Positions 1 to 64,000 of a stretch of 64,000 bases of DNA are shown piece after piece. This DNA comes from Styela clava (Eukaryota): the NCBI RefSeq assembly GCF_964204865.1, contig NC_135258.1:5146001-5210000 (forward strand), written 5' to 3'. The position numbers and the translations under genes are program-made. Positions within the stretch are counted from its first letter, which is position 1, and every line of letters starts with the position of its first letter. The notes beneath the pieces were generated by a model, which was not told where the DNA came from, made no database searches, and saw nothing but the letters and a program-made list of their open reading frames with translations.

Positions 1-1018
1 TTGAAGAGATGCTCCGATGATGGCAAAACAACATGTGCGGCGCTATGTCTCATTAGCCTTTCTTTGCATGTCCTACTTTCAGCAATCGCCGACCATTCTC
101 TTCGGTCATGAATATTCAACTTTTCATTTCAATGCGCCGTTAGCTATATTACTGAAAGTGAATTCGTCGCGAATTTAAATTCCTGTGATATCTGCACAGA
201 ACGCTTCTCTACTTTTAGAGGCGATTTATTAACATATTATTACCAGTTTGTAATAATACATGCTATTATTTTTGGCAACAGGGTTAAATTGGTTTATCGT
301 TGTTTCAAGCAAGAAAATAAGTTTGTAATAAATTTGTTTTTTTCGCTTATTCAGCAATCGTAATCAAATATTTCCATATGCGCAAGTCTACACTCCGAGG
401 GGTGTCCTTGCGTTTTAGAGTTTCAAAGTGATGCCGATTATAGAGAAACACCGACACATGTGGCTCTTTGTCGCCAGAACCCGCCCCCTTTGACAGGCGT
501 CAATTCGTTTATTTTGTTTTTGCATGTCCCATTTCAACCTTTTAGTAATCGCCGATTATTACCCCATTGTCAACGGTTAAATAAAATGCCACACATGATT
601 TTAACTGAAATAACGCAAAAATGGAAAATAAGAACAGAATGAAATATTAGCAATCATGAAACATGAAGAAATAGCATAAATTAATGATATATATTTGCCC
701 AACGACTAACATACCATGATGCGCAACCAAAGCCTTGACCAATGAGGAGTGTCTGACGCGATACGCTTCATTGCGGCAACTTGATTCGTTAACGCCCACT
801 CGAGATCCAGCGTTTTGCTGCAGTATTCCCCCTGTATTTGCCAAATGCCAATGATTCATAAACTATTGAGTGCGTCACGAAATTTCATTTCCAAAATAAA
901 TATATTTGATGTTCCCGTATTTATAACTTCATAAAACGATTACAATCGTTTGAAAACAAGCTCATGTATTGTACTGATTGAGAACGACGATTCCAAACGA
1001 GTTTGCTACCCAAAAATC

Positions 1019-1505
1019 TCGAAGATTGAACATTATACTGTAATATGTTTTTTCTCGGAGATTGAACATTATTTTGCGATACTTTTTACTCGAAGATTGA
1101 ACATTATTTTGCGATACTCTTTACTCGAAGATTGAACATTATTCCGTAATATTTTTTTTCTCGAAGATTGAACATTATTCTGTAATATTTTTTTTCTCGA
1201 AGATTGAACATTATTTTGCGATACTTTTTACTCGAAGATTGAACATTATTTTGCGATACTTTTTGTTCGAAGATTGAACATTATTCTGTAATATTTTTTT
1301 ATCGAAGATTGAACATTATTCTGTAATATTTTGTTTTCTCGAAGATTGAACATTATTTTGCGATACTTTTTACTCGAAGATTGAACATTATTCTGTAATA
1401 TTTTTTTATCGAAGATTGAACATTATTCTGTAATATTTTGTTTTATCGAAGATTGAACATTATTTTGCAATGCTTTGTTTTCGAAGATTGAATATTATTG
1501 TTGAC
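1019..1505. repeat. Minisatellite, 14 units of about 35-37 bp, with two alternating variants
   Basis: Core TCGAAGATTGAACATTAT recurs at about 1019, 1055, 1090, 1125, 1161, 1197, 1232, 1267, 1302, 1339, 1374, 1409, 1446 and 1481. It is followed by either TTTGCGATACTTTTTAC (variant A) or TCTGTAATATTTTTTT (variant B). Confidence 0.95.
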
Positions 1506-1759
1506 ACTTTTTCTTCGATGCTGCCACATTTGGCAATCCTTTGTTAATGAACCATAGATTTCCAATAATTCATTTTGTCTGTTATTTGCTTATGAACCTG
1601 GTGCCATCGCTGGTTAAAGATACACTACATAACTAAAATTCGTAATTAGCGATAAACAACGATAACGTATGTGATTAAAAATATGAATGTGGCGAGGCGA
1701 GAGCGCGCTTGTGAAATCGTTGAATGTGTCGAGGCGAGAGCGCGCTTGCGGAATAGTTT

Positions 1760-2090
1760 TGACGGCTATAGTGAAACCACACTTCTCCCGCCTGTATATA
1801 AATCGTTGTTTAAATAGTCCCCTCTTTGTTTGAACTTGCGCTAGTTTGTTTATTTACACATATTATCTTATCATCATCCTTTTAGATTAGAGTTGACGCC
1901 ATGATAATTTTTCATTTTCTTCTTTTTCTTGCTCTATATGTATCCACTTTTGTCCTTCCCATATCATGCCCTGATGAAGTTTTTCTGTATAGAAATTCGA
2001 AACGTCGGCAAATTACATCGTATTGCTAACACCGGTTGTGCTTCATTTATTATCAACATGTGTTTACCTGGTGGCAATCACGCACTATAT
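1760..2090 (+). mobile_element. Penelope-like retroelement 3' end / pseudo-LTR remnant
   Basis: A short reading frame ending DGYSETTLLPPVYKSLFK* resembles the C-terminus of PLE proteins. It is followed by a T-rich tract and a hammerhead motif, the usual PLE terminal layout. Confidence 0.5.
1967..2010 (+). ncRNA. Minimal type I hammerhead ribozyme (Penelope-like element type)
   Basis: TGCC-CTGATGA-a-GTTTTTCT-gtat-AGAAATTC-GAAA-CGTC-GGCA. Core boxes are CUGAUGA (1971-1977) and GAAA (1999-2002). The GUC triplet predicts cleavage after 2006. Helix I is UGCC/GGCA, helix II is an imperfect hairpin, and helix III is the palindrome ACGU. Confidence 0.75.
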
Positions 2091-2387
2091 AGTGTGATAC
2101 GTCCGTTGCTATTTGTGTCAAGTGAAAGGTAGTACAATTATATTTAAAAATGTTTAGTGAAGATTGTGACTTCTGTAACCCCCCGCTGGCAGCTAGCTCC
2201 ACTGCCGCGTAAAGCGATAACGAATCGTGAACATGATTAATAAAGTCGGACGCTGCGCGAAAGTGATAACGCAAAGAATAAAATTATTGTAAGTAAACGT
2301 AACACTATTAAAAAAAAACGATTCCAAACGGGGGGTTACGACCCATGTAACCCCCCCCTCCCTCTGGCTGCGCCCCTGTCCCCACTG

Positions 2388-2663
2388 CAGTGTTCCCTCT
2401 AAGGTGTGCGCGTGTGCGCGCGCACACAGCTTTCAGAGGGTGCGCACACGAATAGATTTACTGCGCACAAACGTATTTCGATGTAATGTAACAATGTGCT
2501 CGGTTGGCAGGTTGAGAAAGTTTGTTGTTGACCCACTTATTACCCGGTTAGAACGCCGAAATTTCTTCATTGGTTTTTGCACAAATATCAGTCATTTCCA
2601 AAAAAGCGCGCACACACTAAAATTTCTGCGCACACATACTACAAAAAATTAGAGGGAACATTG
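2388..2663. mobile_element. Non-autonomous hAT-type MITE
   Basis: Terminal inverted repeats (TIRs) CAGTGTTCCCTCTAA / TTAGAGGGAACATTG. Perfect 8-bp TSD CCCCACTG at 2380-2387 and 2664-2671. Confidence 0.92.
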
Positions 2664-3119
2664 CCCCACTGTATATAAAAACTCCTGTTTGAATTTGTTA
2701 CTCAATCTTGAATGGAACATTTGCTTGTGATATGTGCAACTAGCCTTCTGGCTTTTGTATAGTTTAAACATATGCATATCTATGTTTCACAATAATACTA
2801 CATGCAAAATATTTAAATTCCTGCTTGGAGAGGAATAGGGAAACATTGGCCCTAAAGAATCTAAATTTCTCGCTACATAAATAATAGCAGTATCATGTCA
2901 ATTACTTGCCATCAAAATAATATTTCAATACTACAAGAACCATTACAACTGTTAATTGGGGACTTAATTGATGTGTCAAACTCTTACTAGCCAGCATTCT
3001 TAATGAATGACAATTGAAGCCAGAACAAATCTATTTTTTTGCTTGATCAAATAAACCAAATGATTGGAGACTTAATGAATATTTCATATCTGTTGTTGAT
3101 CATGAAGATTTGAGGGTAT

Positions 3120-3620
3120 ACCAGTCTAGGTTCCTAGTCATGCTTGGGATAAGACATTCTTTGAAATATGGTTTGTCTTGTACTCTTGTCACAGCAGTTC
3201 AGTGAATTTTTTTATTATCTCATATTCTTATTGAACCGCCTAGATAGGACTTTTAAAACTGTCTATATAAGGCGAAGAGCATGTTCTCACATCTGATCAA
3301 CTGTCCAGATTTTGTATTGTTGGCCAGCCGTAAATTCTACGGGTGTACACGTGAATTGTGCAGCAAGCAATTGTGAGATTATTTTAATATTTGATAATAT
3401 TCCATCGGGTGGGTACACTTTTGTATAGTGTCATCCTAGTGAACAGATATAAATCCGATTGCTCGAAACTTTAGAACAAAATCAGGAGCAAAACTTATTT
3501 AACTGAAAGTTGGTGAACCATTCTGGATTGCATGCAGGTCCATCTCCCATAGCTCGTCAGTAATTCATCCAAACTATAGAAAAAAAAAACTTGAACTCTC
3601 TCACCCAGTTAACTATAATT
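3120..3620 (-). mobile_element. Heavily decayed LINE (L2/CR1-group) RT C-terminal fragment
   Basis: Frameshifted peptide remnants in the expected order: VREFKF, MTLYKS, PMEY, EHALRLI, KTNH/FKECLIPSMTR. Confidence 0.35.
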
Positions 3621-3949
3621 TCTAAGAAAATGCTGCAAGCTATATGGCTACGCTTCATTGTCAGATTCATGCAAGGCTCATCGGAAATAAGGGCCAATGC
3701 AACTCTTGAACACCCCAACTATCAAAAAGCTACATGTACTGTCTATCTGTTCAAGAGGAAGTAGTACCAGTGATTATAACCAGATTTATACTGCAAAAAT
3801 TTAATTATGAATACTGAAAATGGCTATCAAAAAAAGCACCAGCTTTATAAGCAGTGAAAAGTTGAGCAACTTCATGTAAATTGTTTACAGATTATGATTG
3901 GAAAAAATTGTGAGAGATAGTAGTGGAGGTGGCATAAGCAATTTTCTGG

Positions 3950-6132
3950 TCATAGCTCATCATGATTTTGTTCCTTGCCTTCTGGACGTTTGAATGCTCC
4001 AAGCTGATACATGACACCACTTTTCATGTTTTTGATCAGGAAGATGAAAGGATGATCCGCATAAAACATAATTCTTTTGTCAGCAGGTGTACGGTTGGCT
4101 TCCTCACGCTCCGCCTCAACCAATCCCCCTAGATGATTCACCTGAATTATCACAAATAAAATATTACTATTTAATATTACCAGCATACCATATGAATGGA
4201 TGATCAGCAAAAAAATCGGATTGCGAGATCAATTGAGCGTGCCATAATCCGGACAGTGGTGGCCGCGGCCGCCGTGCTGCCCTCTTCAGTAACCTGATGG
4301 AAATTGTATAAGATTCACTAGTATTCAATAATATTCCCCTAAACTGAAAAAATGTCAAACTTGCCTCTAGTACACCTTTGTGAAAAATGGCATCAACGAA
4401 GAGTGATTTGTCACCACTTATTCCAGATAGGTCAGCTTGGCCGGATGAAAATATATCTTTGATTCCCAGGTTTTGCAATGATTTTTGAAGTTCAATGCCA
4501 GCCTCCACTTTAAATTTTGGTAATGTGATCTAAAACCAACACAATGATAAACTGATTTAATCGAGATTTTAGTAAAGATGTGATTCCTGCATAGCAATGA
4601 AGGTTGTAACCCACATGATCGTGTATATATTTAAGTATTTGAAATATAATCGTGTTTTTTTATACTTTAACGAATATATTTGAATTACTCCGTATTGTCA
4701 TAACCAACCCAACTGATGACCATAAAACAGACTGGATCAAAATTCATAATAGATTTGACAAAGTACATTATTTGAAGAAATTGAGACTTACATCAACAGT
4801 TTCGTAGTCCATGTTGGAAATCCAATTGGTAAGGTTCTCATAGTTTAAGTTCTTCTCAACAGATGCAAGATCAAAATTGTCTGGCAGGAAAAGGTACATG
4901 CTGATATCTTGGTCAACGTAAGGCAATTCCAAAACCTGAAGACTCAATGATTCAATATACCGAAAACGAAACTTTCCTGTAAAAATTAGAAATAAGCATT
5001 ACTTAAAACTTACATTATGTATTTAATACTTATTTCCTGAATTGATTTAAATTATTTGAAAAAATGAAACGCTTCTCTCTCTCACCTCTTTGATACATGA
5101 ATGCAGTATTGATGATTCTGTAATGCGACACATAAAATGCTCTTTTATCAGTGTGCATTGGTGTAAAACCAGAGTGCCATTCACCAGTAAAATAAAGGGT
5201 GTTGACAAGGACCAAAGCAGTTGTCGCATCTAGATCGTCTTCGTTGAGCATATTTGGAATGAGGTCGCCAGTTTCTTGAGAAATCCATTTATTGATGTGA
5301 GATACAGATGCCTTGTCCCCAAAATCCAACTATAAAAAGAATTAGTTTAATTATTATATGAACACTCTCATATTAGCATGCAATGTAAGTTTATATACTC
5401 ACATCTCCAATTTTCGCTCCAAACACCGAGAGAGCATTTTTATAGTCATTCAACACACTGGCAGTCTTTGAAATGAATGCTCCATTCGCACCTTTCAGGG
5501 TGATGTTGTCTTTAGGCTACAAAAAAGTTTGGCATAAAGATCATACATAAGTAAAAACGCATAAAATGTAATGTGTATATTTTTTGATTCTGAGAATTGC
5601 ATGAAAATATTAATATAGTCTAAAATTACCTTGTCAAAAAGAAGTCCATTCAGTTCACCAAATGCTGAATTAATTAGTAATGCTTTAACATCTTTTAAAT
5701 GAAGGGCTTCTGCAATTTGTTTGGTGGAATTTTTCTTCGTTCCTAACTTCACCATTGCCAAAGCTGTTAAATAGTGCAATTTCATTACAAGTCATAATAT
5801 TACCATTTTCAATAATTTCGCAAGGGATCGCAACTTCTTTAAAAAATGAAAGCGATATTATTGCTTATAATATCATTATACTATTATACTATATATTATT
5901 ATTATAAGATAGACAAACAAGTTTTCATACCTGCTGAGACGCTGACTGGAGAGAATACCACATTTACTGTTTTGGGTTGTGCAATAATTTCCCTGTAAAG
6001 ATCCACAGCGAACTTCGAATTTGCAGCTGTTAACTTTTCCACGGCATCACTGTATATGTTAGCTGTTCCGTAGACATTCGAAACTAGCAATTCCGACAAC
6101 AAAGCCAGACAAATTGACGAAAACGTGGACAT
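3950..6132 (-). CDS. Serpin with N-terminal signal peptide and C-terminal HDEL ER-retention signal (about 411 aa, HSP47/SERPINH1-like C-terminus)
   Basis: Exons join in frame: 6132-5931, 5763-5630, 5516-5403, 5329-5086, 4976-4792, 4529-4365, 4141-3950. Serpin motifs: NSKFAVDLY, NVVFSPVSV, INKWISQET, LVLVNTLYFTGEW, QVLELPY, LPKFKVE, ADLSGIS, FYADHPFIFLIK. Ends NHDEL*. The last intron has a GC donor. Confidence 0.92.
4189..4293 (-). CDS. Alternative serpin RCL exon (inhibitory type, P1-P1' R-S), frame-broken in this assembly
   Basis: Phase-0 acceptor tttccatcag| followed by VTEEGSTAAAATTVRIMARSIDLAIRFF. A T7 run (4209-4215) shifts the following ADHPFIW out of frame and gives C* instead. Donor-like TG|gtatgc at 4188. 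Confidence 0.7.
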
Positions 6133-6869
6133 TTCCAGACCGCCGTCAGACTAACCTATCACTGTGTCAACTAACCAAACTGAAAAGACATCGATTAAAG
6201 TTTGATTGAATATAATATTCAATCCCAATTACATTCGATTTTACTCTGATCAAAAGAAACGAGACCATAACATATCAATTTCAGAATTTAGCGTTTTCTA
6301 AAGACTTTTTTCACAACCGCCGCGTCGCGGAATAGGTTTAGTCTGCGCAAAACTGCACAAAAGTTGTGGGAAGCCTTTGCATATGATTTCGACGTAACCC
6401 CTGTGTGTTACATCTCGCGATCATTCACAAAGCGTTTTTGTGAGATAACGAGAACTTAGTCCGTTATATATGCGTTCAAAAGACTATGCAAACAATTCTG
6501 ACCTAATTATATTAATTACTTTCGGCGCAATTGTTTGAGTTTATCCGTCAAAAACTCTGCGGGTTTCCTACTTCGCGCCTAAGAATAGAAAGATCCAGAA
6601 TTTTTAGGCGTCCGTCTGCTGATCAATTACTTTGGGAGTGAGAAAGATCCAGAAAGTCTAGAGCGGCAGTCATTTCACGCTTCACACATGGCTGCACCAT
6701 GGGCAACACGTGTCGTAACGAAATTGAAGAAGCTGTTTTTCGGTTGAGTGAACGTATATGTAAATAACTGAGGTGAAACAGGTTGGAAAAAGAATTCAGA
6801 AATGTTTAAATTGTTATATGTTATAGCCTATATTTGTACATATTTGTCTCACTACAAAGTCTTTTTTAA

Positions 6870-9240
6870 TACAATTGACAAACTTGATAATACGACGTAT
6901 AGGCAGACTAGAAGGCGTTTCTGTCAAGGAACTGCTTTCCTAATCAAAAAGGGTCTTCAGATAAAAAACCACAATATCCACATACCTTTCAGGCTAGCAA
7001 GTGTAGATATAACTCTTGATCGTGATATCCTAAGACTATACAACACCAATGCACCAGCAACATGGGTGTCTCCCAAGACCTACTTTTTTCGAAAAATGAC
7101 AAAAATAATAAGCCACCACAACTACCAAAACAAATATATAATTGTAGGGGATTTTAACTGTGTCCTAAGCGAAAAGGATACGTGGATGAAAAATAAGTAC
7201 GTCTCCACTACAGCGGAAAACGTATTAGGAATACAAGATACTTGACTCACTTAGAAAATTCCACCCCCAAAACAGGACATACACATATGTAAGGGAGCAC
7301 CGAGGGAGGAGAATAGCTAGAGTCTATCATAGTAGTGCGCTTGACGCCTTCCTAGAAGACTGCGGCTATGTTGTTAACACACTATCAGACCACACACTCC
7401 TGCCCTATATAAAAATAAAACGACCAGAAAAACATAGATGGGGAAAAGGCATTTGGAAAAACAACATTAAAGCATATAAAGACCAAAACTACCAAAAAAT
7501 AACAACAAACTTATACAAACAAGCCGAATTTGAACTTGAATATTCAAACTCCATTTACGAATGGTGGGATCAGTTTAAGGGCAAGGTTAAAAAGATTTCA
7601 AAAGCCTATTCATACCACCAAGCAAAAAGTAAACGGGAAAAAATTTCACAGACTGAAAAAGATTCAGAAAAGCTAATAAAAGAGGGGGATCCAAAAAATC
7701 TAATAAAAATTGAAAAGATGAAAAGAATACTGATTGATGAAATAGAAGAAAAACAAGATAAACCGGGGATGAGTAATATAGAAGAAGACGAAGCCCCAAA
7801 ACAAACGCAAATTTAAAAGATAAAGAATAGTAATGGCCAAATAGTTAAGAACGCGGAAAACGTTTTAGAGGTAGTGGAAGGTTTCTACCGAGATTTGTGG
7901 GGCGAGAAGGGAAAAACAAAAGAGGACGACCAAAATTATTTTTTAGAGCAAATGGAAACAACACAAATCCCCCCAGACCACAACAAAATAATTGGTGAAC
8001 CCACAACAGAGGATGAAATCAAGAACATAATAAAAGCTATGCCGAAAAACAAGTCCCCTGAAATGGATGGGTTATCTATCGAATTTTATCTAACATTTTG
8101 GGAGCTGATCAAAAACAAATTTATACAAGTAATCAATAACATTTGGGACCTTTCCCAAAAGTTCCAAATCAGCAAGAGTGGTATTAGTGTATAAAAAAGG
8201 AGATAGATTAGATCTTAAAAACTGGAGGCCAATATCTAACCCCCACACAGATTACAAGATAGTTGCAAAATTAATCAGCGATCGACTCAAAGCCATACTT
8301 TGTAATATAATTAGCCCATCCCAAAAAAGTACATTACCTGGAAGATCGATTCACGACGTACATTATAACATTGAAGCCATCCAAAACTATTGCAATTAAA
8401 ATAGTCAACCTGGAACCATTATAACAATCGACAATTTTAAAGCCTTTGATATGGTGAACCAAAATTTTCTTCTCAAAATCCTTAAAAAAATTGGTCTAAA
8501 TGAGAAACTTATAACAGTGATTCAAAATATTCATCACGACATAGTGAGCCAAGTTGAGATAAATGGAAAGTTAACCAAACCCATCAACATCAGAAGAGGC
8601 ATCCGACAAGGTTGCCCTTTTAGTATGTTGCTCTACGTAATAAATATAGAGCCATTGGCAAGAGTATTGACCCTAAATAACAAAATCAAAGGAATCAAGA
8701 TAGGAAAATTTGAGCATAAGATCGACCAATTTGCCGATGACCTCACCTTTGCTGCGATGGACATAACATCAGTAGACGAAATATTCACGGAACTACATCT
8801 CTTTCAAAAAGCCGCAGGGCAGAAAATAAATGCGGATAAGACCGGTATTTGGTGTATAAATCAGGGTTCTAGATGTAGAATGAAATACTCTACACACGCG
8901 CCATACTGTCACGACACCCTAAAAATATTAGGAATACACTATGAAAAAAACGACATAGATGAAACATGGATGAAAAGCCAAACCAAAATCATACGGGTGA
9001 TAAATAATTGTAAAAGTAGGGACCTCACCTGGTACGGAAAGCAAATTGTAATCAACTCCATATTTGCCTCTCTAATATTATACCCTGTACGAGGAAAGGG
9101 ACCACCTTCGACCTCGACACTCAAAGAGATCGAGAGAAGTCTGTTCAATTTTCTCTGGCATCCAGAGAAAATAGAATGCATAAAGCGAGACACGCTGAAA
9201 AAGAACCCAAAAAGCGGGGTTGACCGCTAAAAAGCAATCA
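6870..9240 (+). mobile_element. Decayed L1/Tx1-clade LINE ORF2 (APE endonuclease plus reverse transcriptase)
   Basis: Endonuclease motifs GTAFLIK, YNTNAP, IIVGDFNCVL, SDH. Linker WGKGIWKNN. RT motifs KSPEMDGL, NWRPIS..DYKIVAK, FKAFD, GIRQGCPFSMLLY, QFADD, LKILGI. Several stops and frameshifts. Confidence 0.9.
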
Positions 9241-9260
9241 GGTGGATAAAGGAATGCAAC

Positions 9261-10147
9261 AGCCCTCTATTTGCCACAAATAAAATACTCAAGTTCAAAG
9301 ACTTATGCTTTTTTGAAGTTGCAAAAATAATGCACCAATTTTCTTCAAATTTATTACCAAGGGCTTTTGATAATCTTTTCACAGCTCTGTATTTTATGCA
9401 TAGCCATCGCACTCGATCATCATCTCAAGGGTCCCTTTTTGTCTCCAGATGTCAATCGAAGCGGGCCCAAGACACTCTCAGATACACTGGTGTAAAAATT
9501 TAGAATGATCTACCTTCCAGCATTAAAGACTTGACATATCCCAATTTTAAAAAACAGTTACGCAATCTCTTTTATTCTCTTTGTACTCTTTATAAACATG
9601 TATTACTTTACCCTTATTTCATGCTTCAGTACATATATGACTTCAGTGTCTCATGGACAAGATTGTGATTCTATTTTGTTTGATATATCTTTACACTTAT
9701 GAAATGTTTTTCCTACTCAGATATCAGTATGAGTATTTCTCTACTGATCTACAGTTTACTCTATTATAAGTATATTTTATATTACTCAACTTCCTCTATG
9801 AATTCTCCTTCAAAAACGTCTAACTACTAGAACAGCATTGCGTCGACATAATAATAATATATAGGGTAAATCCCTAATTCGAAAAAAAACATGGCAACCT
9901 ATCGCCTTGTAGCGCCATCTCGAGGCAATGCTGTCCTCGTATAAAAGCGTTTACCTGTGTCCGTTTCTTAAATTTTAATTAATACAGCTATTGCAAGGTA
10001 GCCGCTGACAAGTAGACCGAATGGTCATTTTGCGGCCATCATGTTCGCTCTGGGCAAAGACATGTATATTTTTTCAATTTTGCTTCATTTTTTTTGTGCC
10101 CGTTTGCCTGAACGGCTAATAAAAAACGATTTCATTGATTGATTGAT
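9261..10147 (+). mobile_element. 5'-truncated L2/Crack-type LINE 3' end
   Basis: Peptide SPLFATNKILKFKDL...LLPRAFDNLF...HSHRTRS...RYTGVKI*NDLPSSIK...FKKQL is typical of L2/Crack ORF2 C-termini. The 3' UTR ends with AATAAA and an (ATTG)n tail. Confidence 0.75.
9827..9939. mobile_element. Tiny MITE with TA flanks nested in the LINE 3' UTR
   Basis: Imperfect 20-bp TIRs CTAGAACAGCATTGCGTCGA / TCGAGGCAATGCTGTCCTCG, with TA on both sides. Confidence 0.65.
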
Positions 10148-10621
10148 AACAGATAATGAAAATCACACGGGCGCTCAAGTTTTACCAATGATAAAACACA
10201 GTCTGGTGCAAAGTAAATATCGCTAAAATAAGACACTCAAGCTAGAATTGAACTACGTTTGTTATTCATAGCGCTAGATTCCTCGTGAACGGGAAGGCTC
10301 AAAGTTTTCCGTCCTGGGCGCTAGACTCTTTGTGAACGCAGGCACATTGCATCCTAAGATAATCTTGTATTATTACACTGAAGTTGAATACGGTTTTGTT
10401 TTTACTTCATTACCTTGACTTTTTCGCGTCAAACAAATTTAGCTATTTGACATTGGAATACTATCGCTGCAATACCAAAATTATTAATATCGAAATATGA
10501 CGAAAAATCCACCATAAATGCCAGATTTGACTAAGTAATACTTGTCTTCAATAAAATTTGTTAGTATATTTTCCCTGACCGAGTGTCTGGAGATTATCGA
10601 ATATTTTGAAACATGCTAGAT

Positions 10622-12145
10622 CAGGGCTTCCCAAACTAGGGGCCGCGAAACAAATTTTAGGGGCCGCAAAGAAAACACCAATTTTACACAAGGTACTATA
10701 TCTATTGTCCCTTTTCAGACTCTTGATTCGAAATACAATTATCAAAAATAGTGTAGAACAAAAATGTCACGATTTCGAGCGAATACATCATCATACCGTG
10801 TTTCCCCGAAAATAAGACAGTGTCTTTAATTTTCGTTCGAAAATAACACAAGGCCACTAGGGCCTATTTTGGGGGGATGTAGAAAATAATGATATTTTTT
10901 AATATACAAAATATGAATACCGATTCCCATTTACTTATAAATAGCACGTTTTGATTTATAATAACCATGGTAGAAAACCCTGCTTCATATAAATACGAAA
11001 TCGCAAAGGGAATAGGAGTGCGCAACGATTTTTGAACCAAGGAAAAATAATCTTTATTTACAGAAAACCGAATTTTCAGAATTAAACTTTTTTAATATAA
11101 CACCATCACAGGCAAGATCGATTTAATCTTCCCCTTTTTTCAGTAAAAGTAGAAGATATGGGTTGGTTGAAATATTCACGAAATGCGAAATGTTACGACA
11201 CCCTAACAAAATTGAAACGACGAACTTCCACGGGACTAGTTCAAAAAAAAAATGCGCTATTGATATTGAAGTCTTCTTTATAGGGGAGCGCTTATATTAA
11301 TATATTGCATATTTTGATCGTAAGACCCGATTTGCGCGTGCTTGCATAACAATGCCGGCTTTAATCGTTAAGCTAGCGGTTACCGGAGGCGAAGTGCGCA
11401 TCGATTTTATCCATTGTAAATGTCTTATTGTTTCTCATTGTTGCAAATGATGAGAATGATTAAATTCATTTTACCGTTCTGTGTTGTTTACTTTCTGTTA
11501 CGTAGGGTCTATTGTAACGTAACAGAAGCGGGTAAACCCTACATGTTGCAATTTCTTAGTCTGTATTTATCCATTTGCTGAACTGAGTTTATCGAGCACG
11601 AGTGATTTTATAGCATTTTAAAGAAAAACCAGGCAGAGGTAAAAAAAAAAAAGTTAACCTTTTGCCTTCATTCCTTAGGCCTACATGTTTGTAACCCTCA
11701 AACGGCATAAAGTAAATATCAACGATGATTGTGTTTTATTTTGGAGCAGCATATTTTCCGTGTAGGTGTGCTTTCCTTGATAATTTGGCGCCGCACTGCC
11801 TTATGCTAGTTTACTCAGTAAGAGTGAACAATTCCGGATAAGGACCATGCCGGTGGCCAGACATCGTAATTCATCATGTAGGCCTGCATAAACAAACATT
11901 GAGCCACGGCTTGACTGACTATGCAGCAAAAGGCATTTGCACCCGTTACACTGAATAATCGAGTAACGTTAATATGAGTAAATATATGCTTGTTTTGTTA
12001 TTGACTAGGCCTACTAAAAGTTGAGAATTAATAAAAAAAAATATCGTAATGCATATTTCGAACTGCATTATTAACGTGAACAAGGGCCGCGAAAAATTGT
12101 AATATATTAAAAGGGGTCGCGAGCTCAAAAGTTTGGGAAGCCCTG
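10622..12145. mobile_element. Non-autonomous hAT (Charlie/Buster-type) element with nested fragments
   Basis: TIRs CAGGGCTTCCCAAACT / AGTTTGGGAAGCCCTG and perfect TSD TGCTAGAT. Contains a pogo/Tc2-like end TACCGTGTTTCCCCGAAAATAAGAC near 10794. Confidence 0.92.
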
Positions 12146-12267
12146 TGCTAGATAACCAAACCTCAAGTTAGAATCACACTATCTAAAGTTCTTTACGAAA
12201 GATTGTGTTTTGCAATGCAACAATGAGAAATCTATATATTAGAAACATGAGAGTCATGCTCAAATAT

Positions 12268-12532
12268 ATGGACACGTTGTGCTCATATGCGTTCGCGGAA
12301 CCGCCACATGGTGGCAATTTTTGTACGTTACAGCACACAAAAAAAAACGAATCCCATACAGCATACCGGAATATTTAAAAATAAAATAAAAGTAATAGCC
12401 GTCTAGCGAAAAATTTAATCTTCAGGCATTGAAAATTTCAAAGCGATTGGTCCACTAATCAAAGAAAAAAGCGCTTTTTTCTGACAAAGAACAAGAACAA
12501 CATAATATTAAATAAATCCATTTACGTGTTCG
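12268..12532. mobile_element. Interspersed non-autonomous element, Helentron/HINE-like family 1
   Basis: TGGACACGT end, core AAATTTCAAAGCGATTGGTCC and an AACAAG microsatellite. Related copies at about 14952-15310, 51507-51805 and 26690-26810. Confidence 0.6.
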
Positions 12533-13791
12533 ATAATCTGCTGTTTATATTCAACAACACACGGAAAGAGAGATCATTGACCTATCTTGGTGACAATTAC
12601 TCGAAGTGCAACGAAATGCGATCATTCATTGATATTTGGGATAATAACAAACAGTCTATACGAGAGATGAAAAAGACGGTCCATAACAGGAATGGCAACC
12701 ATTTTTAATGAATTGGTCAAACTTTTTTTTTATTATGTTATTATTATTATTATTTAACAGAAAAATGTGGGCCACAGATATAAAATCAACGGGAAACTTG
12801 CTAATCTTATATAAACATTCGATGCGTTTGTGTATTTTTGAACTTTATAAACGCAGATTCATGTGCGAAAATAAATTACAGAGGAACTTTATAATGTAGC
12901 GGCAAATAATTTTTGTGATTCAAAGAGCTTGGACGGGAACTCCACTCTTATAGAATTATATGTTTTCCACACGCTACCGGAAAAGTGAATGTTTGGCCCG
13001 CAAGTAAATAAAGTTTGTCGATCACTGGGCTAGATGTGACAACCAGTAGCTGCATGAGATTATACATGGACCCAGATACGTCGTCCGAATCGGGGGTTTT
13101 GAAAATTACTAAACCAGCTCAATACACTTATATTAATTGCCACTACACTTATAACAATTCGTTTCATGTAAAATTATATTGAAGCTGTTTTCGTTATCAT
13201 TAAAATATTAGTATGTTTTTGCATTAATTCGTGATCGCGGTGGGTCACTATGTGACTCGTCGACCAGTGGTTCGCCATCCCTTTTATAGATACTCTGGTT
13301 TGATTGGGTGATTTCAACAGCCCTGTCCAAAACAATTTTTACGATTTGCTTATAGAACCCATTTTAATTAAAAACACCCAATACTGACTTAATATTTCGT
13401 TTCCATATTATTCATGTAAAGCTCAAACTCGAAAATCATTTGTGAAGCCTAGAAGAGGAAACCGACCTAGAAGTACATGAACATCGTGGTAAATAATACA
13501 TATGGTAATTCCAACTGCTTTTATTACAGTAAAATCAAAAAACATTTGCGAACATCACAGCACTGTCCGTTTTGGGTTTAGTAAGTTCTTGCTGTTGGAT
13601 AAAAAAAAATAAGATTCGTGGTGGAGACCGACTATCAACCCAGGACGAGCACTCTGTTCCAAATACCCCAGTTGTGTTTCGAAAGGTATGAAATAGGTTC
13701 TTGAGAGTCAATGCTTTAGTCTATCGAAAGTATGACATGTTTGAATTAATGGTGCGAGCACGTACCAATACTTTGTGCATATATATTCAAT

Positions 13792-14735
13792 TTATTCGTG
13801 ATCAAATCCCGAGTGCAACTCTTCTTTGATTTCAATTACTCGAGGTCCTTGTGATTTATGCTGCGATATCTTTTTATTTTGATCAAACTTGTGAGAAATA
13901 ACGGTGCTTTCCGAATACACGTGATCAGTTTGTTTCAACCCAACTATGTCTGCATTAGAAATAGTTTCGCATTTCGCATGCATCCGTTTTATGTGGTCGT
14001 TGACATAAACTTCTACAGCAAATCTTTTTCCACATATCTCACATGCATAAGGCTTTTTGTTTGAGTGTATTGTGTGCAAATGAGTGTTCAGACTATGTTG
14101 TTGACTGAATGTCCTTCCACATAATTTACAGATAAACGGTTTTTCACCTGTGTGTGTACGCATATGTAAATGCAGTTCGCATTGTTGCACCTTAATGGCA
14201 CCACATATCTCACATTTGAATTGATATTCATTGGTAAATCTTCTCATATGTATATTTAAATTCTGTTTACGTGCAAATAATTTATCGCAAATTGTGCATC
14301 CAAATCTCTTCTCTTTTGTATGAGTAAACATATGGTGATAAAGGTGAGATTTGCAGCCGAAGGACCGTCCACAGATTTCACACACAAATTTATTTGTATG
14401 TCGATTCAAATGTTTTCTCAAACTGCTATTGTCGCAAAATCCTTTCCCACATTTGTATGGTCTTTCCCCTGTGTGTTGTCTCATGTGAATAATCTTACTC
14501 TTCACATCGCCAAGTACTTTCCCGCAAACTTCGCATTTCTGTTGATTTTGCAACTCAATCTCATGTGAGATTTTAAGCGACTATTCTGGGTATATCCCTT
14601 GCAGCAAGTTTCACACTTATGTGGTGGTTCTCCAGTGTGCGTCGTTTGATGATTTCTGAGAAGCCTAATCCAACGAAAACTTTTACCACAAATACCGCAT
14701 TCGTGAGACTTACTTTGTATAGCCATTTCTTCCAT
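13792..14735 (-). pseudogene. C2H2 zinc-finger gene copy, disabled (paralog of 19959-20903)
   Basis: Colinear with the intact copy but split into ORFs 14502-14735 and 13792-14553 by a net 13-nt deletion at the end of finger 2. A 9-nt deletion removes a Cys of finger 4 (YKCGKGF). Finger 6 has His replaced by Phe (HMRRF). Confidence 0.85.
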
Positions 14736-14951
14736 TTTAGTTGCTAGTACCTAAATGTATTCAATCAGAATATTGAATGAAAAGTAGCTGATCAAGATAT
14801 ATATACAACACAAACGAATAAATAGTTTTATTGTCTACATTCACAATCTTTACTTATGATTTTAGATAATAAAAGTCACTACCAATGATAAAACACAGTT
14901 TGATGCAATGTAAATATCGCTACCTAAGACAAGAGAGCTACGCCCAAATAT

Positions 14952-15310
14952 ATGGACACGTCTGTTCTCAGTACAGTACGGTGTACCGTCAGATCACAGT
15001 CTACAAATATATTCACACCAAGCGAAGCAGTACAGTAGGATACAAAATGGCGTCCGATGTCCGCAGAACGTTTAATGACGTCATAGCAAACAAAAACAAA
15101 TCTCACAGAGCTAACAGAAATATTTAAAATGAATAAAAGATGGGGAAAAATTTTATCTTCAACCACTGAAAATTTCAAAGCAATTGGTCCAGTATTCGAA
15201 GAGAAAATTGTTTTTTTAATATTTCCACTAGGTGTGTTATTCTGTGTCAAATAACAACAAGAACAAGAACAACATAATATTGAAACGATCGTTATGTCCA
15301 CTACGTGTCC
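14952..15310. mobile_element. HINE-like family 1 copy
   Basis: Inverted ends TGGACACGT ... ACGTGTCCA. It interrupts sequence that is continuous in the paralogous region near 10230. Confidence 0.65.
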
Positions 15311-16632
15311 AATAAGACACTAAAGCAAGCATGAAACTACGTTTGTTATCCATAGCACTAGTTTACTCGAGAACGTGAAGGCTCAAAGCTTATCGTCAAA
15401 GGCGCTAGATTTTTCGTGAACGCGAGGACTGAGCTTTCTTTATCTTGTTTTTCATTTTACGAATACAGATAGTAATATATTTTAAGGTAATCTTCTATCG
15501 AGCCCGTGTTATACTAGGGTTGATTACGTTTTTTTTTACTCCCTTTTCATTCTCCACTTTCTCGCGTCAAAGTGTTTCAGATATATAAAATCGGAATAAG
15601 ACTAATTATTACTTTTATAGACACGAAAAAGCGACAAATAGGCTATTTTCGCACGCAATCGCGGCGGTCCCTGTTAAAATTAGTTGGTATATTTTCACTA
15701 GCCGAGCGTCAGAAATTATCTCCGATCGAATCATTTGCAAAATTAACATGGCCCTTAAAATGATAATCGAACATTCCTTTAATTTAGAATCACACTATTG
15801 AAAGTACTTAACAAAAGATGTTTTTTGCAGTGCAATAATAAGAAATCAGTTTCTTAATTTACAGCATTTTGCTGTCTATATTTATCAACACACAGACAAA
15901 TGATCGATCGCATTGACCTACCGTGAAACTTCTATTTCACCCCATAGCGCTCCATTTTTCAACTCTTCCTCTATAGTGGTGTTCTATTAAAGGTGGCGTT
16001 CAATTGGAGGGTGGTGCTCAGAATTTGTACAACTACCAGTAGAGAATTGATAACAATAACCGATGTACTGATTACAGTAAGCGGCATATTCGTAATGCAT
16101 ATTGTGCGTTCGGGCGGGGATCAGGAATTTCGATAATATCAGCCAATTGGTAACATGTATAGAGCAATGGTTCATTATTAATATCACCATATGTTTCTGG
16201 TTTTCTTTTCGAGTCATTTTGACCAGCTTACCGGTAATTTCTGTTTTCGGGGTTTAAAAAATTACCATGCCGGCTCGAAATTTCGAAGCCCTGGCTGCGG
16301 CATTACATTTATAATAGTTCGCTTCGTGTTAGATTACATTGAGGCAGGTTTTTCTCTTTGAAATGTTGGTATTTTTTTTGCAAATTTAGTGGGTCACTGG
16401 AAAACGTGGTTGGTCACTTCGTGACTCGCGGTGTCAGTGGTTTGCCGCCCATGTCACGGATACTCTGTTTTGACTGGGTAATTTCAACCGCGATGTCTAA
16501 AACAATATCTTTTATACCCGTAGTAACTAATGGTCTCTATCCTAATCGTACACCTCAATCAGTCTAAATATGAACTAAACTTCTAGGTCAGTGGTGCCAG
16601 CCTTTACAACGTCTTGACAGCCCTCATATGAT

Positions 16633-18406
16633 TAGGGCTGGGCACTTTTAAAACACTGGTGTTTCGATATCAAAACGAAATGAAACAAACGTTTGTCACA
16701 TACAGTAAAACATGTCACCAATATTACCCATCGAATTTTATGTATAGTGATCAATGGCACATATTTTCCAGAGTTGAAGCCACAAAAAGGAAGCACTGGA
16801 GGCTAGAGTCGCGAGCATGAAACGATAATGATAATTCCACGAAGGTTTCTGCTTGACGAAGCAGTGACCAAATGGCACCAGAATTATACAAATTACGTCA
16901 CTGTAAGAGATGGTGCTCACAAGCAGCATAGCATATGGGGCCCCTCAACGTATCAATGCTCATTTTCTACTTTATCCAATGCCACAGATCCTCGTGATTC
17001 AGTGCATTCTAAAAGATATTTTTGAATCTGAATTCCGAATGAAATGGCCTTTCATGATATTATCATTGATTGAAATTAGTTATTTTTGCTCTAGGGAAAT
17101 GGACTTGATAAACATTACGGTAGTTATTAATTGTGGTGTATCTTGACAAGCACAAAAAAGGGGGCTCCCGAAGTATGCGAACCAAGATGGCGGACATCGG
17201 AATGTAATATGTGTACTAGGTTAGGGTTAGGCCATAATTTTAGGTATAAATACTACGGGAGGCTCTTGGCTAGTCTTCGAACTGATAATAGGACTAAAAT
17301 AAGGAAAATTGGAAAAAATTAATCGCCTAACCCTAACCTGTTACCCATGTTACGTTCCGATGTCCGCCATCTTGGTTCGCATACTTCGGGAGCACCAAAA
17401 AAAGAACGACTTGGCGTCCGGAGAAATGCTTTAAATCATACAGTAAAATTAACATTAACTCGGATTTTTGACACGGCTAATTTTTGTTCTGACTGTTTAT
17501 CGTCAGCGTGACATCGACATCGTTAAGCTAAATTTTGCCACACTTGTCCCCCCACAAATATTGACTGTCATGCAACTAGGGAAATTGATTTTTATTTTGC
17601 TTACAACGCGATCATCGTCATAATCAAATGAATGTACCCAATTCACAAATTTTTATCCGCCAATGACAGAAAATAGAAAGGAAAATCGTGTTTTATTTTT
17701 CTTCAAGTCAGCTTTGATTTAAATATTTCATGTCGACTGTTATGCTTTTATTATTGTTTTTAAATTATTACCACAAACTTGAACTCAACGATATTATTAT
17801 TATTAAAGACGCCAGTTTGACAATAAAATCTGCGATAGATACTAAAAATATTTAAGAGCTATTTCATACGGGGTAAATGCAAGAAATGCTCGGTCACTAT
17901 CGAAACTAAAGATGAAAAAGATTAATTACGACAAAATTTGATTTTAGATTTATTGCTGCGGTAACCCATATTATCTCGACTATGTTGAAATATACGATAA
18001 TAATTGTAAAATATTTTCAATTAAAAACTTCCCCGACGTGTTATAAATACTGCAAGACCGCGCTGACTTGAATCATTTCATATCGGCAGTAATTTATTGC
18101 GCGTCGCAAAGAATGTCTTCGATTACGATAAAACATAAAAATGAAATAATTGTAAAATGTTTTCAATCAAAACGTGGACGGCGGCGCTAGGACTTGTGCG
18201 CGATATTCAATATTCTTATAAACACTAAGAACGATATTTGAGAGTCTCAAAATTCGAATAAACTCGGATATTAAATTTGAGTTGGACATCGCTGAATGAT
18301 ACCTTGACTGATTTCAGGTTGCATTTGCTATGAGGTCATAATATCCGTTTCGGAAGTCGAAACAGCGCCGTTTCGACACATCAGTGTTTTGAAACGCTCA
18401 GCCCTA
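16633..18406. mobile_element. Non-autonomous hAT (Ac-type TAGGGCTG ends)
   Basis: Ends TAGGGCTGGGCACTTTTAAAACACTG / CAGTGTTTTGAAACGCTCAGCCCTA. Perfect TSD CATATGAT at 16625-16632 and 18407-18414. Confidence 0.9.
17161..17396. mobile_element. Long-palindrome MITE (high-copy family in this window)
   Basis: Arms of about 70 bp, GCTCCCGAAGTATGCGAACCAAGATGGCGGAC...GGTTAGGGTTAGG and its reverse complement. Related copies at about 21470, 25440, 27209, 29075, 33355, 45083, 57817 and 63461. Confidence 0.88.
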
Positions 18407-19912
18407 CATATGATTTGCTTGTGAAACCCATTTTAAATGAAACCACCCAACACTGATAAGCACAAATGGTCGATAATGAGGTTACTTGAACTATTTGTTT
18501 ATATTAGCATTATTTTCGATTGAATTGCAGACTTGCTTGCAGAGTAAACCTTAGCTTGTCTCCTTCCTTGTGCGAGATAGACAACAATAGCTAGTAGTTT
18601 CATTTTATTATTTTGTTTCCATATTATGAATGAAAAGCTCATCACCTCCAAATCATTTGTGAACCCTGGAAGTAGAAGCTGCTGTACAAGGTCATAATTG
18701 TAAAGAATGCATGTTTATTTCTTCGGCTTTTATTAAAGTTATATATTTGAATACATAAGTCATTAATTATTTCAATCACATTTGTGTAAAAAACATTTAC
18801 AAACATTACAAGATAATTAACTATTTTTCAGAATTACACAGTCCGTGTTGAGTTTAGTAATAATTTGCTGTTGAATATTCAAAAATGGGATTGGTTGTGG
18901 AGGCTGAATATCAACTCGAACCAATAAAAAATATAAATCGTATCCACCGTCGAGCCCCCTGTTTTGAATACCTCAGTTGTGTATCGAAAAGTACTGTTCA
19001 TGAGATAGATTCTCAAGAGGCAATACTTTCGCCCGGAATTGTGTAATTTCTGAAAAATAGTTAATTATCTTGTAATGTATCACTAAGAACGATATTTGAG
19101 AGTCTCAAAATTCGAATAAACTCGGATATTAAATTTGAGTTGGACATCGCTGAGTGATACCTTGACTGATTTCAGGTTGCATTTGCTATGAGGTCATAAT
19201 ATCCGTTTCGGAAGTCGAAACAGCGCCGTTTCGACATATCAGTGTTTTGAAACGCTCAGCCCTACATATGATTTGCTTGTGGAACCCAACTTTAAATGAA
19301 ACCACCCAACACTGATAAGCACAAATGGCCGATAATGAGGTTACTTGAACTATTTGTTTATATTAGCATTATTTTCGATTGAATTGCAGACTTGCTTGCA
19401 GAGTAAACCTTAGCTTGTCTCCTTCCTTGTGCGAGATAGACAACAATAGCTAGTAGTTTCATTTTATTATTTTGTTTCCATATTATGAATGAAAAGCTCA
19501 TCACCTCCAAATCATTTGTGAACCCTGGAAGTAGAAGCTGCTGTGCAAGGTCATAATGGTAAAGAATGCATGTTTATTTCTTCGGCTTTTATTAAAGTTA
19601 TATATTTGAATACATAAGTCATTAATTATTTCAATCACATTTGTGTAAAAAAACATTTACAAACATTACAAGATAATTAACTATTTTTCAGAATTGCACA
19701 GTCCGTGTTGAGTTTAGTAATGATTTGCTGTTGAATATTCAAAAATGGGATTGGTTGTGGAGGCTGAAAATCAACTCGAACCAAGGAAAAATATAAATCG
19801 TATCCACCGTCGAGCCCCCTGTTTTAAATACCTCAGTTGTGTATCGAAAAGTACTGTTCATGAGATAGATTCTCAAGAGGCAATATTTTCGCCCGGAATT
19901 GTGTCATTTCTG
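18223..19912. repeat. Recent tandem duplication of about 0.83-0.86 kb
   Basis: 18223-19052 is repeated near-identically at 19081-19912 (both start CACTAAGAACGATATTTGAGAG). Confidence 0.95.
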
Positions 19913-19958
19913 GATCGACGGGACGATCATGCACCACTACTTAGGGTATATAATCAAG

Positions 19959-20903
19959 TTATTCATGATCATATTCTGAATGTAATTCTTCTTTGATTTC
20001 AATTATATGGGGTGCTTGTAATTTAGCGTTTTGATCAATCTTACAGGCAATAACGGTGGGTTCCGAATACATATGATTAGTTGGCTCCTGTTCAACTTTG
20101 TCTGTCTTTGCGCGCTTGCTTTTTAAATGGCTCTGTTTTATGTGAGCATTGACATAAACTTGTACGGCAAATCTTTTTCCACATATTTCACATGCATAAG
20201 GCTTTTTGCTGGAGTGCACTGTCTTCATATGAGTATTCCGACTACCTCGTTGACTAAATGCCCTCCCACATAATTTACATACAAACGGTTTTTCACCCGT
20301 GTGGGTGCGCATATGACTATTCAGCTCAGATTGTTGCACCTTGATGACACCACATATTTCACATTTGAATTGATATTCATCAGTATGCCTTCTCATATGC
20401 AACTTCAAATTCTCTTTGCGTGCGAATAATTTATCGCATACAGTGCAAATAAATTGCTTTTCGTTTGTATGAGTGAGAATATGATAGGAAAGGTGAGATT
20501 TGCAGCCGAAGGACCGTTCACAGATTTCACACACAAATTTATTTGCATGTTGATTCATATGCTTTCTCAAAGTACTATTATCGCTAAAGCCTTTTCCACA
20601 CTCTTCACATTTATATGGTCTTTCCCCTGTATGTTGTCTCATATGAATAGTCTTACTCCGCACATCTCCGAGTACCTTCCCACAAACTTCACATTTCTGT
20701 TGATTTTGTGGTTTATCCGGAAAGTGCAAACGCAGATGGTTTCTCAAATGACTGTTCTGTGTAAATCCCTTGCCACAAATTTCACACTTATGAGGTCGTT
20801 CTCCAGTGTGTGTCGTTCGATGGTCCCTGAGATGACTAATCTGTCCAAAACTTTTACCACAAATGCCGCATTCGTGCAACTTTTTTCGTTTAATTTTTTT
20901 CAT
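19959..20903 (-). CDS. C2H2 (Kruppel-type) zinc-finger protein, 9 fingers, 314 aa
   Basis: Nine CxxC...HxxxH repeats with TGERP/TGEKP linkers. In-frame stop upstream of the ATG. Splice acceptor ttcttgttttattcag near 20945 suggests a non-coding upstream exon. Confidence 0.92.
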   Translation of the reverse strand: MKKIKRKKLHECGICGKSFGQISHLRDHRTTHTGERPHKCEICGKGFTQNSHLRNHLRLHFPDKPQNQQKCEVCGKVLGDVRSKTIHMRQHTGERPYKCEECGKGFSDNSTLRKHMNQHANKFVCEICERSFGCKSHLSYHILTHTNEKQFICTVCDKLFARKENLKLHMRRHTDEYQFKCEICGVIKVQQSELNSHMRTHTGEKPFVCKLCGRAFSQRGSRNTHMKTVHSSKKPYACEICGKRFAVQVYVNAHIKQSHLKSKRAKTDKVEQEPTNHMYSEPTVIACKIDQNAKLQAPHIIEIKEELHSEYDHE

Positions 20904-23574
20904 TTCAGTTACTACTATATAACATTATCTCACCGAGAGGGCACTGAATAAAACAAGAAACCGATCAATATAAATAGCCAACTGGATAAAAAGTCTTCCT
21001 GTCTACAACGTCTATCTGGAAATAAGATAAAAAAGGTCACAGAGAAACCAGAGTTAGTTCTAAGATAACAATGACAAAAACACATCGTTTCTTAAGATAA
21101 GAAACTGAAGCAAGAATACAACTAAGTTTGTTGTTCACGGTTTTAAGTTTGTCTCTCATGGTGATAAGACTCTTTGTGAATGTTATAAAAATGAGCGTTT
21201 TTACCATATTCCCTTTCAAGAATACAGATATTATCCCATCTTGTGGCAATCGTATCTTATTGCGAAATCTCGTTAACTCAGTAGTCAGTACTATTCTGAC
21301 TTCGCCACAAGAGGAACGCATTGAGCCACAACTGGTCAGAATAATCATAACCTAATGTAAACGAAGCGAACTTGCTATTTCTAGGGGTGAATATTTTCGA
21401 AAACATAATGATTCCAGAATCGAATCTCGAATACTTTTTATGGTATTGGGTCCTTGGCTATAACACAGACAGTCCGCGAACCCGTAATATAACTAAAACA
21501 AGGGAAATTAAAATAGAATTATTGTCTAACTCTAACCTGGAACACACACTACGAGAGTACCGTTGGCGGACAAAAAAAAATAATCGGAAATTAGATTAAA
21601 AATTTTTGTCTGAACCGATTCGACAATTTACTATTCAATTCAAATTATACAGCCCTATGTATTTCTAACTTTCTTAATTCGTCGGTTAAATTGAGGTCAA
21701 ATTATACTGAGATCGACTCTTCAATATTACTCTTTACATTTATTTTTTGACTCTCTGACTTCAAAACGTAATAAATTTACGTTAGCTTTTCCGGGCTTAG
21801 TCTCAAATTCCGCCCAAATTTCTGAATATTGAATTAGGGCAATTCAAATTCATCTTGTTACTATAAATCTGACAAGGATTTTTTATTTCGCTTTTCAAGG
21901 TTTCAAAGTAAATTCCACAAACTAGTAAGTATTAATCTTGCAAAATCAGTTTACTAAATCTGACAGTAATCTCATGCTAAAGAAGCACGCAAATTAATCT
22001 ACGGTATATAAGTATAAATGGAATACAATTGCTGCAATACTAAAGCTACCAATTTCGAGATATAACAAGAAAATATACGTATACCTTATCAAATCTGTCA
22101 TTGCGTCGTGGGAAAGGAAGCAATTGATTGTTTTTACATGCAATTGCGGCTTCTGAGAGCATTCATTTGTATATTGTTCTAATCGGAGGGACTAGAAATT
22201 ACGGTCAATCGAATCTGTCAGAATATGCGGTGGGCCGACCAATTTTAAGTACTATTGAGCGAAATATACACATTTTCAGTGGCGTACGGGCCACATCAAT
22301 GTCCGTCACATTAAAATTCCAATTATGACACACCTAAAACTCTTATTCCTACGTTAATTTCGAGTAATAGCAAATAATGTGCTTTCGCTTGCGCTAGTTA
22401 CTATAACAGAAACGCTGTACAACAGCCGCTGTTGACATACCGCACGAGCTATTTTTGTTTTATGAACTGAAAACGAGGCCATCCTAAAATAGAAAAACGC
22501 AGAGTTTGGCACGCGGGGCCGCAGTTTGCTGACCACCGTGCTAACAAATTGGCATACCCCTCAAATTGAAAGGACAGTTATAAGCATTTCACTAATAACA
22601 AGTGATAAAAGCTCAAATATATGAACACGAAGATCGAGCATCGGTACGGTTAAGGCGCAACTAAATATATATTCATGACAATTTAAATATACCGATATCC
22701 TAATCGTTGCACACCAGAACGAATTTAACGCATAGAGACCATAGATCACTTCAGAGCAATAGGTCCACTTGTTTATGACATTCCAGTTTTTAATTGTTCT
22801 CGAACAACGATTTTAATAATATAATTCGGCTATGACGTTCATCTAAATTACTTAACAAGAATTAATATTAAGAATCTTTTACAAACGTATCCATGTCAAA
22901 TTATCCCGTAGGGCAGAAATTACCGTTCACAGAGTGTATATAAGCCTATGAAAAATCTACTTTGACAACCAGCGGTGTTGATACACACATTTTTCACTGG
23001 AATGTCAAACTAATATTGTCTGAGGGCAAATTAGGTTGTTTTTAACGGGCCAATTATTATTAACGGGGCAATTAAATATTTTAGGCCGAAATGTTTATGA
23101 CGAATTAGAAAAACTTGTGGGCTAATTCAAAGTTTTCCGAATATTACTATAAAAAATACTGTATAAATAACTACTATTCCCTACACACATACTTCGGGAG
23201 TCTTCGGAGATGACGCACATGCCAAAGTTTAAAAAATGCGGACCCCCTTGATAGTTGGTTAACACTTTGTATGGACTGTTTTCAAAATGAGATACTTCTG
23301 CCTTATTATTTGAGTGAAAATACCAGTTTCAGTTATTTTTTAAACTGAAATTATAACATTTTTTGATTACAACTTTGCGGCTTTTTGTAACCATTTCCAA
23401 ACGGCGCCAAGGGCACCAGCCATGGCTGCCACACCCTAGATACGTCACTCAGTCCACATAAAATCAATGTAATTGAAACTTGTTAATAAATCTCTGTCTT
23501 TCGCTTTCCTAATGTTACTTAGAATCACAGACATTCGAAATCGAACCTCGGTCAAACTATGCTATTTGTCTTAT

Positions 23575-24130
23575 ATCGCCTTTGTATGTTTTATTACGAA
23601 CAAGACCGGTATTAGAACAACTCCCTATCCATCCTTCACAAACTATTGGGGATAGTTACAGAATTCTTTATATCTTATCTCACCTTTGAAAGACGCTCCT
23701 TCCACAAACAAAACTGAATAATCCACGCAACACAGCGCTGAGTAATAGTTAGGTACATTGTATGTTTATTTGAGAACATGACTGTTACCAAAACAACTCG
23801 CAATCCCTTTTTTACGATTCCCTGCTATTCGGGATAGTTCCAGAACTTTATCCTACCCGGCACCCGAAGAACGCTTCTTCAACAATCTAAACTGGACATT
23901 TTACGCAATGCATGCGCTGAGCATAGATAGGTAAACGCTTTGTATGTTTTATTTTGAACAAGACTGGTATCAAAACAACTCGCTATCCGCCCATCTTTTC
24001 TAATTTTCTGCTATTGAGGATAGTTCCAGACTTTTTTATATCCTATCCCACCTCTGAAAAGACGCATCTTCAGCAATCTGAACTGGGCAGTTTACACAAC
24101 ACAGCGCTGAGTAGTAGTTAGGTGCACGCC
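23575..24130. repeat. Diverged tandem array of about 180-bp units (3 copies)
   Basis: Recurring TTTGTATGTTTTATT...AAAACAACTCGC...GATAGTT.CAGAA...GACGCTTCTTC...GCAACACAGCGCTGAG..ATAGTTAGGT. Confidence 0.8.
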
Positions 24131-27100
24131 ACCTCGATCAGACACAGCTACACTTTAATATTGCGAAGGTGCACGCTTCATCGGTTTCCTAAGCCTCAGG
24201 CATTTCGGTTTATTTTATCGATCAGACTGATGACGTGACGCGCTTCCTATTCTTTGGTTTAACGACCAATATGTAACGAAGTGGATTGTATTGCGCTTGT
24301 TAAGAACTAATTAATTGGCAAACAAGTGAGCATTGGGAGAGATAAGTTCTTAATATCGGTCTATAATAGATGGGTTATTAATAGAGCAGAATTTAGACAA
24401 GACCGGTGTTGATACTTGATACATAATGATAATATACTCGGCATTTAGGTATTGGTGAGCATAGGCAGTGAATTAAGTTCTAAGCATGCTTTATTATTAA
24501 CAATGGACTTGGCATAATACAAATCGATATGTATGAATGGCGGATATTCTTGCCAAGTGTTTGAATTCTTGACAATATTTATTTAAGTGTATGTAGGTAG
24601 GCAAACAGGTTTTGTTTGGCGAGGTAAATAGATCAACGTACATTACCATGACGACGGACTTAAACAACCAAAGTCGATGCCCATGCTTTCTTATCAAAAA
24701 TGGACTTGGCAGAACATAAACCGACATGCATGAAGGGCGGATATGCTAGCCAGGTGTTTGAATTCTTGACAATATTTATCTAAGCGTATGTAGACAAACA
24801 GGTTTTGTTTGGCGAAGAAAATAAGTCAATAACTCAAACAACCAATTTCGATGTTGGGTCATACTATCGTGGCAATTGCAGCCTATTCAATGATTATTGT
24901 ATAGTATGATATATCAACATACCATACTTGTCTCATGCGAGGTGTACAACTCAACTTCAGCGTCCCTCGCGCAAAGTACGGGTCTGCTATTGCATCAGTG
25001 TATATAAGTTGACACACAGGCTTTCGAATGGTACGATGTGGAAATCGAAACCAACAGGCGACAACGTGAACCAATCTGCGCTGACTAAACAGCGCACCCG
25101 ATTAATCCTGAAACTTCAATTCCGTGGCGTAATCAGAAGTGCAAAAATGCGATGACAATCGCCGTGAAACGAAATCGGTGGATTTTGAAGCCATTATCAC
25201 GTCACTTGGTTTACAATCAAGCTTCGACTGTTATGTTAAGGGTAGTTAGCTAGTCATACATTTCCGCATAGTTTCTTCCGTAACTATTAGCTTTCTTATC
25301 AAAGAAGCACTGTGAAGAATATAAACCGACATGCATGAATGTCGGTTATTCTGGCCAGCTGTCTGAATTCTTGGCGATATTTATCAACGCGTACGCAAAC
25401 ACTTTTTGTTTGTCGAGGAAAACAGGTCAACAGGTAACTAAAACAAGGAAAATTGAAATAGAATTATGGTCTAACCCCAACCTGGAACACACACTACGGG
25501 AGTACCGTTGGCGGACAAAAAAAAAATAATCGGAAATTAGATTAAAAATTTTTGTCTGAACCGATTCGACAATTTACTATTCGATTTAAATTACACAGCC
25601 CTAGCTATTTCTAACTTTCTTAATTCGCCGGTTAAATTGAGGTCAAATTATACTGAGATAGACTCTTCAATATTACTCTTTACATTTATTTTTTGACTCT
25701 CTGACTTCAAAACGTAATAAATTTACGTTAGCTTTTCCGGGCTTAGTCTCAAATTCCGCCCAAATTTCTGAATATTGAATTAGGGCAATTCAAATTCATC
25801 TTGTTACTATAAATCTGACAAGGATTTTTAATTTCGCTTTTCAAGGTTTCAAAGTAAATTCCACAAACTAGTAAGTATTAATCTTGCAAAATCAGTTTAC
25901 TAAATCTGACAGTAATCTCATGCTAAAGAAGCATGCAAATTAATCTACGGTATATGAGTATAAATGGAATACAATTGCTGCAATACTAAAGCTACCAATT
26001 TCGAGATATAACAAGAAAATATACGTATATCTTATCAAATCTGTCATTGCGTCGTGGGAAAGGAAGCAATTGATTGTTTTTACATGCAATTGCGGCTTCT
26101 GAGAGCATTCATTTGTATATTGTTCTAATCGGAGCGACTAGAAATTACGGTCAATCGAATCTGTCAGAATATGCGGTGGGCCGACCAACTTTAAGTATTA
26201 TTGAGCGAAATATACACATTTTCAGTGGCGTACGGGCCACATCAATGTCCATCACATTAAAATTCCAATTACGACACACCTAAAACTCTTATTCCTACGT
26301 TAATTTCGAGTAATAGCAAATAATGTGCTTTCGCTTGCGCTAGTTACTATAACAGAAACGCTGTACAACAGCCGCTGTTGACATACCTCACGAGCTATTT
26401 TTGTTTTATGAACTGGGCCATCCTAAAACAGAAAAACGCAGAGTTTGGCACGCGGGGCCGCAGTTTGCTGACCACCGTGCTAAAAAATTGGCATACCCCT
26501 CAAATTGAAAGGACAGTTATAAGCATATCACTAATAACAAGTGATAAAAGCTCAAATATATGAAAACGAAGATCGAGCATCGGTACGGTTAAGGCGTAAC
26601 TAAATATATATTCATGCCAATTTATCCTAGAACAATATCCTAATCGTTGCACACCAGAACGAATCCAACGCATAGAGACCATATGTCACTTCAGAGCAAT
26701 TGGTCCACTTGTTTATGAGAAAAGCGATATTATTTATAACAATAAGAAGCTAAATACAGCAACAACAACAAAATAATAACAGAGCGATCCATATGTACAC
26801 TTCGTGGCCAAAATATTCGCCCCATGGGACTCGGAGGAAGTTGAAACAAAATTACTAGCCTTCTGGTGGCGTCAACCATTTTTAAGTGTTGATAAATTAT
26901 TATCGATTGGTAATTAGTCGAACGGGTAACAAAGCTCGAATATGCGACACGATCGCGCGATTTTTTCCAAACAACAACAAGGAAAACAGCCACATTATAA
27001 AAACGATCCACGTCGCGTTCAAAGAATTATCCGTTGTGATCGAGGATTTTAGTTGCTAATGGAGTTTATTATTATCGCCGAGTCTTTACTTCGTGATTTT

Positions 27101-30100
27101 GGATATTTATATTCATTAGCAATTCTTATACAGTGGAATGAAAATACTGACTTTCAGTCGTATACTTGGCCTTGCAACTTTCAATATACGAACGTTTGGC
27201 AATCTATTGGGTAATCCCGAAGTATGTCAACCGAGATGGCGGACACCGAGACGTAGTATTTGTAGCACGTTAGGGTTACCCCATAATTCCAGGTACGAAT
27301 ACTACGGGAGTCACTTGGCTAGTCTCCGAACCAGTAATAGAACTAGAATGAGGAAAATTGGAATAAAAGTATGGCCTATTTTTTATAGTAATATTCGGAA
27401 AACTTTGAATTAGCCCAAAAGTTTTTCTAATTCGTCATAAACATTTCGGCCTAAAATATTTAATTGCCCCGTTAATAATAATTGGCCCGTTAAAAACAAC
27501 CTAATTTGCCCTCAGGCAATATTACTTTGACAATAGAATTGTATTGCGCATGTTAAGGACTAATTAATTGGCAAGCAAATGAGTACTGTGGATGATAAAG
27601 TGGCAGTTACGGGTCTATAATAGATGGGTTGTTAATAGAGCAGAATTTAGACAAGACCGGTGGTAATACTTGATACATCATAATAATAATATTATACATA
27701 ATAATAGTAATAATATAACCAGCATTTAGCTGTTGGTGAGCATAGGCAGTGAATTAAGTTCTATTCATGCTTTATTACTAAAAAAGGACTTGGCATAATA
27801 TGAATCGATATGTATAAATGGCGGATATTCTTGCCAAGTGTTTGAATTCTTGGCAATATTTATCTAAGTGTATGTAGGCAAACAGGTTTTGTTCGGCAAG
27901 GCAAATATATCAGTATATACCTGGACGAACTAAAAAACCAAGGTCGCTTTCCTATCAAAAAATGGACTTGGCACTTGAACACCCGAGGGCTTCAATTCCG
28001 TAGCGTCAACAAAAGTTCAGAAATGCGATAGCAATCGCCATGAAATAAAATTGCTGGATTTTAAAGCCTTTATCGCGTGGTTTACACTTAAGCTTTGAAT
28101 GTTATGTTAAGGGTACTTATCTAGTCATACATTTCCGCATAGTCACTTCAGCTGGATTGTTAATCGGATAATATGTCACAGAGTTTGCTTTGAATCGGCG
28201 ATAGTTTAGGTTGAATATTTTATTGGCTTTTATCTCTTTGTCGGAGTATGAAAATCGATGAATTTTTAGGCCTTTATCACGTGTTTTACGTCTCAGCTTC
28301 AAATGTTATGTCAAAGGCACTTATCTAGTCATACATTTCTGCATAATTACTTCCGCAACTATGAGCTTTCCTACCAAAGATGCACTGTAAAGGATATAAA
28401 CCGACATGCGTGAATGTCGGTTATTCTGGCCGGCTGCTTGAATTTTTGACAATATTTATCTAAGCGTATGTAGACAAACAGGTTTTGTATGGCCTTACCG
28501 TCGTGGGATTAATACGATAGATCATCATTCCATAATTATCTCATGCTAGGGGTACATGTAATTAAATCTAACACGAAGCGAACTATTATAAATGTAATGC
28601 CGCAGCCAGGGCTTTGAAATTTCCAGCCGGCATGGTAATTTTTAAAACCCCGAAAACAGAAATTAGCGGTAAGCTGGTTAAAATGACTCGAAAAGAACAC
28701 CAGAAACATATGGTGATATTAATAATGAACCATTGCTCTATACAGTAATCACGGATAATGTTAACATTTGGTTAATATTGTATAATCAATGTAATGAGCG
28801 TTTTTACCATATTCCCTTTCAAAAATACAGATAGTATCCCATCTTGTGGCAATCGTATCTTATTTTGAAATCTCGTTAACTCAGGAGTCAGTACTATTCT
28901 GACTTCGCCACAAGAGGAACGCATTGAGCCACAACTGGTCAGAATAATCATAACCTAATGTAAACGAAGCGAACTTGCTCTTTCTAGGGGTGAATATTTT
29001 CGAAAACATGATGATTCCAGAATCGAATCTCGAATACTTTTTATGGTAATGGGTCCTTGGCTATAACACAGACAGTCCCCGAACCCGTAATATAACTAAA
29101 ACAAGGAAAATTGAAATAGAATTATGATCTAACCCTAACCTGGAACACACACTACGGGAGTACCTTTGGCGGACAAAAAAAAAAAAATAATCGGAAATTA
29201 GATTAAATTTTTTTGTCTGAACCGATTCGACAATTTACTATTCGATTTAAATTACACAGCCCTAGCTATTTCTAACTTTCTTAATTCGCCGGTTAAATTG
29301 AGGTCAAATTATACTGAGATCGACTCTCCAATATTACTCTTTACATTTATTTTTTGACTCTCTGACTTCAAAACGTAATAAATTTACGTTGGTTTTTCCG
29401 GGCTTAGTCTCAAATTCCGCCCAAATTTCTGAATATTGAATTAGGGCAATTCAAATTCATCTTGTTACTATAAATCTGACAAGGATTTTTAATTTCGCTT
29501 TTCAAGGTTTCAAAATAAATCCCACAAACTAGTAAATATAAATCTTGCAAAATCAGTTCACTAAATCTGACAGTAATCTCATGCTAAAGAAGCACGCAAA
29601 TTAATCTACGGTATATATGTATAAATGGAATACAATTGCTGCAATACTAAAGCTACCAATTTCGAGATATAACAAGAAAATATACGTATATCTTATCAAA
29701 TCTGTCATTGCGTCGTGGGAAAGGAAGCAATTTATTGTTTTTACATGCAATTGCGGCTTCTGAGAGCATTCATTTGTATATTGTTCTAATCGGAGGGACT
29801 AGAAATTACGGTCAATCGAATCTGTCAGAATATGCGGTGGGCCGACCAACTTTAAGTACTATTGAGCGAAATATACACATTTTCAGTGGCGTACGGGCCA
29901 CATCAATATCCGTCACATTAAAATTCCAATTATGACACACCTAAAACTCTTATTCCTACGTTAATTTCGAGTAATAGCAAATAATGTGCTTGCGCTAGTT
30001 ACTATAACAGAAACGCTGTACAACAGCCGCTGTTGACATACCGCACGAGCTATTTTTGTTTTATGAACTGAAAACGAGGCCATCCTAAAATAGAAAAACG

Positions 30101-31177
30101 CAGAGTTTGGCACGCGGGGCCGCAGTTTGCTGACCACCGTGCTAAAAAATTGGCATACCCCTCAAATTGAAAGGACAGTTATAAGCATTTCACTAATAAC
30201 AAGTGATAAAAGCTCAAATATATGAAAACGAAGATCGAGCATCGGTACGGTTAAGGCGTAACTAAATATATATTCATGACAATTTAAATATACCGATATC
30301 CCAATCGTTGCACACCAGAACGAATTTAACGCATAGAGACCATAGATCACTTCAGAGCAATTGGTCCTCTTGTTTATGACATTCCAGTTTTTAATCGTTC
30401 TCGAACAACGATTTTAATAATATAATTCGGCTATGACGTTCATCTAAATTACTTAACAAGAATTAATATTAAGAATCTTTTACAAACGTATCCATGTCAA
30501 ATTATCCCGTAGGGCAGAAAGTACCGTTCACAAAGTGTATATAAGCCTATGAAAAATCTACTTTGACAACCAGCGGTGTTGATACACACATTTTTCACTG
30601 GAATGTCAAACTAATATTGTCTGAGGGCAAATTAGGTTGTTTTTAACGGGCCAATTATTATTAACGGGGCAATTAAATATTTTAGGCCGAAATGTTTATG
30701 ACGAATTAGAAAAACTTGTGGGCTAATTCAAAGTTTTCCGAATATTACTATAAAAAATACTGTATAAATAACTACTATTCCCTACACACATACTTCGGGA
30801 GTCTACGGAGATGACGCACATGCCAAAGTTTAAAAAATGCGACCCCCTTGATAGTTGGTTAACAATTTGTAATGACTGTTTTCAAAATGAGATACTTCTG
30901 CCTTATTATTTGAGTGAAAATACCAGTTTCAGTTATTTTTTAAACTGAAATTATAACATTTTTTGATTACAACTTTGCGGCTTTTGTAACCATTTCCAAA
31001 CGGCGCCAAGGGCACCAGCCATGGCTGCCACACCCTAGATACGTCACTCAGTCCACATAAAATCAATGTAATTGAAACTTGTTAATAAATCTCTGTCTTT
31101 CGCTTTCCTAATGTTACTTAGAATCACAGACATTCGGAATCGAATCTTGGTCAAACTATGCTATTTGTTTTATATTG

Positions 31178-32040
31178 CCTTTGTATGTTTTATTACGAAC
31201 AAGACCGGTATCAAAACAACTCCCTATGCATCTTTCACAATCCCTACTATTATGGATAGGTACAGAATTCTTTATATCTTATCTCACCTCTGAAAGACGC
31301 TCCTTCTACAAACAAAACTGAATAATCCACGCAACACAGCGCTGAGTAATAGTTAGGTACTACAAAACAACTCGCTATCCACCCATCCTTTACAATTCCC
31401 TGCTATTAGGGAGTGTTACAGAATTCTATATGTCCAACCCCACCCCTAAGAGACGCTTCTTCAACAATCTGAACTGGACAATTTACGCAACACAGCTCTT
31501 TGTGTGTTATATTATGAACAAGACAGCTACCAAAGCAATCCATATTTTACAATTCCGCGCTATTTGAGATAGTTACAGAATTTTCTCCTATCCCGCCCCT
31601 GAAAGACGCTTCTTCGACAATTTAAACTGGACAATTTACGCAACACAGCGCTGAGCAGTAGGTATATACACGATTTGTATGTTTTATTTATGGACAAAAC
31701 TGTTACCAAAACGACCTGCTATCCATTCATATTTTTTAATTCCATGCCATTGCGAATAGTTACAGAATTCTTTCTATCCTATAAAACTGCATCTTCGACA
31801 ATCTAATCTGGACATTTTGAGCAACAGCGCTGAGCAATAGTTAGGTACACGCTTTGTATGTTTTATTAAGAACATGACTGCTACCAAAACAACTCGCAAT
31901 CCCTTTTTTACAACTCCCTGCTATTCGGGATAGTTGCAGAACTTTATCCTACTCGGCACCCTGAAAAATACGCTTCTTCAACTATCTGAATCGGACAATT
32001 TACGCAACATAGTGCTGAGCAATAGTTAGGTAAACGCTGT
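31178..32040. repeat. Same approximately 180-bp array, about 5 copies
   Basis: Same unit as 23575-24130, with a larger copy number in this duplicate. Confidence 0.8.
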
Positions 32041-34944
32041 CTCGATCGGGCATAGCGATACCTCAATATTGTGAAAGTGCACGCTTCAATGGTTTACTAA
32101 GCCTCGGGCAATTCGGTTTATTTTATCGATCAGACTGATGACGTGACGCGCTTCCTATTCTTTGGTTTATCGGCCAATATGGAATGAAATAGAATTGTAT
32201 TGCGCATGTTAAGGACTAATTAATTGGCAAGCAAATGAGTACTATGGATGATAAAGTGGCAGTTACGGGTCTATAATAGATGGGTTGTTAATAGAGCAGA
32301 ATTTAGACAAGACCGGTGGTAATACTTGATACATCATAATAATAATATTATACATAATAATAGTAATAATATAACCAGCATTTAGGTATTGGTGAGCATA
32401 GGCAGTGAATTAAGTTCTATGCATGCTTTATTATTAAAAATGGACTTGGCATAATATAAATCGATATGTATAAATGGCGGATATTCTTGCCAAGTGTTTG
32501 AATTCTTGGCAATATTTATCTAAGTGTATGTAGGCAAACAGGTTTTGTTTGGCAAGGAAACTATATCAGTATATACCTGGACGAACTAAAAAACCAAGGT
32601 CGCTTTCTTATAAAAAAAAATGGACTTGGCACTTGGCAGAATATAAACCGACATGCATGAAGGGTGGATATTCTGGCCAAGTGTTTGAATTCTTGACAAT
32701 ATTTATCTGAGCGTATGTAGTGTATGTAGTTAAACAGCGTTTGTTTGGCGAGAAGAATAGGTCAATAACTCAAACAAGCAATTTCGATGTTGGGTCATGT
32801 TATCATGGCAACTGCAGCCCATTTAATGATTATTGTATAATATGATAGATGAACAATCCATGCTTATTTTATTCGAGGGTTACAACTCGACTCGAGCGGC
32901 CTCTTGCATCCGTAATAACTTAACCAGCGTGCAATACTCGTACAATACACGTGGATATCGAAACCAATCGGCGACAACTTAAACAAATCTGCGCTGACTA
33001 AACTTCGCACCCGATGAACACCCGAGGGCTTCAATTCCGTAGCGTAGTCAAAGATGCAGAAATACGATGCCAATCGTCGTGAAAAGAAATGGCTGGAATT
33101 TGAAGCATCTATCACGTGGTTTACACCTAAGCTTCGAATGTGATGTTAATGGTACTTATCTAGTCATACATTTCTCATAGTCAATCCCTTATATCAGCTT
33201 GGTTGTTAATCAGATAATAGGTGTTAGTTTGCCTTGAATCGGCGTTCAAGTTTTTCCCATGGTTGAACATTATATTGGATTTTTATTTCTTTTTCGGAAT
33301 ATGAAAATCTCATTCTCCTTATTGCTTAATCATCTACGATCATACTTAGTTTTGGGTGTGCAATAAATTCCGGCACAAATACTACGGGAGTCACTTGGCT
33401 AGTTCCCAAACTCGTAATAGAACTAGAATAAGGAAAATTGGAATAAAATTATGGCCTAACCTGGTACACATACTATGTTCGGGTGTCCGCCATCTTGGTT
33501 CACATACTACCCTATATCGACTGCTTCCTAGAGCGAAAAGCGTATAGAACAGTTTCTTTAAACTTATTGGTGGAGAAAAACCCCAATAAAACATTTCATA
33601 GGCTGGTAGACCGCTGCGCAAAAGTTAAATGGAATATACTATAAATGTGTATAAAAACAAATCTAATACTCAATGATCTTTAATGTGTAGCGGGTGTAAT
33701 AACAAGTTTGACGCCGCAAATCAATGTCAGAATCTAATTAGTTACTTATTATATTGCATAAGGTTTCTGACTCACGCAATTCATCTCTGTCTGTCAACAT
33801 TGTCAGCAATTGCTATTTTGAATTGACTTTCAATCTAGACAGAGAAAGTCGGGGCAAGCTTATCGGTCTGCGTGCAGGTTATAGTTTAAATAGATATTAG
33901 TTGTAGAAAGCCCACGCCGCTAATGCGAAAATGTGAGATTTGGGACACCCCCGCCACGTTTTGAGCTCTGCACATTGCGCTCACCACGTTAGCGGGGTAT
34001 TATTTTTGGCGGGGACTTTCTTCGAAAGACCCCAGATATTCACCACTGTGACAATCTTTTCGGTCTATTGGGTGAATATGTTGAATGGTCATGCATGAGA
34101 ATTAATTGAATTGGGCTTTTGATATGATGATGATAGCTCTTAGTTTTTCTTTTGGTTCCACCAAATCTAAATTCCAACCATCGGCAAATTACATCACTTT
34201 AATAACATCCGTTGTGTTTTATTTATCCGTTGCTTTATTTATCCGTTGTGCTTCGATATGTGATATATGATTGTCATGTATCAATCGATATATGCTTGCG
34301 TTTCTATTTGTATCTGTATAGTGAATGTGTATTTATATATCTGTTCGATGCATCGTTTATTAGGGCGATCTTAAGTAGTTTGTCAGGTGTAAATAACAAA
34401 AACAATTCTGAACAATCCTAAGTGATTCGAAACGTTACAGAATTATATTTGTGTTAGTGTGCAGCAGGACTTTTGATTCACTTAGGATAGTTAACTTTAC
34501 CCTTGCTACTGCATCCATACATTATATGCATACGAATCCAGAGGCACAAAAGCATAGAAGAATGATAAGTAGTTAGTCCCGCAGAAACCAAATCATTAGC
34601 GCAATTCTGACAAAATAATTTTACAATATTTTTAACAGTATCAATTGCAAAGATGAATTGTTTTGTTGATCGATCACGGCGTGTGCGTCTCGACGGTCGT
34701 GCGCATCCACAAAAGTATAAAGTAGAAACAATTTAGGTATTTGATATTTAAACCTAAAGACATTCAAAAAGATAGTTGAAGCGAAATTTGGGATATATTA
34801 CTGCTGGAGACAGTCTTTAGTTATGGTTACAGCGTTTTGTTACTGTAACTGAAATTAAGTATTTTCGCAAACTTTATTAAAGAAATTGGGTTTATAGGAT
34901 TTAAGAACACGGTCCTCAGTGTTATAACAAGTCTTCCTTTAGAT

Positions 34945-35395
34945 CTGGGGTGAGCAACCTTTTGTCGCTCGCGGGCCAAAATTAAGGGTCGCTGGCGGGC
35001 CGCACTGATGATACTTTTTATAGTAAAAATCAAGCAGTGATACATCTCTCAAAGAGAATATAAATTTATTTCCTCATTGCATTGCACGTCCAAATATTCC
35101 ATTTGAATATTTTCGGCGCCATTGAACCCTTTGCACTTAGCATCAACTTTTCCGTGTTTTGTTGCCGTTTATCTAATTATAATTAAACTATAGGCTCATT
35201 AAACGAGTAATTGTGAATTATATACTTGTTAGGTTATTATGAAATAGTTTTGTCTACACTTGTCTCACAATAAATTCTGTTACTTAAAAAGTATAATCGC
35301 CAAAACAGCCCAAAACGCTGTTTTGTTACTATAATTCAGTTAAGTGTCGCGGGCCGGATTATATTACTCCGTGTGTCGTAGGTTGCCGACCCCTG
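34945..35395. mobile_element. hAT (Charlie-type) MITE
   Basis: Ends CTGGGGTGAGCAACCT / AGGTTGCCGACCCCTG and perfect TSD CTTTAGAT. Confidence 0.88.
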
Positions 35396-35673
35396 CTTTA
35401 GATGTTTTTACTCGATCTGAGAATATGCAAGCGTCACTCACGGGTTTTCGTTATTTGTTATATTTCTTATGAAGAACGTCAGCCGTCTTTATGTATTATG
35501 TATAAAGAAAAAAAATAGAAATTGGCCAATAGAATATTACTACGTAGGTGATGCACGCGGTGTTTATTGAAACATTCATTGCAATGAACATTTGCGAACT
35601 TCCAAGTCAAAATATAGAAAGAGATGTGTTAATTAACCGTTAATTTTTACTGTGATAGTACTGTGTTATATTG

Positions 35674-36111
35674 CAGGAGTGGCCAACCAGCCTTCGACCG
35701 CGATCGGCTAAAATGTTAATAATAGCTCGCGATCGACTGATCGATAATAAGGTCGTACACAAAAACGAATGGGTACTGAATATGCAGATAACTGCACACG
35801 CGCAAACAAAACCTCTGCGGCCAATAAGCTCGGCTCTGTGTGCGCATTTTTAATAAATCGTTTTTTACGTAATGATATGCTTTAAGGGGCTTTCCCAGAC
35901 TTAAATACTGTATGTGTATATCATATTTAGCGCTTGTAGGCTACAATACTGTATTCGTCCTTTTTCAAAACATAAAATAGGCGCTGCATGAAACTAGTTC
36001 AAGTCAATTTTTAAGTGTATGTTATTAAATTCAATCAACCTCAGACGCGATTGACTACTCGAGACGTGGCAATCGACCGGTCGATGGCGGTCGACGTGTT
36101 GGCAATGCCTG
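35674..36111. mobile_element. hAT-type MITE, old copy
   Basis: Ends CAGGAGTGGCCAAC / GTTGGCAATGCCTG with subterminal CGATCGA/TCGACCG motifs. No intact TSD. Confidence 0.55.
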
Positions 36112-36404
36112 AAAGTGTTCTTCTGGGTCGTTTGCAAATTAAAATCTCAATCACCTTCAGAACGTTGACAAACCTTGTTACATTGCATCCATGACCTGTT
36201 CTCACTGAAACGGAGCCATACCCATATAATATGATTTCCTTTACCATTTATCTAACAGATTTGCTTATAAATATTCAGATTAATCAATTGAATAGAGAGT
36301 TTAATAGTTCAATATCGGCAAGAGGACCAGATGGTTAATTCAATTGCAAGTTTTATAGTGCAAGATTGACGAGAGTCGCGGCTTTTGAACAGCAAATAAC
36401 AGCC

Positions 36405-39400
36405 ATGACTTTACGAAACAATCGTACAAAATATGAAAAGATACCACTTAAAGATTCGTCTTCAGGTGACGACGATTCGGGGACTCATTCTAGCGAAAGT
36501 CCAACAATAAAAAAGAAATCTCTAATCAAATTAAAACGAGAAATTGGAATATTTTCTGGGGTTTGTCTTGTCGTGAGCACCATGATAGGATCAGGGATTT
36601 TTGTCGTCCCAACTGGAGTTTTAAAATACTGTGACGGGGATGTAAAATTGAGTATTCTAATCTGGGGTATCGGAGGCATGATTGCAATGCTGGCAGCATT
36701 ATGTGTTTGCGAACTTGGGGCTTCAATACCCGAATCAGGGTCTTGGATGACTTTTATTCACTACTCCTTTGGACCGCTATTATCATTTATATTTACCTGG
36801 ATGACTGTGGTTGTATCGGCACCCGAGGGATTAGCTGCGCAGTTTATAGCGCTCGGGGAATACATGACAAGACTGTACTTTGAGGCTGGGAAATGTGAAG
36901 TTCCTAACGCGACTTTGCTGAAGAAGTTACTCGGCGTTCCTGTTGCATTGGTGATTATGGTGTTAAACATGACGAAAGTGAAATGGGCCGTCAGACTGCA
37001 GGTAATTTTCCTTTTTTTTATGCGACGCTCCGAACAAGGTCACCGAAAAGAAAGCTACTATTATATGAAACTACCGGATTAAAACTCTTTGAACCCTGAA
37101 AGCCGCTAAAGCGGCTTTCCCGAGAAAGTCTTCTGACGCTGAAAGCCGCTTTAGCGGCTTTCGCATCCCGTAAGAGGTATGCAACTTTGAAACCTCATAT
37201 CTCGCGAACCATTTATTATATTTAGACAAGTTTTGCATCGTGTGAAAGATAATCTACAGGACTAAGTATAATTTTAAAATTGAGATAAAATATTGTGATC
37301 ATCTTATGAAAATTGGCAAAATTAAAAAGCATAAAAAACTTCTGAAAATTGCTCAAATCTAATTGACAAAACTTCAATTTGTTTTCGATTAAACCTAGTA
37401 CATTATCGACAAAATTTGTAGAATTTGAAGATAGCTTTCCAGTGATACCATTAGATTGAACTTATGTTGCACCATTCAAATTTTAGAAGCATTTTTATTC
37501 GTGATTTTGTTTGTCGCAAGATCGAGGCGACGTCAAGGTGACGTAAATAACGACCTAACACATTTACGCCGTTACGCAGCGACGTTAAGCAATTACGTTA
37601 GCATGTAGCACGTTTACGTTTCATACGGGAAACACTTTTCCTCGCATGTTCGTAACGTCATTTACTTAAGTTCGTACTCGTGAAGCGACTAACGACTTGT
37701 AAACGATACACGGGGAAATTTACGCATTACATCCAGCCTCAAAATCGGTTCGACTAAAACACACAATACGCAGTGTTATTTCCGTTTTAATTGCATAAAG
37801 ATATGAAAAATACGAATAGCAAAAATAAGGATTTCTAAAAACAGAATGATGGAACATATCGATGGATGCATTGTTTAGCGCCATTGCTGAGTTTTATTGT
37901 GCCATATATTCTTCTTCCGATAGATGAATACTATCCAATATTTCAACTGGACAAAGCTTTCGTTTAAAATCCATTGTAAATATAGCGATATCAGGAATGT
38001 AGCGTATATGCAGTAATTTCGAAAATCTAATGTGGCCGCAAACTGTAAAACACTGACCAAGTGAGCTACTGGTGCCACCATGTCTTCCATGTACCCGTTA
38101 TCAGATTTTTTTTTTATTATTCAATCTTCATGATATCCAACGGGGAATGAATAATTAGCCTTGATGTTTCCGGCGGAACCTCATAAATGCATGAGGATCA
38201 AATATTTCGTTTTGGCCTTTCAATTGCGTCCCATATCCAAATAGTAAACGTATATAAAATGGCCTTTATATTCTAGCAATTTTACTATGTTCAATCAAAA
38301 TTCGTCTGAAAGGGTTTTATCTGCGGCCGAGGATACGATACTGATGCAATGATGACACAATCTGCACTCAAGCTGTGAACGACCAGATGTGCAATTGCGC
38401 AATATACCTCACGCAAGGAGTTACGCACGATACGTCGCATGAACGTTATCACGACAATGTCGTCGTCGCCCTTTGCGTTCTTACGCAAACTTGGCGTCAA
38501 AATAGTTGATCAATTTTGTTCGCAAACCATTTGAATCGATAGTACAAATTCTGCAATAAAATGAGTTATGCGTATGTTAAGAAATTCATCCGTATATCCT
38601 TCGAAATGTAATTTTGTCTACTTTTCAAAATTTTACTAATATTGATGATACATTTCTAAAAAATGTATTAAATATTACCAAAATACAAAAAAATAGTAGA
38701 TGGGGCTAAAAATAGGCTTACACATCTCATCAAAACATCTCGTGAAAAATAATGCCAGTTAAAAATAAAAGACTAGATAAGCTTTTATATGACATATTAC
38801 AGACCATCTGATATCTAATGGCCTTTGTTTTGAAGGTTTTGTCTTAAAAAAAATGTTGTCCGTAGAAACGTCCTGATTTTGACATTTGTTTCTATTTGTT
38901 GTCTTATTTTAGGGGCAGAGCTTCTTATACCGGATACCTATATTGGTCAGTTCGAACAATTGATTTGCTAGAAATGTTAAGACACGGTTCGTACTGGCAT
39001 GAATACACTTTGTTTATTACATTTCGTTCTTTGTTATTATTCATGCCGGATGTCCTTATTTTTGGGTTCATATCGATGGCAGCCGTGACTGTGGTACTAG
39101 CTCGGGATAGATATCATGCCATAGTATTAGCTTCACCCGTCTCACTTGATTATTAAATTAACTCCATTTTTCTTTTCAGATTTTCTGTGCTTTCGGAAAA
39201 GTCGTTGCACTAGTTGGAATATCAACAGTCGGATTTATTCAACTTTTGAAAGACAGCACCGTTGCCAGAAATAATTTTATGCCTGGACCATCGAACGCAA
39301 GCTCCTTGACTGAAAGGTAATAAAACAAACATTTACCTGACTCTTGTTCCCTGGAAGATTATCCCTATAGATTATCATTGTAAAAAATTTAAACGCAACG

Positions 39401-42400
39401 AAAAACTGTAAAATACCACGCAAAACTACCAAAACGATACAATGTTCACTGGTTGAGAATCGATGAATTAGGCCGTCGCCATTACCTGACTGAATTGGCA
39501 AGCTCGCCAGTACATTTTCGGTTATAATTATGATCAAATTCATCATAAATATTCAAACAGCTAAAACTAAATAATTCATAATATATTGCAAATATAATTT
39601 GGCGGCGACGAAGAATATTAAAGTATGTAGACACATATAAACTTAGTGTTTGTTATTCTCTGTGATGTCTCGCGCGGATAAGTCGTTTTCAAACATTCCC
39701 AGTTTTCTCATTTCCAAATTTTTTGAGCGGATTAATTTAAACATTCATGAAGGGAGGTTAGACGAAAGATGTAAAGTTACCAAGCCGATACGTTCGTCTT
39801 GCATTAACACTTGTATAGCAGTCCACAAGTACTGTGAATGGTAAATTCCCGAAAAACTTATAGAAAATACAAAAACCACCTAAAACTACAAAAAAATCAT
39901 AAAAAATGCAAAACCGTCTTTTTAGGTTTGCAATCTCGATCCAGATGTCGATTTGGCAATTTTGTAATGGCGGTTTGTAAAGTTCATATCTATCGCTCCG
40001 TGAGAAAGTTTCGCCGTGAGAAAATATTGTATCCTTTCTTCTATCCGAGCAACGGATTACTTCGGTATCTTTGAGCTTTGCAATTGGAGAATAGGCAACT
40101 GGCATTCGAAAATAACAAGTTCATTATTTGCGTCCTTATACGAACAGGGGTCGGGAGTAGGAGTTTTGCATGTTTTCACTGGAGTCGAATCGTATATTTT
40201 AAATCCCCTCAGTCGACAATCAGTGTAGAAATTATGGTGATTGTAGTAAAACCATTCAAGAGAAACTCATTTAGACCGTTTTTACTTATCGATCTGTTGA
40301 TAGGTATTTGTCTTTCTGCCTGGTGGATGCACGCGATATCTCACGATGGCGTCTTTGAATCTGCTCCTAATTTTGCATGTGCATTCATCATATCTCGGAC
40401 CAGGAGCCTATTGATTTTGGATGATTAGTCGTACTCGTAACTCGTATAATTAGCGAGGTATTGATTAATTAGTGATGGGACACGCGGTGTCACTATAGAG
40501 TCATGAATCGAAACCGCAGTTTCAATCGATAAGTCTTCGGTCTCCGACCGATTTTCTCGTTTAGACTTTTATTATTAACTTCAGCATCACTGCTATTCTA
40601 AAACGAGAAAAAGAAGAATTTACAAGATGTAGCAATCTTGACGCACGCTATCCAAATAAAACCCTCGCTTTGCCACGCTTTGCCTTCAAATCGCTCGGGG
40701 ATGGTGCCACAATAGGCGACGCTAATGCAATTTCATCACAGTTATAAAATTAGTCGAAAAATTCTATCAAAACTCAAAAAAACATCAAGTTTATTAGGCT
40801 GTATTATCAATGGTCTATTAAGGAATGCATTCGTTTTTATTACCAAACCTTGAGTCAAAAATTATTATTAAACTGAATTCAATTATATAATTTTTAGTAG
40901 TTAAACTTAGAGCTCTTTGCTCGAATGCTAAATTTAGAGAATTTTGCTTCGTCTTAATTTTGGTGGGTTCAGACCGGGCAAATCGTTTCCAATCAGTGGG
41001 TCTAGTACTCAATGGTCAATTTTTCGATTTACGGCAGTACCGGTGTCACTTCACTTTTCAATAACTATAAACACTAATCTCTAGCTTGCGTTTCTACTAA
41101 AATACCTTCTTTTACATATTTACAATTTAATTTTTCATTCTTTTTAGAGACAGTCATTTAGTCTCAACTGGAGTCGGGATAAGCGCAATAAGTTTGGCAA
41201 TATATCAAGGACTATGGGCGTATGATGGGTTTGAAGTTGTTACAATCGTAACTGAAGAGGTCAAGAACCCTTCACGGTCGTTGCCGATTATAACAATCAT
41301 CGCTGTACCGCTGGTAACGTTGTTATACATGATTGTGAACGTGGCATATTTTTCAGGTGAGTGTTTCAAACTGGGTCACGGAGAGGGGGGTTACACGATC
41401 GAAGGCATTTATTGTGCTGCTTGAACCACATTTGTATTGCTTAATTCATTCCAATTTGATTAGTAAGGCACATTTACCGTCCCAAATTCCAGCCGACTAT
41501 AGTCTGCATTTTGAAAATTCTGTAATTGCTTACCAGAAAGACAAATAAATGGGAGTTTTCTTTATAGATATAGGTGGAGGGCATTTGCCGTAGGTACTAC
41601 ATCAATTGGTTTAAGACTTTGACTGCTATGCAAATTTTTTTTTTCTTGTTTTATTTGATTCCAATTGAAAACGTGGCGCATAAACTAACTGATGGAGACG
41701 CGTTATAAGCAAAACTAAGCAGTTTTATCGAAGTGCAGGGAGCCGCAAGCGTTAGGGATTTTTGGAAGCGGGAAACAAATCGTGAATGTTTGAGAATCGC
41801 TGGTATGATATTTTGAGTCTTTCTAGAAGTTCTCAAACTTTTCTAGTCGCGCTCTTTTTTTAGAATTCGTCAAGTCTCGCGCATGACCTCAAAAATAACT
41901 AGCTAAAAATGAGATACAAATAACAGATAGAAAGGCCGAAAGTATGTTTCATTCCAGAGATCTATCTAAATATATGTTCCTCTCTCTTTCAGTTTTGACA
42001 CCTTCAGAGATGTTATCCTCGCATGCAGTAGCGGTTACATTCGGCCAGCGTGTTCACCCATTCCTGGCCTATTTGATGACGCTTTCTGTTTGCATGTCTC
42101 TGATTGGATCAATCAACGGACACTTCCTGGCAACGGCAAGGGTACCATTTGTAGCGGGGCGACTCGGACATATGCCTGAGGTTTGAGATTCTTGTGTTAC
42201 TTATGGTGATTTCAATTACTAAGGCCACCGACATCGAGAATCAGGGATATACAGGGTGATCCCAAACGAAACAGAATGTCTTAATTACCTCCACGAAAAT
42301 GGTCAAAATTCACTTAACACTTCAACTTCCGGTTATATGTATGATTATACCCAAAAGTTTCAGCAATCTAAGACGCTTTGTTCAAAAGTTATTTTCTCTC

Positions 42401-44609
42401 TAGAATATGTTCCGAATGATCTGGCTATTTTTTTTTGGGGGGGGGGGGGGGGGGGGGGCATTTGCCAGTGAGCAGCCCATATTCATGTAGTATGGTGGAG
42501 CTCATACTGTTGTTGCATTTCACTTCTTGAAGCAATTTATTTTTAACTGTTAAAATTTTATGGCGTTGCTGTATCCCAGATGCATATTGCGTTCTTTAGG
42601 TTCAAATTTTATTTCAATAACCTGTCGGGCGTTGCTTGGGTGTGCTACGATAGGTAGCCCGTTATATTCTCGCACAAGGCCATTACTGACCGAATTCAAA
42701 CTACTGCGGTGTAATGGCGAGTTCTCCCTATTTTAAAAAGATCGGGATCTTCTCAGTTCAGCACTGCCTAACTAATTTATTACAACCTGACTGAGGTGTT
42801 GAACACGAACTGACAGAACAGGACTCAAATCTAAGATCTTTTCATGCCAACGTTGGCACGCATTGGGCACTTTTATTTTTATGTTACTTTGATTTTTCAG
42901 TTTCTCTCCATGGCGCATGTCCGTTACTACTCTCCTGTTCCGGCTATCTTAATATCTATGGGCTTGGGTGCTTTAATGCTTCTTCAAAGCAATTTCGACG
43001 TTCTTGTCACTGCCAGTCTGTTCACTATGTGGGGATTCAGAGGTCTCTCGTTCATTGGACTTCTGTATCTCAGAGTGAAACGAAAAGACCTTCACAGACC
43101 TTATAAAGTAAGTATTCAAATGTTATAACATCGAGAAGTCGCTATGGGGCTATACAAATTTTATGGGAAGATTCCAAAAAAAAATCGTCATAGAGCGATA
43201 TTTTTTTAATCTCGAGATGTCGCTATGGGGCCATACCAAATTTATGGATTAAAAATTTAAAAAACAGGTCTGCAACGCTGTCGATAGAGCTATATATATT
43301 TATTTTTTTTGAAGATGTCGCTATGGGGCCATACAAATTTTATGGATAAAGGTTTTAAAAAAAGGTCGACAACGCTGTCCATATAGCAATATTTTTCTGT
43401 ATTGACCCTGGCAAACACTACTTAAATAGCGGATGTATTGATATATTATCTTATGAGGGTTTGAGGTTAAACTCTGGAATAGAATCACAGGAGAGTCAGA
43501 CATATAGGGTATCCATAAAGTCCCAAAAAAATTCAATTTGGTTATGAAGTGAGTTCTCAATATATCTTAACCGAGTTTGTTGTTTTTTGATCAGTAATTG
43601 TTAAGTATTTTTACTTCATTTAATACATCTGTGAGGGCCAAAACAATATGCGGTATCTTCAAATTCCCTTTGCAATTTCGAGACAAAAATTTCAAGACTT
43701 CATGGACACCCTATATGTCTGAGTTAAGCAATGGGATTGACTAAAATACCTACAATAATTAATCAATGGTCCGATTAGATTTGTCATATACGTGTCACTT
43801 TCCACTATTTATATTTTCTAACATTATTGCGAGGTTTTAGACCCGAACTTTAATTCCTTTCGATTGTGTGAATTCCCCATATGTGTGACATATTTTTCCC
43901 CATCTTCCCATCGTGGTTTTGACCTACGCGCTAACCGAAACGATCTCTTCATTTTTTTAATGGTAAAAGTTTGACTTTTTTTCACTCCTGTATTAATTGC
44001 TGTTAGACTTGATCGCGGGTGTCGATGCTCGATAACCAGTATTTTTTTCGCGCCCCCCTCGCCCGGAAATGCCATAAGTACGTTTCTTTATTATATTTGT
44101 TTGTATAAGGGTATCTTCAGTATGGTAAAAATAAATAGAATCTTTTATTCAGAGCCCCCGCCCAAAAAAAAAAACACCCTCGCCAACGCTTAAAATAAGA
44201 GACTTAGTGAATATCCAGTTAAGGTAAGGTTTATGAAAGCAGATTGCGCTGGAATTTCGAATCAATCCTAACCCCGACTGGATATTTACTAATTTGTTAT
44301 TTTGAAACGTTGCATTAGTGCTTTGTACGAAAGATCCACAATAATAAAGTACTGCTTACTTTTCAGGTCTACACGGCAACAGCAGTCATGGCTATACTTG
44401 TGTCAGCATATTTAATAGCGGTACCATTAGTATTCCAGCCAGAGCCGTTATACATTCTATCCGTCGTTTTGATTGCAGTTTTTGCTGTTATGTATAAGTT
44501 TGTAGAAAAGGGGAAATTACGAATGTCTGGTATCGGACCTGTTTCCATATTTCTACAAAAAGTTCTTCTCGTCGCACCTACATCACGTGTGGCACATCAC
44601 ACGACTTGA
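36405..44609 (+). CDS. SLC7 family L-type amino-acid transporter light chain (b(0,+)AT/SLC7A9-like), about 526 aa
   Basis: Exons join in frame with GT-AG sites: 36405-37001, 39180-39316, 41148-41356, 41993-42180, 42901-43107, 44367-44609. Motifs LKREIG, MIGSGIF, ELGASIPESG, the extracellular Cys in GKCEVP, GLWAYDG, TEEVKNP.RSLP, NVAYF, GHMPE.LSM, RPYKV. Confidence 0.93.
37079..38800. mobile_element. Possible decayed piggyBac-like element in transporter intron 1
   Basis: Begins at TTAA and has two perfect subterminal hairpins GAAAGCCGCT-NN-AGCGGCTTTC (about 37098-37162). Minus-strand peptide scraps (ILNESFVQLK, YKGHFIY) weakly recall a DDE transposase. The right boundary is uncertain. Confidence 0.35.
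40280..40546 (-). mobile_element. Helentron/DINE-1-like non-autonomous element, family 2
   Basis: Reverse-complement relative of 50684-50975, with a shared core and CTTATCGAT/ATCGATAAG subterminal inverted repeats. Confidence 0.7.
43130..43400. repeat. Three diverged tandem copies of 80-100 bp
   Basis: GTCGCTATGGGGC.ATACAAATTTTATGG recurs at about 43138, 43219 and 43317. Confidence 0.8.
43505..43713. mobile_element. Tc1/mariner-type MITE
   Basis: TIRs TAGGGTATCCATAAAGTC / GACTTCATGGACACCCTA flanked by TA. Confidence 0.75.
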
Positions 44610-46740
44610 AAACTGTTGTAAACGCTTCTTCGAGTCTAGCGGTGCACGATCTATGGAGGGCGTGTTAAATATTCAAGAAAAAATGCGGGATAATAAAACG
44701 TCAAGGAAAAGTGACGCGATAACACAAAAATGGCGTCCGTATTGCCTTTTTGTGATAGTGTGACGTCATATAACTAAAGTCACACCACCAAGCGGAATTT
44801 GGAGCGAGCTAGGTCTTATCTTAAGTCCTACGCAAAAGTGACGTCACAATACAAATTTCAGAAAAAGAGAGGGTGAATTAATCAAAAAATGAACGTTAAC
44901 AACGGGAACGTAAAAAAATTGATGCCTGAAGCCCATAACACAAAAGTGGTATCACCATGTAGGCTTCGGGGCCAGCAGAGTGGATTTATCAAAAAATAAA
45001 AGTTGATGGAAGAAAAGCCGATAAAAGTGACGCTATGGCACAAACATTGACATGGCTATGCAGTTTTGGGGAGAACAAAAGACGCTCCCGAAGTATGTGC
45101 ACCAAGACCTGAACCCTAACCTGGTACACAAACTATGTTCAGGTTGTGCGCCATCTTGGTGCACATACTTTTGGTCCGATCAATGTGGATTAATTTCAAA
45201 ATAAAAGTCACACAAGATACGTCATAGAAAAGACGCCGCGACACAAAAGTGACGTAATACTGATGTTTCTGGAGCGAAGAGAACGGATCAGTAAAAATGA
45301 ATATAAAAATGGGGAAAACATCAAATAAAAGTGATGTCGTGACAGTAAAGTGACGTCACATTGCAGATTTGGGGCGAGGGGTAACAGTCAATTGTCTCAG
45401 ACAAAAAAACTATCATGGGGAAATTCTCAACTCAGCAGCAGGTATGTGAACCATCGTGCGACGGTCCAGCAATACTTGACGTGAAATACGTAATACGTAA
45501 AAATTGTACAAATGTGACCTATCGTAACCATCACTGATTCCCTATTTATTGCCATCAAAGGGAATCTCCCTTTAAGCTTTTTCTTTCGAAGAGCTGACTT
45601 TTTCAACGCTAACCGCTACTATTACATTCCTTTGCACTACTGATAAAAACACACTTAGCACCCAACATTTTAGCGGTCATATGCAATATTCCTATTATTA
45701 ATATTTCCGATGCCGTCGTCATTGTTTGAACAAGCTTACACATATTTTTATTCGATGTTTCTTGCACATTCACTCAGAGCAGGGCTCTGTATAAGCAGCC
45801 ACTATTATGTGAGGAGTTACTATTTTCGTAGAGACTAGGCACCGCTTACCCAGTGTGATACACCATAGATACGATATGCATGGGACTTTAAAAGTCTGCA
45901 ATTCTAATATGACAACCAGAGGCCATCGAGTCCACTTAAATATGTTTGGCCATCTTGTTTCTTTTACTACACAATTTATTTTAATTTTTTTGCAATGAAC
46001 TTTTCGTTGTATTAACTTCTCACTAAATATGCATTACAGTTTTGCATTTCGATAACCACGGAACGGTAATTAATATTTCCCGTATCGTTCTGACGAAACT
46101 CTGATCAAGCAGGTACATGGTGATTGGTGAACGACAAATCATTTGCAATATTCCTATCAATAATGTCTCCGATGTCTTCATCGTTCTTAGGGCAAACTTG
46201 TTTGGTATTTTATTTTTGCATCTTCCCACTTTAAACCAGCAATTATTGGAACAACTGGAAACTTCCCCGGTACTACAATGCTTATTCGTTTATTTTACCC
46301 TTGGTGAGGTGGTGGCCTGCAATTTTATTATACTTATATTCAAAGCCCTGACAAGTGGGCCATCGCGCTCACGTACAAGTTAAATCTGTCGTTTCGTTTC
46401 TTTATTACACAATTTATTTTCCACTATACAAAATAGAGTATATTTTTTTTGCATTTGTATTTTGATGAACTATCTTTTCACAAAATATGCATTATCGTTT
46501 TGCATTTCTATCACCACGGTACACTAATTAATGTTTTTCTATCGTTCTGGAAAAGGCTCTGAACAATTAGGCATCTATTTTATGACTTTTTTAAATTACT
46601 GACTTGACTCGTCTGGAGAGAAGTTAAAAGGACTTCTCTCTCTATATATATATTAGAAGATAATTGTTAGAGAATGTTGACGGAATTAACCTGGCTTTTC
46701 CTCTCTAAACTAACCGGCCATCGTCTTCTTTAACCCAGGG

Positions 46741-47059
46741 AGGAGTGTGCAACCTTCGGAGAGGTCACAATTTTAAAAAGGGTGCGGTCCGCAAAACAGT
46801 TTTTAATTTAGTTTTATCTGGTACGTGCGTGTTATTCCAATCCCAAAGTCTGTATTTGAATCCGATTTATTACCTATGCCTTGACGTTACAATATCCTAC
46901 CATTCAACTTGTGCGAAGCAAACAAAGCATGTCATAAGATCAATAACAACATTTTTGTGCCTTCGACTACCAGAAAGCCTATGTTAAATAAAGGTGCGGC
47001 CCGCGGTTTCACCCTGGTATTTGTATCTGTTACTCCGGTATGAAAGGTTGCATACTCCT
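46741..47059. mobile_element. hAT-type MITE
   Basis: TIRs AGGAGTGTGCAACCTT / AAGGTTGCATACTCCT. Confidence 0.65.
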
Positions 47060-47994
47060 CAATTTATCATTTTGTTTTTGTTTGAAATTCATCTCTTCTC
47101 ATATTGTGCACAGTTACAATTCATTTGCCCAAGGTCACAAAAGACTTCTTCTGCACAAAGATACTGCGAAAGCCAAGCATGGAATTGAATCATAATTTTC
47201 ACTTACACACATCAAAAATGGTGTAACAAAAATACTGAAGGACTAACGTCCCGGCGCTTGTCCAGAGCTTAGTTCAGAACGATTACTGCCAAGAATAAAT
47301 ATTTATTCAAACGTACTTAGCATAGTATTTACACTATAACTAGACTTTAACGTGCAACACTTTAATGTTTAAATAGTCAAAGACTGAACAAAATCCAATC
47401 CTTTTGTGTCGTATTTTGATTATGTTAATGGGGTGGATTACATCAAAAATTTGAAGCTTAATCCGGCAATTTCGCAACAACGATCTCCCAATACCAGCCA
47501 CATCACATATAAAATATGTACCACATCATATAGACATGAAGACCAAAGCGAAGCAGTAATCTATCTTACTTCTTACAGTCGAAAACTGGTCGGTTACGGC
47601 TCCCTCCACCATCAAGTCCATGCATCTGGATAAATATACAAATACTGTTATGAAGGGCGTGTAGAACTCGTAATAAAACAATGTTCAAAATCCGCGTCAA
47701 GCTATTACGTCAATGCGTGGGTTCGTTATGGGAGATAAAGCTCAGGAAAGGTGTAATTTTGGGATTAAGTTTTAGTCGTAAAATACTAGTCATCTATGAA
47801 TGAAACACTCACACGCACAAAGTTCAAGTGTTCAATTGTCAGATAAATTTTCTTCATTTTTGTATAAGTAGTTAAGAATTAGTCCTGTTTTTGGTAGCCC
47901 TGCATCACCACGAAGAAGTTATAAAGAATCTAAACTCGCAGTTTGCATGGGATACGTAAACCCACACGACTGTGTATTACAATTCCAACTATCA

Positions 47995-48272
47995 CAGCGG
48001 TTCCCAACCGGAGGGCCCGTGGTCCACACAGCAGTAGGAGGCGGCCACGATGCCAAGCGCAAAACTGATTTCTGTTTCCTGTTCTTCTCAGTTTAATTGC
48101 TTGACAAGGACATTTCACAGGGTGTTTTCAATTTGTTGAGCATGAATTATTTGACCAGACTGGAATTCGTAATCTGTCAATGAAAATACCACGATAAATA
48201 CTACTGTATTGACAAACAGGCGGCTACGAGCCTCTGGAGGGGCCATGAGTTATATAAGGTTGAGAACCACTA
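47995..48272. mobile_element. hAT-type MITE (MER5/Charlie-like ends)
   Basis: Ends CAGCGGTTCCCAACC / GGTTGAGAACCACTA. TSD not conserved. Confidence 0.6.
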
Positions 48273-48700
48273 GCTTGTTATGTTCGTCGTTATTCGCAGT
48301 CCATCAACGTTACTCTGGAATGAAATTTGTTTATGTTATCGTGTCGACCTAATGTTTTGTACTGTAACTTTGTTCAACTCGTCGAGAAATTGGAGTTTTA
48401 ATAATTGATGTTTTGAACTTGGTGAAAATGTTACACTCAGACTGCCTTAATGCCATTGGTGTTATCTCTGGGTTATCAAAATAAATGTTAAATCTGTAAA
48501 ATTATAAAGCAAACAAATATCTGTTAGGTGGAGTATATAGGGAGGCGGTGTTTATGATGGTCGGCCCAGTCCCGTGATGGTCTGTAAAGATTTCGTTCTT
48601 AGCTTGTGTACTTTTTCTGGTTTAAGATTTTTGTATCGCAATTTTGGCGTGAGCTGAAAAGAAAATGTATTCCCATTGCAAAATGGCTGTCCATCTATAT

Positions 48701-49005
48701 CAGACATGGGCAAAGTACTACCAGCGGGCCAAATCCGGACCGTTGGTTAATTCAATCTGGCCCGCCTGATGCTGCCACAATCAATCTGAAACCGAATTTT
48801 TGATGTTTTAGTTCAAAGTAACTCAAGGAATTTGTTGATTGCGGTTAAATTTAGATTTGGCACGTGGCCTATTGTTTTCCATTGTTGCTTGTAACACTGT
48901 AAGTATTGTTCATAAAATCTGACTTTCTTCATCACACTTACATGGACCGCCGGTGAATATGGGCAAAATTTTTGGCCCCTGATTTGAAAACCTTGCCTAC
49001 CCCTG
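48701..49005. mobile_element. hAT (Charlie-type) MITE
   Basis: Ends CAGACATGGGCAAAGT / ACCTTGCCTACCCCTG and perfect TSD ATCTATAT. Confidence 0.85.
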
Positions 49006-49609
49006 ATCTATATCATAGGAGCACGGTCATAAAAATACAGTGCGTAATACTAACCCCGTCTCCGAACAAAAATCTGTGCAAGAAACCACTGACTTATACC
49101 ACCATGTAAGGAGATACTCTATTCATTATTTATCGAAGGTTAACTGGGAAAACTTCGTGGCGAGCTCACTGAAAATGTTCCTCAATTTGGTCTGCCTTAA
49201 TGTCATTGGTGTTATCTATTGGAAATCAAAAATAAAATGTTTCAAAATTATAAAGCAGACAAACGCCTATAGGGAGGGGTAGACAAGAAGGCGGGGTTTA
49301 TAACGGTTGGTCTAGCCCGGTCGCGGTTTTTATACGTTCCGCTCGTATACTTTTCAGGTTAAATTCTGAGAGAGTTTTTGTGACGCAAGTTCTACGAAAA
49401 AGGGTCCCCATTTTAAAAAATAATTGTCTACCCTTGGCGTACAGATAAGGTCATCAAAAATACAGAATATTTATACCGTAATATTTATCTCAGTTGATAC
49501 TTGAGAGAGGTCTCCATGTGCATATGTGCATATTTTATACTATTTCATTTCGCTTAGAACAAGGCCCTGTGCAGTCAGCCACTGGTATCTATTATCATTT
49601 GAGGAGCTA

Positions 49610-50480
49610 TTCCATTCATTATTGAGTGAACGATCATTGAAAAATCTTTATGGCGAGCTTTGGTAAGAGTGGTTTACAGATACAGGTACTTAATTAACAT
49701 TTTACCAAAGTACCGTTGAGCAGGTTAAAAGTTCGTTGACCAAAAGTCGAGAGCAACATATGATTTGTCATCCATTCATTATTCAGTGAACAATAATTGT
49801 GAAAATCTATTGTTAAGAGTAGTTTTCGTTTACGGGTACTTAAATTAACATTTTACCGAAAAACCGTTTGGCAGGTTAAAAGTACGTTGACCAAAAGTTG
49901 AAGGCAATATTTCATTAGTCATTTTCATATACTACGCTTATTTGCATAGTTTCCATTCATTATTCAGTGAACGTTAATAGGAAAATCTTTGTGGCGAGGA
50001 GTCTTGATAAAAGCGGTTTACCGATGCAGGTATTTAATTATCATTTTACCATAGTGTCGTTTAGCAGGTTAAAAAAGTTTTGACCATAAGTGGAGGGCAA
50101 CATTTGATTAGTCATCCATTCATTATTTAGTGAACGATAATTGGGAAATTCTGGTTGTTGAGAGTAGTTTTCGTTCACGAATAGATAATTAACACTTTAC
50201 CGGAGTACCGTTAACCAGGTTAAAAGTTCTTTGACCGCAAGTTAAGGGCAATGTTTCATTCGTCACTCTCATACAACACTTATTTGCGTAGTTTCCATTC
50301 ATAATTCAGTGAACAATATTTGGAAAATCTTTCTGGCGAGCATTGGTAAGAGTGGTTTACAGTTGCAAGTACTTGAACTGAAGTACCATTTAGCAGGTTA
50401 AAAGTTGAGGGGCAACATTTGATCAATCATCCATTTATTATTTAGTGAACGGTAATTGAAAAAGTTTTGTTGAGAACACG
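49610..50480. repeat. Tandem satellite of alternating units of about 160 and 180 bp (A-B dimer)
   Basis: TCCATTCATTATT.AGTGAAC recurs at about 49610, 49771, 49952, 50115, 50293 and 50430, with GCAGGTTAAAAGT in the complete units. An orphan piece lies near 51120-51200. Confidence 0.88.
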
Positions 50481-50683
50481 AGGAAAATTTAAAAATATTT
50501 TTCTTCATTATGAGATTGTTATGAATCATTCAGAGTTCCACGTAGGGTAATATTAGCTGTTAGCAACGCTTATTTCAACGTTTTCCAGTGGGGAGGGATT
50601 CCTCTCTAGGAAGTACTTCTATCTTCTTCTTTCTTGAGAGGGGGGGATTTTGCTCTGTATATGTTGTAGTATATATCGGTCAG

Positions 50684-50975
50684 AGACCGAAGACTAATCG
50701 ATCGAAAGTTAGGGGATCCCCCAAAACAGCGCTCTTACTCCATAGTGACACCTTGTGTCCTATCACTAATTAATTAATAACTCGCTAATTATACGACATA
50801 ATTTGCCCAAAATCAATAGGCTTCTAGTCCGAGATACGATGAATGCAAATGCAAAATCTGGAGCAGATTCATTCTCGCTTTCGTGAGATATCGCGTGCAT
50901 CTAACAGACAAACAGACATACAGACAGACAAATACCTATCAACATACTTACCGATTATTAAAATCGATAAGTAAT
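50684..50975 (+). mobile_element. Helentron/DINE-1-like non-autonomous element, family 2
   Basis: Internal (CAGA)n microsatellite and a 3' hairpin ACTTACCGAT-tattaaa-ATCGATAAGT. Paralog at 40280-40546. Confidence 0.7.
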
Positions 50976-52169
50976 AAAGTACTTTTATGCATTGTGAGAG
51001 GGGAATAAAAAAAACCAAAGAGACAGACTTGCTAGCTGCTATGGTCTAACTTGGCAATTAGAAATTGCAGACCCCCCCCCTCCTCCCCTTGAAAATTTCT
51101 GGCTACGCCATAAAGATTCTTCGACCACAAGTTGAGGGAAATATTTCATTAGTCGTCTATTCATTATTTAGTGAACGGTAATTGGAAAAGCTTTATTGCG
51201 CACACGAAAAAATTGTTGTCTAGTAGCTGACCTTAAAACTGTCGAGACTTTAGCAATACCAATAATTTTGTGGCGGAATGCATGGAAGCAAAAATGAAAA
51301 AGGATCCGATTGTTGACCTTATTTAAAGCGAATGAGGTAAACGTTTCATAAAATTTGTCGTTGCAATTCATTAGGTATACGCTATTGACTATAGTACAAA
51401 AATGTTTTGTTCGACGCCTTGTTTGAAGAAAAAGTGTAAAATACCCATAAAAAGTTGATATATGTGGCAATATATAAATTGAACTCAGAATTTAAATTGA
51501 ACTCAGATGGACACGAAGCCAAAACGTACCACAACTTTCAATACTAACGCAAACGTTACCGCCACAAGGTACGCATTTTTTTATGACGTCATCGCACACA
51601 AAGAAGAATCCCATACAGCCCACAATTTTTTTTTGGATGAAATGAAAGTAATAGCCTTCTTGCGAAAAGTAAAATCTTTAACCACTTAAGCAATTGATCC
51701 AGTAATTAAAGAGAAAATCGATATTTCACAAGAAGAAGAAAAAGAATACTAACAATAAAATCAACGACATAATTACAAAACGACCCATAGGTCCACTTCG
51801 TGTCAATAAATGTCCTCAAGTTCGCATGTACTAAGAAGGATATTCCTTGTATAGTTATTATTCAAATCTTCAGATAGTCACAGAAATATATAACGTCGTA
51901 TTCGAGAGGGTATTTCTATGATTTGGCAAATCACGGGCCAGTCTGCCTTGAGTTCTAAATCGAGTTCAGCAGTCTGTTTGGCAACTTACCAATCACGCGC
52001 GACACTGTTCGCGCCTTAGATTGTAGTAGACAAAGCTTGAAGATTTTCGATACTCAAATTATACGGCGTATTAAGAATGAATAGGCAAATGTATTCAATA
52101 TGTGAATTGCTATGTATTGTTTCGAGATGTGGACGATACCGCCTCTGGTGGTCATTTTATGCTTTAGAG

Positions 52170-53609
52170 CAGGGGTCACCAAACTTTTTTGACCGCGGGC
52201 CGGGTATGACTCAAATTGTGTTAAAACGGGCCGGATGAATATTTTTGTCAATGCAATACAATAAATTCACAAAAGTTGGGAATATCGCAGAATATAGATC
52301 GAGAACATCCTAGGAAAAAAAATTAACAAGATTCCTATATCTAGACAACTATCCTGAGTTTAGCTGTTATCAAAACGTTGCTGTCATGAATTAGAAATGT
52401 TACAAAATCCGCGGCAAAAAATGTACGCATCACGTCTGCTAAGTACCGTTACGCCGTGTTGAAATACCGCTCATAAAAACGACTGCCTGCTGTAGCTTGG
52501 AATTCTATGAAATTTCGACATAATTTAGATAAAATAAACAACTATTATCTGGTATTTGAATTTTTTCATTAGCGCATAAATTTCCCAACATTCGACGCTT
52601 TTAAAAATCCAGCTCCAGTTATACGTAGTGCAAATTAATGATATTGTCTATGGACACTAATAAAATTTATATCGACGTGTGTATTTCTTGTCTAACTTGA
52701 TACTTACCAATTTTTATGAAGTTCGTACAATCAGAACATCGTTAATTATTACCCACAATAAACCACTGTCAAACTATCATGCACTCCAGCGTTTATTTAC
52801 GACGATCTTTCGGCGGTGTCAATGACCGTTGCCAGAATGAAATCCTGAAATAGTCTCAATATATCATAGATGTGACGCACATCGAAAGATTAGTGATTGA
52901 TATGTGTTATTTTTCCGTATTTAGTTCAGTTCTTATCAAAAAAGTAATACAATCATTATGGAAAAAATTGGCTGTCGGGCGGTACTAAAATTCTGATATC
53001 TCCGTTATTTCTTGACCGTTTATTCCAAACTTGGTATTGTTTTCTATTTTTACTCAGATCTTCCCACTGGAGCAGTTTTTATTTAAATCGGATGAACTTC
53101 AATTTTTTGTAACATACCTACATGAATATCCGCATTAAAGCAGTACAAAAGTTAGTGTGGCTTTTGAAATTGGAGCAGTACGCGAGGAATTACAGTACTG
53201 TTAGCACAAAATGCACATTTGACGTTTATTTTAGCACGAAAAACAAACAGTTTCGTCGAAAGCAAGCGCCACGAGTGTACAAGTGTATCGCAGAAAACGT
53301 TACGTACTGGTAGCATTCAAAGTCGCAAAAACGAAGTTTTGTCTACAACCACGACTGAAAATCTGTCAGGGTGACAAAAGTGTCTGAGCGGATGCGGAAA
53401 GGCCTATTATTACGTCACTTTTCTGCATCTTGCCGATTGGCCAATGTTACGAAATAAACAAGGACGACGATGCTCGTGAAAATCTTCCTTGGAAAAAAAT
53501 TTAGCCATTTTTGCGTGTTATTGCGGACCGTATAAAATGACGCCGCGGGCCGGATAAAATGACGTCGCGGGCCGGATCCGGCCCGCGGGCCGTAGTTTGG
53601 TGACCCCTG
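52170..53609. mobile_element. Non-autonomous hAT (Charlie-type) element
   Basis: TIRs CAGGGGTCACCAAACT / AGTTTGGTGACCCCTG, GCGGGCCG subterminal repeats and perfect TSD CTTTAGAG. Confidence 0.93.
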
Positions 53610-53617
53610 CTTTAGAG

Positions 53618-54144
53618 CAGGGGTGTGCAACTTTTATTACAGGAGGGCCAGATACAAGTAACTGGGTGAAGCCGCGGGCCGCACATTTATTTAGGATAGC
53701 TTTTCAAGTAGTTACATACAGGCACAAAAAAAAAACAGTTTCTTTTTGTCATCGATCTTACGGCATTGTTGGGTGTCCTTGCAGAAATGCTTAAACGCAT
53801 AAATTTAAAAGAGTTAAAACGCATAAATTTCCAAAGAAAACTGCTGTTCAAATTTATTGTTACACCGACTTTAAGAGTATTCAGTGAGAAACCCGTTTTT
53901 ATAACATTGCGTATTTTGCAACAGGATTTTTGCTAGCTAGTTTTACTAATATGGGATTGGCACTCAGGTACTGGTATATGCATTGCGACGCAATAAGATT
54001 GGAATCACTCGCACGTACCAAATTTAAATTAACTAAAAACTCGTTTCGCGGGCACACCATTCAAAATCGTCACTTTTCCGCGGGTCGCACAATTTTTTCT
54101 TGTGGGCCGCAATTGGCCCGCGGGCCTCAGTTTGCACACCCCAG
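53618..54144. mobile_element. hAT MITE directly abutting the previous element
   Basis: Ends CAGGGGTGTGCAACT / AGTTTGCACACCCCAG. The left flank is the shared 8-mer CTTTAGAG; the right flank is a degenerate CTTAGGAA. Confidence 0.85.
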
Positions 54145-57100
54145 CTTAGGAAGTGTGCAAGTGGAATCAAAAATCAAAATGAGATTTTAACCATAGTATT
54201 GAATATTTTTGTTTCGAGTATGGGCATCACAGCTTAAACAACTAGAATAGAACTCCGATCTCCCCCCGTTTGGGGTTCTCAGATAATTTTAAATTATAGT
54301 ACCAATTAGTGGCGACATGTGCAAAGATTTGGTAGAAATGGAGGATTAAATGGCATAAAAGAAGTCGGGCTCGTTGGACTGGTCTATATAACGTTTGAAG
54401 TGAGCATTAAAAGCTACGCAGTTTAAATTTAAGATCCAAGCCCCGTGACTTCTCTTCTCTCGATGTTTAATCGTTGTACAAAAAAGGAATTTGGCTTTTC
54501 CAAAAGCTTAATCGTTTGGAATCGTAATCCATTTGATGCATCACACATAGCAATATTTTTGTAGCCTGAAACGCTTTTTAGATCATCAAGACTCTTGGAA
54601 ACCTCGTTTAAAATTCCCACTTTATTTGGGGTGAAAAAGGTAGGCTTCGTCAAACTGACTAGGCTTCGCTACTCCTAATGCATATAGGGGGCTCAATACA
54701 TATCATTGGCGTTCACCCTAAAACTTCATAAAAATTGCATGTACGAATTGGGTCCTTTCTGGCTCACTAACCCTCTTTCTTGTGCAAAAAAAGGAGTTTG
54801 GCTTTTTCAAAAACTTAGTACAGTATATTCAGGGGCTTAGCCAGGGAGAGAGTATTAAGGATAGTAACTCATTGGATGTATCACACATAATCACTAACTC
54901 TCTCTAACAGTCTTGATTTTTAAATTTTCCTGTGTTTTTAGGGCGAGTCTGAACAAACAATAAAAACGCCATCTCAAAATAAATACAACACGTATTAACT
55001 TATTAACTTTCATACCATTGCGTATGTTGCGTCTGGCTGGGAAACGTTTTTCGATTCATCAAATGTCACTTCGCCGGTTGACCTTTTAACATTGTAAGAT
55101 ATTATAATAAGTTAAATAAAGCGCAATTAGTGAAAAGAAAATGGTATAGTTTACCATTCACGATGGCCACATTAATTTAAACCTAATGGGCTTTTTTTGA
55201 CTCCAACTCGTTCATGCTTTTTTTGTTGATGGTATTTTTATGACTGGACAAGGTGCGAAAATAGCTTGTAGAAACGCATAAAAATTAGTTGTTTTTGTTA
55301 GAATGATAGAATTCTCCAAAATGTCACTTCGTCAGGTGAACTTTAAACACAGTAAGATACTATAGTGTGAGTTAATTTATGCGCAATCAATGAAAAGAAA
55401 ACGGTATAGTTAATCATTCTCGATGGTCATATTAATTTAAACGTAATGGAATGTGGTTTGTTTCGTTTTTTGACAGTAACGCATTTATGTTGGCATTTTT
55501 ATTGTTAAACAAGACGCAGAAAATAGCTGGTATAAACCGGTTGATACTAGGTATTATTATTAAAGAGCATAACTACATTAATTTAAAGTAAATTGACTGT
55601 GATTTGAAAGTAATACATTTATTCTTTTGCATTCGTTTTTATTGTTTTTTTTTATTACACTTGGTTCAAAAAATAGCTGGTATAAGCGCGTTGAAACTAG
55701 GTATTATTTTTAAATAGCATAAATACATTAATTTAAAGCAAATTGTCTTTGGTTTATTTGACTGTAATTCAACAATCTTTTGCTTTATTTTTTTGTATTT
55801 TTATTATAAAATAACTGAAATAAGTATTTTAATAGAAGAGCGGGGACAGTTGAGAGCCCCTAGAATGGAGCACGGGTCATGACAGTATTGAGAACAGCTG
55901 GTTTAGATCAGTGTTTCTCAACCTATGAGTCGTGAACCAAAATTTGGTCGCCGGAAAATATTCTAGAAGTTACTGCTTTTATTTTCTAGTAAATGTTTTT
56001 GTTTAACTTATATTTGTATTGAAGTGTTGCTCAATAGTGATTATATGTGTGGGAGGTATCACATCATAAAAACTTGGCATCTGCTGTTATTAGTCAGTTA
56101 GGTAATTTTGTGACATAAGGAAGGTATGTTCGGTTATATGATATTTTTAGGATTGGCAGAATTCCTGTGTTACATAACAAGCGAAAAGTTGAGAAAACAA
56201 CACGCAATCAACCTTTTGAAATGAATGTGTAGAATCTTACCCTGTCATTACTAAATGTTTTGAACCTTCCATAAAATATCTCTACACGCAATTCTAGTAA
56301 ATAAGATATATGGTTTTACTAAGTCTACAATTCGAAATTTTTTTATTTTGTATTTCCAAGGCTGAACCTAATGCTTCTGGTTGGAACTGGAATTTTCTGG
56401 TTTGAGTAGTTTGTTTTCAAATCAAGATCGGATCGGTTCAATTCTACATTTTTCAGACTCAAATTGATTGGCTCTTCAATGACCTTGACCTTGATTCGTG
56501 TTAAGTTTCAATGTATGTTACCAAATGTATGTTCCAAATCAATCATAAAATATCTCTACATGCAGCCCTCGTAAATCAAAGATATATCACTTAGCAAAGC
56601 CCGATTTTGGGTTCGATTTTCGTCCCACGCAAACTTTTGCGCGTATTCCGTTCTTCCTAAAATTTTCTCACAAAAAGGATTGTTGGGCATAATTCTTCGC
56701 CGACATACCACAGCATGACCAACGCTTTTAAATGCGTAATGCTAAATAAACAAAACACAGCATATGCCATTAGATATGATAAAAATATGGCGATATTCAG
56801 TGATAAGTTAACATGATATATATATAGAGAGAGATTACATTAGAGCATATGGTATATCAACATGAAGAGATAAGATAACACGATATGGAAATAAGATAAC
56901 ATCCTGTATCATCATATACAGAGCTCAAATAACATGATAATTCGATATATATACTGCCAGAATTGGCATAAAATTCGCGCATTTTTAAATGTGATGTACA
57001 TAATGGCAACATCTGAAAACAGTTTTACACCTATGTGCGATGAAATTTGCGAATTCCTATAACAGCAAGTCCTTTAAGTATCACTTGGTATTATTTTTTA

Positions 57101-58876
57101 TCGTCCTTTAGAATAGTAACGCCTTGTTCTATACAGAGATTCCGAAAAGTAGGGTGACAGTTACAAATTAATATTTAATTGATTAATTATGTAATCCAAT
57201 AACTGCCTACCCTACGCTTGAGCCAATCTGTATATGTTTAGACTTTTCATTTATTATTCATTGCCCCAATAAAGCATGGCGCTATTAAGAGATAAGATAA
57301 CATGACATATCGATTTAAATAAAATCTGCCAAAGTTGGAAGAGAATACTGAATTCTCGCATTATGAATATGATGAACATAGTGACAAAACATTTTGAACC
57401 TTCTTTTCGACAAAATTAACTTCAAAGCTCCCCCTATTCGTCCATCAAAGTGGGATTATCACGGACACATTTTTGTGAAAATTTTGATTCTATATAACTT
57501 TATAAGATTTGTTTATCGCTTACATAAAGTGGACTTCGTTTGCGAGACTCGAATTTATAAAGCCAACCCTGCTGAAATCGACTGATAATTGGTAGAGTCC
57601 GCTGATGACGTAGTATACTAAGAACTCACCGGCGTAATTTTGTATTAGGTTGAAGGCAAATATAGGTATCTGTGTACTTATTTCGAACCGTATGCTACTT
57701 CTATTGGGCGTTGTATTTGGCAAACGCTACAGTGGTTTAAATACATACCAATATCTTTAGATAATATCGTATGCTCGATTCTAGAAATATTGTATTCGCG
57801 CATTTTGAAATGTAATGGGTGCTCCCGAAGTATTCGTACCAAGATGGCGCACAACCTGAACATAGTATGTGTACCAGGCTTAGGGTGGTTCAAATTGTGC
57901 GTCATCTTAGTACGAATACTTCTAGTGGGCCATGTAATGTACATAACACCTAAAAACAGTTTTAAACTTGCTATTCGACAAAATTCGCATAGAAGCCCAT
58001 ACTATTCATCCATTAATGCTAATTGCTAGGTCTATATTACCATATAATATACCATACCATACCATAACATCATGCTACCCTACTTTCGAGCCGATCTGTA
58101 TATGTTTAGATTTTCATTTATTATTCATGACCCGGATCAAGCATGGCCTTATATACATTTGAAACATTGTCTAAACCAGTGCTTCAAAATCTTTTTTCAA
58201 AAGACACAAATTTTTAAAAATATAAGTTTTGTAAAATCTCGCGACTTTCTGAACAAACCTCTAAGTAGACGATTACGGACATGCAGTGAGCTACCGTGTG
58301 CTTCTAAAAAGACTATAACATTTTCGGGTCGCCATATTGTCTGTCAAATTTATTACAACTCGAGTGATATGACGGGTATTAGGTTGGATACGAATGCTTT
58401 AACTTGCGAGTAATCGAGGCCCAACGCTTGGATTTAATCAAGTTGGCATCGCAGGTCCCATATCACGGGATCAACCCCCGTACTCGCCACCTCACACAGA
58501 ATGTCATAGATTGGATAAACATTGCCGAAATGAAATGAATCCATCGATCTTTCAAATATAGCTCCCCACGTATCGCTAGTACAGAGAATAAAATCTCTCC
58601 CCAGAATAAAAATCGTATTGTTCAAGAATTGCCAATCCACAGGTATGCACAGCAATAGCAGCCTTATCCGTTTTCTTATTCCCAAGATAAAGGTGTTTTT
58701 AAACGTCGCTTCATCGCTGGGACATGCATTTTTACTAAGCTCGCTCTTTTAACCCGAACAAGGAAAATTTGAAAGTCAGATTAGATCATGAATAAAATGC
58801 GTGGGTACAGATTGAATTGGAACGATATCTCAGAAGTTGCCTACCAAAACGCTGCACGAGCTTGGACGTACAGAGA

Positions 58877-59112
58877 CAGGGCTACTCAACTTTAAAATTA
58901 TTTAGGTCCGTACTTTCCAGAAATTATATTTTGGCATCCTTAAACACGCCCTACCTCGACCGGGTAATGATTATTAGCTAATCAAAATTGTTCATATTGG
59001 CGTTATAGTTCTTTCCATATATATTCAAAACTATAAAAGTGATTTTATAAAAGAAAACTTCAAAAGTGTGGCTCGAAAGGTCCGGATGCGAACCGCCAGA
59101 TGAATAGCCCTG
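58877..59112. mobile_element. hAT-type MITE
   Basis: TIRs CAGGGCTACTCA / TGAATAGCCCTG. Confidence 0.6.
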
Positions 59113-59569
59113 AGTTAAGACAATGATCTGAAGTGCACGGACGACATTTTGGGCATCTATGAGTGTAATATAACATATGCCTTTGAAAAACTTAGCTGTT
59201 TGACAATTTTTCTGTTTTTCTAGCGACCATCCTGGAAATAATGACTACTAATATCGAAAATTATGGTTTCAGTCAGACAAAACAAGATACAGTTATCTTG
59301 TCGGCAAATCCAAAATTTATCATGTTTTCTCCGTGAAATTATTAGTGATATGATAGTGAAATAGGGTTGTGCGTTGCGACTACACTTCTTTGTTTTTCAC
59401 TTTTTGTGTGCGTAAGGTCAAATATCGTTAATTTAATTAAAGCAATCTTGGTAGTTTGGCCCGTGAGAAGAAGTGTCTTTTTGTGTCGCAGACAACAATA
59501 GCATGACAATGCACGTTAGAACTTCTCAAATTTCATTTATTGATAAATTCAACGTTATACGATGACGTC

Positions 59570-62500
59570 ATCCAACCGTTAGCACGTTATAACGTGAGTG
59601 AACTCGAACCGACGTGATCCGGTGACCTAGTTTCAGGAATAGTTACCATAATTTACATTTAGCAGATGTGTGTAATTTGTGATTTTTAGAGCTATTCGTC
59701 TGGTAATTCTATATGTACACAGGGATTTAACAGAATAAATTGTGCATATTTTCCGGGTTTTTTTTGTTACAAGTCCAATTTTTGCATAGTAAATAGTTCG
59801 ATGTAACTTTTGTTGCTAACAATACTACATGTGGAAGAATTTGCAGATGCATAATTTGTGATTTGTTCAAATGGAAATAACTTTAGGCTATTCCACTATA
59901 GTAAAGTAATTCGATATGTTTAATAGATTTAACACAAAAATTGCATCCTTTTTCAAGTTTTTTTTTGCTCAGAAACCGTAATATTTAGTGTAAAATAAAT
60001 TTTGATTCTTCAGATGTAATTTGTGATTAGTTCAAAGGGAAATAACTTCCAGCTTTTGCACTGGTAATTCTATATGTTTACAGGCATTAAGAAGATAAAT
60101 TGCGCATTATTTTCCGTTTTTTTTGTTGCAAGTCCAATTTTTATATATCCAGTATATGTTTACTGGGATTTGTCGGGAAAATTGCTAATACAGAGTATGC
60201 AATACTGTTACCCTACTTTTGGGCCACCCCGTATTTTCCAATTTTTTTTTATTTGGTTGTAAGTCAAGTATCAGTGACCTCATTTTATAACGAAAATTCA
60301 TTGTCCATTCACTGTTAGCACGTCATTACGTGAGCTAGTCTTCAGGAATAGTTATCATAATTTGAATTTTGCAGATGTGTGTAATTCGTGATTTTCTCGA
60401 TCTATTCGTGTGGTAATTCTATTATAGGTATAAGTTTATTTTGACTCCATAATCAGCATAAAATATTTGATAAAATCTAAATGAATAAAACTGATTACAG
60501 AATCGGGAAAGTGATTAAAACCCTGAGTAAGATTTAATTAAACCTTGCAGATTTTAGATTAAAAGGTGTTGTCAAAAAAGTGATACGTATTCGCTATATG
60601 TCTATTAGGATTTAATAAGATAAATTAATTCTGTTATTTTTTCGGAAGTCCATTTTTTGCACAGTAAATAGTTAGATGTAACTTTTGTTGCTAACAATAT
60701 GAAATGTGAAAAGAATTTGAAATTTGCAGACGTGGAATTTGTTATTTTATTGACGTAAATTATCTCCTAGATCTTCGGCTAGTTATTATATATGTTTACA
60801 GGAATTTTTGGGGAAAATTGTCAATACAGGGCATGCAAAAAGTACGGTTGAAGTCAGTAATAGTTATTCAATGTGATAACTATTACTCTACTTTTGGACT
60901 ACCCTGAATTTTCCATTTGTTTTGGTTGTAAGTCAAGTATCAGTAACTTTATTTATAATGCAAATTTATCGCCCACTTACAGTTAGCACGTCATTAAGTC
61001 AGCTAGTTTTCAGGAATAGTTACCATAATTTGAATTTTGCAGATCCGTGTGTAATTTGTGATTTCCTCGAGCTATTCGACTGGTAATTTTATATGTTTAC
61101 AGCGATTAAGCAGATAAATTGCGCATTATTTTCCGTTTTTTTTTTGTTGCAAGTCCAATTTTCGCATAGTAAATAATTCGATGTAACTTTTGTTGGTAAC
61201 AATATCAAATATGAAGAGAATTTGAATCTTGCAGATGTGGAATTTTTGATTTGTTCAAGACAAAATAGTTTTTAGCTATTGCACTATAATTCAATATGTC
61301 AGATTCTATATGATATGCCAAAATATTGTTGATACAGGCAGGACAAAAGTAGCGTAACAGTTAGTAATAATTAATTAATTTAAATATCTCTTACCCAACT
61401 TTCGTGCACCGCTGTGTTTTTTAGGTTTTTTGTTGTTGTTGTGAGTCAAGTACCTGCAAATTATTTGTTCATTTTACAGTCAGCACGTTATTACTAGGGC
61501 TGGGCATTTCGAATCGAATAGTAAATTATTCGAATTGGTTCAAAGCTAAATTTCGAATCGCCGCCATCTTGTTTTTTTCTTTCCGCCAATGATCTAGTCT
61601 AGGTGAATTCCTCATTTTTTGTTCATTGAAGTCATAATTTTTAACGCAATTCTAACATATGACTATTCTCTGTAGTGAGTTATTGTTAAAGCGTGTTTGT
61701 TATTGTGTGTGAACGCTCAGTAATCCATCTGAGCGATGTATTTTATGTCTTCAATAATTCATCTGTTAAGAGGACCAATTACTATAAAAAAAGTCGCTTA
61801 CAATTATATATTTCCAAGAATTCGAAATTCGATTCGAAAAAATTATTCGATTCGATTCTGAAATCACAAGGTATCCGAAAATGCCCAGCCCTAGTCATTA
61901 CGCGATTGAACTCGAACCTACGTGATCCGGTAACCTAGATTTCGAGAATATTCACCATAATTTAAATTTTGCATAATTTGAATTTTATTGATGTTAAATG
62001 CTTTCAAGCTAGATTTTCCGCTAGTAATTCTATGTGTTAACTGGGATTTATCGGGAAAATTGGTAATACAGGGTATGTAACTGTTACCCTACCATTCTTT
62101 TGGGCTACCCCGAATTTTCCGTTTTTTTTTGTAGCAAGTCAAGTACCGGTAATTTTATTTTATAACGCAAATTTATTGTCCATGTACTATTAGCACGCAT
62201 TACGTGAGCTAGTCTTCAGGAATAGTTACCATAAGTTGAATTGAAAGCAGATGTGTGTAATCCGTGATTTTCTCTAGTTATTCGAATGGTAATTATATGT
62301 TTACCGGGGTTTTGAAACAAAAATTTCGCATTGTTTTCCGTTTTTGTTTTTGTGGCAAGATGCGTAATAGTGTTTCGTTCAAAGCAGAATATTTATTTGC
62401 TTTCCCCTTACAGTAATTCTATATATTTAGTTGGGTTTAACGAGATAAATTGCCCTTACTTCCCAATTTTTTGGTTGCAAGTACTGGTGACCAGTTTTTA

Positions 62501-63010
62501 CAATGCAAATTATTTAATATAACTTTGGTTCCTAATCCTAACTATACATTCAATGAGGAATGAATTTGCAGATGTGGAATTCGTGATTTCTTCAAGACAA
62601 AATAACTTTTAGCTATTTGAAGTAATGAGATATGTTTACTAGATTTGACAGAGAAATTGCATATATTTTCGTGTTTTTTTTTACAGGAACTGTAATATTT
62701 AATGTAAAATTAATTTTGCTTTGTCAGATGTGTAATTTGTTCAAAGGGAAACAACTTTAAGCTTTTGCTTTGGTAATTTTTCACTGTGATTGACGAGAAA
62801 ATGGATTTTAATTTTGCAAATCTGTAAGTTGATATTTTATCCAGGATAAATAACATTAAGCTTTTTTACTGGTAATTCTATATGTTGCTGGGATTTGTCC
62901 GGAAATTGCTCATACAGGTCGGGTCTAAAGTAAGGAAACAGATATTAATAATTTAATTTTAATTAATTACCTTACCTAACTTTTCGGCATACCCTGCAAT
63001 TTCCAGTTGC
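59570..63010. repeat. Complex hierarchical diverged tandem array
   Basis: Higher-order marker TAGCACGT.ATTACGTGAG...TCAGGAATAGTTACCATAA at about 59579, 60315, 60983, 61481 and 62190. Sub-repeats GCAGATGTG..AATTTGTGATTT and GGTAATTCTATATGTTTAC recur every 150-250 bp. Confidence 0.8.
61495..61893. mobile_element. hAT (Ac-type) MITE inserted into the satellite unit
   Basis: TIRs TAGGGCTGGGCATTT / AAATGCCCAGCCCTA, TSD GTTATTAC/GTCATTAC (7 of 8 match) and TTCGAA subterminal repeats. Confidence 0.88.
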
Positions 63011-64000
63011 GAGTAAATTGTGTTTATAATTCTTGTTAAATTCAACTTGTATGCTTTGGGGCTTTTCGTTATTACACGATTTGTAATACATATTTTATAC
63101 ATAAGGTTTTCTCCTTTTCTAAAAATGCTTTCGTTCAGCTATATTTGTTTTCGTTTTCTTACTTGCTTGTACAGACACCTATTCGCAGCGAAATGCGTAT
63201 AAAAACTTCGTTTATCAAACACGCACAAGACAAACATAGCTCATAATCATACAGCATCAATAAAACCCCGTAACCATAAATAGTTACCCTGTCATTACCG
63301 AGTAAAACTTTGAAATGCTAAGAACAGGTTTTGCTACGATAGTGCATCGTCAATGTCAAAACAAACTGTAATAATAGGTTACATTCGTCTTGTAAGTCGT
63401 TGGCGAAAAAGTTGAGGAATTAAACGCTAATGTGAGGTCTAATAATAGAGTACTGGGCATTGGGTACTCCCGAAGTATGTGAACCAAGATGACGGACACC
63501 GGAACGTAGTATGTGTACCAGGTTAGGCCATAATTTTATTACAATTTTTCTTATTTTAATTCTATTACGAGTGCCAAGTGACTCCCGTAGTATTTGTACG
63601 CTAATGTGAGGTGTAATAGGCGGGTATTGTGTACTGAACTGGAAGTCCTTTTGGCTGTTTAATAAGCCATATCTTGTTTTGTCCGAAGAAGTTAAACATT
63701 GATCTAACGAAAGTATACAAATATACTTGCTATTTCGTGGAGAGCGATTATGTTATTCTAAGAATTATACGCTGTTGGGTTAGTTTGAGCAGGGCGTTCA
63801 TTAAAATTCAGCGTTAGGCAGGATTAGAATTTGTTTGTTTATCATTTATTTGATACACTAAAAAGTCCTGTCGGTGTTTCGACGCAGTCATTTTACTCCG
63901 AAAGTCCAGTAATCGCTATTAATTAACGGTGGATCGTCGTAATTGGCGCTAAATATAAAGAATGAGAAATAAAGAAAATGTCATTTATTTGAAAGTAGAA

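Follow-up and report, generated by a model that had tools for sequence, protein, structure and literature searches.

A duplicated U6 serpin gene of Styela clava with a disabled inhibitory exon and a predicted ER-retained, non-inhibitory product

The window analysed here is a 64,000-nucleotide stretch of Styela clava contig NC_135258.1 and contains no N. Direct reading of its minus strand identified a serpin gene of seven exons between positions 6132 and 3950, with six introns in phases 1, 0, 0, 1, 0 and 0. Exon 1 (5931-6132) opens with an ATG at 6132, encodes a hydrophobic N-terminus resembling a signal peptide, ends in phase 1 and is 94% identical in amino acid sequence to that of a paralog described below. 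Exons 2 (5630-5763) and 3 (5403-5516) were defined by direct reading and comparison with this paralog. Exon 4 (5086-5329; Pfam Serpin 3e-20) ends in phase 1 within a Gly codon and carries the Arg equivalent to R222 of HSP47. It is followed by exon 5 (4792-4976; Pfam Serpin 2e-11) and exon 6 (4365-4529; Pfam Serpin 4e-15), which ends in HKGVLE in phase 0 and is 100% identical in amino acids to its paralogous counterpart. The terminal exon B also matched Pfam Serpin in a profile search (1e-4), and the matches of exons 4, 5, 6 and B to PF00079 occupy consecutive profile positions (117-195, 199-256, 263-316 and 332-370). With introns numbered on alpha1-antitrypsin, the first four map to 60a, 106c, 144c and 225a and the last two to approximately 285c and 339c. 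Neighbouring features in the window are a reverse-transcriptase fragment, C2H2 zinc-finger genes and an amino-acid permease.

Exon 6 is followed by a GC rather than GT donor (GAG/GCAAGT, minus strand 4363-4364), which is the same in the paralog, and by two phase-0 AG acceptors at 4293 and 4141. These are the tandem acceptors of the original prediction, and direct translation read the two exons behind them, A and B, as it had claimed. Exon A (minus strand, 4189-4293) has an intact acceptor and begins with the inhibitory hinge EEGSTAAAA and the reactive centre loop (RCL) VRIMAR/S, in which the usual count from the P15 Gly gives P1 Arg and P1' Ser; beyond this it is frameshifted and truncated, and is thus a pseudo-exon. 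A 47-nt spacer or mini-intron (minus strand, 4142-4188) separates its donor from the acceptor of exon B. Exon B (minus strand, 3950-4141, with its stop at 3952-3950) encodes 63 residues comprising a non-canonical charged hinge, FYADHPF, an RPEG tail and HDEL. Where exon A keeps the Ala-rich consensus of the hinge, exon B places Gly at P14, a charged Glu at both P11 and P9, and a charged Arg at P8; these residues suggest that the B form has lost inhibitory activity, and HDEL predicts its retention in the ER.

Base-by-base DNA alignment with the paralog revealed two lesions in exon A. A run of seven T (minus strand, 4209-4215) is one base longer than in the paralog, causing a +1 frameshift, and a premature TGA lies in the hinge frame at 4204-4206. 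A 98-nt deletion, with its breakpoint at 4189-4190 (minus strand, within 2 nt, with GG/GGAT microhomology), occupies columns 212-309 of the DNA alignment and appears as a blastn gap at positions 5095-5190 of the paralog sequence (L004). Compared with the paralog, exon A has thereby lost strands s4B/s5B together with its ER tail and stop codon. Every reading of exon A in the window yields a truncated protein, and when all exon peptides were run against the window by tblastn, no additional C-terminal serpin exon able to complete it came up. Because of the deletion and the frameshift, no full-length inhibitor is possible from this copy, and the splice switch originally proposed for this locus has to be abandoned. 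The GT donor of exon A (4188-4187) is retained; with both acceptor and donor intact, some transcripts may include the damaged exon and so give rise to a shortened serpin.

The paralog lies on the same contig, 7.5 Mb away (C10:12.65 Mb), is approximately 95% identical where aligned, and together with the window gene makes up the only two U6-type copies in the genome. By blastn, the segment common to both loci spans window positions 2664-6822 (approximately 4.2 kb). Both terminal exons are intact in the paralog. Its exon A is open, encodes 64 residues ending in HQEL, and has its stop 7 nt before a GT donor, from which a 48-nt spacer leads to the exon B acceptor. Exon B is 97% identical in amino acids between the two copies. 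Within approximately 10 kb to either side, the paralog has DPP3 and an acetyl-CoA transporter as neighbours, and the F-box-like and WD40 genes that form the microsynteny of Ciona U6 were found neither around the window gene nor in that interval.

The original prediction had mentioned a Ciona serpin with an HDEL splice variant, and this was traced to Ci-Spn-10A/B, the published A/B pair of urochordate serpin group U6 (Kumar and Bhandari 2014, PMC4150122). U6 genes have six introns, at 60a, 106c, 144c, 225a, 283c and 339a (PMC4150122), and the last two introns of the window gene lie within alignment tolerance of 283c and 339a. Exons were searched singly, with no spliced join, the place of a joined protein in searches and trees being taken by full-length database sequences from relatives. 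Exon 4, the only exon placed, fell inside the tunicate U6 clade with SH-aLRT 100, and the clade itself had support of 100/99 in the scaffold tree; exon 4 is at most 54% identical to known U6 members.

The same exon pair recurs outside Styela. In the pairs Clavelina XP_076812981/XP_076812982 (X1/X2) and Phallusia CAB3265988/CAB3265989, the two members have the same scaffold, but one has an A-type end and the other a B-type end. A 389-aa B-type ORF occupies a 1292-nt JGI contig that has no space for U6 introns and, being too short for them, resembles a spliced transcript. Both forms are found as annotated or mRNA-derived proteins in other species only. A region-limited protein search with a B-type end returned only the query itself and Clavelina X2 and did not widen the taxonomic range, and a search of the ESM Atlas returned generic serpin clusters only. 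Since the pair is present in the paralog and in three other ascidian genera, the two-exon features are far beyond chance. The proposal of two interchangeable RCL exons holds for the family (paralog, Clavelina, Phallusia and Ciona) but not for the window locus with its damaged exon A. Across nine B-type exons, GG, ER, YADHPF, KRP.G and HDEL are invariant and the loop is conserved as GG..AER..A. Intact A-type exons also have ER-type ends, which are HQEL in the paralog, RDEL in Clavelina X1 and HDEF in Ciona and Phallusia, so the contrast first drawn between an inhibitor and an ER-resident form falls away.

We consider it probable that the window gene is one of two U6 copies in which exon A has been disabled, so that only the B form can be made in full length; this form is predicted to stay in the ER and not to inhibit proteases. 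In the mechanism we propose, a U6 serpin would be a signal-peptide-bearing protein of the ER and secretory pathway, and exon A would supply a canonical hinge, a P1 Arg RCL, strands s1C-s5B, an ER-type tail and its own stop. Inclusion of exon A would produce the inhibitor and leave exon B as 3' UTR, and skipping of exon A would produce the B protein; we infer this include-or-skip splicing from the exon layout. The window copy would have arisen by duplication, at the DNA level, of approximately 4.2 kb containing the distant copy (7.5 Mb off), and the 98-nt deletion and one-base insertion would then have disabled its exon A. The window copy is presumably still expressed.

The window copy may instead be decaying as a whole, a non-functional duplicate in which the loss of exon A is simply the first visible lesion. 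It is a gene-sized dispersed duplicate whose upstream edge adjoins the reverse-transcriptase fragment, the intact splice sites of the broken exon A would give truncated products, and of the polarised amino acid changes five are derived in the window copy and two in the paralog, one of the window changes replacing Gly by Asp in the conserved LPY.G motif of exon 5. However, exons 1-6 and exon B of the window copy are all open with all splice sites intact, only 2 of the 63 exon B residues differ from the paralog and both lie outside the invariant B-type positions, and approximately 690 nt of sequence upstream of the gene was duplicated along with it (blastn). Between window copy and paralog, dN/dS comes to 0.28 and departs from neutrality (p 2e-4); the value averages the two lineages and at the level of sequence shows purifying selection averaged over the two copies. 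We regard wholesale decay as somewhat unlikely.

The B form was compared with HSP47, a vertebrate serpin traced so far only to lampreys (PMC5583329). The collagen contacts of HSP47 are Arg222, Tyr245, Gln254, Met271, Ser305, Leu381, Phe382, Tyr383 and Asp385 (PMC8301893). At these nine sites the window gene, read by eye against the alignment, has R, F, Q, L, T, M, F, Y and D. Relatives match 5-9 of the nine, with 9/9 in the B form of C. savignyi, and 102 other serpins match at most five; at least 6/9 was found only in HSP47/SERPINH2 and tunicate U6 among 114 serpins. Arg222, Met271, Leu381 and Tyr383 are rare in other serpins (5%, 9%, 3% and 1%), and Tyr383 is present in all B exons and no A exon. 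Most contact residues are present in U6, a point that the original prediction had asked to be checked, but His273/His274 are absent, U6 having there a one-residue gap and Glu or Asp. In HSP47 these two histidines at the collagen site mediate pH-dependent release.

The best PDB match of exon B is HSP47; higher-scoring matches in a large library were plant-type serpins, recovered through the generic ADHPF.F.I core. In s1C-s4B exon B matches HSP47 at 8.6/14 against 7.0 for clade B, whereas in s5B its score of 4.2/17 falls below those of A-type exons (7.4) and clade B (6.9). We accordingly rejected the candidate description of exon B as HSP47-like as a whole, with only s1C-s4B above background and s5B below it. 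Of the motifs first cited as HSP47-like, the RP.G tail occurs in A and B exons alike and ADHPF.F is generic for serpins. The dipeptide indel after antitrypsin residue 173 was uninformative, being present in U6 and SERPINH2 and absent from HSP47.

At the level of the whole protein, HSP47 and SERPINH2 score higher when compared with U6 than when compared with clade B in a local comparison set that is biased to U6 relatives. Overall identity of U6 is 34-36% to clade B and 29% to HSP47. The introns of HSP47 group V6 lie at 192a, 225a and 300c (PMC2746811). Of these, the window gene has only 225a in common with HSP47, lacks 192a and 300c, and has five other introns. No clear HSP47 ortholog was found in the Styela clava genome, where the best long (scaffold) matches were 23-26% identical; exon-by-exon scores within this genome are not comparable between intronless and multi-exon serpins. 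In the scaffold tree the relationship of U6 and HSP47 is a polytomy, and a constrained U6+HSP47 clade was not rejected (delta lnL 0.16, AU p 0.4). The suggestion that HSP47 arose from a gene of this kind is, on this test, neither shown nor excluded.

These observations bear on the reading that tunicates have their equivalent of HSP47 in the B isoform, which would act in the ER as a collagen chaperone and bind triple-helical collagen through beta-sheet C and s1C, with the exon switch toggling Tyr383 and Leu381. The rare contact residues and their restricted distribution, the confinement of Tyr383 to B exons, the residues of the window gene at the contact sites, intron 225a, the PDB match, the local scores and the unrejected clade all point towards it. 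Against it stand the unsupported grouping in the tree, the skew of the local set, the missing histidines and introns, the poor fit of s5B, a B loop unlike that of HSP47 and the greater overall identity to clade B. We hold this reading only tentatively and think it somewhat unlikely. Slightly more doubtful, in our judgement, is the evolutionary scenario in which U6 would be the tunicate sister of HSP47. In the chordate ancestor, a gene for an ER-resident inhibitor would have gained a second terminal exon (s1C with Leu381 and Tyr383, and a non-inserting loop), making a scaffold with Arg222, Tyr245, Gln254 and Ser/Thr305 into a collagen binder; vertebrates would have kept that function only, and the window copy would replay the last step.

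It is very improbable that the window locus is a working splice switch whose exon A defects are assembly errors: the extra base extends a homopolymer of the kind where errors typically occur, and could indeed be one, and both exon A splice sites are intact, but the deletion has clean microhomology flanks and takes out s4B/s5B and the stop, correction of the T-run still leaves exon A joining exon B out of frame with a stop at the junction, and the window holds no other completing exon.

The A/B exon design is already published and annotated; what the window locus adds is the loss of exon A in a duplicate and the lead towards HSP47. With exon A disabled and the B form retained, the window gene is a clean example of a duplicate that gives up one of two alternative exons, the inhibitory one; what is left would be a gene devoted to a non-inhibitory ER serpin. 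The window gene and its relatives also offer a testable lead on the origin of HSP47, having the rare Arg222 and Tyr383, the latter contributed by exon B only. If the B form binds collagen, Ciona would allow the two functions, chaperone and inhibitor, to be separated genetically at a single exon.

Among known systems the closest are Ciona Ci-Spn-10A/10B and C. savignyi Cs-Spn-2, which are like the window gene in intron pattern (60a, 106c, 144c, 225a and two later). Ciona U6 has in common with the window gene and its paralog a signal peptide, an ER-type C-terminus, an Arg-Ser A-type RCL and a B-type end with GG..AER..A and HDEL; it differs in that exon A is destroyed in the window gene and the A-type end is HQEL in Styela clava and HDEF in Ciona. 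The pairs of Clavelina lepadiformis and Phallusia mammillata represent the intact form of the window layout, with both exons kept, whereas in Styela clava only the paralog keeps both. HSP47/SERPINH1 and SERPINH2 (V6) are like the window gene in an ER signal after an RP.G-type tail, the (L/M)FYADHPFIF strand, intron 225a, Arg222, Tyr/Phe245, Gln254, Ser/Thr305 and Asp385, and, by prediction for the B form, a non-inhibitory loop. Unlike HSP47, the window gene lacks His273/His274 and introns 192a/300c, and has four extra introns, another loop sequence and a divergent exon B s5B; the tree lends the grouping no support.

Amphioxus Spn-1, ending in KDEL, and sea urchin Spu-Spn-1, ending in HEEL, belong to the secretory-pathway serpins of the neuroserpin lineage (Kumar and Ragg 2008, PMC2556349). 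They are like the A-type product in having a signal peptide, a P1 Arg inhibitory RCL and a KDEL-like end. However, they have a dibasic KR before the scissile bond, where the window RCL reads VRIMAR/S, and adjoin PDCD10, which was not found among the large ORFs of the window; the window gene in turn has a second, non-inhibitory exon. Drosophila Spn42Da (Spn4) and Manduca serpin-1, like U6, use one scaffold with alternative RCL-encoding exons. These number four to twelve and are, as far as is known, all inhibitory, and some Spn4 isoforms bear an ER signal. Spn42Da isoforms are reported to differ in target proteases and cellular locations (PMC4006314). The U6 type differs from both insect systems in having two exons, one of them non-inhibitory as judged by its hinge, and ER-type ends on both.

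The window contains a complete serpin gene on the minus strand (6132-3950), which we defined by reading the DNA, translating the exons and checking splice sites and phases. Six exons, e1 (6132-5931), e2 (5763-5630), e3 (5516-5403), e4 (5329-5086), e5 (4976-4792) and e6 (4529-4365, ending ...HKGVLE in phase 0), are followed by two phase-0 acceptors at 4293 (exon A) and 4141 (exon B), exactly where the original prediction had placed them. All acceptors are AG and all donors GT, except for GC after e6. Pfam Serpin matches for exons 4, 5, 6 and B occupy successive profile positions. Translation also confirmed the predicted character of the two terminal exons: exon A starts with the textbook hinge EEGSTAAAA and has Arg at P1 and Ser at P1', and exon B encodes a charged loop followed by FYADHPFIF, RPEG and HDEL.

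The original prediction proposed that splicing at this locus switches between these two ends. However, in the window the inhibitory exon is dead. A TGA at 4206-4204 ends exon A in the hinge frame, and the FFADHPFIW motif lies in the +1 frame. Searching the animal's own genome with exon B identified a second locus, L004, on the same contig 7.5 Mb away, which carries the same gene with roughly 92-99% identity per segment (ungapped columns, introns included). Exon A of this paralog is open for 64 codons, running past HPFIW through s4B and s5B to an RPEG tail, HQEL and TAG. Base-by-base alignment of the two copies revealed two lesions in the window exon A. The T run at 4215-4209 is one base too long, and 98 nt are cleanly deleted at 4190/4189, where there is GG/GGAT microhomology; this deletion takes out the remainder of the exon including its stop. 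The paralog shows that the missing end of the exon is a deletion. Treating the homopolymer base as an assembly error would not rescue exon A, which in its shortened form would still join exon B out of frame and meet an immediate stop. Since both lesions are present and no further serpin C-terminal exon was found in the whole window, exon A is a pseudo-exon here and a full-length product is possible from B only. On this comparison, an A/B switch could operate at the paralog, but not at the window locus. The 71-nt intron after exon 6 differs by 1 base between the copies, the other introns being 92-97% identical, and the GC donor (GAG/GCAAGT, strong context; window 4363-4364, minus strand; L004 about 5365-5366) is the same in both.

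The duplicated segment is limited to window 2664-6822, comprising the gene with about 690 nt on its upstream side and about 1.3 kb on its downstream side. Its upstream edge adjoins a reverse-transcriptase fragment, whereas the paralog is flanked by genes for DPP3 and an acetyl-CoA transporter, so the derived copy is probably the one in the window. The fragment is of non-LTR retrotransposon type (window 6802-9230, plus strand; RVT_1 E 2.5e-10) and begins where paralog similarity stops (6822), so that the edge of the duplicate coincides with a mobile element. Comparison of the two copies gave dS 0.081 and dN 0.023, and the dN/dS of 0.28 (p 2e-4) shows constraint, but as an average over both lineages. 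When the 21 amino-acid differences were polarised with other ascidians, 5 proved window-derived and 2 paralog-derived, with 14 having no assignable direction. One window-derived change, Gly to Asp in the conserved LPY.G motif of exon 5 (4792-4976; PYVDQD, compared with PYVGQD in the paralog), may be a sign of relaxed constraint. The paralog has Gly at this site, as do 7 of 8 further ascidian U6 proteins in the comparison. We lean slightly towards the window copy being a working B-only gene; that it is a decaying gene appears somewhat less probable.

Downstream of the window serpin, outside the duplicated segment, is a tandem array (1017-1499) of 13.6 copies of a 35-nt unit, with a higher-order period of 142 nt (92% matches). 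Two C2H2 zinc-finger multi-finger ORFs and one amino-acid permease exon lie at 13792-14553 (minus), 19959-20903 (minus) and 36366-37082 (plus). No F-box-like or WD40 genes, reported neighbours of Ciona U6 serpins, were seen near the window serpin. At L004, dipeptidyl peptidase 3 is an uninterrupted 798-codon ORF (1123-3519, plus strand; G000:C10:12644122-12646518; Peptidase_M49 E 9.5e-230), convergent with the paralog serpin, whose stop is about 1.3 kb from the end of this ORF. It is unusual to find an intronless gene this large beside a seven-exon gene.

With exon B as query, a HMMER scan of 1.84 billion representatives returned only a handful of relatives, the full-length one being Ciona savignyi H2Z1K4. 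Searching with H2Z1K4 returned ascidian serpins first (Ciona intestinalis, Clavelina lepadiformis, Phallusia mammillata), followed by vertebrate clade B serpins, which are 34-36% identical. The ascidian sequences have two kinds of C-terminus on one scaffold. In Phallusia, the A-type CAB3265988 (HDEF) and the B-type CAB3265989 (HDEL) have the same sequence as far as ...HKAVLE, and in Clavelina the A-type RefSeq isoform X1 (RDEL) and the B-type isoform X2 (HDEL) share 350 identical residues. Urochordate group U6 has been defined by ER signals and six introns at 60a, 106c, 144c, 225a, 283c and 339a (Kumar and Bhandari 2014, PMC4150122). There are also six introns in the window gene, their phases match those of U6, and exon 4 alone was placed inside the U6 clade with SH-aLRT support of 100. 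Exons of this gene were analysed singly, and for full-length comparisons we used the database proteins of its relatives. On our own mapping to antitrypsin numbering, the first four introns fall exactly at 60a, 106c, 144c and 225a. The window gene belongs to a tunicate serpin group that has already been described and in which two terminal exons alternate; this genome holds just two U6 copies.

In the paralog, 7 nt separate the exon A stop from a GT donor, and the exon B acceptor follows 48 nt further on. This leaves neither room nor signal for separate polyadenylation between the exons, making inclusion or skipping of exon A the simplest and most likely mechanism. With exon A included, the protein would end at the exon A stop and exon B would become 3' UTR, with the mini-intron either spliced or retained; with exon A skipped, e6 would join exon B in phase 0. 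Being so close to the last junction, the exon A stop would escape nonsense-mediated decay under the usual 50-nt rule. The GC donor after e6 is a weak site of a kind often linked with alternative splicing. Product A is expected to act as a suicide inhibitor of a serine protease with Arg specificity, and the VR..AR/S of the A-type RCL is conserved across four genera. Loop insertion requires small side chains at the hinge, and the B product should be non-inhibitory because Gly occupies P14 of its hinge, P11 and P9 are charged, and P8 is an invariant Arg. GG, ER and A of the B loop are invariant in 9 of 9 sequences, which speaks for a separate function of this loop and against simple decay. The predicted contrast between an inhibitor and an ER-resident form did not hold, as both products have ER-type ends: A-type ends vary (HDEF in Ciona and Phallusia, RDEL in Clavelina, HQEL in this species, L004 5104-5115), and the B-type end is always HDEL among the ascidian sequences compared. 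Either product would belong to the ER or early secretory pathway, so the choice would not be one of a secreted or a resident form.

The best solved-structure match of exon B is HSP47 (E 3e-6). However, the intact exon A of the paralog matches the HSP47 tail about as well (E 6e-6), because both exons have the RP.G tail, and ADHPF.F.I is common to serpins in general. Beyond s4B, the resemblance of exon B to HSP47 (4.2/17) is lower than that of clade B (6.9/17) or A-type exons (7.4/17). The proposed likeness beyond HDEL therefore survives in strand s1C-s4B but not elsewhere. In the scaffold tree, U6, HSP47, clade B and other groups form a polytomy, although constraining U6 and HSP47 to a single clade costs 0.16 log-likelihood units and is not rejected (AU p 0.4). 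HSP47 introns 192a and 300c are absent from the window gene and U6. Intron 225a is common to the window gene, U6 and the HSP47 group; 225a and the ER signal have been noted as shared by U6 and vertebrate HSP47, with no claim of orthology (PMC4150122). We mapped HSP47 collagen-contact residues (PMC8301893) onto an alignment of 114 serpins. HSP47 His273/His274 are absent from U6. The C. savignyi B form has 9 of 9 contact residues, and at least 6 of 9 occur only in HSP47/SERPINH2 and tunicate U6 proteins, in a background set biased towards U6 relatives. Arg222, Met271, Leu381 and Tyr383 have frequencies of 5%, 9%, 3% and 1% in the other serpins. Arg222 belongs to the scaffold common to both forms, whereas Tyr383 is in every B exon and no A exon. 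The likeness of the family to HSP47 consists of rare characters found in both, and a relationship between the two is a reasonable and testable hypothesis that we consider rather unlikely.
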